64,000 bases of DNA, from assembly GCF_006345805.1 (NCBI RefSeq), contig NC_043000.1, forward strand, positions 118,668,001 through 118,732,000, written 5' to 3'. The position numbers and the translations under genes were made by a program. Of this stretch, positions 1 through 64,000 are shown one piece after another. Position 1 is the first letter of the stretch. Each line of letters begins with the position of its first letter. Source of the stretch: Octopus sinensis (lineage: Eukaryota). Below the pieces are notes generated by a model that saw nothing but the letters and a program-made list of their open reading frames with translations, was not told where the DNA came from and searched no databases.

Positions 1-577
1 CACTTCTATGGACACATATTTCAATAAAATGTAATTCTGGAGCATCTTTACGATTCTGGTTTCCTTCATTGCGTTTTAGCTTTTCCTTTCCTGTTTTCTC
101 TTTTTTTCCTTCCATTTCCATTTCCTCTCTCGTTTTAGCTTCATTCTCGTTTCTTTATTTTTGTGGGGCAAATAAAATAAAATGTTACTTTAGAAAAATC
201 TCACATTTTTTTCAAAAAAAAAAAAAAACGTATACGGTGATTTTTATTAAATGAATTATTCACTGCTATATATGTTTCCGTCATCACCTGGAACTTATTA
301 TTGATGTGTCTACATGTATCTTTCTTTTATTTGTTACAGTCATTAAGATTGTGGCCATGCTGGGGCACCACGTTGAAGCGTTTTAGTACTTGTTTCTTTA
401 AAACTTTCTACTTGTTCTATCGGTCCCTTTTAGCGAAGAGCTAACTTATTGGAACATAAACAAACCAACACTTGTTTTCAAGCGGTAGGGTGACATAAAT
501 ACGGTCATAAAGTCACACACACACATATGTATACTTGTATGTATATATTTGTGTGTATATATATATATATACATACT

Positions 578-622
<45 letters not shown>

Positions 623-725
623 TATATAACGGAAGCTTTATGAAAATAGACAAAAGACGAAGGCAGGTGGGAAACAAACAAACAATTGTATTAGTATGGC
701 GCTCAGGAAATATAAATAAAACAAG

Positions 726-762
726 TCTTTAACGTTTCGAGCCTACGCTCTTCAACAGAAAG

Positions 763-763
<1 letters not shown>
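726..763 (-). ncRNA. Minimal hammerhead-like motif with an A6-to-U core variant
   Basis: Minus strand TCTTT-CTGTTGA-A-GAGC-GTAG-GCTC-GAA-ACGT-T-AAAGA: perfect 5-bp stem I and 4-bp stem II. Confidence 0.5.
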
Positions 764-825
<62 letters not shown>

Positions 826-1593
826 AATTAAAAATTATATATAAAGAAACAAGAACGTGAAATACACAAAGGGACGAACACAGAAAACAGACGGGTCATT
901 CGAAGCCTTTAATCTTCAGTCAGAAACCGGATCATCATAGCAAATTTCGGCTGATTAATATTTGCTCCAACGCGGCCAGCCCTAAGAAAAAACTAAGCTG
1001 TGAGCATTAGATTTCTTGGAAAAAGGAACGAATGTAAACGCTTCAGGGACGAATATAAATACAAAAAACGAAAACAAAAATAAAAATAAAAATAAAAACA
1101 AGAATGGTTAATAACAGGATAACAGCAGGTGTCTTACGACTTTAGACAAAATGAGACAGATATAACTTATCTAGCAGGCGTGTTTGGAAAAAATTGCCTT
1201 TTCCGGCAGAGAGAGAACGATGTTGAGCGGGCTGCGGTCACCAACGACATGACTTGTTAAGCAGCAGGTCACAAAAGGGTAGAGAGAGAGAAAGAGAGAC
1301 AGAGAGAGAAGGAATTAAAGAGGGTGGAAGACAGAGGGCGCCGAGGATTGACCAGGTCACCTGAGAATAACAGAGAGAAAGAGAGAAAGAAGGAATTAAA
1401 GAGGATGGAAGGAAGAGGGGGGAAGAGACAGAGAGCGCCAAAATAGCTTAGCAAAGAAGCAATGGCACATAGCGAAGGCGAGAAGGAGAAAGACAGAAGT
1501 GAGGTATAGAGAAAGTATTTAGAAGTCGTACAAATGGATAAAATGTAAACATACATAAGGGAACGAGGTGTACGTACGCCGCAATAATATAGG

Positions 1594-1629
<36 letters not shown>

Positions 1630-2531
1630 CAGGCTTCTTTCAGTTTCTGTCGAACAAATCCACTCAAAAGGCTTTGATCAGCTCTTGGCTATAGTAGAAA
1701 ACTAGAAAACACTAATCCAAAGTGCCATACAGTGGGATTGAACCCGAGACCATGAGGTTGGGAAGCAAACTTCTTACTACACAGCCACGTATATATGTTA
1801 GTTCAATGTGGTGTCTTATTTCAGGTATGGCTTTCCATGTTCCTTATTTCATTCCTTTTCTTAATATTTATGATTGCGAATTTTTGTCTGGGCGTCCCAG
1901 ATTTTGAGTTGTAGAGGCGCAAACGTGACATACATCTCACCTTGGACATTTAACCCTGGTGAAACCCTTCCCCATCTAGGTCTGACCACAACTGAGAGAA
2001 AGAAAGAAAGAGACAGACAGACAGAACAAAAATAGACAGAAGAGACAACAATCAAAAACGGCACATTTTTGGTATGGTGCTTTATTCACTAACTCCCCAA
2101 AGGGGTGGAAAGTAAATTCGACGTCAGTAGAACTTGAGATCAGAGAGAAGAGGGCCGGAACAAATACCCGACACTCGAATGGTTCTGCCAGCTTATCGCC
2201 GAATTTTCGATTAGTATACGCAGTAGTGCGACGAACAAAGTGTATTTCATTGTATCAATGTTAAAAATTATTTTACATTTTATACATTACGACAGTAGAA
2301 AACTGAGTTAAATACCTTGATGTATTTATTCACATCCTTCCATGATCTGAAATCAAGTCCCATCAAAATTGATTCTATCTAACGTTCTTCTCTCTCCCTT
2401 CTCCTTTTCTCTGTCTGTCTGCCTCTTTCTTTCTCTATCTCTGGAAGATCGATTTTTATCTAACATTCTTCTAAGGTAGAAACAATGGTTTCAAATTTTA
2501 GAACAAAACATACACACTCACACACACACAC

Positions 2532-2573
<42 letters not shown>

Positions 2574-2974
2574 GCGACGGGCCTCTTTCAGTGTAGGTAT
2601 TTTCGCTCAACAAATGCTTACAACGCCCGGTCTGGGAATCGAAACCACGATCGTACGACCGCGAGTCCGCTGCTCTAACCACTGGGTCATTGCGCCTCCA
2701 CATACACATACATAAATACATGCATACGTACATACGTGTAACATGCGCAGAAAACTGGCCAAGTTCTACCAGAAAATAATGTAAACAAACCGCTGCCGCC
2801 ATCCCTAAATTCTTGTGTCTCTCCAAATATAGCTGAGTCAACAGACTCGACTGTAGAATATATTTGGCTTTCGTAGCACCTTGAAATCCCAGTTCGTAGA
2901 AAATCTTTTTACTCTTTCGAAACAATCGCTTTGCGGCAAACCTTTCTCAATAAGATTAAGGCAAAAGCCAACTG

Positions 2975-3205
2975 CGCTGATGTTACTCTTTTACTCTTTT
3001 ACTTGTTTCAGTCATGTGGCTGTTGTCATGCTGGAGCACCGCCTTTCGTCGAGCAAATCGCCCCCAGGACTTATTCTTTGTAAGACTAATATTTATTCTA
3101 TCGGTCTCTTTTGCCCAACCGCTGAGTTACGGGACGTAAACACACCAGCATCGTTGTCAAGCGATGTTGGAGGGGGGACAAACACAGACACACAAACTTA
3201 TACAT

Positions 3206-3254
<49 letters not shown>

Positions 3255-3595
3255 CGTATATGTATATATAAGTGTTTTCTACTATAGCCTCGGGCCGACC
3301 AAAGCCTTGTGAGTAGATTTGGTAGACGGAAACTGAAAGAAGCCCGTCGTATATATGTATATATATATGTATGTGTGTGTATATGTTTGTGTGTGTGCGT
3401 TTGTCCTCCCAACATCGCTTGACAACCGATGCTGGTGTGTTTACGTCCCCGTTACTTAGCGGTTCGACATAGGAGACCGATAGAATAAGTACTAGGCTTA
3501 CAAAGAATAAGTCCTGGGGTCGATTTTCTCGACTAGAGGCGGTGCTCAGCATGGCCGCAGTCAAACGACTGAAACAAGTAAAAGAGTAAGAAAGT
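2975..3595. mobile_element. Two opposed partial family A SINEs around a (CA)/(TA) tract
   Basis: Minus-strand tail half (2975-3185) and plus-strand body and tail (3275-3595). Confidence 0.8.
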
Positions 3596-4928
3596 AACCA
3601 AAACATACAGTGAACCCCTTGGAACCCCAAGAAACAAACAAAAATGTGGATTTTGTCATATTTCTGTTGAAGCCATCACACGTGGGATTAGCAGCTGAAC
3701 AAAATTGTCATGAAGGTACGACCTCTGTATGCGATACAACGCTGTCTTTAAAACAATATACAATGTCATTCGCAAAAAAAAAAACCTCTCCTGGAGTAAA
3801 TATGTGTTCGTGCGTGTGAAAGCGCGAGACCTAGTAATAGTGTTGCACTCACGATCGCAAGAACATGGTTTCGATTCCCAGACCGTTCTTGAGCTAAATA
3901 CTTCATTTCACGTTTCACCAGTCCACTCAGTTACAGATGAGTAACCTTGTGGCAAACTTACGTTTCTTTCAGATGAGGTAGAATGTTGGCCTGCTTGTCA
4001 GGTCAGCGAGGTGGCATCATTTAAAAGTTGAAACAATGCAAGGAGGCGCATTGTGGCTAGCGGAGTATAACATCCACCGGTTTAGTTGATACAGTGATAC
4101 ATTAACTAGAAGCGTACTAAGCTGTGTTGAATGAAATATAGTTACGTACAATCATATTTAACATGTTCGTACACTCGGGGGTGGAAAAATAATACACTGC
4201 ACAAAGAGACATTATGGATTTGAACATACCGAGGGGCCATGTGTGATACCACCAAACCGTAGCATGCATGCGTTCCTACGTTGTTACGCTTCATCAGCTA
4301 CATATACCAAGCCGCTGTTCATGGCCACTAAGAGCTGGCGGCTCTTAAGAGAATGTCTGCTCTCAAGACAATTTGTGCAGCGCATTGCTTTCCATATCCG
4401 AGTGCACACTAACATCTAAAATAAGATTGTATAAAACTTTTTTTTTTCATTCACAACTAGTTTGTGCGCTTCTGATTAATTTATTCAAGCTTGACAATGT
4501 TTCTCGTACATTAGCAAATGTACTATTTTCCAATTTAAAATAATTGCGACCCGCTCTTAGTGACCACACCATAGACTTACCTTGGTTTCACTTTCGAATT
4601 TGACACCCTGTGAGCTACAAATTTAAACGCAAATTTTTCCTTCGACTCCCACACTTCCACTTAGTTCATTAAACTCTTTCTTATCCTTTTATCCTTCAAT
4701 TTCTCTCTCTTTCTCTTCATCTTTTCCCTTCACCTCACACTCGAGTTCTCCAGCTTCTCCTCCTCATTGTATTCCTCTCTTACACTGTTTCTCTCCCGTA
4801 CAACTTCCTGTTCACCTATGAAGCTCCCATGCTCCTGCATTCTTTATCAGTTACAGGCATATTCCTTATTTTAATTTAGAGGATGTAAAAGTCTGCCGTC
4901 CCTCATAAATTCCTTTCCTTTCCTCTTT

Positions 4929-4961
4929 TCCCTGAAGAAGGACTTTGTCCGAAACGTTGGA
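4929..4961 (+). ncRNA. Minimal hammerhead-like motif
   Basis: TCC-CTGAAGA-A-GGAC-TTT-GTCC-GAA-ACGT-T-GGA: intact core, 4-bp stem II, only a 3-bp stem I. Confidence 0.5.
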
Positions 4962-5782
4962 TTTTCCACTCGCCACAGCAAGTTAACTGTACTCTTTTTA
5001 TTGATTTTATTTAATAACTTCTTTGATTACTTATGAGGAAGCAAAAGCTTCCAATAATCTCGTATTTATCTTTTGGTATCTAAGACGAAACAACATAGGA
5101 AGCTCGAAATGCATATATTAGTCCACAGGGGGCGCTGCGAAATGGCTTTGGTGTTTCCCACCTTTTGCCTAATGCAAGAATTTTCCTTTATTGTAAACCG
5201 ATGTGAAAATGACCCCTTTACTGGTAAAATATATCCCAAACATATATAAACTGATCGAAAAGTTTGTTTATTTCACAGCGATGCATTTGTGTATAAATCA
5301 TGTGTGGATATCTGTGAATGGTGTGTGTGTGTGGTGTGTGTGTGTGTGTGTATTTATGCATGCATGTTTATTCGTTTGCGTGACTATATTTCTATAAGAG
5401 CCTATTAACGAGAGCGTATCTGACTGAAATAGAGAGAAACTGATATAAAAAGAATATGTTCGTGTGTGTGCGTGTATTATATGCGTGTTTTATCGAGCGA
5501 TGAAGCAAATTTAATTACAATAAACTAAGCGCAATAAATAACATATATAAGAATTCAAGAGAAGCAATACGTGATATAAGCCTTATAAGTAAAGTGAATT
5601 TTTTTATCAAAATAAGAACAGTTCATTTGTACATGGCGAGAAACTTGTAAATTTATTCATACATCTAATTTTATTAGTGATGGCAAAATTTCTTCCGACA
5701 ATTGCATTAGCTATACTGGTGCCTTGTATCAAGAAACAGCACACTATCATTTCATCTTTTTATCAATGTTTAAGCTGTTGTG

Positions 5783-6408
5783 TGGCGGTGAGCTGACAGA
5801 GACGTTAGCACGCCGGGTGAAATGCTTAGCAGTTTCTTTGTCTGTCTTTACGTTTTGAGTTCAAATTCCGCCTAGGTTGACTTTGCCTTTCATCCTTTCG
5901 GGGTCGATAAATTAAGTATCAGTTGCGTACTGGGGTTGATCTATTCGACTGGTTCCCTCCCCCAAAATTTCGGGCCTTGTGCCTTGTGTAGAAAGAAATA
6001 TTTGTGCTGTTGCAAGGTGGCGAGCTGGCTGAAACGTTAGCACGCTGGGCGAAATGCTTAGCGGTATTTCGTCTGCCGCTACGTTCTGAGTTCAAATTCC
6101 GCCGCGGTCGACTTTGCCTTTTATCCTTTCGGGGTCGATAAATTAAATACCAGTTACTGGGGTCGATATAATCGACTTAATCTGCTTGTCTGTCCTTGTT
6201 TATCACCTCTATGTTTAGCCCCTTGTGGGTAGTAAAGAAATAGGTATTTCGTGTGTTTTTACGTTCTGAGTTCAAATTCCGCCGAGGTTGACTTTGCCTT
6301 TCATTCTTTCGGGGTCGATAAATTAAGTATCAATTGCGTACTGAGGTCAATCTCATCAACTGGTCTCCTCCCCAAATATTTCGGGCTTGTGCTTAAAGTA
6401 GAAAAGAA
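5783..6408 (+). mobile_element. SINE family B cluster (monomer 5783-5996 plus dimer 6015-6408)
   Basis: Family B head, core and both tail types; aagaaatag|gtattt junction near 6244. Confidence 0.85.
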
Positions 6409-6584
6409 TATTTATGATATTGCGTTACCGAACATTATGTATTGGGATTTTCTTGTGACACACACTTAAGAATCCAAGTCAAAATTCATTGCCTAGTTGC
6501 TTGTTTGTTTGTGTGTGTGTGTGTGTATGTGTGAGTGTGTGTATGTCTTTGTGAGTGCCTGTGTGTGTACGTCTTTGCGTCTGC

Positions 6585-6690
6585 GTTTGTAACCCACTAC
6601 CTTGGCAACCGGTATTGGTGTATTTACATCCACGTAACAGAGGTTCGGTAAAAGAGACTAACAGAAACCAGGGGGGACAAACACCGACAC

Positions 6691-6733
<43 letters not shown>

Positions 6734-6748
6734 ATATATAGATATATT

Positions 6749-6784
<36 letters not shown>

Positions 6785-6948
6785 CGACGGGCTTCTTTCA
6801 GTTTCCACAGACAAAATCCACTCACAAGGCTTTAGTCAGCCCGAGGCTATAGTAGAAGACACTTGCCCAAGCTGCCACGCAGTGGGACTGAATCCGGAAC
6901 AATGTGGTTGGTAAGCAAGCTACTTACCACACAGCCGCTCCTGCGCCT
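6585..6948 (-). mobile_element. SINE family A with expanded internal (TA)n/(GATA)n
   Basis: Head at 6900-6948; cgacgggcttctttcag at ~6785. Confidence 0.85.
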
Positions 6949-7611
6949 ATAAGCATAAATTTGATGTCAAAAAAGAGAACTATAGCTAACTGTGTCACCC
7001 TGTGACCGATCGTCTACCAGTTTTTCGCTCTAGGTTCTAGATTACTTTTTCTGTAACTCTATTTAACTACTTTTTATCTAGTTTGACGGTCACGGAGAAT
7101 GGAAGAGTCTTTGATATTTCGAGCCTACGCTCATCTACAAAAAGGAATGAGGAGAGAAACCAAATGGAGAGGCGGAAAAGACGGAGATAGAAAAAAAAAG
7201 TATCTGGAGTAACAGTTAAACATGTTACACGTATCTTTTGTAGAAGAACCTATGCTTGAAACGTCAAAGACTTTCCTATTTTTTTCTTGAGCGTGAAACT
7301 AATACACCTTGTCTGTTGTTCCCTCACGCGTCTCTGTTTTTTGTTGATTTATATTTTTTGCACCATTTTGAACCATAAATAATATACGCACACATGACCA
7401 CCCCACTTATATTGTCTGACTGAACTTTCTCTTCCTTTGGACCCTTACATCCTATCCTACCTTCTTCCGGATTGCCATTGAAACTCTATGCTCGTCAGAC
7501 TCTACTATCATAGATCTTACTGTACACTGTCGTTACTTTTTTTTTAATTAATTACTCGTAGTCAAAAATATTCCACATATATTTGAACTGATCTGAAAGA
7601 CTATTCTTATT

Positions 7612-7840
7612 TCTTTATTGCCCACGAAGGGTTAAACACAGAGGGGACAAACAAGTACAGACAAAGCGATTAAGTCGATTACATCGACCCAAGTGCGTAA
7701 CTGGTACTTGATTTATCGACCTCGAAAGGATGAAAGGCAAAGTCGACCTCGGCGGAATTTGAACTCAGAACATAACGGCAGACGAAATACCGCTAAGCAT
7801 TTCGCCCGGCTTGGTAACGTTTCTGCCGGCTCGACGCCTT
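7612..7840 (-). mobile_element. SINE family B monomer
   Basis: Head, core and polypyrimidine-type tail. Confidence 0.85.
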
Positions 7841-8199
7841 TCTGAAAGACTGTTCATTACACAACACCACATCGCGTATCAACCATCTATTTCGTCCCAA
7901 CCTGGCAGAACAAAACCCTTCTCTCATTGGCCAATAATTTCTACTGACTTTTTATAAGGACGTGAAACCTGCCAGTCACTTCAAAATTGTCCTACTTGGT
8001 ACGTATTACTGATGAGAGAATAAGAATGCAATATTTTATTTCATAGGATGGGGATCTTTGAAATGGGTTTGATGTTTTACACATTTTGCCTAAAGCGAGA
8101 ACTTTTCTTCATGGCAAACGGCGGTGAAAATGGCCTTTTTATAGGCCGCATATGCCACAAACATATATAAACTGATCAAAAAGGTTTTATTTACGTGTA

Positions 8200-8480
<281 letters not shown>

Positions 8481-9071
8481 CATATATGTATACACGCACA
8501 CTTGTGTGTGAGTCTTTTGTGTGTGTTTATGTGTGTGCATAAATAGATAGATAAATTGCTAAATAGATAGATAGATTGCTAAATAGATACATACATATAT
8601 ATATACACGTACATATATATATACGTACATATGTTTGTGTGTGTGTGTGTGCGACAACATGTATTCCAAATGTGCATTTAACTGTGTGCACGTACTCAGC
8701 CGAGGAACCTCAAATGAAGAATCATTGCAATGTTTTACACATTTTCAATGTAACACGAATTGATTTGGAGGGTGCAAATCAGCTTTGTTCTTCCTTGGAG
8801 AACGTTAGCATATCCAAGCCTAGCCCAGTGCATCAATGATAATAGCCTGAAAGTTGTGAATGTTGCCGCTTGTCATAATGAATCGATGTTATTCATACTT
8901 TTCCCTTGGCATTTTTGTTAGTGCCCTTATTCTCTGTAGCATTCGTGGTCTCCGCCTCACTGTTGTGATGCAATTCAGAACCACTGACTTTATCAAAGCC
9001 AACGCCCAAACACTGACTGGAAGATTTTCAAAGGCATTTTTGTCACTTTGTCAAATAAAACTTTCAAAGTA

Positions 9072-9287
9072 CTAAGGGTTGCTGGAAAGTTCCTGTCGTT
9101 GCGTAGAAGAAAATGTATGAGCATCAGTTCATTATGATTTTACTCAAGATATTTCCTTTTTCAGATTCACACACTTATTGCAGTGGTCCTTCAGTTCTTC
9201 TAAGCCGTGTAAAAAACTTGGAATGTTGCGCCTCCAACCAGGCCTTTCGCGACACCTTTAAAGCCAGGAACTTTTCAGCACCCCTCA
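9072..9287. mobile_element. Mariner-derived MITE (~215 bp)
   Basis: Imperfect TIRs agggttgctggaaagttcctg and ccaggaacttttcagcacccct with TA flanks. Confidence 0.7.
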
Positions 9288-9323
9288 TATGTATATATAT
9301 GCATATATAATGTGTGTGTGTGT

Positions 9324-9359
<36 letters not shown>

Positions 9360-9770
9360 CACAGGAGTGGCTGTGTGGTAAGTAGCTTGTTTGCCAACCA
9401 CATGGTTCCGGGTTCAGTCCCACTGCGTGGCACCATGGGCAAGTGTCTTCTACTATAGCCTCGGGCCGACCAAAGCCTTGTGAGTGGATTTGGTAGACGG
9501 AAACTGAAAGAAGCCCGTCGTATATATGTATATATATATATAAGCGTGTATGTGTATGTGTGTCTGTGTTTGTCCCCCTAGCATTGCTTGACAACCGATG
9601 CTGGTGTGTTTATGTCCCCGTTACTTAGCGGTCCGGCAAAAGAGACCGATAGAATAAGTACTGGGCTTACAAAAAGAATAAGTCCCGGGGTCGAGTTGCT
9701 CGATTAAAGGCGGTGCTCCAGCATGGCCACAGTCAAATGACTGAAACAAGTAAAAGAGTAAAAAGAGATA
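9360..9770 (+). mobile_element. tRNA-derived SINE family A (internal microsatellite type), full length
   Basis: Head ggagtggctgtgtggtaag...ggttcagtccc, ccttgggcaagtgtctt box, gaagcccgtcg + (TA)n(TG)n, tail ...gcatggccacagtcaaatgactgaaacaagtaaaagag. Confidence 0.9.
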
Positions 9771-9949
9771 CATAACAAGTGACCTGATCTGAGATCATGT
9801 GCTAGAACGAAAACAATTGCAGCGTGGAAGGTGTTTATAAGCCATTTAAGAAACACACAAAAATCGTTAGATTCACTTCAATATTTAAATTTAATTTGTC
9901 AAAATATTTTCATCGCTTTCAGGCCGCGACCTGATCACTGACAAAATTC

Positions 9950-10146
9950 CGTGCTGCATCAAGGATAATACAGCATGGTGGGCATGGCTTGAGCGAGGTG
10001 ATTTGAAGCGTTCCACCGAAAGCCTGATCATTGCTGCACAAGACCAGGCTCTCGCTACCAGTTCAGTGAAGAATAACATCTATAAAATTTCTGACACCCA
10101 GAAATGCAAATTCTGTGGAACGAGTGTGGAAAATCTGACCCACTTG
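9950..10146 (+). mobile_element. R4/Dong-like non-LTR retrotransposon fragment (region leading into the CCHC zinc knuckle)
   Basis: WLERGDLKRSTESLIIAAQDQAL...KCKFCGTSVENLTHL, truncated at a triplet microsatellite. Confidence 0.75.
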
Positions 10147-10200
10147 ATGATGTTGATGATGATGATGATAATGATAATGATAATGATAATGATGATAATG

Positions 10201-10231
<31 letters not shown>

Positions 10232-10236
10232 CAACG

Positions 10237-10284
<48 letters not shown>

Positions 10285-10287
<3 letters not shown>

Positions 10288-11520
10288 GAAATGAATATTG
10301 AGAAGGAGTACATCAGAAGGGTGAGGAAGCTAATGAAGTCAAAGCTAAATGGTTCGAATCTGGTGAAGGCTGTAAATATTTGGGCAGAATCATTACTTAG
10401 ATACTCAGCAGCTTTTGAACAAAAACTTATTGAACAAAAACTCAGTTACCAAGGTTAGACAGACGAACTATGAAGGAATTCAATATGAATGAAGGACTCC
10501 ACCCAAGATCAGAAGTAGCTGGACTATACTTACCTAGAAAGGAAGGCGGGAGAGGGTTAATATCCGTAGAAGACTGCGTGGAGTGAGCTAGAGCAGATAT
10601 AGACTCTTATGTAGATAATAGGGAAGAAAGTTTATTAAAAGCTACTACAGTCACATTGGGAAACCAAAAACTCAAATAAACTTAAAAACCAGAAAAAGGA
10701 AAAGGAATTATTTGACTGGCAGGAGAAGGCGTTGCATAGTAGATTCTCGAAGATAGCTGCAGCAAATAGTAGTAGTGAGGCATGGCTATTGTTGTACAAA
10801 GGAAAGCTGAAAAGGTAGACAGAAAGTTTGTTAGCTGCATAAGATCAAGCATTAAGAACTAAGAAAGTTAGTAGCTGCATAAGATCAAGCATTTAGAACT
10901 AATTGGATAAAAGCCAAGATAGACAAAAACCGAGTAGTAAGTGAATGTAGTATGTTGTCACAGAAAGAATACAAGAAAAGACATGACAACCTAATTTGAG
11001 CAATCCACTGGGAGCTATGCAGAAAGCTAGGATTTGAACAGACTGATAAACAGTATGAACATGGACCTAGGAAAGTACTAGAAAGTAAGAAATACAAAAT
11101 GTGGGACTTTAACATTCAGACTGACAGAGTAAAAGAAACCAGAAGGCTTGATTTGGTAGTAGTAGATAAAAAGAATAGAAAGTGCTAGATAATTGACTTT
11201 ACAATCCCAAATGATGAAAAAATCAGTATGAGAGATATAGAAAAAATTCGAAGTACCATGACCTAGCCATTGAATTACAGAGACTATGGAAAGCGTGGGT
11301 AAAATATATCCCAGTAGTTATAGGTGCACTAGAAACTATTCCTAGAGATCTGAACAGATGGATAGAGGAAGTAGGGATGAAACCCAGCTTATGCCAATTT
11401 CAGAAAAAACAGAAAAGAGTATTATTAGGAACAGCTATGATACTTATGAGGGTTCATGGCACATAAGGTTAGTTATTTTAGCCCGATGTTAGAATTTTTT
11501 TTCCTTTCCAACAGTCTAAT
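10285..11520 (+). mobile_element. R4/Dong-like non-LTR retrotransposon 3' part (RT thumb, REL endonuclease), decayed
   Basis: KEYIRRVRKLMKSKLNGSNLVKAVNIW, then frameshifted HPRS...LYLPRKEGGRGLISVEDC, RHDNL..IHWELCRKLG and WDFNIQTD...RRLDLVVVDK, which is the PD..D REL motif region. Confidence 0.85.
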
Positions 11521-11607
11521 CTGATGTATGTATATGAAAAGAAGAAGAAGAAGAAGAAGAAGAAGAAGAAGAAGAAGAAGAAGAAGAAGAAGAAGAAGAA
11601 GAAGAAG

Positions 11608-11640
<33 letters not shown>

Positions 11641-12099
11641 AACAACAACAACGAAAATAATGACAAAAACGAAATTTTACTGCCGCACAAAGCACAGTTT
11701 CTCCCATGCTCGATGTTTCAGTGAAACATGTGCGAGAAACACATCGGAAAGTTTACAAATTATAAAATATAAGAGGAACAAAACTTAGTAAGTACGTAAA
11801 TTGATTAATTACGCATACACTCGAATGTCTACATAATCATGTATACAATTTAATATCCATAGGACTACACATACATCCCAATGTTTACACAGCTACGTGA
11901 AATTTACAGGACACACATACACGTATATGAAAGCATGTGTCACAAACGAAGCAAAAGCAATAACAATCACTTTTTTTTTTTCGAACTACCACAGGCATAG
12001 TGAATAATTCATAAGTTTAAAAACACCACAAAACTCTATGCCCGGAGATAAATCTGTCAACAACAACAAAAAAATACAGACGAATACAGATCTATTAGC

Positions 12100-12420
12100 C
12101 TTAAGAAGCTACGTTACTAGCAATGGTTTCCTTCAGAGAACTCAGAGGCGGTGTTGTATCAAAAAATTAACCCTACTCAGACACGTCCAAGCTCGTCGTG
12201 CCTCAATGATAACAAAGCGAAATACAAACCGAATCTGCCCTCACCATTATCAACAAGGGCCGTGCACCTCAATGAGGAACCCGCAGACTGGGTACGAAAA
12301 ACCAGCTACTGGTTCAAAAATGTTTACAGGAAGATAGGGAAAATATCAGTTATAGTAAGGTCTGCTCCATCAAAAGAAGAAGTGCAGGAATTTTGGAATA
12401 AAATTTGGACAGAAGAAAAA
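12100..12420 (+). mobile_element. R4/Dong-like LINE fragment upstream of RT
   Basis: APSKEEVQEFWNKIW matches the P..EE...FW..IW motif that precedes the RT domain in this clade. Confidence 0.55.
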
Positions 12421-13914
12421 ACAAGCAATATTTCGCGCGAGACGAAATGCGCTCCATCCGACACACAACTACAACAACAATTTCTTTTTATGTGTGACAA
12501 ATTGAACCGTATAAAACAAATCACACAAAAGCCAACAGTGGTTGTTTACGTGCATAGAAATCCAAGTACGCAAAAGAGATAAGTCCGATGCTTCGGTTAA
12601 TCAAGGAAGCCTTACAAATGAAACTCACTACCAAAGGCAAGGTCTCTCCCCAGGATAAAGCACATAGAGAGAGTAATCCCATTCACACGAGTCATTCTCT
12701 TTACTATCACCCATCTTTTAGTAAATTCCCTGAAGGACAGAACCTCCACTTAGTTTCCTCTCAAAGTAGAACTTTAAAATATGGTAAGAGTTTGTATAAA
12801 AGATGGAGAAAAGTGCCTATCATCTTTTTGGCAGATTCTTTTGTAAGAGAAATGGAATTGCACCTCTGTTGTCCCATATCGACTTCTGCGAGCGACGAAC
12901 TGCTTTTTGCATCATACGCCCCTCAATTAATTTTCCACTTAAGCTGGTGTGTATCATTCCACCCGCTTCTTACCCTCCGCACATCAATATGAAAACCTGT
13001 TCTCGGTTGTTTCTTCCATGACTCAAGCTCAATGTTTACTGCGGTCCTGTTTTCTTCTGTTCTAGAGAGACCTCGTCGTCACTTTTACTGCTCTTGTAAA
13101 AATGTTTGATTTTGCAGAACATATACTGTAGCTGTTGTCGTGTTTCTGTTTGCTGGTGATAGCCATGGTGCTTTGCTGCTGCTAGTATACCAGCAGCTGT
13201 AGTGGATGTGATAGTAGTGGCATAGGTGGTGGTGAAAAAAAACTTAACATCTAAAACTTCTGTCAATCCAAAAGTTCTCGTACCTACCGAGGCCTTCTGT
13301 TTGTTTTGCTGACATGTTCACCATCCATCGCCGACTCGCTCATATTACTCATTTTTTGCTAGTTGAGTGGACGGGAACAATATGAAATGAAGGGTATTAC
13401 TCAAGAACACAATGCAACGCCCGATCCCAGAATCGAACCCTTAATTTTACGATCCTGAACGCAACCCCTTAACCACGAAGCCACACACCTCCGCATTGGT
13501 GTTGCTAAAAAAGACAGTTACGATCTTTTTTCTTTGCGTGTATTTTTGTATCGCCTGTTCCAGCTTTTATACTGTTCTACTGCTACACACGATAGTGGTA
13601 ATGATTGATAACGGTGTTACTGTTTGTTGGTGCTATCGGAGATGACGGTGCTTGCGTTAATAACGTCTTACGAACTTTGAAACATTGGAAGAAATCTTGC
13701 TTTCGTAAATATGAAGTGACGTTTCTTCCACCTCCGTTCTTCTTTCTTCTTCATCAAACAACATTTAAAAAAAAATATCTAAGGTAATATCGAAAGAAGA
13801 TGCACAACCAAACTGTAATACACCGAATACGGCAAACAATTAAACGGACAGAAAACATTAATTCTCCAAAGGCATTCACTGACGGATATGGGAATCGACT
13901 TGCAAATAATCTTT

Positions 13915-14507
13915 CTACTATTGGTAGAGGAGATGGAGCTAGTCGATTACATCGACCCCAGAACTTGACTGGTACTTCTTCTATCGACCTCGAAAGAATG
14001 AAAGGCAAAGTTGACCTCGGCGAAATCTGAACTCAACGTGAAGACGGACGAAATAACAATATGCATTTTTCCCAACATGCTAACATTTCTTATTTCTTTA
14101 TTGCCCACAAGGAGCTAAATATGGAGGGGACAAACAAGGACAGACAAAGGGATTAAATCAATTAAATCGACCCAAGTGCGTAACAGGTACTTATTTAATC
14201 GATCCCGAAAGGATGAAAGGCAAAGTCGACCTCGGCGGAATTTGAAGTCAGAACGTAGCGGCAGACGAAATACCTATTTCTTTACTACCCACAAGGGACT
14301 AAACACTGAGAGGACAAACAACGACAGACAAACGGATTAAGTCGATTATATCGATCCCAGTGCGTAACTGGTACTTATTTAATCGACCCCGAAAGGATGA
14401 AAGGCAAAGTTGACCTCGGCGGAATTTGAACTCAGAACGTAGTGGCAGACGAAATACCCCTAAGCATTTCGCCCGGCGTGCTAACGTTTCTGCCAGCTCG
14501 CCGCCTT
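13915..14507 (-). mobile_element. SINE family B trimer
   Basis: Head at ~14505, junction aagaaatag|gtatttcg (~14275) and junction aagaaata|agaaatgttagc (~14090). Confidence 0.85.
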
Positions 14508-14849
14508 CGCAATAGTAATAATAATTCTTCTTACGATAGGCACAAAGCCTGAAGTTCGGGAGAGGGTTCTAATCGATTACTTCCACCCCAATGCTCAACT
14601 GGTACTTATTTTATCGACCTCGGAAGGTTGAACGGCAACTCGGTAGAATTCTTTTTTATACTCGAAACATTAAGATTCAGAAGAAACGCCACAGAGCATT
14701 TTGTCGGATGTGCTACCGATCCTGCCACCTGAACGAATAATGGATAAAATATAATGGTTTTGTTGTTTATACTTCATGCTAACTTCCAAGCCTTAACAAA
14801 AGACTTTAGACCAAAAGTGCTTCCCAAAAAAAATGAGTTGTGTCTAAGA

Positions 14850-15170
14850 AGTTGTTTGGAGCACTTGGATATCTGGCTTAATGTCTTACTGTTTCAGTAG
14901 GTAAAATTATTTCCGAGAAAGTTTATGTAATGCTCCGATGATAACAGCCACAACTTTCACTTTTGCTATCGTGCATTCTTACATTCTTGACTCTTAAATT
15001 AATAGATTCTGTGGTCTTACTACTTCCTTCTCTGCAATATTGCAACGTCTGTTATGAGACATTCTCTTTTTTATGCCATGTATATTTGATCTTCGGTTTT
15101 CAGATGTCCTGTCTAGTTGAATGTCAAAATCCTACAAACTGTTCTTCCTTTCGTGACAATTTTCCTGATC
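14850..15170 (-). mobile_element. Highly decayed REL-endonuclease LINE fragment
   Basis: Minus strand gives DFDIQLDRTSENRRSNI...CLITDVAI...KVVAVIIGAL across stops and frameshifts. Confidence 0.5.
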
Positions 15171-15402
15171 CACAGTGACAGGCCCCTCGGCTGAGGTGCC
15201 GCATATTGCGATATTTTTACCAGCTGCAACCCGGGGTGTTCGGCTTTCAACCCAGGCTTCTCCGCTCGTCACGCACATCTTAAAGAAAGTATTATCTGTC
15301 TGAGCTCCTTGTTGTGACTTGACAGATGACTAAAGACCCCGGTGCATTTTTTGCCTACACTGTGCTACGAAGGAATGATAATAATAATAATAATAATAAT
15401 AA

Positions 15403-15433
<31 letters not shown>

Positions 15434-16484
15434 TTCTGAACTTGGACATAAATGTATCAATTTTGAAGGGAAGTGAGTCTTATCGATAGCTTCATCTTCC
15501 CCCCACCCCACCACGCAGCACTTGACTGATTCCTTACTTCATCGACCCCAGTAAGATGAAAGGCAAAGTTGATCTTGGCTGGATTTGAACACAAAACGTA
15601 AACAGCTGCAAGAAATACTGCAAAGAATTTTCTTCTGGCACTTTAAGGGCGAAAATATACAGTAGATATTGTAAAATATTTAGTCCAATAAGAAATAGAA
15701 AAAAAAACAAAAAAAAGCTGAAATGAATGAAATAAATAAATAAATAGATAAATAAATAAAAATGCAGAAACCGAGAAGGAGAGAAATAAAAGTAAAACCC
15801 ACGAACAAATAATTGGAAGTTGGCAGAATGGAAAAGGAAATTACCATGACATAAAATCAAAGAGGACTTTATTGCTATCTGTGTAGACATAAGCTAATGT
15901 AAAACGACACAAACTAACCGCATCACCTCCATATTTCCCAAGTCAACACCATTACGCAGAACGTAAACCAACTCGACAATAACGCTAATAATTCAGGATA
16001 TGCTAGGTAAATACTCAATGGGTTTGCTGAAGGGAAAAAACATACTTCTAGGTAGGCGTCATCGGAGTTAGGCGTAGCTTGTATGTATTTCTGAAACATA
16101 TTTCCACTGCTGGTTCGTGAATGTTATGATTATTAGGCCAAAAGAGAAAAAGCTCACACACACGTGTATACATACGCGCAAGTGCACATATGTATAATAT
16201 ATATATATATATATATATATACAAGAACTCACACCATGCGTCTATAATGCTTCTACGTTCCTCCAACTTGTAGTATACATACGTATGTATAACAGAGAAT
16301 CAAACAAGCTAATTGACATCGGGGATGATTTATTATTTCGGCGAAATAAATATTATTTATCTTCGATAATATTTTCTTTCTATTTTTTTCCTTTCTTCTC
16401 ATCCTGGTCAAGTAAGTGGCTATTAGCATGGAAATAAAAGATGATTTCTGATATAGGCAAAAGCTTCGGGTTTCTATTGGAGGG

Positions 16485-17101
16485 CCGCACACACACACGT
16501 GCGCACACACACATGCACACATTCACAAGCACACGCACACGCACACACATGCATGCAATCACGCACACATTCACACGCACACACAGTCACACACACACAC
16601 AGACGCATACACACGCACACACGCACACACACACGGCCACACACAGAGATACATACACACACAGACACACACAGAGATACATACACACACAGAGATACAT
16701 ACACACACACGCACACTCATACACACACGGACACACACGCATACACACACACGTACGCACACACAGCCACACACACAGACACATACATATACACACGCTC
16801 ACGCACACTCACACGCACATACACACACACATACACACACATGCCCACGCACGCACTCACACGCGCACACACAACCACGCACATTGGCACATACACATAC
16901 ATACGCACACACGCAAACACTCACATGCACACACACACACAGCCACACATACAGACACATACTCGCGCACACTCATACACACACGGACACATACACACGC
17001 GCACACACGCACACACACACGCACACATACACCCACACACACGCAGACACATACACATACACACGCGCACACACTCACGCACACATTCACACGCACACAC
17101 A

Positions 17102-17145
<44 letters not shown>

Positions 17146-17165
17146 CATGCACGCGTACACACACA
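16485..17165. repeat. Cryptic (CA)n-rich simple repeat (~680 bp)
   Basis: Degenerate CA/CG/TA dinucleotide tract; the source of many His/Thr and Cys/Val pseudo-ORFs. Confidence 0.95.
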
Positions 17166-17877
17166 AAACCGAAACCAATCACGCAAACCTTAAAGATGTC
17201 TTCTAGACATCATTAGGATTACAAAATCGATAAATGATATTACGGAACTGAATTTATTAAGAACACATTAATTACACATTTGATCTCTGAATATTTTATT
17301 AAGATCCTAAGGGATTTCTTGATCGATTTCATGAAAATGAAGAAATATTACGATATGAAGTAACCGTTACACAAAATCAGATTTAATAGGGAGAAAAACA
17401 TGATTTGGTTGCCCAAAATTATCTGCGCTAATTTGTGAATAGTACCACTAAGAGACCCCTTCCACATAAAGAAACCTCAATAAAAAAATATAAGTTTTAT
17501 AGACAAGGAAAATATGGCCTACCTCTATAAAAGCAAAATGACAATTGCTTTTATTGTGTTACCGCACGAATTCGACTAGTTACAAAGTCCTCATCTTGTT
17601 ACAATATCCCAGAGCGTGGTTCTGCAGTGGAAATTTAAAGAGAGAAACAGAGTTGGTGATTGCTGAAGATCAGGATGTAAAACTTATTTAATGAGTGAAA
17701 GTATATATTTCACTGTTTCAACGAATAAGTGCCGCCATTGTAATCATTAGACGGAAATTATTAGCCGTTTTGTGTAGCAGGACGCAAAATGTATGTCAGG
17801 GCAGAAAGAATACGAGAAGCGTCATGATAAGGTTTATCTGAATTTATTTCCAGTTACTTTGTTAAAAAATACTGGTG

Positions 17878-18043
17878 TAGCGCAGGAGTGGCTGTGCGGT
17901 AAGTAGCTTGCTTACCAACCACATGGTTCCGGGTTCAGTCCCACTGCGTGGCACCTTGGGCAAGTGTCTTCTACTATAGCCTCGGGCCGACTAAAGCCTT
18001 GTGAGTGGATTTGGTAGACGGAAACTGAAAGAAGCCCGTCGTA

Positions 18044-18089
<46 letters not shown>

Positions 18090-18320
18090 TGTGTGTGTTT
18101 GTGTGTCTGTGTTTGTCCCCCTAGCATTGCTTGACAACCGATGCTGGTGTGTTTATGTCCCCGTTACTTAGCGGTTCGACAAAAAGATACCGATAGAATA
18201 AGTACTGGGCTTACAAAAGAATAAGTCCCGCGGTCGATTTGCTCGATTAAGGCGGTGCTCCAGCATGGCCGCAGTCAAATGACTGAAACAAGTAAAAGAG
18301 TAAAGAGTAAGAGTAAAAAG
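17878..18320 (+). mobile_element. SINE family A, full length
   Basis: Same modules; CpGs largely intact. Confidence 0.9.
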
Positions 18321-18457
18321 AGTAGCATATCAAACAAGTTCTATAAATATGTATTAAAAAAATATTTTTAAAACTCCAAAACAAAGCAAAACTTAAATTT
18401 GTCTATATAAATTTGTAAACCTTTATAACAACGAACAAATACAATTCAAATATATTA

Positions 18458-18865
18458 AACGCAGGAGTGGCTGTGTGGCAAGTAGCTTGCTTACCATTGG
18501 TTCCAGGTTCAGTCCCACTGCGTGGCATCTTGGGCAAGTGTCTTCTACTATAGCCCCGGGCCGTGCAAAGCCTTGTGAATGGATTTGGTAGACGGAAACT
18601 GAAAGAAGCCCGTCGTATATATGTGTGTGTGCGTGTTTGTGTGTGTGCGTGTTTGTGTGTCTGTGATTGTCCCCCCACCCAACATCGCTTGACAACCGAT
18701 GCTGGTGTGTTTACGTCCCCGTAACTTAGCGGTTCGGCAAAAGAAACCGATAGAATAAGTACTAGGCTCACAAAGAATAAGTCCTGGGGTCGATTTTCTA
18801 GACTAAAGGCGGTGCTCCAGCACGGCCGCAGTCAAATGACTGAAACAAGTAAAAGAGTAAAAGAG
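18458..18865 (+). mobile_element. SINE family A, full length
   Basis: Same modules; CpGs largely intact. Confidence 0.9.
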
Positions 18866-19139
18866 CCAAACGTTTTCAAATACACGACATCCCCTTGTGG
18901 ACAGTTATTAAAAGTGGGATAACTTTTTCTTCATAATATTTAGCGAGATGAGCAGTAAGAGCCTGTAATAAGGGAGTGGCAATGATTGAAGCATTTTAAA
19001 GGATATAGTCATTTAATTATTGAATGCAAGAAAATGAATTTTTATAAAATGGTAGAAAAATTACAGTAAAACGCCTACACTCTCAAATACTGTTCTTATC
19101 TATTATCTGGAAATACAAATTTGTACAACAAAAAATAGA

Positions 19140-19530
19140 AACAACAAGAGCACTCAGAGAGCGCAAACCTCCACCAAAGCAACACCAACGTCCTCTCAAC
19201 GATTAGCGGGAGAGGATTTTTAAAATGAGAATAGCTGAAACAAGCTCGTCTGCTCTCACAAATGAGAATACTGAAACTGAACCCGACTGCTCTCAAAAAT
19301 TAAGTAAAAAAAGAAGCAGGATAAATAATCCAGAATCCTTGTCCGGTACCGGATCGATCCCAAAATCAAATCAGTTTGTGCCAGTCACGAGGCTGGACAT
19401 TCCTGAAAGTTTCATCCGAATCCATCCAGCAGTTCTTGAGATATCTTGTCCATGGACAAACAAAACAGTTCAGACAAACAAACGCAAATGAAAACAATAC
19501 CTCCGCCTTAGCGAAGGCGGAGGTAATAAT
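19140..19530 (-). mobile_element. HINE/DINE-1-like (or Crypton-type) non-autonomous DNA element
   Basis: Terminal palindrome acctccgcc-ttagcgaa-ggcggaggt, subterminal inverted copy acctccacc near the other end, internal gtttgtttgtct microsatellite. Confidence 0.6.
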
Positions 19531-19904
19531 AAACTGTAGCTGTCAAGAGGACTTAGAAGATTCTCACTTTTCCTAATACTGAAAATGCTCACGTCATATG
19601 ATTAAGTGGCTAAAGCTATATGTTCTTTGATCGTACTAAGTAGTTGGTGGCTTCTCGGTCGAACATGTGAGTCTAACCCACGTCCGTTTACTACTACTTG
19701 CTTCTCTCTTGTATTTCCCTTACTCTCTTGTCTTTCTTTTAGTATCCGACAAAGGAAAATGTCCGAAACGTTATATTTTTTGCTCAATAAACTTTTAGTT
19801 ATCTGAGCGTCAACCGAACAATATAACCTGTGAAATTCCTTTGGACCTTCGTTTTTGGGTTTTTTTCTTCTTTTCATTTTTGCTATTTGTATTTGATTTG
19901 ATGT

Positions 19905-21693
19905 TGTGGCTAATGATTTTGGCAAAAGCGTTATTTGTGAGCACAAATATATAAATATGCAGGCAAAACGTTGATTCGTTTGAGCGAGTACGAACATATT
20001 AACAAAAAATAATAACACTTAAACCATATGAACAATAGTAAGGCGTGATACACAGTTATTCGTCTTAGTATTTGCATTGGCGACCCCTATTATTAGAGAC
20101 ATCCATGATTTTTTAGGCATGCTGGATTCCAATGACAGAGTCAGTTCTATGTTTACAGACCTCCATTTTTGCTGTACATTTTACATATGAAGTTCTTAAA
20201 ATTTCTCGTCGGAAGTAATCATGCATAGCACCATTTCATTCGTTTTAGAATTCATCAGCATTATATAATCTTGCATTTATTAATTAAACATTTTATGAGT
20301 CAGTTCTGAGTCAGTTCTATGTTTACAGACCTCCACTCTTGCTGTACGAGAGCTTTCGGCTATTCAATGTCTGTTGGCTTTTCTCTTGTCAACTCGGATT
20401 TTATCGATGAGCCACAATTTTCAATAGGATTTAAATCTAGAGAATTTCCCGGCCAAGGCTCCAAAATTTCAATACTTTATCTCCAAGATACTTTTCAATC
20501 TTTTTAGCAGTATGGCAAGATGCTCCATCATATTGGAAAATGTAAGTTTCTTCGCCAAACTGCCACTCAACGGTTGGAAAGAGATGGTTTTCAAGGATAT
20601 TTTGATGCCATTTGAAATTCATAGAAGTTTTTTTCGGCAAAACTGACAGTGATCCAACGTCCTTGGATGAAAAGCAACACCACACATGAATGGTTTCTGG
20701 ATACTTGACCGTGGGTACGATGCAGGCCTCATCATAACGTTCACCTTGCCGCCCTCAGATGAACCTTTTTCCAGATATCCCAAACAATGAAATGGTGCTT
20801 CATTTGGAAAAATCACCTTGTCCCATTTTTCACTAGACCAATTTTCATATTTTCTACAAAAGGCAAGCCTGTCCTCCACGTTTTTCTTGAACAAAAAAGG
20901 TTTCTTTGCAGCACTCCGTAAAGCGAGACCATTGTCAAGAAGTTGTGGAACAGTCCGCGTTGAAGCGTTGACACTGGCTGATTCCCACTCTTTAACAAGC
21001 TGTTTGCTGCCGGCACTTTGATTCCTCAATGAATTTCACACCAAAGCTCTGTCTCAGAGGACAGACGTTGATGACCAAGGTCCTTCTTCACCGTCATGGA
21101 TTCTGTCTCTTTGAAAGGTTTTTATAATCCTGTACACATTTCTTTCAGATGCAATGCCTTTAACAACAATATCGCGTGTTGTTAGGTCATTTTGGTGGAA
21201 AGAAATTATGACTGACGTTTTTTTTTTTTTTTTTTTTTTCTAGTTTCAGCTCAGAGCCGCGGCCATGCTGATGCACCGCCGTTATTTGCCTTTTCTGTTA
21301 TTTGTGCCAATATTATCCCTCCAATAAAAGAAAAGAAAATGTGAAGCTTGTGTAAAGCAAAAGAGCATTCATTAATTAAAAGTCAATTACAAAAGGCTCA
21401 TTACATCATATATAACTTTACCTATTGTTCTGGTTATTAATTATTAGCTTGCATGCGATTCCAACTTGGAATCATGAAGAGGAATGTGATTTCCACTTCT
21501 TGTAGGAAATATAACCAATTCCGCAGATTGATGATTATTTGCAATATCTATTGGTTTTCAGCAGTTTTTCTTTCAAATCTTATTGGATAACAGATAACCG
21601 GTTAAAATAATATAAAATTATTAACATTCACATAATATTTCATACGAAATAACAAAAAAAAACGGTATTTGCCAAAATCATTGCCCATGACTG
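19905..21693 (-). mobile_element. Tc1-family DNA transposon, decayed, about full length
   Basis: TIR pair ggctaatgattttggcaa (~19907-19925) and ttgccaaaatcattgcccatgactg followed by TA (21669-21695). Frameshifted transposase with AAKKPFL...RLAFC...W..VIF.NE, FQYDGASCHTAK and WPGNSLDLNPIEN. Confidence 0.85.
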
Positions 21694-21719
21694 TACATAT
21701 GTATATGCATGTGTGTATT

Positions 21720-21874
21720 TTACACACACAAACACATATATATGTATACATACATGCATGCATGCATTCATACATACATACATACATACATACATACATA
21801 CATACATACATACATACATACATACATACAAGCATACATATATATATGATATATATTGCATGATATATTACATG

Positions 21875-21920
<46 letters not shown>

Positions 21921-22034
21921 CATACATACATATATATTATACATGCATACATACATACACACATACAAACATACATGTATATATAATATATATTACATGA
22001 TATATTACATGTTATATATATATATATATTATAA

Positions 22035-22080
<46 letters not shown>

Positions 22081-22097
22081 CACACAGATAGAAAGAG

Positions 22098-22132
<35 letters not shown>

Positions 22133-22146
22133 AGGAAAGAAAGAAT

Positions 22147-22220
<74 letters not shown>
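21720..22220. repeat. Compound microsatellite (CATA)n(TA)n(GAAA)n(GATA)n
   Basis: Seen directly. Confidence 0.95.
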
Positions 22221-22222
<2 letters not shown>

Positions 22223-22729
22223 TTTGTCGATTTATTTGTATATTTTAAATGTGTTTACACGGCGAGTTTTACTTTTTTAGTACATCTTGATACACTTTAG
22301 TCCCACCCCACTCCTTGTATTAATCCATTTGGATTATTATATACAACAGGATATTTGAACAAGGTTTGGAGTTTATTCTCGCCAAAATAAACAAAGAAAG
22401 TAGGATTATTTGATTATTTACGTATTTTATTTCTCTCTTCCGAGATTGGTAAATAATGACGTCTACATCAACAAAAGTGAAACCATCTCCAACATGCAGA
22501 AAACGAAAAATGGTGAAAAGACCGACACCTGCAACGAAATAGGAGAAAACTGTTTCTTTGTCACAAGACACACAGGAAAAATAATCCGAACAATGAAATC
22601 AAGACTTATTGACTTTATTAGCGATAATGGCCGAATGCAAACAGAAGTTTCACCGAGTGAAAAGCTTGAGATGTCAAGAATTTCTCTTGTCTTTCTTTTG
22701 TTGTTTATTTCTCTTGTTTCGTTTTCCAG

Positions 22730-22782
22730 CATCACTAGCACCACACTGAAAAATTAAACGGAGGTGATTTCGCACAAATGAG
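22730..22782 (+). other. Possible isolated non-coding or start-codon exon
   Basis: About 50-nt polypyrimidine tract ending ttttcCAG (AG at 22728-22729), then 53 nt with stops in all three frames ending ATGAG, then GTCAGT. No partner exon identified. Confidence 0.3.
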
Positions 22783-22924
22783 GTCAGTATGGGAAAACTG
22801 TGTGACAACCATGTTTACTTGTATGTGCAAGTCGCTCTATTTTAAATCTGATTTCAACTGAGAAAAAAAATAATAACTGGGATGGGACATAAACTTGGGG
22901 CAAAGCTAAAGCTATTCTTATTAT

Positions 22925-23139
22925 TCTTTTATTCGTTTCGGTCATTTGACTGCGGCCATGCTGGAACATCGCCTTTAGTCGAGGAAATCAACCCCAGGGT
23001 TTATTCTTTGTAAGACTAGTAGTTATTCTGTCTGTCTCTTTTGCCGAACCGCAAAGTTACGGTGACGTAAACACACCACCATCGGTTGTCAAGCGATGTT
23101 GGGGGGACAAACACACAAACACACACACACAGACACACA

Positions 23140-23184
<45 letters not shown>

Positions 23185-23185
23185 A

Positions 23186-23220
<35 letters not shown>

Positions 23221-23278
23221 CGACGAGCTTCTTTCAGTTTCCGTCTACCAAATCCACTCACAAGGCTTTGGTCGGACC
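22925..23278 (-). mobile_element. SINE family A, lacking the head
   Basis: Tail and body modules on the minus strand. Confidence 0.85.
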
Positions 23279-24164
23279 AGGAGGAGGAAGTGAGGTTATA
23301 GAGTCTTGCTTTGGTTGAGACTAAAAGTATAAATTTGTCACACTTCTCGCCACTCTTCGTTCCAGACTGTAATATCAGAGCTTTCCTAACAGTTCAGATC
23401 CTCTAGTAGAAAGACAGCAACGAAGATCGCCTGTACATGAAATACCGTATTTACTTGCATAAAAATCACACCCCTAGTTTTATGTTAAATCTTTGTACAT
23501 TTTTTCCCTTTCGTAGTTTTAGCTTTGTCCGTGTATAGGTTTCATCCCAGGTTTTTCAGTTAAAACCAAGTGCAAAATAGTGCGACTTAGTACACAATAC
23601 GACACTTTCTTCAAACAATGGCCCTATTTTGAGATCCAAAAATTTAGTTATTTTTCTTTCCTAAAACTGTGGTTTTCTTGGAGGTGGGAAGGTCTGTTCT
23701 CAGCATCTTTTAATGGCATTCTTAATTGGTTCTTCTTCTTTTGCCAGCAGTTTATTCATTGAAACGATTTGAGACCCTTGTTAGAGTTTGTTTTTTTCTT
23801 TCCTGCTCGAAGATGATATTTTTATGAACTTTTTCATTATGCTGAGACATAGAACTTCCATCGGATATCGGACAGATTTTACTCAGCATCTGCATGTATA
23901 TGCACCGGCCTGGATATAACTTTTGAAGAAGACTAGCAATTACCCATGCATGCAGATCTCCCTCCTTCAAGGCGTCGCTGTTAATGTAATTGAAAGGTTG
24001 ATACAATTTGACACCAGTGTCGATGTATTGGAGGACGCCATTAACGTTCGAATCAACGTTTTTCTACAGAAAGGCCAGATTAGGAGAGAAAAAATGCAAA
24101 ATGTGTCTTTTCCGTCGACCAAATTCACGCAGAAAACATTGACCTGAGATTATTGTAGAAGACA

Positions 24165-24943
24165 GAAGGCGGCGAGCTGGCAGAAACGTTAGCACGCCGG
24201 GCGAAATGCTTAGCGTATATCGTCTGCCGTTACGTTCTGAGTTCAAATTCCGCCGAGGTCGACTTTGCCTTTCATCCTTTCGGGGTCGATTAAATAAGTA
24301 CCAGTTACGCACTGGGGTCGATATAATCGACTTAATCCGTTTGTCTGTCCTTGTTTGTCCTCTCTATGTTTAGCCCCTAGTGGGTAGTAAAGAAATAGGT
24401 ATTTCGTCTGCCGTTACGTTCTGAGTTCAAATTCCGCCGAGGTCGACTTTGCCTTTCATCCTTTCGGGGTCGATAAATTAAGTACCAGTGAAACACTGGG
24501 GTCGATGTAATTGACTTAATCCGTTTGTCTGTCTTTGTTTGTCCTCCCTGTGTTTAGCCCCTTGTGGGTAGTAAAGAAATAGGTATTTCATCTGCCGCTA
24601 CGTACCGAGTTCAAATTCCGCCGAGGTCGACTTGGCTTTTCATCCTTTCGGGGTCGATAAATTAAGGACCAGTTACTGGGGTCGATGTAATCGACTTAAT
24701 CCGTTCTTCTGTCCTTGTTTGTCCTCTCTGTCTTTAGCCCCTTGTGGGTAGTAAAGAAATAGGTATTTCGTCTGCCGCTACGTACCGAGTTCAAATTCCG
24801 CCGAGGTCGACTTAGCTTTTCATCCTTTCTGGGTCGATAAATTAAGGACCAGTTTCTGGGGTCGATCTAATCGATTTAATCCATTTGTGTGTCCTTGTTT
24901 GTCCTCTCTGTGTTTAGCCCCTTGTGGGTAGTAAAGAAATAGG
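24165..24943 (+). mobile_element. tRNA-derived SINE family B: one head plus four ~180-bp head-to-tail units
   Basis: Head ggcggcgagctggcagaaacgttagc; units gtatttcgtctgcc...cctttcatcctttcggggtcgat...aagaaatag; 14-bp TSD tattgtagaagaca at 24151-24164 and 24944-24957. Confidence 0.9.
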
Positions 24944-25644
24944 TATTGTAGAAGACACTTACGCAGTGGAGCCAAAGCCTAAAACGCGGTTGCAATGAAG
25001 CTTCGTAGGCATATGGACATGCCTTGCATTGCTAACATAATATCCCTTTATGTCTGACGTAAACAATTTCAGGCCAATTCAGTTTACACATTTCGTTTTG
25101 AAAAGAACCTTGTGGAAATTCAGCTTGGACAGGTTCTATTTTTCGACCATACTTTATTAGTTCCCTTAAGCTATGACATGTGAATATTGTATGAGTCTCT
25201 GTCACATTGTGATCAGTCGCGCATTATTTGTGAAGCAACAATCTACTGGTGTTGTCGCTTCTGTTGGGCAAGGGATCATTATAAACACGTTTAAGTAGGG
25301 GAAAAAAATGGGAAAAACGAATGGAAAAATAAAAGCTTGTAGAAAGAACCATTCCAGTGTTTCTGAAACTTCGAGATTGTGTTTACGTTTCTTATTTCTT
25401 ATGGTTTCCATGAATAAGAAATAACAACGAAGTTAGGGGGAAAAAAGTTGTTTTCCAGTGAAAAAAACCTAAAAGTTATCTTTCTTTATATATATATATT
25501 AATTTTATATTTATTTTTTGTCAGAGTTAAGAACGTGACAATATTCTATTTTGTGTATCGTTATTGCTTGTTTGTTTGTTTTCATGTTTCGCTATCATCA
25601 CAATAGTTCTTCGTTTGTAATTAGTTTGTTAGCTTTCAAAACTG

Positions 25645-25663
25645 CAGTAATAATAATAATATA

Positions 25664-25708
<45 letters not shown>

Positions 25709-25745
25709 TAATAATAATAATAATAATAACAACAACAACAACAAC

Positions 25746-25785
<40 letters not shown>

Positions 25786-25794
25786 GTAATAGCA

Positions 25795-25833
<39 letters not shown>

Positions 25834-25856
25834 TAATAATAATAATAGTAATAGTA

Positions 25857-25889
<33 letters not shown>

Positions 25890-25903
25890 TAATAGTAATA
25901 GTA

Positions 25904-25958
<55 letters not shown>

Positions 25959-25996
25959 TAATAATAATAGTAATAATAATAGTAACAATAATAATA

Positions 25997-26046
<50 letters not shown>

Positions 26047-26047
26047 C
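25645..26047. repeat. (TAA)n-dominated triplet microsatellite with CAA/TAG/CAG variants (~400 bp)
   Basis: Seen directly. Confidence 0.95.
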
Positions 26048-27429
26048 TTAACCAGTGTCTGCGCATGTATCACGTAAAAATCAATGAGAGCTTTACATTT
26101 CCACAGGGATGCACCAGTCAAGTATATACACGAATATACTGTTGCAACGAAACACGCGTGCAAGCGTATGCATATAGTGCAAACATACATACATACATAC
26201 ATACATACATACATACATACATACATACATACATACATACATACACACTCAAAGAGGCAGATTTACGCACATACATGCACACATGCATACAAAGATACAG
26301 CACAGAAGTTCATACACGGATTCGTTTCAATTGAAGTTAGTCACGGAAAGTCGTTATTCGTTTTAAGAGTTAAACTGTAACATTACTTATTTATACATGT
26401 TCAACTTCCATAGATATATAGAGAAAACTGAGGCAGATTACTGCGCAAAAAAATAAGCAGAATAATACTCATAAAATGAACAATTTCATAGCGACATTCA
26501 AAGCTTTCATATCAACGCCTACTCTTAAAATGAGATTTTAAAAGCAAGAAAAACTAAAACGCACACGATACTAAAATAAACTGAGTGTTTACCCTCTGTT
26601 ATTTGATAAATTTTAACTACCAATACTGAATGATATCGTCACGTTTTATCGTATGAACAAAATGGAGAAACTTGAAATAATATCTACCCCGCCGTCAGAT
26701 TCGTCTTTCTCCTTAATAACAGCATCAAATTTCTAAACACATCAACCAAAAAAGAAATTACCATTACTTTATTCAATCAAAATAATTACTTTTTTGCTTT
26801 CCTGTACCAAATATTTTAATGAAACTATGCTTTTTAATGGAGGAATAAAATTATAATCATTTCCTGGTAGGTATATACACGTGATATTGTCACGACACTA
26901 GCAATAAATATATTCCGATGGCATCTAATACATTGAAAAACTAATCCCATGGACCTGTAACTCATAAAATAATTACAAGTCGTCTTTTTTTTTTCTGTTG
27001 CTTTTTTCAGGATTTTAGAGGGTTTTTCTCCTTTAGTTACTTTGGGAGAAAGCAATGCTCATAGACATTACTGAGATAACAGAATAAAGCTAACGCCTTC
27101 GTTGCTTGGCTTCAACTCTTTCAGAATGATTATTAAGTCGAAAGCAAAAACAGAAGAGATGTTCTTGGTGGATATGCAATCTTTTAAAAGAAAAGATTAT
27201 GGTGATCAAAGTTCTAAAAACAGAGTATAAATGAAAGGAGATATATATGGAAAGACGTGACTGGGGCGCAGGGCCGTATTAAGTCCCATAGAGGCTCTAA
27301 GCATTTGGAAGATTTGGGGGCCCCTTATATACATGTAACTTAAAATATAAACAATGATAAACCGTAAAATTTTGGGGTTTTTTCAAAATGAAATAAAACT
27401 AACTGTAAGATGGAAAATAATGTTTATTT

Positions 27430-27856
27430 TTACTCTCTTACTCTTTTACTTGTTTCAGTCATTTGACTGTGGCCATGCTGGAGCACCGCCTTTAGTCGAG
27501 CAAATCGACCCCAGGACTTATTCTTTGTAAGCCTAGTACTTAGTCTCTTTTGGCGAACCGCTAAGTTACGGGGACATAAACACACCAGCATCGGTTGTCA
27601 AACGATGTTGGGGGGACAAACATAGACACACACATACACATACATATATATATATACATACATACATACATACATACATACATACATACATAATACATAT
27701 ATACGACGGGATTCTTTCAGTTTCCGTAAACCAAATCCACTCACAAGGCTTTGGTCGACCCGAGGCTATAGTAGAAGACACTTGCCCAAAGTGCCACGCA
27801 GTGGGACTGAACCTGGAACCATGTGGTTCGTAAGCAAGCTAATTACCACTCCTATG

Positions 27857-27858
<2 letters not shown>
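27430..27858 (-). mobile_element. SINE family A, full length
   Basis: All modules present; last CpG-intact family A copy before the ~29-kb transition. Confidence 0.9.
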
Positions 27859-27911
<53 letters not shown>

Positions 27912-28059
27912 CATACTTTCACTTTATTTATATTTGAAAGGTTCTCCCCGGCATTTTCAATTCAAAGTTTTTTGATCAGATCAAAGAAAAAATGATCTTA
28001 TATAACACATTTGCTTCTGTAATTTGTAGAGATAAAGCATCCCGAATATTCTTTTCCAC

Positions 28060-28262
28060 TCTAGGCACAAGAACCGAAATTTTGGGGAAGAGGGCCAATC
28101 GATTACATCGACCCCAGTACGCAGCTGGTACTTAATTTATCGACCCCGAAAGGATGAAAAGTAAAATTGACCTCGGCAGAATTTGAACTCAGAACGTAAA
28201 GACAGATGAAATACCGCTAAGCATCTCGCCCGGCGTGCTAACGATTCTGCTAGCTCGCCGCC
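28060..28262 (-). mobile_element. SINE family B monomer with the alternative tail
   Basis: Head at 28262; tail ...gactggccctcttccccaaaaatttcgg. Confidence 0.85.
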
Positions 28263-28454
28263 CTTAACATCCCGAATATTATTTTAGCAAGTTTAAAGTG
28301 ATTTCTTTCGTGCCGTAAGCCATTCACCATTTCTGCGGTGCCCTCGCTCTTCCCTTGATGCTCTAAGCTTGTGCTTATTTTGCTTAATGGTTAATCCAGC
28401 GCTGGTTGGGGTGTACTGAATAGCTTGAGTTAAGGGCAAGATTGACAGAGAAAA

Positions 28455-28893
28455 GGCGGTGAGCTGGCAGAAACGTCAGCACGCCGGGCGAAATGCTTTG
28501 CGGTATTCCGTCCGTCTTTACGTTCTGAGTTCAAATTCTGCCGAGGTCGACTTTGCCTTTCATCCTTTCGGGGTCAATAAATTAAGTACCAGTTACGCAC
28601 TGGTAAGCACTGGGGTCGATGTAATCGACTTAATTCCTTTGTCTGTCCTTCTTTGCCCCCTCTATATTTAGCCCCTTGTGGGCAATAAAGAAATAAGAAA
28701 CGTAAGCGCGCCAGAGGAACTGCTTAGTAGTATTTTGTATGTCTTTACGTTCTGAGTTCAAATTCCGCCGTGGTCGACTTTGCGATTCATCCTTTCGGGA
28801 ATCGATAAATTAAGTACCCGTTGTGTACTGGGGTCGATCTAATGGACTGGCCCCCTCTCCAAAACTTTCGGGCCTTGTGCCTTGAGTAGGAAA
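28455..28893 (+). mobile_element. SINE family B dimer
   Basis: Re-entry junction aataaagaaata|agaaacgtaagc near 28695, ending in the alternative tail. Confidence 0.85.
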
Positions 28894-29199
28894 GAGTGAC
28901 AGAGATGACTTTGATCTTATTTGTTTCAGTCCTTGCTCGGGCACTACCTTAAAGGGTTTAGTCAAACAAACCAACCCCACTGCTTAATTTTAAAGCCTGG
29001 TTCTTATTCTATCAGTCTCTTTTGCTGAACTACGAATTTATAAGTAACCAAAGATGTGCAATATCCATTCAAATGGTCGAGGAGAAAGAGAGAGCGCGCG
29101 CGAGAGAGAGAGAAAGTGAGAGAGCAAGATGACAACAGAAAGATCAGAAACGACAGGTGGAAGAAGCAAGGATGACTGCGGCAATGCTGGGGCACCATC

Positions 29200-29346
29200 T
29201 TGAAGAATTTTTTAGTTGACTGAATCAACCCCAGTACTTTTTTTAAAGCCAGGTACTTATTTTATCGGTTCCTTTTTGCTGATTATAAGGACGTAAACAA
29301 ACCAACACCGGTTGTCAAGCAGTGATGAGGGACAAACACAGACACA

Positions 29347-29390
<44 letters not shown>

Positions 29391-30080
29391 ATGGGCTTCT
29401 TTTAGTTTCCATCAGCCAAATCCACTTGCATGGTTTTGGTCAGCCCGGGGCTATAACAAAAGACACTTTCGAAAGGTGCCATGCAGTGGGACTGAACCAA
29501 GAAAACTGTGGTTGGGAAGCAAACTTCTTATCAAATCACCATACCTGCAGTGACTGGTTACTGAGTACATTCTGCATTTACTGTATGCAACCCCTAAGCT
29601 AGTGCCACAGTTGAAAGGCCTTCCCTACGCTCTAAAGAGTGGTTAGTGAGGAAGGCTCTCTAGTGCTGATGCCATGAAAAATGTACCGCAGGTGTGGCTG
29701 TGTGGTAAGTAGCTTTTTTACCAACCACATGCTTCCGGGTTCAGTCCCACTGCATGGCACCTTGGGCAAGTGTCTTCTACTATAGCCTCGGGCTGACCAA
29801 AGCCTTGTGAATGGATTTGATAGACAGAAACTGAAAGAAGCCCATCGTATATATGTATGTCTGTGTATATGTTTGTGTGTCTGATTTTGTCACCCACCAG
29901 CATCGCTTGACAACTGATCCTAGTGTGTTTACATCCCCGTAACTTAGCGGTTCGGCAAAAGAGACTGATATAACAAGTACTAGGCTTACACAGAATAAGT
30001 CCTGGAGTCAATTTGCTCGACTAAAGGTGGTGCTCCAGCATGGTCGCAGTCAAATGACTGAAACAGGTAAAAGAGAAAGA
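29200..30080. mobile_element. Two divergently oriented family A SINEs (29200-29545 minus, 29688-30080 plus) with CpG decay
   Basis: Family A modules with TpG/CpA at consensus CpGs (gggctgacc, cccatcg, gacaactgat). Confidence 0.85.
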
Positions 30081-30713
30081 GTACACAGCATGAAGTGGAT
30101 GATAGATGAGCAGAGAAAGCTTACGGTTGCGAGGTCTCTTTGTCTTGTCTTCCCAAGGACCTACCAACCTCTCTAGCATTCACAAAATGCACCCATACAC
30201 TCTGTAAGATGGTTGAGGAGGGTAAAGACATCTAGCAGTAGAAACTAAAACAGTTCCTGAAAGCAGTAACTATGAGAGCAGTAGCTCCCAATAAGAAATC
30301 GCTTGGGTCGTGACAACCTGCCCAGCCTATGCCAGCATGGAAAGAAAACCTAAAATGATGATAATATATATGTATGCATGTGTACACATTTTATGCATGT
30401 CATATATATGACACTCATAAGTGTACACATTCCTATATATATATATATATATATATATAGAGGCAATGAAAATAAAATTAGCTACTTTTAGCCATAGGCT
30501 GAAACAGCTGTAAGGAGTGATTTTAACGATTTATTAATGTATATTATGACTGTTTTAATTTGTATTCTTATCTTATATCTTATATGTATTGAATTATAAG
30601 ATATATATGTATGCTATTGATGTTCTCATTTTGTTAAAGGAATAAATAATCTAACATTATAATATCCGAAACTTGATGAACAAACTAATTTTGTTTCTCC
30701 ATTTTCTTATTTG

Positions 30714-30749
<36 letters not shown>

Positions 30750-31262
30750 TCATCATTTTAATGTCCGGTGTCTCTGCTGGCATGGGTTGGACAGTTGGAC
30801 TGGCTGGCATGCTGGAAGGCTGCACCAGGCTCTAGTCTGATTTGGCATGGTTTTCTACAGCTGTATGCCCTTCCTAATGCCAGCCACTCTGAGAGTGTAA
30901 AGGGTGCTTTTATGTGCCACAGGTATGGGTGCCGTTTGCATGACACCAGTATCTGCCACAATTGCGATTTTGCTTCATGGGTCTTCTTCTTAAGCACAAC
31001 ATAATGCCAAAGGCTTAAGTCATTGCCTCTGTGAGGTCCAACACTTGAAGGAACTTGGCCACTTTGCCTTGATGAGGCCCAACATTCAAAATAAACTCAG
31101 CCATCCCACCTCTGTGAGGCCCAACACTCAAAACGAATTCAGCAACTTTGCCTCCATTAGGCTCAATACTTGAAAGAAACTGAGCCACTTTTTCTCTATC
31201 AGGCCCTTTGCTCAAAAGGAACTCAGCCACTATGCCTCCATATATATTTATATATATATATA

Positions 31263-32928
31263 TCAGGTCATCCCATAAATAATATCCAAAATTTCATATG
31301 TAATTTCTAACAAATTTTGCAGTATTCTAAAATGTAAAATGGTATTGATTGATACTCATTAATTTGGAAACCTTTAATTTAATATAATTTTATTTTTTGA
31401 AAGAATAATCTGACTACATTAATTATTAATATCAACCCCCACTCAAAAATGGATGCATCGAAGGAGCATTTAAGGCAGATAATGCTTTATGAGTTCAAAA
31501 AGGGAAGCAATGCAGCAGAAGCAACTCAAAATATCCATTGTGTTTATGGGGAAGAGTGCTTGAACAAAAGAAGTTGCAGAAGAGGTTTGCAAGTACAAAA
31601 ATAGTGATTTCATAAAGGGGCCAAGAATAGGATGCCCTGTTGAATTTGATGATGAGCTTCTTTTGTCAGAACTTGAGAAGGATAATGCTGCATCAGTTAA
31701 AGAATTGGCAAGCAAGTTCAATTCAAGCCATTCAACTTTTCACCACCATCTTCAGCCATTCAAGAATTTGGACCTTCATTTCCAGCGTCATCGAGGGCCA
31801 CCTCCCAGTGGTGTCGGGCATCAACGAAGAGCCCTCGACTACAACAAGACGACCAAAGTATTTTTTTCCAAGGTCTGGGGTCTCCCACCCCTAAGCCCAA
31901 CACCATCACCTAATCACCCTTACCCATCTTGTTGCTTAACAACAACAACAACAACCATCTTCAACAGATTGGAAAGGTGCCCAAACTCAGAAATGGGTTC
32001 CCAATGATTTGACAGAAAACAACTGAAAATCACAAGTGGACATCTGTTCATTTCTTCCTTCTTGTGAGCGTATCTTGCCATTTTTGGACAAATTAGTGGT
32101 GATGAAAAAATGTATTTTTAATTATAATGTTAAGCAATGGCTTAGTTGTGGAGAACAGGCTAAACCACAAAGCAAAAAAGACCTTCATGCAAAGAAGTTC
32201 TTTGTTTGGTGAGATTGCGCTAGTCATCCACTTTAAGCTGCTACCAACTAATGCAACAATTACTGCCCACACCTATCCACAAGGGGCTAAACACAGAGGA
32301 GACAAACAAGGACAGACAGATGGATTAAGTCAATTACATCGACCCCAGGATTAAGTCAATTACATCGACCCCAGATGAAAGGCAAAGTCGACCTCGGCGG
32401 AATTTGAACTCAGAACGTAGCGACAGGTGAAATACCTCTAAGCATTTCGTCCAGTGTGCTAACGATTCTGCCAGCTCGCCGCCTTTTACTGCCCACACCT
32501 ATTGCCAACAATTAGAGCATTTGGATGTTGCTTTGAATAAAAAAAAGTCTGCTTTGGTGAATTGTAAGTGAGTGGGGCTTCATTATGATATTGTAAGGCC
32601 CCATACTGCAAAGATTACATCAGAAAAAAAATCAAAGAACTTGGTTAGGAAAACATCCCTCACCCACCTTATTCTTTGGACCTCACTCCTTCTGATAACC
32701 ATTTTTTCAAAACTCCCGAAAGAGGTCAAAACTGACCTCTGTTTTAACTTCTCTTCCTTCTCAGCAAAACAGAAGAATTTTTCACCAATGGAATTTAAAA
32801 ACTGGTGAGTAGAAGGAAGTCATCAATAATGATGGGAATTATATGTAGGGTTAAATTTTAATAAAAATGTAAAATTAGATCACTTTTCCCTTACCCAAAA
32901 TTTGGACATAACTTATGGGATGACCTGG
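31263..32928 (+). mobile_element. Mariner transposon relic with TA flanks and nested insertions
   Basis: TIRs TA|tcaggtcatcccataa and ttatgggatgacctgg|TA; transposase remnants MDASKEHLRQIMLYEFKKG, WVPNDL and GDEK; nested inserts at 31755-31953 and ~32270-32485. Confidence 0.85.
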
Positions 32929-33894
32929 TATATGTGTAAATCCTGTCAAACTATCCAACACATGTCAGCATGGAAAATGGATGTTAAATGATGATGATGA
33001 TGATACAGATGGAAAAATACAAAAGAATGTAGCATTCAACACAATTTGTTTGGAGTTATGTGTATTTAATAACAGCTTGACTCAACTCCTCCAAATTATA
33101 ATTATATATTGGAGTAAGGTGGTGAGTGACAAAAGATGAGGCCCGGAGGAAAGAGAGAGTGATGGCTGGCAGTAAGAAAAGTGAAATTAGAGTAGATTGG
33201 ACATCATCATCATTATCGTTTAACGTCCGTTTTCCATGCTAGCATGGGTTGGACGGTTTGACCGGGGTCTGGGAAGCCAGGAGGCTGCACCAGGCTCCAG
33301 TCTGATCTGGCAAAGTTTCTACAGCTGGATGCCCTTCCTAACGCCAACCACTCCGTGAGTGTAGTGGTGGTTTTTTACGTGCCACCAGCACAGGTGCCAG
33401 GGGAGGCTGGCAACGGCCACGATCGGTTGGTGGTTTTTACGTGCCACCTACACAGAAGCCAGTCAAGGCGGCACTATGTTCTAAATATTGATATTAGCAG
33501 AGACATGGCTGTGTAACTGAGAGGTTTGTTTCCTAACTGTATAGTGCCACTGTGTCACATTTTGAGAAAGTGCCTTCTATAGCCAGAGACCAACCAATTC
33601 CTGATAAGGAAATTTGGTGGATGGAAACTGAAAGAAGCCTATCATGTATATGTGTCTCTCCTTCTTTTGACATCACATTATATTTGTAAATAAAGTGTCA
33701 CTGTCATTGTGTCATATATTTCCAATATTCTGGAAACAAATCTAGCCATGGGAAATATTACCTTGCTTGGGTACAGGTGATGGTTGGTGACAGGAAGGGT
33801 ATCCAGCTGTATTAAATCTGCCTCATTTCATTCCATCCAAGCATGGATAAGTTGACATTTAAACAATGATGATGACCGACTCTAAGTGCAAGTA

Positions 33895-34720
33895 CATGGT
33901 GTCCCAAAAGTCACTGATATGTTTTAATTGTTAGTAATTTCCGTAATTTCACAAATAAATGTATGAAATTTTGATACAATATAGAGGACTTAATGGAAAT
34001 TAATATGCATAAGTCAAATTTTACAACACCACTACATCTCATGGAAAATTCTATCACTTAAATAGCAGCCATTTTCGGCTTCACATGACCATGCTCTTTC
34101 CAAAACTTGCACCATAACACCCTCAAGAGTTTCAGACCCCACTTCTCTGTTGATGTTCTCCTTCAGTTGCTCCAAGGTCTCCGGTTTGTTGACGTAAACC
34201 CTCTCTTTCGGGTATCTCCATAAGAAAAAATCCAGGCTAGTCAAGTAAGGGAATGTGAAGGCCAGTTGACATTACCGTGGCAGGAGATTATTCTCTCTCC
34301 AAAGCACTTGCCATAGCAACTGCATTGTTTCCCTTGCGGTATGAGCAGTTGCCCCATCTTGTTGGAGCCATGTGTGAAGTCTACTTTGAATGGCCGGGCA
34401 CAAAAAGTTCTCAATTATAGATACCTAAAAGAGAGTATTTACGTTAACAAACTGGAGACCTTGGTGCAACTGAAAGAGAACATCAACAGAGAAATCAGAG
34501 AAGTGGGGTCTGAAACTCTTGAGGGTGTTAGGGTGCAAGTTTTGGAAAATGTATGGGCATGCAAAGCTGAAAATGGCTGTATTTAAGCGATGTCATTTTT
34601 CATAAGTGATGTAGTAGTGTTTTAAAATTTGACTTGTGCATATTAATTTCCATTATGTCCTTTATATTGTATCAAAATTTCATGCATTTATTTGTAAAGT
34701 TAAGGAAGTTATTTAAAACT
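33895..34720. mobile_element. Foldback made of two inverted 3' ends of a Tc1/mariner (rosa/DD41D-like) element
   Basis: Minus arm encodes QQDGATAHT...LTSLDFFLWRYPKERVYVNKPETLEQLKENI; plus arm (34415-34715) is a roughly 85% identical inverted copy; TA|catggtgtcccaaaag terminus at 33893. Confidence 0.8.
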
Positions 34721-34864
34721 GAAACCCATCATTGACTATAATTTATACTAGAATGAATTACTTATTGCTCTGTGCAAAATCTTACAATCTATACTCGTCA
34801 ATGTTGCATTCTATTCTTTTGCCTAAAAGCATCTATCAAGCAGTGCTTTCCTTGAGAATGTAAA

Positions 34865-35259
34865 TCTCTATATGTATATAAAACTGAAGTTGTCTGTGTG
34901 TGTCAGGTTTGGCAGCCTTCAACTAACACTATCTCCTCCGAGACACTGCGGCGCAAGTTGACCAAAATTGAGAGTATGATAGAAGAAGGCTTGCTCTTCC
35001 TTCCGTAGAATGAAAAATATCAAATCGGACCATGTTAACGCCAAAAATTATTTACATCAAAATGGTGCTTTTTTTCTATGAAAATTCCCATTTTTTACGA
35101 TTTTTTTACTCCTGTGTCGCCATTTTTCGGTGTATTTCAACCAGAAAAATGTTCACTTGAAGAGAATAACAAGCTCCGTAATGAAAAATATTTACTTTTC
35201 AAAAATTCCAATTCTAAATGGTCGAAACAAACCCGAGCAACGCCGGGCAATACTGCTAG
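34865..35259 (+). mobile_element. Non-autonomous Helitron-like element
   Basis: 5' TC-tatat..ataaaactgaagttgtc and 3' GC-rich hairpin cccgagcaacgccggg followed by CTAG|T. Confidence 0.75.
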
Positions 35260-35299
35260 TTAACTTGTAAAATTAAATTCTTAATTTCATAAAATTATC

Positions 35300-35965
35300 T
35301 CATGCTGTGCGTGAGAAGACCCGGCAAGACTAGTGAAGCCATAACCCGTGGCCCCTACCTGGGACGTAGTCAGTCCACCTGTGCATACCTTCCTGCTTGT
35401 GACACTTGTGAAGACCTGTTGAGGCAAATCAAATCAAAGTCAAATCGAATCAAGTCAAACCAAATCAAAATAGATGAACATCAATGGAATTTGTATCCTT
35501 GTGGTACCAGTGCCGGTGGCACATAAGAAAACCATCCGAACGGGACCGTAGCCAGTACCGCATCGACTGGCCTCCGTGCCGTGGGCACGTAACAAACACC
35601 ATCCGATCGTAGCCGTTTGCCAGCCTCGTCTGGCACCTGTGTTGTCACATAAGAAAAACACCGAAAACACCATATCCGAGCGTGTCCGTCTGCCAGCCTC
35701 GTCTGGCACCTGTGTCGGTGGCACATAAAAAACACCATCCGAGCGTGGCCGTCTGCCAGCCTCGTCTGGCACCTGTGTCGGTGGCACATAAAATCACCCA
35801 CTACACTCTCGGAGTGGTTGGCGTTAGGAAGGGCATCCAGCCGTAGAAACACTGCCAGATCTGACTGGCCTGGTGTAGCCTTCGGGCTTGCCAGACCCCA
35901 GTTGAACCATCCAACCCATGCTAGCATGGAAAGAGGACGTTAAACGATGATGATGATGATGATGA
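35300..35965 (+). mobile_element. (GAT)n-tailed SINE family F (RTE-like tail) with internal ~45-bp tandem repeats; longest copy
   Basis: 3' catgctagcatggaaa..ggacgttaaacgatgatgat and internal gccagcctcgtctggcacctgtg repeats. Other copies at about 30748, 33200, 37200, 41630, 42645, 44590, 45200, 48100, 48535, 49070, 53340, 60245, 61775 and 63300. Confidence 0.85.
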
Positions 35966-36878
35966 TTTTCTGTGGTAGATGCTAACAATTGCAACGTTTT
36001 TCATCTACTTTCCAACTTTCAAGATTTCAATTAAGAATTTTATTTTGCCCTCAACATTCCTTTGAGCTTTAACCAAGAGGGGTTTTTACCATGCAGTACA
36101 AGGAATTTCTGTTTCTTATTAGTCTCGGTAAATCCTCAATTTCATATTGTATGTCCCTACCAATAACCTCAATGTAGCTGAGTGATGTTTACATCTATTC
36201 AGGTGCTGAAGCTACCAAAATATCACTGTAATCACCGTGACCAACCAGGCTATCAGATGTCGCTACACAGCGCTGGTCACAATGCGCTTCATATTGTTTT
36301 AGCCTTCAAATGATGCCACCTGGCTGGCTAAGTGAGAAGAAGAAAGAGCGAGAGAAAGCTGTGGCGAAAGAGTACAACAGGGATTGCCTCTACCCCCTGC
36401 TGGAGCCTCATGGAGCTTTAGGTGTTTTCGCTCAATAAACACTCACAACACCTGGTCTGGGAATCAAAACCGCAATCCTACGACTGGGCCACTGCACCTC
36501 CACCTACCAAAATATAACATGCAATATGACCTGATGTTCAGCAAGACAGCAGTAATAAACAAAGCCTACACGGCATCAAGCAACAATAAGAGATGGGTGG
36601 AATGTGTCTGTAAATTTCCTCTTTGGCTTTATGCTCAACCAGGAAATGTTTTGGGCCCTCATTAAAAGCCTTCCTCCTAAAAGCCTGACTTACTTAAAGT
36701 CCCTTATAATTACCCCATGATTAAGGTGTGGGCTTCGTTGTATTTAAGTAGCTTACTTCACTACCATGTAGTCACAGATTCACTCCTACTGAGCTGTACC
36801 TTGGACAAGTGACTATAGCCCAGGGTCAACCAAAGCCATGTGAGTGGATTTGGTTGGGTGCAAACTGAAAGAAGTCCA

Positions 36879-36912
<34 letters not shown>

Positions 36913-37691
36913 CCTTGTCTAGGCATCATATGATGGTTGTAAATGATCTTAACTGTTATATAAGCAAAGATATTTCCAATCCCCTGCAAAAAAAAAACAT
37001 GTCTAGCTATGGGAAAATATTATCTTGCTGGGAAACAGGAGAGAGCTTGCAATGGAAGGACACTCACCCATAAAAAATCTGCGACATACAAGTATGGAAA
37101 AGTGAAAATTAAACGTTGATGAGGATGATTCAAAATCAACATTTGTAAATCACAAATTTCAAGTTTCCTCAAAACATCCATTCAGTGTATAATAATCTGT
37201 CTCATCATCATCATCATCATTGTTTAACGTCCGCTTTTCATGCTAGCATGGGTTGGACGATTTAACTGAGGGCTGGCAAACCAGATGGCTACACCAGGCT
37301 CTTGAACTGGCAGAGTTTCTACAGCTTGATGCCCTTCCTAATACCAACCACTCCAAGAGTGTAGTGGGTGCTTTTACGTGACACCAGTATGGGGCCAGTC
37401 GGTCGGTACTGGCAATGACCTCGCTCGAATCTTTTACACATGCCACCAGCACAGGTGCCAGTAAGGCGATGCTGGTAATGATCACGCTTGGATGGTGTCT
37501 TTTACGTACCACCGGCACGGAGGCCAGATAGCCGCTCTGGCAACGATCATGCTCGGATGGTGCTCTTAACACCCTACTAGCACAGGGCTCGAGTGCCTTC
37601 GACAAAAATAAAAAGTTCACTTTTAATGTACTTAAATTTACTCAGGCAGAATAAATGAAAACAGTACACAAAAACAATCAAAGAAAATATA

Positions 37692-37697
37692 TTTATT
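37692..37697 (-). terminator. Candidate polyadenylation signal AATAAA
   Basis: Plus-strand tttatt at 37692-37697; on the minus strand it is followed by tattttctttgattgtttttgtgtactgtttt (U/GU-rich downstream element). Confidence 0.4.
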
Positions 37698-39348
37698 ATA
37701 CAAAAAAGTACAATTCCTTTTTAGGATAAAGATATGGAATATGATATATTTTTGAATATATACTATATTAAGATTTTATCAAATGTGAAAATTTACTTAA
37801 AACAAAAAAATATGCTTTAAGAAGTGAGGTAAAAAAGAAACTTCTATAACTAATAAAAAATTTTTAAGTCTTAATCTGCACCAAAATGGCAAAATGTTTT
37901 TATATAAGACTGGAAATAAAAAAAAGTTTTATATCAAAATATAGATGTAAATGTTATTATGGATCTAATGTTGTCATCCTAATCATCAACCTAAAACGTC
38001 TGTCCAATTTCATTTCACTATGAATTAATTACCAAATTTTTGCATGAACCTGTTGAAATTCTATCAAAAAATATCAGTGATTCTTGACGAACAATATTTT
38101 AAAAATCATCTTGATTGTCATTTCACATCTACATCTTTTTTTAAGTTGGTGTAAATGGAATGGAATAGACAATTAGCTACAGCCCAAGCTGGTTCTTATT
38201 TGGGATCCCTGCACTCCGAAACAGGTCAAGGAGAGATCATATCAGACTTGGTTGTTCCATTTCTGGCACATTTCCTACGGCTGTATTTACAAAAATCTGT
38301 TGATATAAACTTCAAAGTGTTGATTATGGAAACAAGTCCGAAATCATTGGAAAGGCCACTTTGTTAACATGGATGTCTATTGAGCAACACTAATAATATT
38401 TAACGTTTTCAAAGGAAACTCCTCTAAATTATGTTCAATCCTACAAAACTATCTGTAATGCAACCATATTTCTAAGAGCTAGAATAAAATCACAAAAACT
38501 CAACCAAAAACACACATACATCAATGCAATTCAAGATAATAAATTGTGGTTTTTTTCTTCCCATAGATCAGCAGACATGCATGATTCAGTCATCTTCTAC
38601 CGTCATGTATCATGTCAGAGAGAGCATGGTCAACAATATACAACACAACGTTACAACGACATAAACAAACAAAGCTAACTCTTATGGAGGCAATACAAAA
38701 ACGACTTTTCATGTGTGAACAGAGTCTGCAGCCAACAATGTCAACAGATTGTTTGGTTTCCATGCTGTGTATATCAAATACTTGGACAAAGAATTTGCTT
38801 ACAATATAAATAGTCTGAACAGAATCTACCAGAAAAGTAATTTGTTTAAATCATTGTATATACTTACATTAGTACCTGACTGGAATTTAGAAAGTCCTGT
38901 TGAAAGGAAACCATGGGATGATGACGGTTTTTAATAGCATGCCTAATCTCCATTTAATTATTTTATTAGACTACCTCCTCTGTCATAAATTATTTTTTAT
39001 CATGCAGAGCTTAGGAACCTAGTCTGTCTCTTTATATCATTGCCAAAAAATGCACACACACATACACACACACACACATAAATGCATCACAGCATTACTT
39101 TTGTTTCAACTAAGACAATAAGAACTAACACAGAGGTGAAGAACTGACATTTTGTCTTCCATAGTTAAAAGTCTGGTGTTAGAGAACCTTATTTACAAAC
39201 TATATTAATTTTAGGAGATTAAAATATTAACAAAAAGAGTTGTGTAAAACTTATCCAAATATCAATGGCTGAGTATTTACCAAATATATAATTATAAAAT
39301 CAAGAGTCTATTTACTGTAAGGACTTATAACTATAACTACCTATACAT

Positions 39349-39380
<32 letters not shown>

Positions 39381-39450
39381 TGATAAAACTGGTAAGACAA
39401 CAAAAGAAAGAAAGAGACCTCAATATTATGTAACTAGAGGAATTTATCTG

Positions 39451-39666
39451 TAAATGTAATATGTGACAATTGTTCGGTAGCCATGATAAAACTCCGAGTT
39501 TTGGATGCTGAAGTGGAAATCCATGCCGCTATCTCTTCAGTTATCCGGCCATCGAAGAAATCTTTGCTGATGGCCGGATAACTGAAGAGATAGCTGCGTG
39601 GGTTTCCACCTCAGCATCCGAAACTCAGAATTTTATTATGGCTACCGAATAATTGTCACATATTAC

Positions 39667-39671
<5 letters not shown>
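39451..39671. repeat. 103-bp inverted repeat (foldback) with a hammerhead-like motif in each arm; Penelope-like pLTR relic
   Basis: Arms 39451-39553 and 39569-39671 match at 94 of 103 positions around a 15-nt spacer. Each arm reads GATAA-CTGAAGA-long stem II-[G/A]AAA-CTC[G/A]GA[G/A]T-T-TTAT[C/T]. Confidence 0.85.
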
Positions 39672-39697
<26 letters not shown>

Positions 39698-40503
39698 ACA
39701 TTTATATATATATAACAGTCAGAGTATTGTGTATTGTAGCATATAAAAATAGTTAAAACAAAAAATATAACAAAGTTTAATACTTGTTTGATCAGACTAT
39801 AAGCACCATTTATAATGAAATAAAACCCAATGCCGGAGATACATTAAATTAGAAGTGATCTCTATGAAATTACCTTAATTGCATATATCAATATTATTCA
39901 CTCACCATGATCAACATTAGCTATAATTACTTATTAATAAATTGATAACCTTGGGGATTATTTATCAAGGAAACTAATACAAAAGAATTTACATTTTTAA
40001 AATGTAGGTCTACAGATTTTCCAATACAAGTCAATAATTAGTCTTTTATTGCATTTTCTCACAAGTCCCTTATTATCTATACTAAATTATAAAAGTAAGT
40101 TTTAATAGGAATATTAAATGTAAGTTTTAATAGGAATATTCTAATTATTAATTAAGAAAACAACCATGTTTCTAGGTTTGATGTTTCTTTTAAGGTTATA
40201 TGTTAAAAATATGGTTCTTTGAAATTGAAACATACTACTGTATTATTAGATGAAACATTAAAAAATATATGAAGTTGTTTTTCATTTTTGTATACAAAAG
40301 ATCGGTAAAAGAATATATTTACAAAAGATGGTTTGCCAGAATTTGTCAGATCTTGGGAGCGGTGTTGATGCAAACAGGAAATAGATGTCCACAAAACCTC
40401 CAAGACAAATACATTATGAAATTAGAAAAGTTAGAAAGAAGCAAATATAACGCTTAGATTTGTCTTTCAAGTTATATATTTTTTTTCCACTGTTATTTGC
40501 ATG

Positions 40504-40724
40504 TTAATAGCGTCGCATACGATGTGCTTTAGAGTCCACATTCTGGTCACGTGAGGAACTGATGCTTGCCACAAGCAAGCACATTGCTGAAAACAGGGAG
40601 AAGAAGCCAGAGAGTACACAAATACCAAAAGACCAGGATAAGTAGTTCTGATCAGGACGTGGCATCCACTGTCGATCTTCAGACTTCACTCCAAACACAA
40701 TCAAGGATATTGTAATTAGTAGAC
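40504..40724 (-). CDS. Claudin-like gene, terminal coding exon (TM3, second extracellular loop, TM4, C-tail)
   Basis: Acceptor ttttattttcaacAG (AG at 40726-40725). Splicing from 60037 gives TGT G|GT CTA = ...FLCGLLITISLIVFGVKSEDRQWMPRPDQNYLSWSFGICVLSGFFSLFSAMCLLVASISSSRDQNVDSKAHRMRRY-stop (TAA ends at 40504). The WMP....N.L.WS[FY] loop resembles invertebrate claudin-like proteins (Drosophila Kune-kune/Sinuous type, recalled not searched). Confidence 0.9.
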
Positions 40725-43700
40725 CTGTTGAAAATAAAAGAAAAAAAATTCATTTAAATAAATTGTGAAGACTCACTAGTAAATTTAGAAATCTTTGAAT
40801 ACAAATCAATTCTGTTCTTGCTATTCTGGATAATTACTGATAAGTAGGCACAACAATAGCACACTTCTTACCAAAGAAATCACTAAGAATTAGCATGAAT
40901 CTCTTTACTCATTGTTATCAACGACCACTTCAGAACTAAATATTGCAACTTGAAGATTTGTGTTTTTTGTTTTAATTGTAGTTTTTTGTAATTTATAAAC
41001 ACCACCAAATTTTCTGTTTGTTTCAAGTTGTCTGCTATTAAAGCTTTATTCTTAGGTTTAGATTTTGCATACAAAATGAATTAAACATCAGTGTTTTATT
41101 TAAGCAATGAAGCAAGCATAGCTGCATGGTAAAAGTTTGCTTCCCAACCATTTAGTCTTTGGTTTCAGTTTCACTCACATCGCAATTTGGGCAAGTGTTT
41201 TCTACTATAGCCCAGACACGACCAAAGCCTTTTGAAAGTATTTGGTAGATTCTGACTCAAGACAAACAGAGCACTCCAAATTCTAGTTGTAGTATACATG
41301 CAGATAGAGTTAAAATTATGTGTTTGTGTGTGGTACTGTCTCCTTGGTAGTTGTAAATGAAGCAAGGTCCTTTGTTTCCAATCTTCTATGAAAGACATGT
41401 CTGGTTGTGGGGAAGATATTACCTTACTTGAAAACAGGTGAGAATTGATGACAGGAAGTGCATCTGGTCATAGAAAATCTGCCTCAACAAATTCCGTCTA
41501 ATCCATGATAATATGGAAAAGTGAATGTTAAAACCATGATGAGCAGATGGTAGCATGAGCAGCCTGTTCTCTGCTCTAATTAAAATGAAGGCCTTTACCA
41601 AAAGTGGAATCACTGCCACAATGCATTAACTCTCATGAAATAAATTTGTATTCATGCTGTGCTTAAGGAGACCTATTGAGTCAAGTACACCAACAACAGA
41701 ATAAAAATCAAACGGAAATTGTAGTTGTGATACCCGTGCCGGTGGCATGTAAAAAGCACCATCCGAACATGGCCGATGCCAGCACTGCCTTGCCTGGCTT
41801 CCATGCCAGTGGCACGTAAAAAGCACCAACCAAATTAGCCGTTTCCAGCTTCCTCTGGCCCCTGTGCTGGTAGCACATAAAAATCACCCACTACACTCAC
41901 GGAGTGGTTGGCGTTAGGAAGGGCATCCAGCTGTAGAAACACTGCCATATCAGACTGGAGTCTGGTACAGCCTCCTGGCTTCCCAGACCCCGGTCGAACC
42001 GTCCAACCCATAATAGCATGGAAAAGAGATGTTAAATGATGATGATGATGATGAAATTTAATTTGCTTGGTTTTATGTCCATTTCTTTCATGCCAGCATG
42101 AGTCACATAAGGCTCACTGAGGAAATTTCCAATAGCTGGATGTTCTTCCTGTCACCAACCTTCACATGTATTCCAAGTAAGGTATTTTTTTTTTTATTCC
42201 ACTGGTTTTTCACACACCAAAAGTTGAAACTTTGTGACATTTTTGCTTCCCAAAGATTGTAAACAAAGACAGCATTTTTGGTCAGAGGGTGTTAATAAAG
42301 GAATGTGGAGATCTCTTGTAGGCACCCCATAGCTTCATGGGGAATCAAATGAATTGAGAAGAGAGAGAGAGAGCTGGTTGTAAAATGTATGTGTAGGCAC
42401 AAGCTGGGGGAGGGGGGTTCTTTGTGGTATTTATGTTGGTTCTTAATGTTTTGAATTGTTTGATGAAGTTGCTTGAGTTTAGCCAACAAGAATGTGTCCT
42501 GTAAAAAAAAAGCCCAAAAGAAAGTAATAGAGATACAAACTTTGTATAGACAAATAATAATTTCATAGGAAGCACAGACAACTAAGGAAAGAAGGCAGCA
42601 GAGATCGTTCATTGACCTAACAGTGCAGAACGGAGAGCATGTTGTCAATTAACGTCTGTTTTCTATGCTGGCATGGGTTGGAGTGTTTGACAGGATCTTA
42701 CAAGCCACAGAGCTACACTAAACTTCAATGTTGCCTTACCCGTGGTTTCTAAAGCTGGATGCCCTTTCTAACACCAACTGTTTTACAGTGTGTACGGTGC
42801 TATTTTCAGTGCCACTGGTACTTGTGAGGTCATCAAATAACCCAAATGGTTCTGTGTTCAGTCCTACAGGGTAGCTCCTTGGGTATGTGCAACTGCTATG
42901 GCCTTGGACTGGCCAAAGCCTTATGAATGAATCTGATAGAAGCCCATCATGTGTATATGTGTGTGTTTGTATCTGTGTTTGTTCCACATCTGTGTTTGTT
43001 CAGCAAAAGAGGTCAGTATAAGAACCAGGCTTAAAAAAATAAAAGTACTGGAGTTGTTTCATTCAAAATTATTTGAATATGATGCCTCAGCATGGTCACA
43101 GTCTAATGACTGAAACCAGACAAAAGATAATTTAGCTTTTTTTTTGTTTTTATTACTTCTGGGTTTGGAAGGAGGAGCAGTGGCCATGACCTTTGCAGAT
43201 CCTCTATGACCTATGGGCTTGATGCTATAAATATTCACAGTCCACATCTGTAGGAAAGTACGAGCTGGGATCATATCTTCTGGGGAGGAAGAACTAGGAT
43301 ACCAGGGTGAGAGATGACAAGTAGAGGAGATTCAAGAACAGCCAGCATCCAAATAACAGAGGCCATTAGATTTCGTTTTGGATTTGGTTTCCAAGATTCT
43401 TTATGTGATTTCATGTGTTGAAGCATATTCTGTTGTGTCTGGGGAGAGCCATTTTCTTTTTGTGCCTTATTATGTAAGAGTCAAAGACTATTGAAAAGGT
43501 TGCAAGACGCAACGAAAATTTTAGGAGAATAAAAATAAGAAATAAGTGGAAGTTTTACCAGTGTGTTAAATTATAAGGCACAAAAAGAAAATGACTCCCC
43601 AGACAAAACAGAAGAGACCATTATAGTCTTGGTTAAAAGGCTAAAAGAGGCAAGATAACATATTTGTGCTGTAAGAGACTGTAGTAGGTCTGCGAGTCAA

Positions 43701-44522
43701 ATAGTCAAAACTGACTTTCCTCTCGTCAGATTTTGGTCTGCAAGCATGGCTCTATGGTTAAGTAACTCACTTTGCAACAACATAGTTTTGGGTTCCATCT
43801 CACTGTATGGCACTTTAGGCAAGTGGCTTCTACTATAACTATGAACCAACTGATGCCTTGTGAGTACATTTGGTAGAGGAAAACTGTGGGAAACTCATGT
43901 CATCATCACCATTTAGCACCCATTTTTCATGTTGGCATACATATATATATATATATATATATCTATTATATAAAATCCGTTCTGTCTGTGTGTGTGTGTG
44001 TGTCTTCTAGGATCTCGGACATCCTCCATCTGATTGCGTTCAAATTTGATATGTACATACCAACGTTATGAAGGCTTGTATAAGTCTTGAAAAAATTACA
44101 AAAATTGATACTAGGTGAGAATTGATAAAGCTGTGAGAACGTGCATTTGTACGTGCAAGTACATCAGCTGTTGCGATCAATACTATGAGTACAAGAGAAA
44201 AATGCACGTGCATTTTTTTTTGCACAAAAAAAAAGCCGGCTGGCTTGAAATAATGCCACAAAATGCAGTATGTTTAAGAAACCAAAAAGGTAAGATGCAA
44301 AAGAGATATTTTCTTCAAACTTGGCATGAAGGAAGGAAAGACTATTTGGTTTCTCAAGAAGTTTTTTTTTTTTTTGCTTTAACTTCGTTTAACAAAACCA
44401 AAACTTTTATTGAAATAAAGGCATGCTTAATTATTTTTTAATGAAAAGAAAACACTGATTGCTTTTTATTCAGCAGATATGATTCAGCACCGTCCATTGG
44501 ACGGGGGGGGGGCATTTTGCTC

Positions 44523-44554
<32 letters not shown>

Positions 44555-45011
44555 TAAATAATGATGGTGTATATATACATATATATATACACCATCATTA
44601 TTTAATGTCTATTGTCCATGCTAGCATGGGTTGGATGGTTTGACCAGGACTGGAAAGCTGAGGGGCTGCACCAGACTCCAAACTGATTTGGTTTGGTGTC
44701 TACAACTGGATGCCCTTCCTAACACCAACCATTCCAAGCTTGCAATGGGTGCATTTACATGCCACCAACATAGGTACCAGTTGCAGAACACCAGTATCTG
44801 CCACAAGTATGATTTCATATGGCTTGATGGGTCTTTTCAAGCATGGCATATTCTTTTTCTACCCAAGACACAAGGCCCAAAATTTTTTTTGCGGCATTTA
44901 GATCAACCCTAGTATGCAACTGACACTTAATTCATTGGCCCCAAAAGGATAAAAGGCAAAGTCAACTTCAGAAGAATTTGAACTCAGAACATAAAGACAG
45001 ACAAAATACTA

Positions 45012-45548
45012 CAGTTCTATATTTAAGAGATGAGGAATTATGTACATTATTTACATTTTACAGATATTTGTCATCTTGTTTGTTGTTAACACAACCTTTC
45101 GGCTGATATACCCTCCAGCTTTCATCAGGTGTCTTGGGGAAATTTTGAACCTGGGTTCTCATTCCTAAGGTATTTTTTGCTGTTGTTGTTGTTATTATTC
45201 ATCATTATCATCGTTTAACGTCTGCTTTCCATGCTAGAATGGGTTGGACGATTTGACTGAGGACTGGCGAACCAGATGGCTACACCAGGCTCCAATCTTG
45301 ATCTGGCAGAGTCTCTACAGCTGGATGCCCTTCTTAACGCCACCACTCCAAGAGTGTAGTGGGGGCTTTCTGCGTGCCACCGGCACAAGGGCCAGTTAGT
45401 CGGTACTGGCAACAGCCACGAAAAGATCGTGTTTTTTTTACATGTCACCTGCACAAGTGCCATATTATTATTATTCAGGTCACTGCCTGGAATCGAACTC
45501 GGAATCTTGGGGTTAGTAGCCCGTGCTCTTAACCAATATGCCATATGC
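45012..45548 (-). mobile_element. tRNA-headed SINE family E carrying a hammerhead motif, interrupted by a family F copy (~45200-45462)
   Basis: Head with A box tggcatattgg and B box gttcgattcc (45470-45548), (TAA/CAA)n linker, body 45012-45200 containing the 45088-45133 motif. Body fragments recur at 46906-46960 and 47923-47992. Confidence 0.7.
45088..45133 (-). ncRNA. Slightly decayed minimal hammerhead motif inside a tRNA-headed SINE
   Basis: Minus strand GACAC-CTGATGA-A-AGCTG-gagggtatat-CAGCC-GAA-AGGT-T-GTGTT: 5-bp stem I; two substitutions relative to an ideal motif (10.1 and 15.2). Confidence 0.55.
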
Positions 45549-46304
45549 TCCAAGGTGCCACATTTTAAACTGTTTATGCCAGCTTGATTCATGACTGCAA
45601 ATTAATTTCAGGTGTGGCTGAGTGAGTAAGAAGTTTGCTTCCTTACTATAAGGTTTCAAGTTCAGTTCCACTGCGTGACACCTCAAGCGTCATCTAAAAA
45701 TGCACCAAATAACCTTTTCTTTTTTGCGTTTTTTAAAAAATTACAAAGAACTTCAAACTTCTAGTCATTCTGCTTCAAATTCTAGAGTAGCCTCTCTTAC
45801 AGACAACAACAGAGAGTTATCTACCTTACAATAATTGCATATTTCTGATAAAAATATCAAGTAGAGTCCTGAACCATGGAGTAAATTAGTAAGCTATCAG
45901 AAGTAGGTTACAGCAGGATGAGTCATAGTGGGAACCAACCAATCCACTTTATACACTTAAGAAAAATATTTTCATTATATAGTTTCTTTCTTCTTTCTCA
46001 AATATGAAATAAGTGCTGACCAGAAGAAAAATTACTGCAGAAAGCATTTAAAATCCAGCATAACTGAATAGTCATAAAAATTATAACAACCAACAGGACG
46101 TGTGTACGTGTGTGTGTGTACAGGACCTTGGTGCAGTTTGACTAGTCATGCGGCCCTGCCATAAAGTCACTCCTAATTCCAGTAGAGAGCTCACACACAA
46201 TCAGTTTTAACAGGACAGTTTGACTCGACATGATACAAGAAGTTTACACTTGGTTAAGAGGCTCACTTTGCAAGCACACAGTTTGAGGTTCAGTCCTCCT
46301 GTAC

Positions 46305-46638
46305 AGTGAAGGCACATGGCTCAGTGGTTAGAGCATCAATCTTACGACCGTGAGGTTGTGAATTCGAATCCCGGACCAGGCTGTGTGTTGTGTTCTTGAG
46401 CAAGACATTTTATTTCACGTTGCTCCAGTTCACTCAGCTGTAGAAATGAGTTGTGATGTCACTGGTACCAAGCTCTATCAGCCTTTGTCCTTCCGTTGGA
46501 TAACATCAGTAGCGTGGAGAGGGGTGGCTGGTATGCATGGGCAAACTGCTGGTCTTCCATAAACAAGCTTGCCCGGATTTGTGTCTGGGAGGGTAACTTT
46601 CTAGATGCAACCCCATGGTCATTCATGACCGAAGGGGG
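46305..46638 (+). mobile_element. tRNA(Arg)-like SINE family C, about full length
   Basis: A box tggctcagtgg, anticodon-like cttacga, B box gttcg/attcgaatccc, gttcttgagcaagac box. Resembles the octopus OR-type SINEs (recalled, not searched). Confidence 0.75.
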
Positions 46639-47002
46639 TTTCCAACCTCCTGTAGAGCACTTTGGGCATATATCTTCAACTACAACTCTAGGTTCAACTT
46701 CTGCTTTGTGAGTGAATTTAGTGGACAAAACTGCATGATAACTCATATATATGTGTGTGTGTGTGTCTGTGTCCACCACCATCACTCGACAACCAGTGTT
46801 GGTTTGCTTACATCCCCATAACCTAGTAGTTCAGTGAAACCAATCAATAAGTATCAAGCATTAAAAAAATAAGTAGTGAGGTGGTTTGTTTGACTAAACT
46901 CTTCAATTCTATATTTAAGAGATGAGGAATTATGTACATTATTTACATTCGACAGATAGGCATTAAGAAGATGATGAGAACTCTTCAATCAGCTTGTGAA
47001 AA

Positions 47003-47575
47003 TTATTACTTCTGCCTTAGTGAAAGCAGGGGTATTGTTTTCAGTTATGTTTGTTTGTTTGTCCGTGGACAAGATATCTCAAGAACCGCTGGATGGATTC
47101 GGGTGAAACTTTCAGGGATGTTTGGCCTCATGACTGGCACGAACTCATTAGATTTTGGGATCGATCTGTTACCGGACAAGGATTCTGGATGATTTTTCTG
47201 TTTTTTTTACTAAAGCCTTGTGAGTGGATTTGGTAGATGGAAACTGAAAGAAGCCCATTGTGTGTATGTATGTCAGTGTATGTGTAGGTGTGCATGTGTG
47301 TGCATGCACATGTGAATGTGTGTGTGTATACCACTACCAACTGACAACCAGCATTGGTGTGTTTACGTCCCTGTAACTTAGTGGTCTAACAAAAGAGACT
47401 GATAGAATAATTAATATTTGAGAGAGGTCAGGTTCATTTTTTTGAATTCTCATCTGTGGGAACAGTTGAGTTTATTTCAGATATTCTCATTTTAAAAATC
47501 ATCTCTGACTAATTGTTAGGAGGATGTTGATGTTGCCTTGACAAAGGTTTGTGCTCTCTGAGTGCTTTTGTTAAA
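47003..47575 (+). mobile_element. Second copy of the 19140-19530 family, interrupted by a tRNA-SINE fragment (~47208-47410)
   Basis: Shares caagatatctcaagaacc/tgctggatggattcg, attttgggatcgatc and gctctctgagtgct with the other copy. Confidence 0.7.
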
Positions 47576-48446
47576 CACGTTTTGAACTGATTGACTTTTA
47601 CTGTAGTGAAATTATCCACATGTGACATACAAAATACGCCAATGTCAAATGTTTGCTCTTATCTTCTTATCTATGAGACATTTTAAAATTCTCTTATGTA
47701 TGGCTAATTAACAAAAAATTTCCTATCACAATTCTTTTGCACTAACATATAAGATCTGTCCACAAAGAAAGTGAACATTTAAAGTAGTGTACCAGTCGGA
47801 CAACACATGTTTACAACTGTATTGCTATTTGTGGATAGTCTTAACCTGCAATCTCATAATAGCCGTATCATATGACATCAATTAGTCATTGGTCTACATG
47901 TGTTAGTGAACAAATGCTTACTGTACATTATTTACATTTGACGGATATTTGTCTTCATCTTGTTTGTTGTTAATAACAAACAAGATGAGGACTGTAGAGC
48001 AGCCAACTATAAATATCAGCCTTCACAAATTTTGTCTGATCTATGCTTGCACAGAAAAGTAGACAATAAAACAGTGATACATATATATATATATATATAT
48101 GGCACATAAAAAGCACCATCCGTTCGTGGCCGTTTGCCAGCTCTGTCTGGCACCTGTGCGGGTGGCACATAAAAAGCACCCACTACACTCACGGAGTGGT
48201 TGGCGTTAGGAAGGGCATCCAGCCGTAGAAACACTGCCAGATTTGACTGGGCCTGATGAAGCCTTCTGGCTTCACAGATCCCAGTAGAACCGTCCAACCC
48301 ATGCTAGCATGGAAAACGGACGCTAAACGATGATGATGATGATGATATATATATAGTTAATCCAAGCATGAAAACACAAAGAGAAAACACAACAACGCGA
48401 GGACATGGAACAAGTATAGTGTTATTGGATGCTCAGGAAAGAAGGA

Positions 48447-48486
48447 GGGTTTAACGTTTCAAGCAGAGCTCTTCGTCAGAAACATA
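48447..48486 (-). ncRNA. Minimal type I hammerhead motif in a Penelope-like repeat fragment
   Basis: Minus strand GTTT-CTGACGA-A-GAGC-TCT-GCTT-GAA-ACGT-T-AAAC: 4-bp stem I, 4-bp stem II with G.U closure, palindromic ACGU stem III. Confidence 0.6.
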
Positions 48487-49546
48487 GGAAAACGAAAGAT
48501 CCAAAGAAGGTAAGACGGAGGAAAAAAATATTATGTCATCGTCATCATCGTTTAACATCCGTTTTCCATGCTGGCATGGATTGGACAGTTTGAGGTCTGG
48601 AGAGCCAGCAGCTGCACCGGGCTCCAATCTGATCTGACAATGTTTCTACAGCCGGACACCCTTCCTAATGCCAACCATTCTGAGAGTGTAGTGAGTGCTT
48701 TTTATGTGCCACCGGTGCAGGAGCTAGTCTGGGGGTACTGGCAATGGCCACAATTGGTTGGTGCTTTTTACGTGCAAATGGCACAGGAGCCAGTCAGAGG
48801 ACACTGGCCACAGCTATGATATTGGTTTTGACTCAACAGGTCTTCTCAAGCATATCATATTGCCCGACACATCAGGGGTGTGCTTAAAAGGGCCGGACAT
48901 GTGTGGCTGCAATCTCACTTTAGTTGCTGGGTCTTCTCAATCACAGCATATCTCCAAAGGTCCCGGTCTCCTGTCATTGTGAGTCCCAAAGTTCGAAGGT
49001 CATGCTTCACCACCTCGCACACTTTTCTATATTTGTGTGCACATGTGAGTATATATATATATGACAGCACCATATGACTGCCAATCCGTGCTGATGGAGC
49101 ACTAAGAGCACCATCCAAGTGTGATCGTCGCCAGGGCTGCTGACTGGCCCCCATGCTGGTGGAATGTAAAAAGCACCATTCAAGTGTGATCGTTACCAGC
49201 ATCGCTTTACTAGCACTTGTGCTGGTGGTACATGAAAAACAACATTTGAATGAGGGCGTTGCCAGTGCTGCTGGACTGGCTCCTGTGCAGGTGACATGTA
49301 AAAACACCATTTGGGCGTGGCCATTACCAAAACCACATATAAGTTCACACTGCTGTAAGATTTAAGAAACCGATCATAACTTATCTCTTAAATGTACATT
49401 TTAAATAAAATACACACAAAAATACATATATAATAAATATAAGAATCCTTCCATAGAATGTCCTATATCTACTACCATCCTGTTAGTCTTTTATAGAATG
49501 TGTACATCATTACCATTATGAGAGTAATTGTCATTTTATATTCCTA

Positions 49547-50184
49547 CTAGCAGTATCGCCCGGCGTTGCTCGGGTTTGTAAGGGAAATAACTATATAAGC
49601 ATTTTTAGAGAGTTATAGCCAAAAAATAGCAAAAAATGCATTAAAAATGGAAAAAATATGATGGTAGATTTTTTTTTTAAATCGTTGACTCATCGTAGAC
49701 ATTTTTAGAGAGTTACTTCCCTTATATATTGGCGAAAAAATGCATTAAAATGGAAAAAAAAACGATGGTAAATTTTTTTTTAAATCGTAGACTCATGTAG
49801 ACGCTTTCTTAGCCATTTCTGTTTTGGTGTCTTCAAGCCATGAAGTCGTTGTTCTAAAAGAACGCTGTCTCCTTGACAACGCATTACGACGTTGATTTCC
49901 TTACACTCCCTTCCCCACAGGTGCAGGTGTGAGCGTGGACGCCAACTCCGCCGCCATCGACACACGAAAAATTATGCATTAAAATGGAATAAAAAATTAT
50001 GTTAAATTATTTTTTAAATCGTAGACTCATCGTAGACGCGCGCTAATACTCAGACGGGCTCGATATGAATCACGACTATAAGCTACCCGAATTTGGTTAA
50101 ACTGCACCGCAAAATGTGGGAGTAGTTAGGAATGTAAATCGAAGGGGACAGACACTCACACAACTACAGTTTTATATATATAGA
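49547..50184 (-). mobile_element. Non-autonomous Helitron-like element with a different interior
   Basis: Same 5' (tctatatatataaaactgtagttg) and 3' (acccgagcaacgccgggcgatactgCTAG) termini; interior has three aaatcgt[t/a]gactcatcgtagac repeats. Confidence 0.7.
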
Positions 50185-50229
50185 TATACATAGCGCAGTA
50201 GTGGTGAGATGTGACAGCAAAGAAAAGCA

Positions 50230-50740
50230 TACATTCACTCTCTGCATGCAATTAGACTCGGAAAGTTCGTGAGGAACCCATTGACCCAATTTGCTGACTT
50301 TTCCGATAGCACACAGGTGTCAATGAATGGTTGAATGACCAAATCCAAGCTTCTCTGCTAGTTCCTCAATAGTTACGATGAGATTTTGTTCCACCAGGGT
50401 TTTCAGGATGTCCTTGTCGAGTTCTACAGATCTTTCAGGATGAGGCTCGTCTTCTAGGCTGTAGTTTATGGCTCGGAATTTCTGGAACCACCATTGACAC
50501 TGCCTTATGCTTATTGTCCAATCCCCATATACTGCATTAATATTTCTTGTACTTTCCGTTGCGTTGTTGTCTTTATTGAACTCATAAAGCAAAATATGCC
50601 AAATATGCTCCTTTGTTACTTCCAATATAGCTTTGAAAAAAATAGCTGTTAAAATCGAAATGCACTCTTCAAAACTTGCACTATGAATAAGGACAAGATA
50701 AAATTACTACCTGCTTTTATAGCAAGTTAATATAAGTAGT
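50230..50740 (-). mobile_element. Mariner transposase N-terminal (HTH) relic
   Basis: MEVTKEHIWHILLYEFNK...WFQKFR...LEDEPH...EELAEKLG.GHSTI, continuing into GKVSKLGQWVPHEL. Confidence 0.85.
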
Positions 50741-51849
50741 TTATCCCATTCCCCTCTGACATTTAGTTGAAGCTGTTGAAAAAACCGCATTATTATATAT
50801 ATATACATACATACATACATATACACACACGCTCTCTCTCTCGCACACATGCACACATTTATATTCTGTTATTGTTTTATACGTTTCAGCTTTGAGGTTG
50901 TGGCCATGCTGGATCATGTGTGTGTGTGTGTCTATCTGTCTGTCTGTCTGTATGTATATATGTATATGTATGTGTGTGAACAATAATATTTTCAACAGAT
51001 GTGTTGCAAATGTATCTGATTGTTCTCAAGCTTCAATACTGTGTGTGTGTGTATGTGTGTGTGTGTATGTATGTATGTATATGTATGTATGTATGTATAT
51101 GTATGTATGTATATATGTGTGTATGTATGTATGTGTGTGTGTATGTATGTGTGTGTGTATGTGTGTGTATGTATGTATGTATGTATGTATGTATGTATGT
51201 AGAGTGTATGTTTACTTTATTACTAACACAAGCCACTACGGTTATTTAATGTAAAGTCTTCCTCAAATCACTCTCCCTGGCTATTTACTCTCTTCCAAGA
51301 ACATTTTCACTCACTTTTATCTGTTAGCTTCCCATACATTTTACTCATGTATCTATCAGTGTCATAGTCGTCATCGCATTCTATTGTCTACCTGTCAACA
51401 CACTGAATTAGTTTCACTTTATTCGTAGCACACTGTGTGTGTGCGTTTGCGTGTGGTGTAAACCACATTAAGAAGAGCATTTGACACACACACCAGAATG
51501 TGAGTTTTCTGTAAATTTTGCTTAATTGGAGTTTAAATTTAAAAAACTGGACCTGGCATGACGCGATGCATTGTACTCTTAAAAATGCTAGGTAAATTGT
51601 AATTGAAGAAATCCTATATTGTAGATTTGTATAACTCCCAAAGGGAGGCAGATAAAATCTGCCTTTTATAATAAGAGATACAAGAATACCAGTTTAATAT
51701 AATTCACCTCCAAAGGAACGAATATAAGGGATTAACTGTAAGTATTTGAAGAATGATCACATTGTACATTCAACTTGTTCAGCCCCAATTTTTTTTATGA
51801 TAATATACCATGGTATTCTTTATATTCTGTATTTAACCCTTTGGCAATT

Positions 51850-52420
51850 AAACAATATTTAGGTAGTGAGATAACGTTTTCAGGTGGCACTGACGAAGAT
51901 ATTAAGACGAGAATAAGTAAGGCAAGGACCGCTTTTTACCTGTTAAAGAAAGTATGGAGTGCAAGTGTAATTTCAATAAAGAACAAAATAAGAATTTTTA
52001 ACACTAACATAAAAGCAGTGTTATTGTATGGGGCTGAGACATGGCAAACAACAGTTAAGTCCATCACCTCCTCACCGTGGTGGGGACGCTGGCAATGGGT
52101 AGTGTCAGAACTATGCCGTCGGGAACTTCAATTCCTGGTAGAGCCACCCAAGGCGGATTGGTCTGACACCGAGTGGTATTAGGGCCACAACCCATGAAAA
52201 TCCTTGGAGTGTCTGTTTCCGCAACCGGTGGCTCCTCGGTTGTTCTTTCCCTGTGTCTGCGGACAATCTGCGGCAAATAGGATGTCTCTACATGCGGGGA
52301 CATTCATGGCAGAGTATAAGTACAGAAGCCAAAAATTATGCGACATGGAATTCAACTATAAGTGGCCTATACTCCGCGTTGGAGGGTTAAAGGCATAAAG
52401 AAGAAAGAAAGCAATTAAAC
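51850..52420 (+). mobile_element. Rearranged RTE-clade LINE fragment
   Basis: YLGSEITFSGGTDEDIKTRISKARTAF...KIRIFNTNIKAVLLYGAETW (51850-52060), an intervening segment that looks like an inverted RTE 5' region, and an RTE-like 3' end with a (GAAA)-type tail near 52400. Confidence 0.75.
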
Positions 52421-53290
52421 AAGCCATATCAGATCTAAATATTCTACTTGTTCTATGTACAAACTGACCGTATTCAGCTTCTCACACCTACCATACAATG
52501 TCATTCTAAAAATATACTATCTCATCACTAAAATCTAGATGAAGCATGATTAATTCAGATCAATTTGAATAAATAAGCATTATGCTCAACAGAATAATCT
52601 GAATGCTAAAGGGTCAACACAGTTTTTCTTTCTCAGTCTCACAAAGAACTGGTAACAAAGAATAAGGAATGGTTAGCCTCAAATCGCTAGGTCTGGTTGG
52701 TGCTTGTGGGAGATGCAGCATTGAGGATGAATGAAGCCAGCTCAACCCACCCCCGGGTGAATACCGTTTCAAGACAAGTCAAGAAGAAGAACAAAGAACA
52801 GAGAGGTTGTCTTCTGAGGACAGATTTCATTTTTCTAGAAAGAAATCCTAACAAAGGTCAATCAGTTGTTACTAAACAAGGGCTGGCCTTTTCTTTATGT
52901 AAAGTTTTACACATGTATTATTGGTAGCTACAATATGAAGGTGAAAGAATCCCCCTATTGTCTTGTGACAATAGGGGGCACTCCTTCACCTTAATACCAC
53001 AAATATAATAATCCTTCCATAGAACTTAATAAAAAGAAGGTCCTATACCTACAAGTATCCTAGACGTCTTTTATAGAATTTCTTTCCAACTTTCCAATAC
53101 AACAAAGTCTGCCCTTAGCAGAAAGCCATTTCCAGGGTTTCTTAAGCCCTGAAAGTTATTCTGCAAAAGTTACTTTGAGACTGACTATAAAAGTGAACTG
53201 CATACACTTAATTATCATTATTATCATCATTATTTTTATTATCATCATTATTTTTATTATCATCATTATTATTATTATTATTATTATTAT

Positions 53291-53330
<40 letters not shown>

Positions 53331-55641
53331 TGTCCTCATTGTCGTCATCATCATCATCATCGTCTAACGTCCATTTTCCATGCTAGCATGGGTTGGATGG
53401 TTCGACCGGGGTCTGGGAAGCCAGGGGGCTGCACCAGGCTCCAGTCTGATCTGGCAGTGTTTCTACGGCTGAATGTCCTTCCTAACGCCAACCACTCCGT
53501 GAGTGTAGTGGGTGCTTTTTACATGCCACCGGCACAGGTGCCAGGGGAAGCTGGCAACAGCCACAATTGGTTGGTGCTTTTTACGTACCACCAGCACAGA
53601 AGCCAGTCAAGGCAGTGCTGGCATCGGCCACGTAATTAAAAATCGTTAGAGATTACAGATTTCATTTATGTTTCTACAACTATACTTTTACTTGTTTTAA
53701 TCATTGGACAGCGTCCATGATGGGACATTACCTTTAAGGATATCTATCTATCCCTGTATTTATTTATTACTATTGATTATAAGCTTGGTACGTTTTTTTA
53801 TTGGACTCTTTTGCTGAGTTGCTAAGTTACACAGCTGTAAAAAAAACCAATGCCAGTTGTCAAGCAGTAAGGAAGAAACATACACATATATATTTATAGA
53901 GAGAGAGAGAGATAAAGAGAGAGTTATAGATAGATAGATACACACAGACACACACACATTTCAAAAGAAAGAAAGAGAGAAAGAGAGAGAGTGAAAGAAA
54001 GAAAGAGAGTGAAAGAAAGAAAGAGAGAAAGAAAGAAAGAGATAGAGAAAAAGAGAGAAAGAAAGAAAAAGAGATAGATAGATAGATGGACAGACATACA
54101 CACACCTACACACAAACATCTTCCTATCAATCAAATTCGTGTATCATTCATTAGTCAGCCCAAGATTACAGTAAAAGACTCTTGCCCAAGGTACCACACA
54201 GTGGAAATGAACCCAAAACCAAATGGCTACAAAGTGAGCTTCTAAGCTACACAGCCACACAATATCACACAGGAGCCTTCTCCTGCTACAAACAGATGCT
54301 GGGGACTGCCAGAGTTATAACAGTTGGCAGCTATTTTCTTCTCCCCAGACATCCAAATGTTTAATAATACAGCTGGCTTTTTATTGATAATGCTTTCATT
54401 TCATGACACACAAGGGTACAATTCACATATTTACAATGTCCATATGTGACTGTTTTTATGTCCCATTAACTCAATTGCACCAGGATGCATTTGTTTGATT
54501 CTAATAAATAATATCTTTCCAACAGGGTCGATGAAGTTTACAATGATCCAGCTGTAGATTATAACCTGAACAAATGTTTGTCAAGCATATTACATTTAAA
54601 ATAATATATTTTACAATGGCAGATTTTAAATATGGATTGACATATGTAGGTGTAGGCATGGCTGTGTGGTAAGAAGCTTGCTTCATAGTCACATAGTTCC
54701 AGGTTCAGTCAATCCTTTCCAGAAAGGATATATATCTGTGGGAGCCCTACCTGCTTAACCTCTGGCCAGAACCTAACGGCAAATTTCCTGAACTCACGCA
54801 GCCACCATGTTCATCCCAAGCAACAGCCCCAAAGCAAAAGAATCCCATAATAGTTGTCCTTCTGCTTCTGTCCTTCTAACAAGGACCCTTATTTGTTTGC
54901 ATAAAGTCACTGGCCTTATACTTCTAATCCCACTCAGCCCTTTGAACCATCAAAAAGAAAATGGTCTTAACCTTTAGCAATTCTCTAGAACATTTTAAAT
55001 TTAACAGATGACTTATAATAAAAATACAAAGCCACAAACTGAATTGCCTCCAACACTTAACTTTTGGCTAATCATGTATTTTTTTTTCTCTAGTTTCAGC
55101 TCAGAGCTGTGGCCATGCTGATGCACCGCTGTTTTGCTACACTGTTACTACTAAAAGTCTCCACTAATATGTGGCACTTGGTGAAGCATGGAATTTGATA
55201 TAGCTAACCTCATTTGCACCTCTTGCCGTGAGGTAGGTTCATCTGGGACTCTCGACAGGAAGAGGTCCAGCTTTGATTTAAAAATCCCTACATCTACTTT
55301 GTGCAAGTTCCTCAGACTCTTTGGAAGAATATTAAAAAACAGTGGGCTCTTGAAATCTTGTATGTATATATAATTTAATTAGAGGATATATTAACCTCGT
55401 AACAGAATGATTGCATTCAAGAAAACACTGGTTCTATACCTTTATATCTTTGGGAATGAACAGAGAAGTCAACATGTAATTTTTTAATGTACAACTTTTC
55501 CCTGAAGATATTTTACTCATAACTCATAAATGCAAATTTAATGCATAAATTTGTAATTTATTCAATGTATATAAATGAAAACAGCCGTAGGAAGAAATGA
55601 TTATCTATTTATTAATAGATAACTATTAACTCTCCATTTTC

Positions 55642-55674
<33 letters not shown>

Positions 55675-55676
<2 letters not shown>

Positions 55677-55968
55677 GGAGGCCCAATGGTCAGGGCAGTG
55701 GACTAGCGGTCACAGGATCGAGGTTTCAATTCCCAGACCGAGCGTTGTGAGTGTTTATTGAGCAAAAACATCTAAAGCTCCACGAGGCTCCATTGGCAAT
55801 CCCTGCTGTATTCTTTCGCCACAACTTTCTCTCACTCTTTCTTCTGTTGGCCTGCTCGCTTATTCAGCAGGGTGGCGTTATTTGAAGGCTAAAACCAATG
55901 CGAAGTGCAGTGTGACCAGCGATGTGTAGCAACATCTGATAGCCTGGTCGGTCACGGTGATCACGGTG
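55675..55968 (+). mobile_element. tRNA-derived SINE family D; related copies at 36228-36505 (minus) and a head at 2575-2703 (minus)
   Basis: ggaggc.caatgg head, gattcccagaccg B-box region, gtgtttattgagc, 3' gtgtagcaacatctgatagcctggtcggtcacggtga. Confidence 0.75.
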
Positions 55969-56746
55969 ATATATATATATACACACACACACATATACAC
56001 ACCCACATACACAAGTAATGTGCATACATAAGACATGTCTTATCAACATTATAAAAGGTTAGTCAGATTTCCTCTTTTCATTTTTTTTAACATTTTTTAT
56101 GTCAGGCTATAGCAATGTGGAAGAAGGCGGCAGTAGCTATGTTTATCTTATCTGTCACTAATTTCAGTCATTGGACTATGGCCATGCTGAGGCACTGCCT
56201 CAAAGATTTTAGTTGCACAAATCAACCTTGAATTTATGTTCTGATTTTTTTTTTGTCTGGTACATATTCTATCTATTTCTTAACTGAACTGCTAAGTTAC
56301 AGGGATATAAACTATCCAATCCATAGCAGCAAGGAAAAGTGGATGCTGAACGAAGCTAAAGAAAATGAGACACAGGGGGGTAACAAAACAATGCTTGATG
56401 TACAAAAGAGTAACAACTACTGAAAGGAGACAACAGGAATAAACTGTCATATTTTAGCATGGCTGTGTGGTCAAGGAATTTGCTTCACAACCCTGTGGTC
56501 TGAGGTCCAGTCTCACTGCTTGGCCCCTCAGGTAAATGTCTTCTACTTTAGCCACAAGATGACCAATGCCTCGTGAGTGAACTTGGTAAAGAAAAACTGT
56601 ATAGAAGTCAGTCATATATGTGTGTGTGTGTGTGTGTGGTCTTTCTGTAGGGCTTGACCCCCACCATCTTCTGACAACAATTGTTAGTCTAAGTATTTGT
56701 AACTTAGTAGTTCAGCAAAAGAGGTCAATAAAATAAGTACCAGACT

Positions 56747-57140
56747 TATATATATATATATAAAGCTGAAGTTGTCTGTGTATGGCAGGTTTGGTAGCCT
56801 TCAACTAACACTATCTCCTCCGAGACCCTGAGGTGCAAGTTAACCAAAATTGAGAGTATGATAGAAGAAGGCTTGCTCTTCCTTCCATAGAAGAAAAAAT
56901 TCAAATCAGACCATGTTAGGATCAAAAATTATTTACATCAAAAAGGTGCTTTTTTTTCTATGAAAATCCCTAGTTTTTACAATTTTTTGACTGCTGTGTT
57001 GCCATTTTTCAGTGTATTTCAACCAGAAAAATGTTCCCTTAAAGAGAATAACAAGCTACATAATGCAAAATTTTTACTTTTCAAAAATTCCATTTCTAAA
57101 GGGTTGAAACAAACCCAAGCAATGCTGGGCGATACTGCTA

Positions 57141-57141
<1 letters not shown>
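56747..57141 (+). mobile_element. Non-autonomous Helitron-like element, same family as 34865-35259
   Basis: Colinear over about 390 bp; ends gcaatgctgggcgatactgCTAG|T. Confidence 0.75.
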
Positions 57142-57186
<45 letters not shown>

Positions 57187-58090
57187 TGGAGTTGATTTGT
57201 TCAACTAAACCCTTTAAGGCAGTGGCCCCAGCATGGCCACAGTCCAAAGACTGAAATAGAATAAAAGACGATACATTATTTTTCTTTAACATTACTTAAT
57301 CACTGAGAAAGTTATGCAATATGGCAGCTCCTAGATAACCAGTCATGCATAACAGGGCTATTATTTTCTCACACCCATTTCTCTGCTTTAGCAGTTACTT
57401 CAATGCAAAATTACGAAGTTCAAGCAGAAAAAAATGTTGTAATAATAGCTGCAACCTTCAGTATAAGGTTTTACTATATTTCTGTATTTAAATTTTTTCA
57501 AGCCTCATATTTATTCTATCATTCTCTATTGCCAAACCACTATGTTATATGGACGTAAACATACCAACATCGGTTGCCATGCAGTGGTGGGGGACAAATA
57601 CAGACAAAACACACATATATATATATATATAAAGACAACAATAAGGATTTTAAGTTAGATTGGTTCATCATGTCCATATCTTTCCCTTATGATAAGGGGC
57701 AAAGGATTTTGTAACATTTGCAACTCTGAACTCTTCCATACTCTCTTCTCTAAGAATCACCTTGTTAACACACTTATAGAGTGATCTTACAAATGTAAGC
57801 ACTGGCAGAAACATACCTTTAGCTCATGTAATTGATTTTACCAGTCTTTATAGTTTGAACAGTTAGTTTAACTTGCACTTTACTTCAATAGAGAAATCTA
57901 CTTCCAAGCCTTTGAACATTTTTCAACCAATATATCCCTCTTAATTTGTTCTCTACTTATTATTTCTTCACCCCTTCTCTTCCTAGTGTCCGCCTTTGAC
58001 GTCGAATCTACTAATGGTTTTCTAAAATACTTAATAGCCTTCTGTTTATCATTTATGCAGTCATCAAAATTGTTATAATTGTTATAATGT

Positions 58091-58148
58091 CTTTCCTGAT
58101 GAGAAGATTGCATAAAACTAATGTTATCTTTGAAACATATGTCGAAAG
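58091..58148 (+). ncRNA. Type I hammerhead ribozyme motif, near-canonical
   Basis: CTTTC-CTGATGA-GAAGAT...ATCTTT-GAA-ACATATGT-C-GAAAG: stem I 5 bp perfect, stem II 6 bp with a G.U closing pair, palindromic stem III ACAUAUGU, GUC cleavage triplet (C58143). Confidence 0.75.
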
Positions 58149-58749
58149 TAAAAGAATTTGAATAGCATCTGCGCTCAACTCACTCTACTTAGATATATAT
58201 ATATACAGGCTTCTTTCAGTTTCTCTCTACCAAATGCAATCTTAAGGCCTAAGGCGAAAGTAGAGAACATTTACCCTAGGTGTCATGAAGTGGGACTGAA
58301 CCCGGAACCATATGGTTGGGAAGCAAGCCTCTTACCACACAACCACACTTGTGCAAACTTCAAATTCTCTTGAAAATATTTGTGTGTGTGTGTGAGTGCA
58401 TGTGTGAAATAACTTAAACTGATAATAAAATCTATGTCAAAGATCAACAATAAAATAGCAAAGCGATCAGCACAGATTTCCCACCCATAAAAGCAAGAAT
58501 AGACAGTAAGTATAAGACTTACATATAATCATTCTCTTTATATAAACGATACTGTAATACATATAAACCAAAGAGAGGGAGTCACTCAACCCTGCTAGAA
58601 ACAGCAGCTAATTCTCCTTCGTACCATATCTTGCCATCTAATAGAAAAGTGGCTGAGGAAAGAAAGAAGTGTCTCCAGGATAATTTAGTTCTTACAAACT
58701 GAGAGGATAATCACAGCCTGAATGCCTATGATAATCCTTTCTACTTATA

Positions 58750-59600
58750 GGTGCAGGAGTGGCTGTGTGGTAAGTAGCTTGCTTACCAACTACATGGTTC
58801 CGGGTTCAGTCTCATTGCGTGACACCTTGGGCAAGTGTCTTCTACTATAGCCTCGGGCCGACCAAAGCCTTGTGAGTGGATTTGGTAGCCCATCGTATAT
58901 ATGTATATATATGTATGTGTGTGTGTGTGTGTGTGTGTTTGTCCCCCCAACTTCGCTTGACAACTGATGCTGGTGTGTTTACGTCCCCGCAACTTACCGG
59001 TTCGGCAAAAGAGACCGATAGAATAAGTACTAGGCTTACAAAGAATAAGTCTTAGGGTCAATTTGCTCAACTAAAGGCGGTGCTCCAGCAGAGCCGCAGT
59101 CAAATAACTGAAACAAGTAAAAGAGTATAGGTGCAAGGCCTTAAATTTTATATGGAGGAGTTTAGTTCATATCACTGACCCTGGTACACAACTGGTACTT
59201 ATTTCAGCAACCTTGAAAGGATGATAGGGGAAGACAACCTTGCCATAAAGGCATGGCTGTGTGGTAAAAAATAAGCTTCCCAACCACATGGTTCTGGGTT
59301 CGGTCCCCAGAGGGCACCTTAGATAAGTGTATTCAACTATAAGCCTCGAGTCAGCCAAAGACTTGTGAGTGGATTTGGTAGACAGGAACTGAAAGAAGCC
59401 TATTTTGTGTGTGTGTGTTTGTGTCTGTTCCCCACCACCACTTGACGCCAGGTGTTGGTATGTTTACATCCCCATAACTTGGTGGTTCAGCAAAAGAGAC
59501 AGGTAATAGAAGTACCAAGCTTATGGCTAAAATTCTTCAAGGTGGTGCCCCAGCATGGTCACAATCTAATGACCAGAAACAGGTAAAAGATAAAAGATAG
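58750..59600 (+). mobile_element. Two tandem family A SINEs (58750-59130, 59250-59600)
   Basis: Family A head, body and tail in both; the second is more decayed. Confidence 0.85.
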
Positions 59601-59659
59601 TTAATGATCTTCCATACAGTGCACCAATTTCATTCAAAAGGTATTGGTCAGTCCAATAA

Positions 59660-59863
59660 AAGGCGGCGAAATGCTTAGCGGTATTTCGTCTGCCACTATG
59701 TTCTGAGTTCAAATTCCGCCGAAGTCGACTTTGCCTTTCATCCTTTCGGGGTCGATTAAATAAGTACCAGTTAAGCACTGGGGTTGATATAATCGACTTA
59801 ATCCGTTTGTCTGTCCTTGTTTGTCCTCTCTGTGTTTAGCCCCTTGTGGGTAGTAAAGAAATA
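59660..59863 (+). mobile_element. SINE family B monomer with a 16-bp TSD
   Basis: ggtattggtcagtcca at 59640-59655 and 59864-59879. Confidence 0.9.
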
Positions 59864-60036
59864 GGTATTGGTCAGTCCAGGCCTATAATAAAAAAACACA
59901 GCCACAGTACCCCTGTGGAAATGAACCTGAAACACATGGATGTGAAGTGATCCTCTACACAAAACAGGCATGCCTGTCCCCCACACTGAACAGACAAAAA
60001 GATCTTTTAAAAACAATATGAAATGTAATTACTTAC

Positions 60037-60189
60037 CACAGAGAAACATGACAATACTTGATAACGTGAGAATTAAAGGTTTGACATGGATTGGACAGCA
60101 ATGGATGAGCACGCAGAGAAGGAAAACGGCAACCAGCCCTTGTAAGAGGAATGTCAAACTGATCATAACCTGCACCGAGATGAACCATG
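60037..60189 (-). CDS. Claudin-like (PMP22/EMP/claudin superfamily) gene, penultimate coding exon (about TM2 to start of TM3)
   Basis: Polypyrimidine acceptor ttttctctatttttttctacAG (AG at 60191-60190) and donor GTAAGT (60036-60031). The 153 nt read as 2 nt + 50 codons + 1 nt: xWFISVQVMISLTFLLQGLVAVFLLCVLIHCCPIHVKPLILTLSSIVMFLC-G. Hydrophobic helices and the WFxxVQ motif typical of claudin-like proteins; phase matches the 40724 exon. Confidence 0.9.
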
Positions 60190-60444
60190 CTGTAGAAAAA
60201 AATAGAGAAAAGAAATGGTTACAAATCATATGAATCATTATATTATCATCACCATCGTTTAACGTCCGTTTTCCATGCTGGCATGGGTTGGACGGTTTTG
60301 ACTGAGGGCTGGCAACCAGATGGCTGCACCAGGCTCCAGTCTTGATCTGGCAGTATTTCTACAGCAGGATGCCCTTCCTAACGCCAACCACTGCATGAGT
60401 GTAGTGGGTGCTTGAAAATTCTTTTCAAAATTAAGAGATGGGAC

Positions 60445-60612
60445 AAGACCAGAGGAGACACAATTTTTTCATCATTTGGGACTTCTATTCTTTTTATCTA
60501 CTACTACCAAATCAGGCCTTCTAGCTTCTATTACTCTGTCAGTCTGAATGTTAAAGTCCACAACATCTTGTATTTCTTACTTTCTAGTACTTTCCTAGGT
60601 TCATATTCATAC
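60445..60612 (-). mobile_element. Fragment of the same R4/Dong-like family as 10285-11520
   Basis: Reverse complement closely matches 11055-11220 (cctaggaaagtactagaaagtaagaaatac...gactttaacattcagactgacagag). Confidence 0.8.
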
Positions 60613-60845
60613 CTATTTCTTTATTGCCCACAAGGGGCTAAACACAGGAAGGACAAACAAGGACAGACAAAGGGATTAAGTCGATTATATCGACCCCAGT
60701 GCGTAACTGGTACTTATTTAATCAACCCCCAAAAGGATGAAAGGCAAAGTCGACCTCGGCAGAATTTGAACTCAGAACGTAATGGCAGACGAAATACTGC
60801 TAAGCGTTTCACCCGGCGTGCTAACGTTTCTGCCAGCTCACCGTT
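60612..60845 (-). mobile_element. SINE family B monomer
   Basis: Head, core and tail on the minus strand. Confidence 0.85.
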
Positions 60846-61376
60846 TATCAGTATGTTCAAATCCTAGCTTTCTACATAGCTCCCAGTGGATTGCTCTCCC
60901 TAGATTGTCATTGAAGAGGTCAAAGAACTCCAACAAATAAACTAATAATAATGGTTTCAAATGTTGGCACAAGGCCAGCAAGTTCAGGGGAAGGGAAGGT
61001 AAATCATTTACATCAACCCCAGTGGTCTTCTAGTAGGTATTTTATCAACCCCGAAAGGATGAAGGGCAAAGTCAACTTCAGTGAAGTTTAAATTCAGAAC
61101 ATAAAGATGGATGAAATACAGCTAAGCACTTTGTCCCAGCATGCTAACAATTCTGCCAACTCACCACATTAAATATACTGCTAATTCATTTATTCTTTTA
61201 TTCGTTTCAGTCATTTCGATTGTGGCCATGTTGGAGCACTGCCTTTAGTTGAGCAAACCGACTCTAGGACTTATTCTTTGGAAGCCTAGTACTTATTCTA
61301 TCGGTCTCTTTTGCCGAACCACTAAGTTAAAGGGACATAAACACACCAACATCGATGTCAAGCGATGTTGGGGGTT

Positions 61377-61430
<54 letters not shown>

Positions 61431-62039
61431 AGAGAGAGAGAGAGAGAGAGAGGCAGAAGCTGGCAGAATCATTAGCACAGAGGACAAAATGCTGAGAGAC
61501 ATTTCTTCTGGTGTTATGTTTTGAGATACAACTATTTTTTCTGTCTCATTTATCAAGTAACTGCATCTATTAGCGTAACCCTTTAGCATTCAGGTTATTT
61601 TGTCAAATATATTTATCTATTCACATTGCTTTGAATTAACCATGCATTATCTTGTAGCTTCAAGAGTTTGATGATGTGGTAATTTATTTTTAGAATGATG
61701 TAGAGTAGATGCTAGGGGCTAGATTTGGCCAGTTTCAACATAAAGCTTGTAGAAAATTTTGGTTGGATATGGCTGCGTGTAGGTGGCACATAAAAAGCAC
61801 CAACCGATTGTGGCCATTGCCAGCCTCCCTGTGCCGGTAACATGTAAAAATCACCCAATACACTCACGAAGTGGTTGGTGTTAGGAAGGGCATCCAGCTG
61901 TAGAAACACTGCCAGATCAGACTGGAGCCTGGTGCAGCCTCCTGGCTTCCCAGACCCTGGTCAAACTGTCCAACCCATGCTAGCATGGAAAACGGACGTT
62001 AAATGATGATGATTATGATAAAGCTTCTGTTACTTTCTC

Positions 62040-62300
62040 TGAAATCCATTTTCAGTAATGGAACCATCAAAATACACATACTTGTCTGCTGATAGACCCA
62101 CCCATGTCACATACTTCATCCCAATTTCCAAGAGCCTCTCATGATATCCCTGACCCCTAGCAAACTTCTGCTGTTTTATACCCTCAATCTGAAGCTCTTT
62201 TCTCCATATCCATAATTTCCTGGCAATGTATACTACAGAGCTGTTGTATCTCACAATATACATTGCTTCTACTGGTGTATATCTCTTACCTTTTAAGTTC
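62040..62300 (-). mobile_element. Probable CR1/L2-like LINE fragment
   Basis: RGQGYHERLLEIGM resembles the SY.ERL..LG motif of CR1/L2 C-termini. Confidence 0.35.
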
Positions 62301-62789
62301 CATCTCATACACAGCAACTACACATGTGCTTATGTCAATATTTGCCTGCATGTATAGATATAAGTATGGCCATAAAGTAGGAAGATTGCTTCCAAGCCAT
62401 ATGGTTCTGGGTTCAGTCCCACTGTATGGCACCTTGGGTAAGTGTCTTTGGCTATAACCCTACACTGACCAAAATCTTATTAATGGATTTGTTTGCTAAA
62501 AACTGTAAGAAGACTATCATACATGTGTTTGTGTGTGTATATTATTGTCTGCTTGCCTTGGTATCATGTAGTGGTTGTAAATGAATGCCACCATCATTCA
62601 AGCAGTGTCCATTTCTAAGTTTCCATGGAAACATGTCTGGTCATGGGGAAATATTACCTCAGAAGAAACTGGTTAGGGCTAACGATAAGAAAGGCATCCA
62701 ACCATAGAAAATCAGCCTCAACAAATTTTGTTTGATCCATGTGAGCATGGAAACATGGACATTAAAATGATGATAATGATGATGATCTC

Positions 62790-64000
62790 TGGTATAATGG
62801 AGAGAAAAATGACCAGTTCCTTTATTTAAAGACATTCACATCAACATCGTGTACTTTCCTTAATAGTTTTTCACAGAGCATTAAAGAGTTGTGGACCTTT
62901 CAACCCAAAGCTATTGAAGTACCTGGTCCTGACTTTTAGATGGGGTGGATGTAACCTTTGGTAAAATTCAATGACATCCAGTTTAGGTATTTGTATAACA
63001 CTTGATGCAGAAATTAGGTACTAGCCCTCCAAGAATTTTCCATATGGAGATTACTATATATTTCTCAGATCTTCACTACAGGAAGTAAGATTGTAGTTTT
63101 TTTCAGCCCCTCCCTGTTTTTCATCTGCTGCATTGTTACAATCTCTTTAACGTAGTGGCATTGTATTACATGAAGCTCTACAGTTAGTTTGGCACATTAG
63201 AGAGCACAGCTGAGAGCAGTAGTCTAGGCAGCTGAGAATAAAGATCTTTCATGAGGTTAGCATTATTTCTTGTCTTTTGCTCTTAGCCCTCCACTAGCAT
63301 GGATGTCAGTCATTGAATTTGAGGCAAGTGAAATTGAAATCAAATTCAATGACTAGCATCTGTGCTAGTGGAGCACTAAGAGTACCATCCGAGTGGGATC
63401 GTTACGAGCATTGCCTTACAGGCACTTGTGCCGGTGGCATGTGAAAAGACATTCGAGCGAGGTCGTTGCCAGTGCCACTGGACTGACTCCTGTGCAGTTG
63501 GCATGTAAAAAACACCATTTGAGCATGGCCATTGCCAGTACCACCTGACTGGCCCTCATACCGGTGGCACGTAAAAGCACCCACTACACTCTTGAAGTGG
63601 TTGGTATTAGGAAGAGCATCTAGCTGTAGAAACTCTGCCAGATCAAAATTGGAGCCTGGTTCAGCAGTCCTCAGACAAATCATCCAACTCATGCTAGCAT
63701 GGAAAGCGGACATTAAACGATGATGATGATGATTGTCCTGAAGGACCTTTGTATCCATCCTGCCAATTGTCTGCTCATTGGTGCCAATCTCAATAATGTG
63801 CATATGAAATAATGCATCATTACACATACTGATCACCAAGTTTCCCACTGTCTGTGACTCTGAGATTGCAGTGCCTTCAGGTTCTGTATATGCAGGCTGT
63901 GATGTATCTGTGAGCTGATACTGAAGTACTTTAAATTTTTTAGCATTAAACTGCATGTTGTTTTCTTCAGTCTACTTTATATTGCATTTGGATCTCACTG
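62790..64000 (-). mobile_element. CR1/L2-type LINE RT C-terminal relic interrupted by a SINE
   Basis: MQFNAKKFKVL...TVGNLVISM..D..F..HI (63735-63960) and, beyond the SINE at 63300-63735, YIVISIWKILGGLVPN and GPQLFN motifs; many stops. Confidence 0.7.

What the first reader, a model, noticed from the sequence alone, without database searches (positions are those of the whole stretch)
39451..39671. 3' UTR foldback with a hammerhead in each arm; the mRNA-sense copy has lost catalytic G12
Seen: 103-bp arms, 9 mismatches. The plus-strand arm (39577-39637) has an intact CUGAAGA...GAAA core with one stem III mismatch. The minus-strand arm (39485-39545), which is sense to the claudin-like mRNA, has perfect stems I (GAUAA/UUAUC) and III (ACUC-G-GAGU) but GAAA changed to AAAA (position 39502). 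In the mRNA the hairpin would contain 5 A.C mismatches, 3 G.U pairs and 1 A.G. Established: G12 is the general base of the hammerhead, A.C mismatches in long duplexes are favoured ADAR sites, and coleoids edit RNA heavily. Inference: a Penelope-type relic tolerated or co-opted as a UTR dsRNA element, with the self-cleaving risk removed. Caveats: stem II needs bulges, transitions dominate neutral decay anyway, and UTR inclusion is unproven.
Basis: partly seen in the sequence, partly recalled or inferred. Interest (0 to 1): 0.75.

Follow-up and report, generated by a model that had tools for sequence, protein, structure and literature searches.

The report
Decayed twin hammerhead retroelement foldback
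A 221-bp hairpin-forming DNA relic, most likely two back-to-back tail ends of a hammerhead-carrying Penelope-type retroelement that landed in a TA microsatellite downstream of a claudin-like gene, and whose ribozyme damage looks like ordinary mutational decay rather than adaptation.

Summary
The arms are 39451-39553 and 39569-39671: 103 nt each, 9 mismatches, a 15-nt spacer. The right arm has an intact CUGAAGA...GAAA hammerhead core on the + strand. The left arm has AAAA at 39502 on the - strand. The counts of 5 A.C, 3 G.U and 1 A.G for the minus-strand RNA are correct.

A strict hammerhead descriptor expects 0.023 hits per shuffled window and finds 2. No Rfam hammerhead model matches, and no related copy was found anywhere.

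The layout fits published Penelope-like element insertions: head-to-head copies truncated at the 5' end, 3' ends pointing outward, a hammerhead about 34 nt from the 3' end, (TA)n on both sides, and an extra segment at one end only.

The adaptive reading is not supported:
- The G12-to-A change is a CpG-to-CpA transition, in a window with CpG o/e 0.63.
- One core hit among 9 differences is expected (P = 0.65).
- The other arm has independently lost helix III.
- The hairpin (-158.8 kcal/mol) would out-compete either ribozyme fold, and ribozymes of this type need dimers.

Inclusion in the 3' UTR and RNA editing cannot be tested here. The element starts 833 nt after the stop codon, and several poly(A) signals lie before it. 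Verdict: an ordinary decaying transposon relic of low interest.

The parts
39451..39553 (-). Left arm: 3'-terminal fragment of the element, sense on the minus strand. It contains the hammerhead relic 39485-39545 (-) with G12 replaced by A at 39502, and two helix II mismatches at 39524 and 39527.
39554..39568 (.). 15-nt spacer, which forms the hairpin loop. It is probably the slightly longer 5' end of one copy, or a snap-back loop.
   Evidence: The origin is inference.
39569..39671 (+). Right arm: the same 3'-terminal fragment, sense on the plus strand. It contains the hammerhead motif 39577-39637 (+) with an intact CUGAAGA...GAAA core. Helix III is broken by two G-to-A changes at 39627 and 39630.
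39358..39380 (.). Left (TA)n run, proposed as half of the microsatellite target.
39381..39450 (-). 70-bp unique segment between the left (TA)n run and the left arm, with no counterpart on the right. It is a candidate PLE 'tail', an extension present at only one end of an insertion unit.
   Evidence: for the sequence; for the published tail. Assigning it as a tail is inference, and it is longer than the typical 30-40 bp.
39670..39696 (.). Right (TA)n run, directly abutting the 3' end of the right arm.
39693..39714 (+). Second copy of the terminal 12-mer ATATTACATTTA plus (TA)n. It duplicates 39660-39681 at a 33-bp spacing.
   Evidence: family D3. Its meaning is unexplained.
40504..40724 (-). 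Terminal coding exon of a claudin-like (PMP22/EMP/claudin) gene. It has a polypyrimidine tract and a CAG acceptor at about 40725, and a TAA stop at 40506-40504. The foldback begins 833 nt downstream.
40045..40050 (-). First canonical AATAAA after the stop codon (455 nt downstream), about 375 nt before the foldback. ATTAAA hexamers lie at 40131-40126, 40106-40101 and 39781-39776.
39632..39637 (-). AATAAA hexamer inside the foldback, in the 5' arm of an mRNA-sense transcript. It is created by the T at 39637 that distinguishes the two arms.

Best explanation
The foldback is a dead insertion relic. It consists of two head-to-head, severely 5'-truncated copies (about 103-118 nt) of the 3' end of a hammerhead-bearing retroelement of the Penelope-like (PLE) kind, inserted into a (TA)n microsatellite about 0.8 kb downstream of a claudin-like gene.

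In both arms the ribozyme sense runs from the centre outward, so the truncated 5' ends meet at the 15-nt spacer and the 3' ends abut the microsatellite. Such a pair can arise in two ways. Both cleaved target strands may prime reverse transcription, as reported for a PLE protein in vitro. Or a short cDNA may snap back and prime on itself.

At insertion the arms were identical and each carried a minimal type-I hammerhead: a 5-bp helix I, a long bulged helix II, and a small palindromic helix III that works only in dimers. They have since diverged by about 9.5% (K2P) through neutral change that is mostly transitions and rich in CpG sites. This decay has disabled both copies in different places:
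- Minus arm: G12 and two helix II pairs.
- Plus arm: helix III.

If the region is transcribed in either direction, the RNA forms a 103-bp imperfect duplex, not a ribozyme. That duplex would be a generic substrate for dsRNA-binding enzymes.

Shown: the anatomy, the statistics, the energies and the CpG context. Inferred: PLE parentage, the mechanism of formation, and neutrality.
For: - Anatomy and mismatch census.
- Hammerhead descriptor: 0.023 hits expected, 2 observed.
- Motif traits match published PLE min-HHRs: 4-5 bp helix I, enlarged helix II, palindromic 15.2-16.2 and loop 3, and dual motifs on opposite strands 100-700 bp apart.
- PLE insertions commonly carry an adjacent inverted 5'-truncated copy, a tail at one end only, hammerheads near the 3' end, and (TA)n targets.
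- A PLE protein cleaves and extends both strands in vitro.
- A second, unrelated hammerhead-like motif at 58091-58148 has the same layout: it lies 43 nt before a (TA)n run, in a roughly 560-bp unit between two TA runs, and its centroid fold is the hammerhead.
- Neutral decay: three differences, including G12, are CpG-to-CpA, and 4 of 9 touch CpG columns (P = 0.01). Window CpG o/e is 0.63 and TpG+CpA is 1.22. At least one core hit has P = 0.65. The A.C to G.U split has P = 0.73.
- Restoring the CpG states alone restores both G12 and the G22-C33 pair of helix II.
- The hairpin at -158.8 kcal/mol compares with hammerhead folds of -1.6 to -9.5.
- Hammerhead_1 hits and Penelope elements are reported in a cephalopod genome.
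Against: - No reverse transcriptase or GIY-YIG coding sequence lies next to the element, and no other copy of the arm is in the window.
- No copy turned up in the protein collection with a six-frame peptide query. A 19-mer scan of metagenome contigs gave only 3 chance bacterial matches. Family membership and helix covariation are therefore untested.
- No Rfam hammerhead model matches.
- An extra C sits between helix II and G12, where published min-HHRs have the extra base between positions 9 and 10.1.
- The cleavage triplet would be GUU, which is unusual.
- The 70-bp one-sided segment is longer than the published 30-40 bp tail.
- (TA)n runs are common here (30 runs of at least 7 units in 64 kb), so the left run 70 bp away is weak evidence.
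- TA flanks also fit a Tc1/mariner-type MITE, and a Tc3-type transposase remnant exists in the window.
Confidence: 0.55

Rival explanations
1. The foldback lies in the 3' UTR of the claudin-like mRNA and has been kept or co-opted as a dsRNA or ADAR element. On this view, loss of G12 in the mRNA-sense copy was favoured because it removes self-cleavage.
For: The AAAA copy is on the same strand as the claudin-like exon. The hairpin is long and stable. The mRNA-sense RNA would have 5 A.C mismatches. The element is only 833 nt past the stop codon, a plausible UTR length.
Against: - The G12 change is a CpG transition, and a core hit is expected by chance (P = 0.65).
- The non-mRNA arm is equally disabled.
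- The ribozyme could not fold against a -158.8 kcal/mol hairpin, and min-HHRs do not cleave as monomers. There was little risk to remove.
- There is no excess of pair-preserving G.U in the mRNA sense (3 of 8).
- AATAAA and ATTAAA signals lie between the stop codon and the element, and one lies inside it.
- No transcript or editing data are available.
Confidence: 0.07
2. The element is a foldback MITE of a DNA transposon, for example Tc1/mariner type with a TA target duplication. On this view the hammerhead-like motif is a coincidence.
For: It is a near-complete palindrome of 221 bp. A TA dinucleotide can be read at both ends (TA|AATGTAAT...ATTACATT|TA). A Tc3-type transposase remnant lies at 20619-21029.
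Against: - The strict hammerhead descriptor is expected only 0.023 times per window.
- CpG-based polarisation, which does not depend on the motif, restores both G12 and a helix II pair.
- The termini do not match any other sequence in the window, including the region around the transposase remnant.
- A second hammerhead-like unit next to (TA)n has the same layout without being a palindrome.
- The TA ends cannot be told apart from the microsatellite.
Confidence: 0.15
3. The element derives from a different hammerhead-bearing non-autonomous retroelement, of the retrozyme or SINE-like kind, rather than directly from an autonomous PLE. It was later duplicated in inverted orientation.
For: Type-I hammerheads in animals are mostly carried by non-autonomous repeats. 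No PLE coding sequence is nearby.
Against: Animal retrozymes are direct tandem repeats of 170-400 bp, and this is a single inverted pair. The long helix II and minimal helix III fit PLE min-HHRs better than canonical retrozyme hammerheads with loop-loop contacts. A recent preprint argues that animal retrozymes are themselves PLE-dependent, so this rival overlaps with the best explanation.
Confidence: 0.15
4. The element is a hairpin RNA gene, such as a microRNA or endo-siRNA precursor.
For: Sub-threshold Rfam matches to several miRNA hairpin models (mir-4 at 40 bits against a gathering score of 70, and others). The hairpin is very stable.
Against: All these matches are far below gathering score, hit unrelated families on both strands, and are the generic response of hairpin models to inverted repeats (the same caveat appears). 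The 103-bp stem is much longer than a pre-miRNA. There is no conservation evidence.
Confidence: 0.03

Closest known systems
Minimal type-I hammerhead motifs (min-HHR) of metazoan Penelope-like elements (Cervera and De la Pena 2014, PMC4209133)
   Same: CUGANGA...GAAA core, a short 5-bp helix I without a defined loop 1, an enlarged helix II with an unpaired base, a tiny quasi-palindromic helix III suited to dimers, and occurrence as dispersed single or dual motifs on opposite strands 100-700 bp apart.
   Different: Helix II is longer (31 nt, two bulges). The extra unpaired base is on the 3' side, next to G12, rather than between positions 9 and 10.1. The cleavage triplet is GUU or AUU. One copy lacks G12. 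No family of copies was available to show covariation.
PLE insertion architecture: partial tandem plus adjacent inverted 5'-truncated copy, one-sided tail, microsatellite targets (Craig et al. 2021, PMC8557442; PAc in vitro study, PMC11167929)
   Same: Head-to-head orientation with 3' ends outward, a hammerhead near the 3' end, (TA)n on both sides, and an extra unique segment at one end only.
   Different: Both copies are truncated to about 100 nt. There is no reading frame or pLTR. The (TA)n preference was described chiefly for Naiad PLEs, which lack canonical hammerheads. The one-sided segment is 70 bp rather than 30-40 bp.
Inverted-repeat transposon pairs in 3' UTRs as ADAR substrates (for example inverted Alu pairs in human mRNAs; from my own knowledge)
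   Same: If transcribed, two inverted copies of a retroelement would form a long imperfect intramolecular duplex.
   Different: Transcription, UTR inclusion and editing are all untested here. The duplex comes from a single twin insertion, not from two independent insertions.
Animal non-LTR retrozymes and satellite hammerheads (newt satellite 2, Schistosoma Sm-alpha, mussel and axolotl repeats; PMC7229834)
   Same: A type-I hammerhead with a weak helix III that depends on dimer formation.
   Different: Those are direct tandem repeats that give circular RNAs, with conserved loop 1-loop 2 contacts. This is a single inverted pair with no recognisable loop contacts.

Membership tests
Hammerhead ribozyme (type I) | Conserved core C3 U4 G5 A6 N7 G8 A9 ... 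G12 A13 A14 | tested here: inconclusive
   Met in the + arm (CUGAAGA...GAAA). Not met in the - arm (AAAA, A at 39502).
Hammerhead ribozyme (type I) | Three helices around the core, with the 16.1-17 UH cleavage site and the A15.1-U16.1 pair | tested here: met
   Helix I has 5 bp in both arms. Helix II has 11 bp with bulges in the + arm and two fewer pairs in the - arm. Helix III is 3 bp plus a triloop, or a quasi-palindrome, in the - arm, and is broken in the + arm. The UU site is present. The hammerhead fold is not the minimum-energy structure of either arm.
Hammerhead ribozyme (type I) | Match to a curated covariance model (Rfam Hammerhead_1, _3, _II, HH9, HH10) | tested here: not met
   No hammerhead family is listed at gathering score or at E <= 10 in the 341-nt and 91-nt searches. 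The cleaner motif at 58091 also reaches only 19.8 bits against a different hammerhead model, so these models are insensitive to this variant class.
Hammerhead ribozyme (type I) | Occurrence above chance | tested here: met
   The strict descriptor expects 0.023 hits per shuffled window and finds 2.
Hammerhead ribozyme (type I) | Self-cleavage activity, and covariation in the helices across family members | not testable with these tools
   No related copies were retrieved. Activity needs a bench assay.
Penelope-like element (insertion relic) | RT plus GIY-YIG reading frame, or sequence homology to a PLE consensus | tested here: not met
   The six-frame translation of the element itself (39380-39760) shows only stop-interrupted frames with no long ORF, as expected of a roughly 100-nt 3' fragment. 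The flanks were not screened for RT or GIY-YIG. The arm has no other copy in the window. The frame inspection covered 54001-58200, upstream of the second motif, not this locus. No TE consensus library was available.
Penelope-like element (insertion relic) | Inverted 5'-truncated copy adjacent to a direct copy, with 3' ends outward | tested here: met
   In both arms the ribozyme sense runs from the centre outward. The arrangement is described.
Penelope-like element (insertion relic) | Hammerhead motif close to the 3' end or within the pLTR | tested here: met
   The motif ends 34 nt before the end of each arm.
Penelope-like element (insertion relic) | Microsatellite target, and an optional tail at one end | tested here: inconclusive
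   (TA)13 abuts the right end. (TA)11 lies 70 bp from the left end, with a unique 70-bp segment in between. TA runs are frequent in this window, and the segment is longer than a typical tail.
MITE (Tc1/mariner-derived) | Terminal inverted repeats flanked by a TA target duplication, with many copies and termini shared with an autonomous transposon | tested here: inconclusive
   TA can be read at both ends but cannot be told apart from the microsatellite. No other copy and no matching terminus occur in the window. Genome-wide copy number is not testable here.
Animal non-LTR retrozyme | Direct tandem repeats of 170-400 bp, each with a type-I hammerhead | tested here: not met
   The only direct repeats around the element are microsatellite-related. 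The two copies are inverted.
3' UTR dsRNA / ADAR substrate | Long intramolecular duplex within a mature transcript that shows A-to-I editing | not testable with these tools
   Duplex potential is shown. Transcription, the poly(A) site and editing need RNA data. Candidate poly(A) signals lie upstream of the element and inside it.

The most novel reading that the evidence does not exclude
The foldback is included in the claudin-like 3' UTR, and ADAR edits its A.C mismatches. Two of the five A.C sites in the mRNA-sense RNA are exactly the G-to-A decay sites of the sense hammerhead: A12 at 39502 and A22 of helix II at 39524. Editing would therefore rewrite them to inosine, which behaves like G. 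At the RNA level this would restore the catalytic base and a helix II pair, giving an editing-gated self-cleaving element in an mRNA tail. Nothing here excludes this reading. But it needs UTR inclusion, editing at those sites, escape from a -158.8 kcal/mol hairpin, tolerance of the remaining G.A mismatch in helix II, and dimer-independent activity.
Probability: 0.02. Interest if true: 0.8.

Novelty: new member of a known kind. Interest (0 to 1): 0.2.

Why it matters
As it stands, this is one more decayed hammerhead-bearing retroelement fragment in an animal genome. It is useful mainly as an annotation: repeat, not gene. It is also a worked example showing that a lost catalytic base in one of two inverted copies is what CpG decay predicts.

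Two modest points of value remain. First, the twin 100-nt head-to-head structure, bounded by a microsatellite with an extension on one side, is a compact footprint of PLE-style integration that primes on both strands. Second, the window holds another hammerhead-like unit next to (TA)n. Together they suggest that a class of (TA)n-targeting hammerhead retroelements could be catalogued in this genome.

If the hairpin does turn out to be transcribed within the claudin-like mRNA, it would be a candidate dsRNA editing or silencing substrate, as inverted repeats in other animals' UTRs are.

Tried and rejected
1. Rfam at gathering score on the whole window, and at E <= 10 on 341-nt and 91-nt slices. 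No hammerhead family appeared. The only matches were sub-threshold generic miRNA-hairpin hits, rejected as the usual response to inverted repeats.
2. Search for other copies in the window by blastn with word size 9. Only (TA)n matched.
3. Search for family copies elsewhere through chance-called ORFs. All 12 reading frames of both arms were concatenated as a 519-aa query against the 5.8-billion protein collection. Nothing scored at E <= 10.
4. Metagenome contig scan with the 19-mer GGATAACTGAAGAGATAGC. The three hits are GC-rich bacterial contigs with no similarity beyond the seed.
5. The same species' claudin-like gene in public assemblies, to get transcript contigs covering the UTR. Only 62-65% identical homologues were found. 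The contig behind P0001 is genomic, from a distant relative, and aligns only within the exon.
6. Full-text search for two stretches of the window's abundant SINE-like repeat, to identify the organism. No hits, so 'coleoid' stays unverified. My recollection that this repeat resembles octopod SINEs is only a lead.
7. Alignment of the foldback arm with the second hammerhead unit at 58 kb. They share no homology beyond the core, so they are different families.
8. Inspection of translations upstream of the 58-kb motif for RT or endonuclease. No long open frame was visible.
9. Test for an excess of differences inside the ribozyme part of the arms. Eight of 9 fall there (P = 0.056), but the excess disappears once CpG columns are set aside (P = 0.30). 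It was rejected as a signal.
10. tRNA scan for SINE heads. None found.
Full report
WHAT IS THERE

Positions 39451-39553 and 39569-39671 are inverted copies of 103 nt with 9 mismatches (8 transitions, 1 transversion) around a 15-nt spacer. The repeat finder extends the arms to 130 nt only by running into AT-rich flanks. The real similarity stops at 39451 and 39671. Transcribed from the minus strand, the region folds into a single hairpin of -158.8 kcal/mol. Shuffles average -48 kcal/mol, giving z = -24.5.

THE TWO HAMMERHEAD MOTIFS

Read from the centre outward, each arm carries the same 61-nt motif.

On the plus strand (39577-39637) it is GAUAA-CUGAAGA-GAUAGCUGCGUGGGUUUCCACCUCAGCAUCC-GAAA-CUCAGAA-U-U-UUAUU.

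On the minus strand (39485-39545) it is GAUAA-CUGAAGA-GAUAGCGGCAUGGAUUUCCACUUCAGCAUCC-AAAA-CUCGGAG-U-U-UUAUC.

So are its statement that G12 is A at 39502 in the minus-strand copy, and its census of 5 A.C, 3 G.U and 1 A.G for the minus-strand hairpin.

Two details need correction:
- ACUC-G-GAGU cannot close on a one-base loop. As a monomer it is 3 bp with a triloop. Its real character is a quasi-palindrome that would pair between two molecules (-14.1 kcal/mol for the minus-arm version).
- The minus-strand copy also has two broken pairs in helix II, at 39524 and 39527.

IS THE MOTIF MORE THAN CHANCE?

I wrote a strict type-I descriptor: exact CUGANGA and GAAA, 5 of 5 pairs in helix I, at least 3 pairs at the base of helix II, up to 12 nt of helix III, and a UH site. 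In 300 dinucleotide-preserving shuffles of the window it averages 0.023 hits on both strands together. The real window has two: the plus arm, and an unrelated motif at 58091-58148.

Against this, no Rfam hammerhead model matches. There is no hit at gathering score on the whole window, nor at E <= 10 on 341-nt and 91-nt slices. The listed matches are sub-threshold miRNA hairpin models, the usual response to any inverted repeat. Neither arm adopts the hammerhead fold as its minimum-energy structure. The hammerhead fold costs -1.7 and -1.6 kcal/mol, against MFEs of -13.4 and -8.1.

The much cleaner motif at 58091 serves as a control. It reads CUUUC-CUGAUGA-...-GAAA-CAUAUG-UC-GAAAG, and its centroid fold is the hammerhead. 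It too gets only 19.8 bits against one Rfam hammerhead model whose gathering score is 56.3. The Rfam negative therefore says little about this variant class.

WHAT KIND OF HAMMERHEAD, AND WHAT KIND OF ELEMENT

Published minimal hammerheads of metazoan Penelope-like elements (PLEs) have these traits:
- a short helix I of 4-5 bp without a defined loop;
- an enlarged helix II with an unpaired base;
- a vestigial, palindromic helix III that implies action as a dimer;
- wide sequence variation;
- scattered single copies, sometimes as two motifs on opposite strands 100-700 bp apart.

The motif here fits all of these. It departs in the side on which the extra base sits (a C next to G12) and in the unusual GUU triplet.

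PLE insertions are described as heavily 5'-truncated. They often carry an inverted 5'-truncated copy abutting the direct one, so that inverted repeats form, and a 30-40 bp tail at only one end. Hammerheads lie near the 3' end, and microsatellites including (TA)n are preferred targets. A purified PLE protein cleaves and extends both target strands in vitro.

The foldback matches this footprint:
- Ribozyme sense runs outward in both arms, so the truncated 5' ends meet at the spacer.
- The hammerhead ends 34 nt before each outer end.
- (TA)13 abuts the right end.
- (TA)11 lies 70 bp beyond the left end, and the unique 70-bp segment between them has no counterpart on the right.

The second motif at 58 kb has the same layout. 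It sits 43 nt before a TA run, in a roughly 560-bp unit between two TA runs. It shares no sequence with the foldback beyond the core.

My best explanation is therefore a twin, head-to-head pair of 3'-terminal fragments of a hammerhead-bearing PLE-type retroelement. It would be generated either by priming on both target strands or by snap-back of a short cDNA, during insertion into a TA microsatellite.

This is not proven. No reverse transcriptase or GIY-YIG sequence is attached, and no other copy was found in any of three places:
- the window;
- the protein collection, using a 12-frame peptide query;
- metagenome contigs, which gave three chance bacterial matches.

A TA-flanked foldback MITE with a coincidental motif remains possible. 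The window does contain a Tc3-type transposase remnant.

THE ADAPTIVE CLAIM

Six observations argue against giving the data that weight.

1. The change is CCGAAA to CCAAAA, a CpG-to-CpA transition. Three differences between the arms are of this type, and 4 of 9 touch CpG columns (hypergeometric P = 0.01). The window as a whole is CpG-depleted (o/e 0.63) with an excess of TpG+CpA (1.22).
2. With 9 differences in 103 columns, the chance that at least one falls in the 11 invariant core columns is 0.65. Which arm receives it is even odds.
3. The plus-strand copy cannot endanger the claudin-like mRNA, yet it has also been disabled. Two G-to-A changes in helix III, one of them a CpG decay, take the dimer helix from -14.1 to -1.0 kcal/mol and leave a C.A mismatch next to the cleavage site. 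Decay is symmetrical.
4. In a transcript of either strand, the sense ribozyme is always the 3' arm, made after its complement. A -158.8 kcal/mol duplex competes with a fold worth at most -9.5 kcal/mol even in the restored ancestor.
5. PLE minimal hammerheads show no detectable cleavage as monomers, and only weak cleavage as dimers. A single sense copy in an mRNA is not much of a hazard.
6. Every transition between the arms must appear as A.C on one strand's RNA and G.U on the other's. A 5:3 split has P = 0.73. The mRNA sense shows fewer, not more, pair-preserving G.U pairs than the opposite sense.

The apparent clustering of differences inside the ribozyme (8 of 9, P = 0.056) vanishes once CpG columns are set aside (P = 0.30). 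Polarising only by the CpG rule gives an ancestor with intact G12 and an intact G22-C33 pair. This supports the view that a functional-looking hammerhead was inserted and then decayed.

GENE CONTEXT

The minus-strand frame at 40507-40749 matches Pfam Claudin_2 (34.9 bits against a cut-off of 29.1). It also matches two Claudin_2-bearing proteins at 62-65% identity. It is preceded by a polypyrimidine tract and a CAG acceptor at about 40725, and ends in TAA at 40506-40504. 'Claudin-like' and 'same strand' are therefore confirmed.

The foldback begins 833 nt downstream of the stop codon. Between them, on the minus strand, lie ATTAAA at 40131 and 40106, a canonical AATAAA at 40050-40045, and ATTAAA at 39781. 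Another AATAAA lies inside the foldback at 39637-39632, created by one of the arm differences. In such AT-rich DNA these hexamers prove nothing either way.

I could not obtain transcript evidence. The gene of this species is not in the searchable collections, and the nearest contig is genomic DNA from a distant relative that aligns only within the exon. UTR inclusion, editing and the coleoid origin of the window remain untested. Hammerhead_1 hits and Penelope elements are at least documented in a cephalopod genome.

COMPARISON AND NOVELTY

The object works like, and most probably is, a decayed PLE-type min-HHR relic in the inverted-pair configuration already described for PLEs. It fails the Rfam model test, lacks the RT/EN test, and cannot be tested for covariation or activity. 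I therefore file it as a probable new member of a known kind, not as a demonstrated family member. It is not a retrozyme, since it has no direct tandem, and it is not a credible miRNA gene. If it is transcribed, its nearest functional analogue is an inverted-repeat transposon pair forming UTR dsRNA.

MOST NOVEL READING NOT EXCLUDED

Two of the five A.C sites in the mRNA-sense hairpin are the G-to-A decay sites of the sense ribozyme: A12 at 39502 and helix II A22 at 39524. A-to-I editing there would restore G-like bases at the RNA level. An editing-gated ribozyme is conceivable, but it needs a chain of unverified steps, and I give it about 2%.

VERDICT

The 'Penelope-type relic' reading is supported. 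The selection and co-option reading is not supported. UTR inclusion and editing are undecidable here. Interest is low (0.2).

Noticed in passing
window 58091-58148 (+), unit about 57632-58191: A second, cleaner hammerhead-like motif: CUUUC-CUGAUGA-[29-nt helix II]-GAAA-CAUAUG-UC-GAAAG. It has a perfect 5-bp helix I, a palindromic loop 3 and a GUC site, and its centroid fold is the hammerhead. It lies 43 nt before a (TA)n run, in a roughly 560-bp unit between two TA runs. It has no sequence homology to the foldback and no other copy in the window. Rfam gives only a weak RAGATH-1-hammerhead hit (19.8 bits)..
   Followed up: partly
window 48448-48484 (-): A third, weak hammerhead-descriptor hit (UGUUU-CUGACGA-...-GAAA-CG-UU-AAACC), with only 4 of 5 helix I pairs and a poor helix II. 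The relaxed descriptor expects 0.17 hits per shuffled window, so this is probably chance.
   Followed up: partly
window 39660-39681 and 39693-39714: The terminal 12-mer of the right arm plus a TA run (ATATTACATTTATATATATATA) occurs twice, 33 bp apart. This could be microsatellite slippage or part of the insertion footprint. It is unexplained (D3).
   Followed up: no
window 39632-39637 (-): One of the nine arm differences (T at 39637) creates a canonical AATAAA on the mRNA-sense strand, inside the 5' arm of the would-be hairpin. If used, transcripts would end before the second arm is made.
   Followed up: no
window 40085-40134: A 25-bp tandem duplication (88% identity) in the putative 3' UTR region. 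Each copy carries an ATTAAA hexamer on the minus strand.
   Followed up: no
window 20619-21029 (-): ORF fragment matching the Tc3-type transposase HTH domain (PF01498, 36.7 bits). This is a Tc1/mariner remnant, which is relevant to the MITE rival.
   Followed up: partly
window 51775-52182 (+): ORF fragment matching DUF6451 (54.3 bits). From memory, this domain sits at the C-terminal end of RTE-type retrotransposon reverse transcriptases.
   Followed up: no
window 56504-56765, 58246-58351, 58754-59125, 59249-59590 and others: Several diverged copies (72-88% identity), in both orientations, of a SINE-like repeat that carries internal TG/TA microsatellites. Its translated fragments (...LVLGRASSCR...) recur in many ORFs across the window. 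ARAGORN finds no tRNA-like head. From memory it resembles octopod SINEs, but this was not verified.
   Followed up: partly
whole window: The window shows features typical of a methylated animal genome. CpG o/e is 0.63, with TpG+CpA at 1.22. Microsatellites are very dense: 30 (TA) runs of at least 7 units, and long CA/TG and homopolymer-coded tracts, for example at 16441-17216 and 25629-26238.
   Followed up: no
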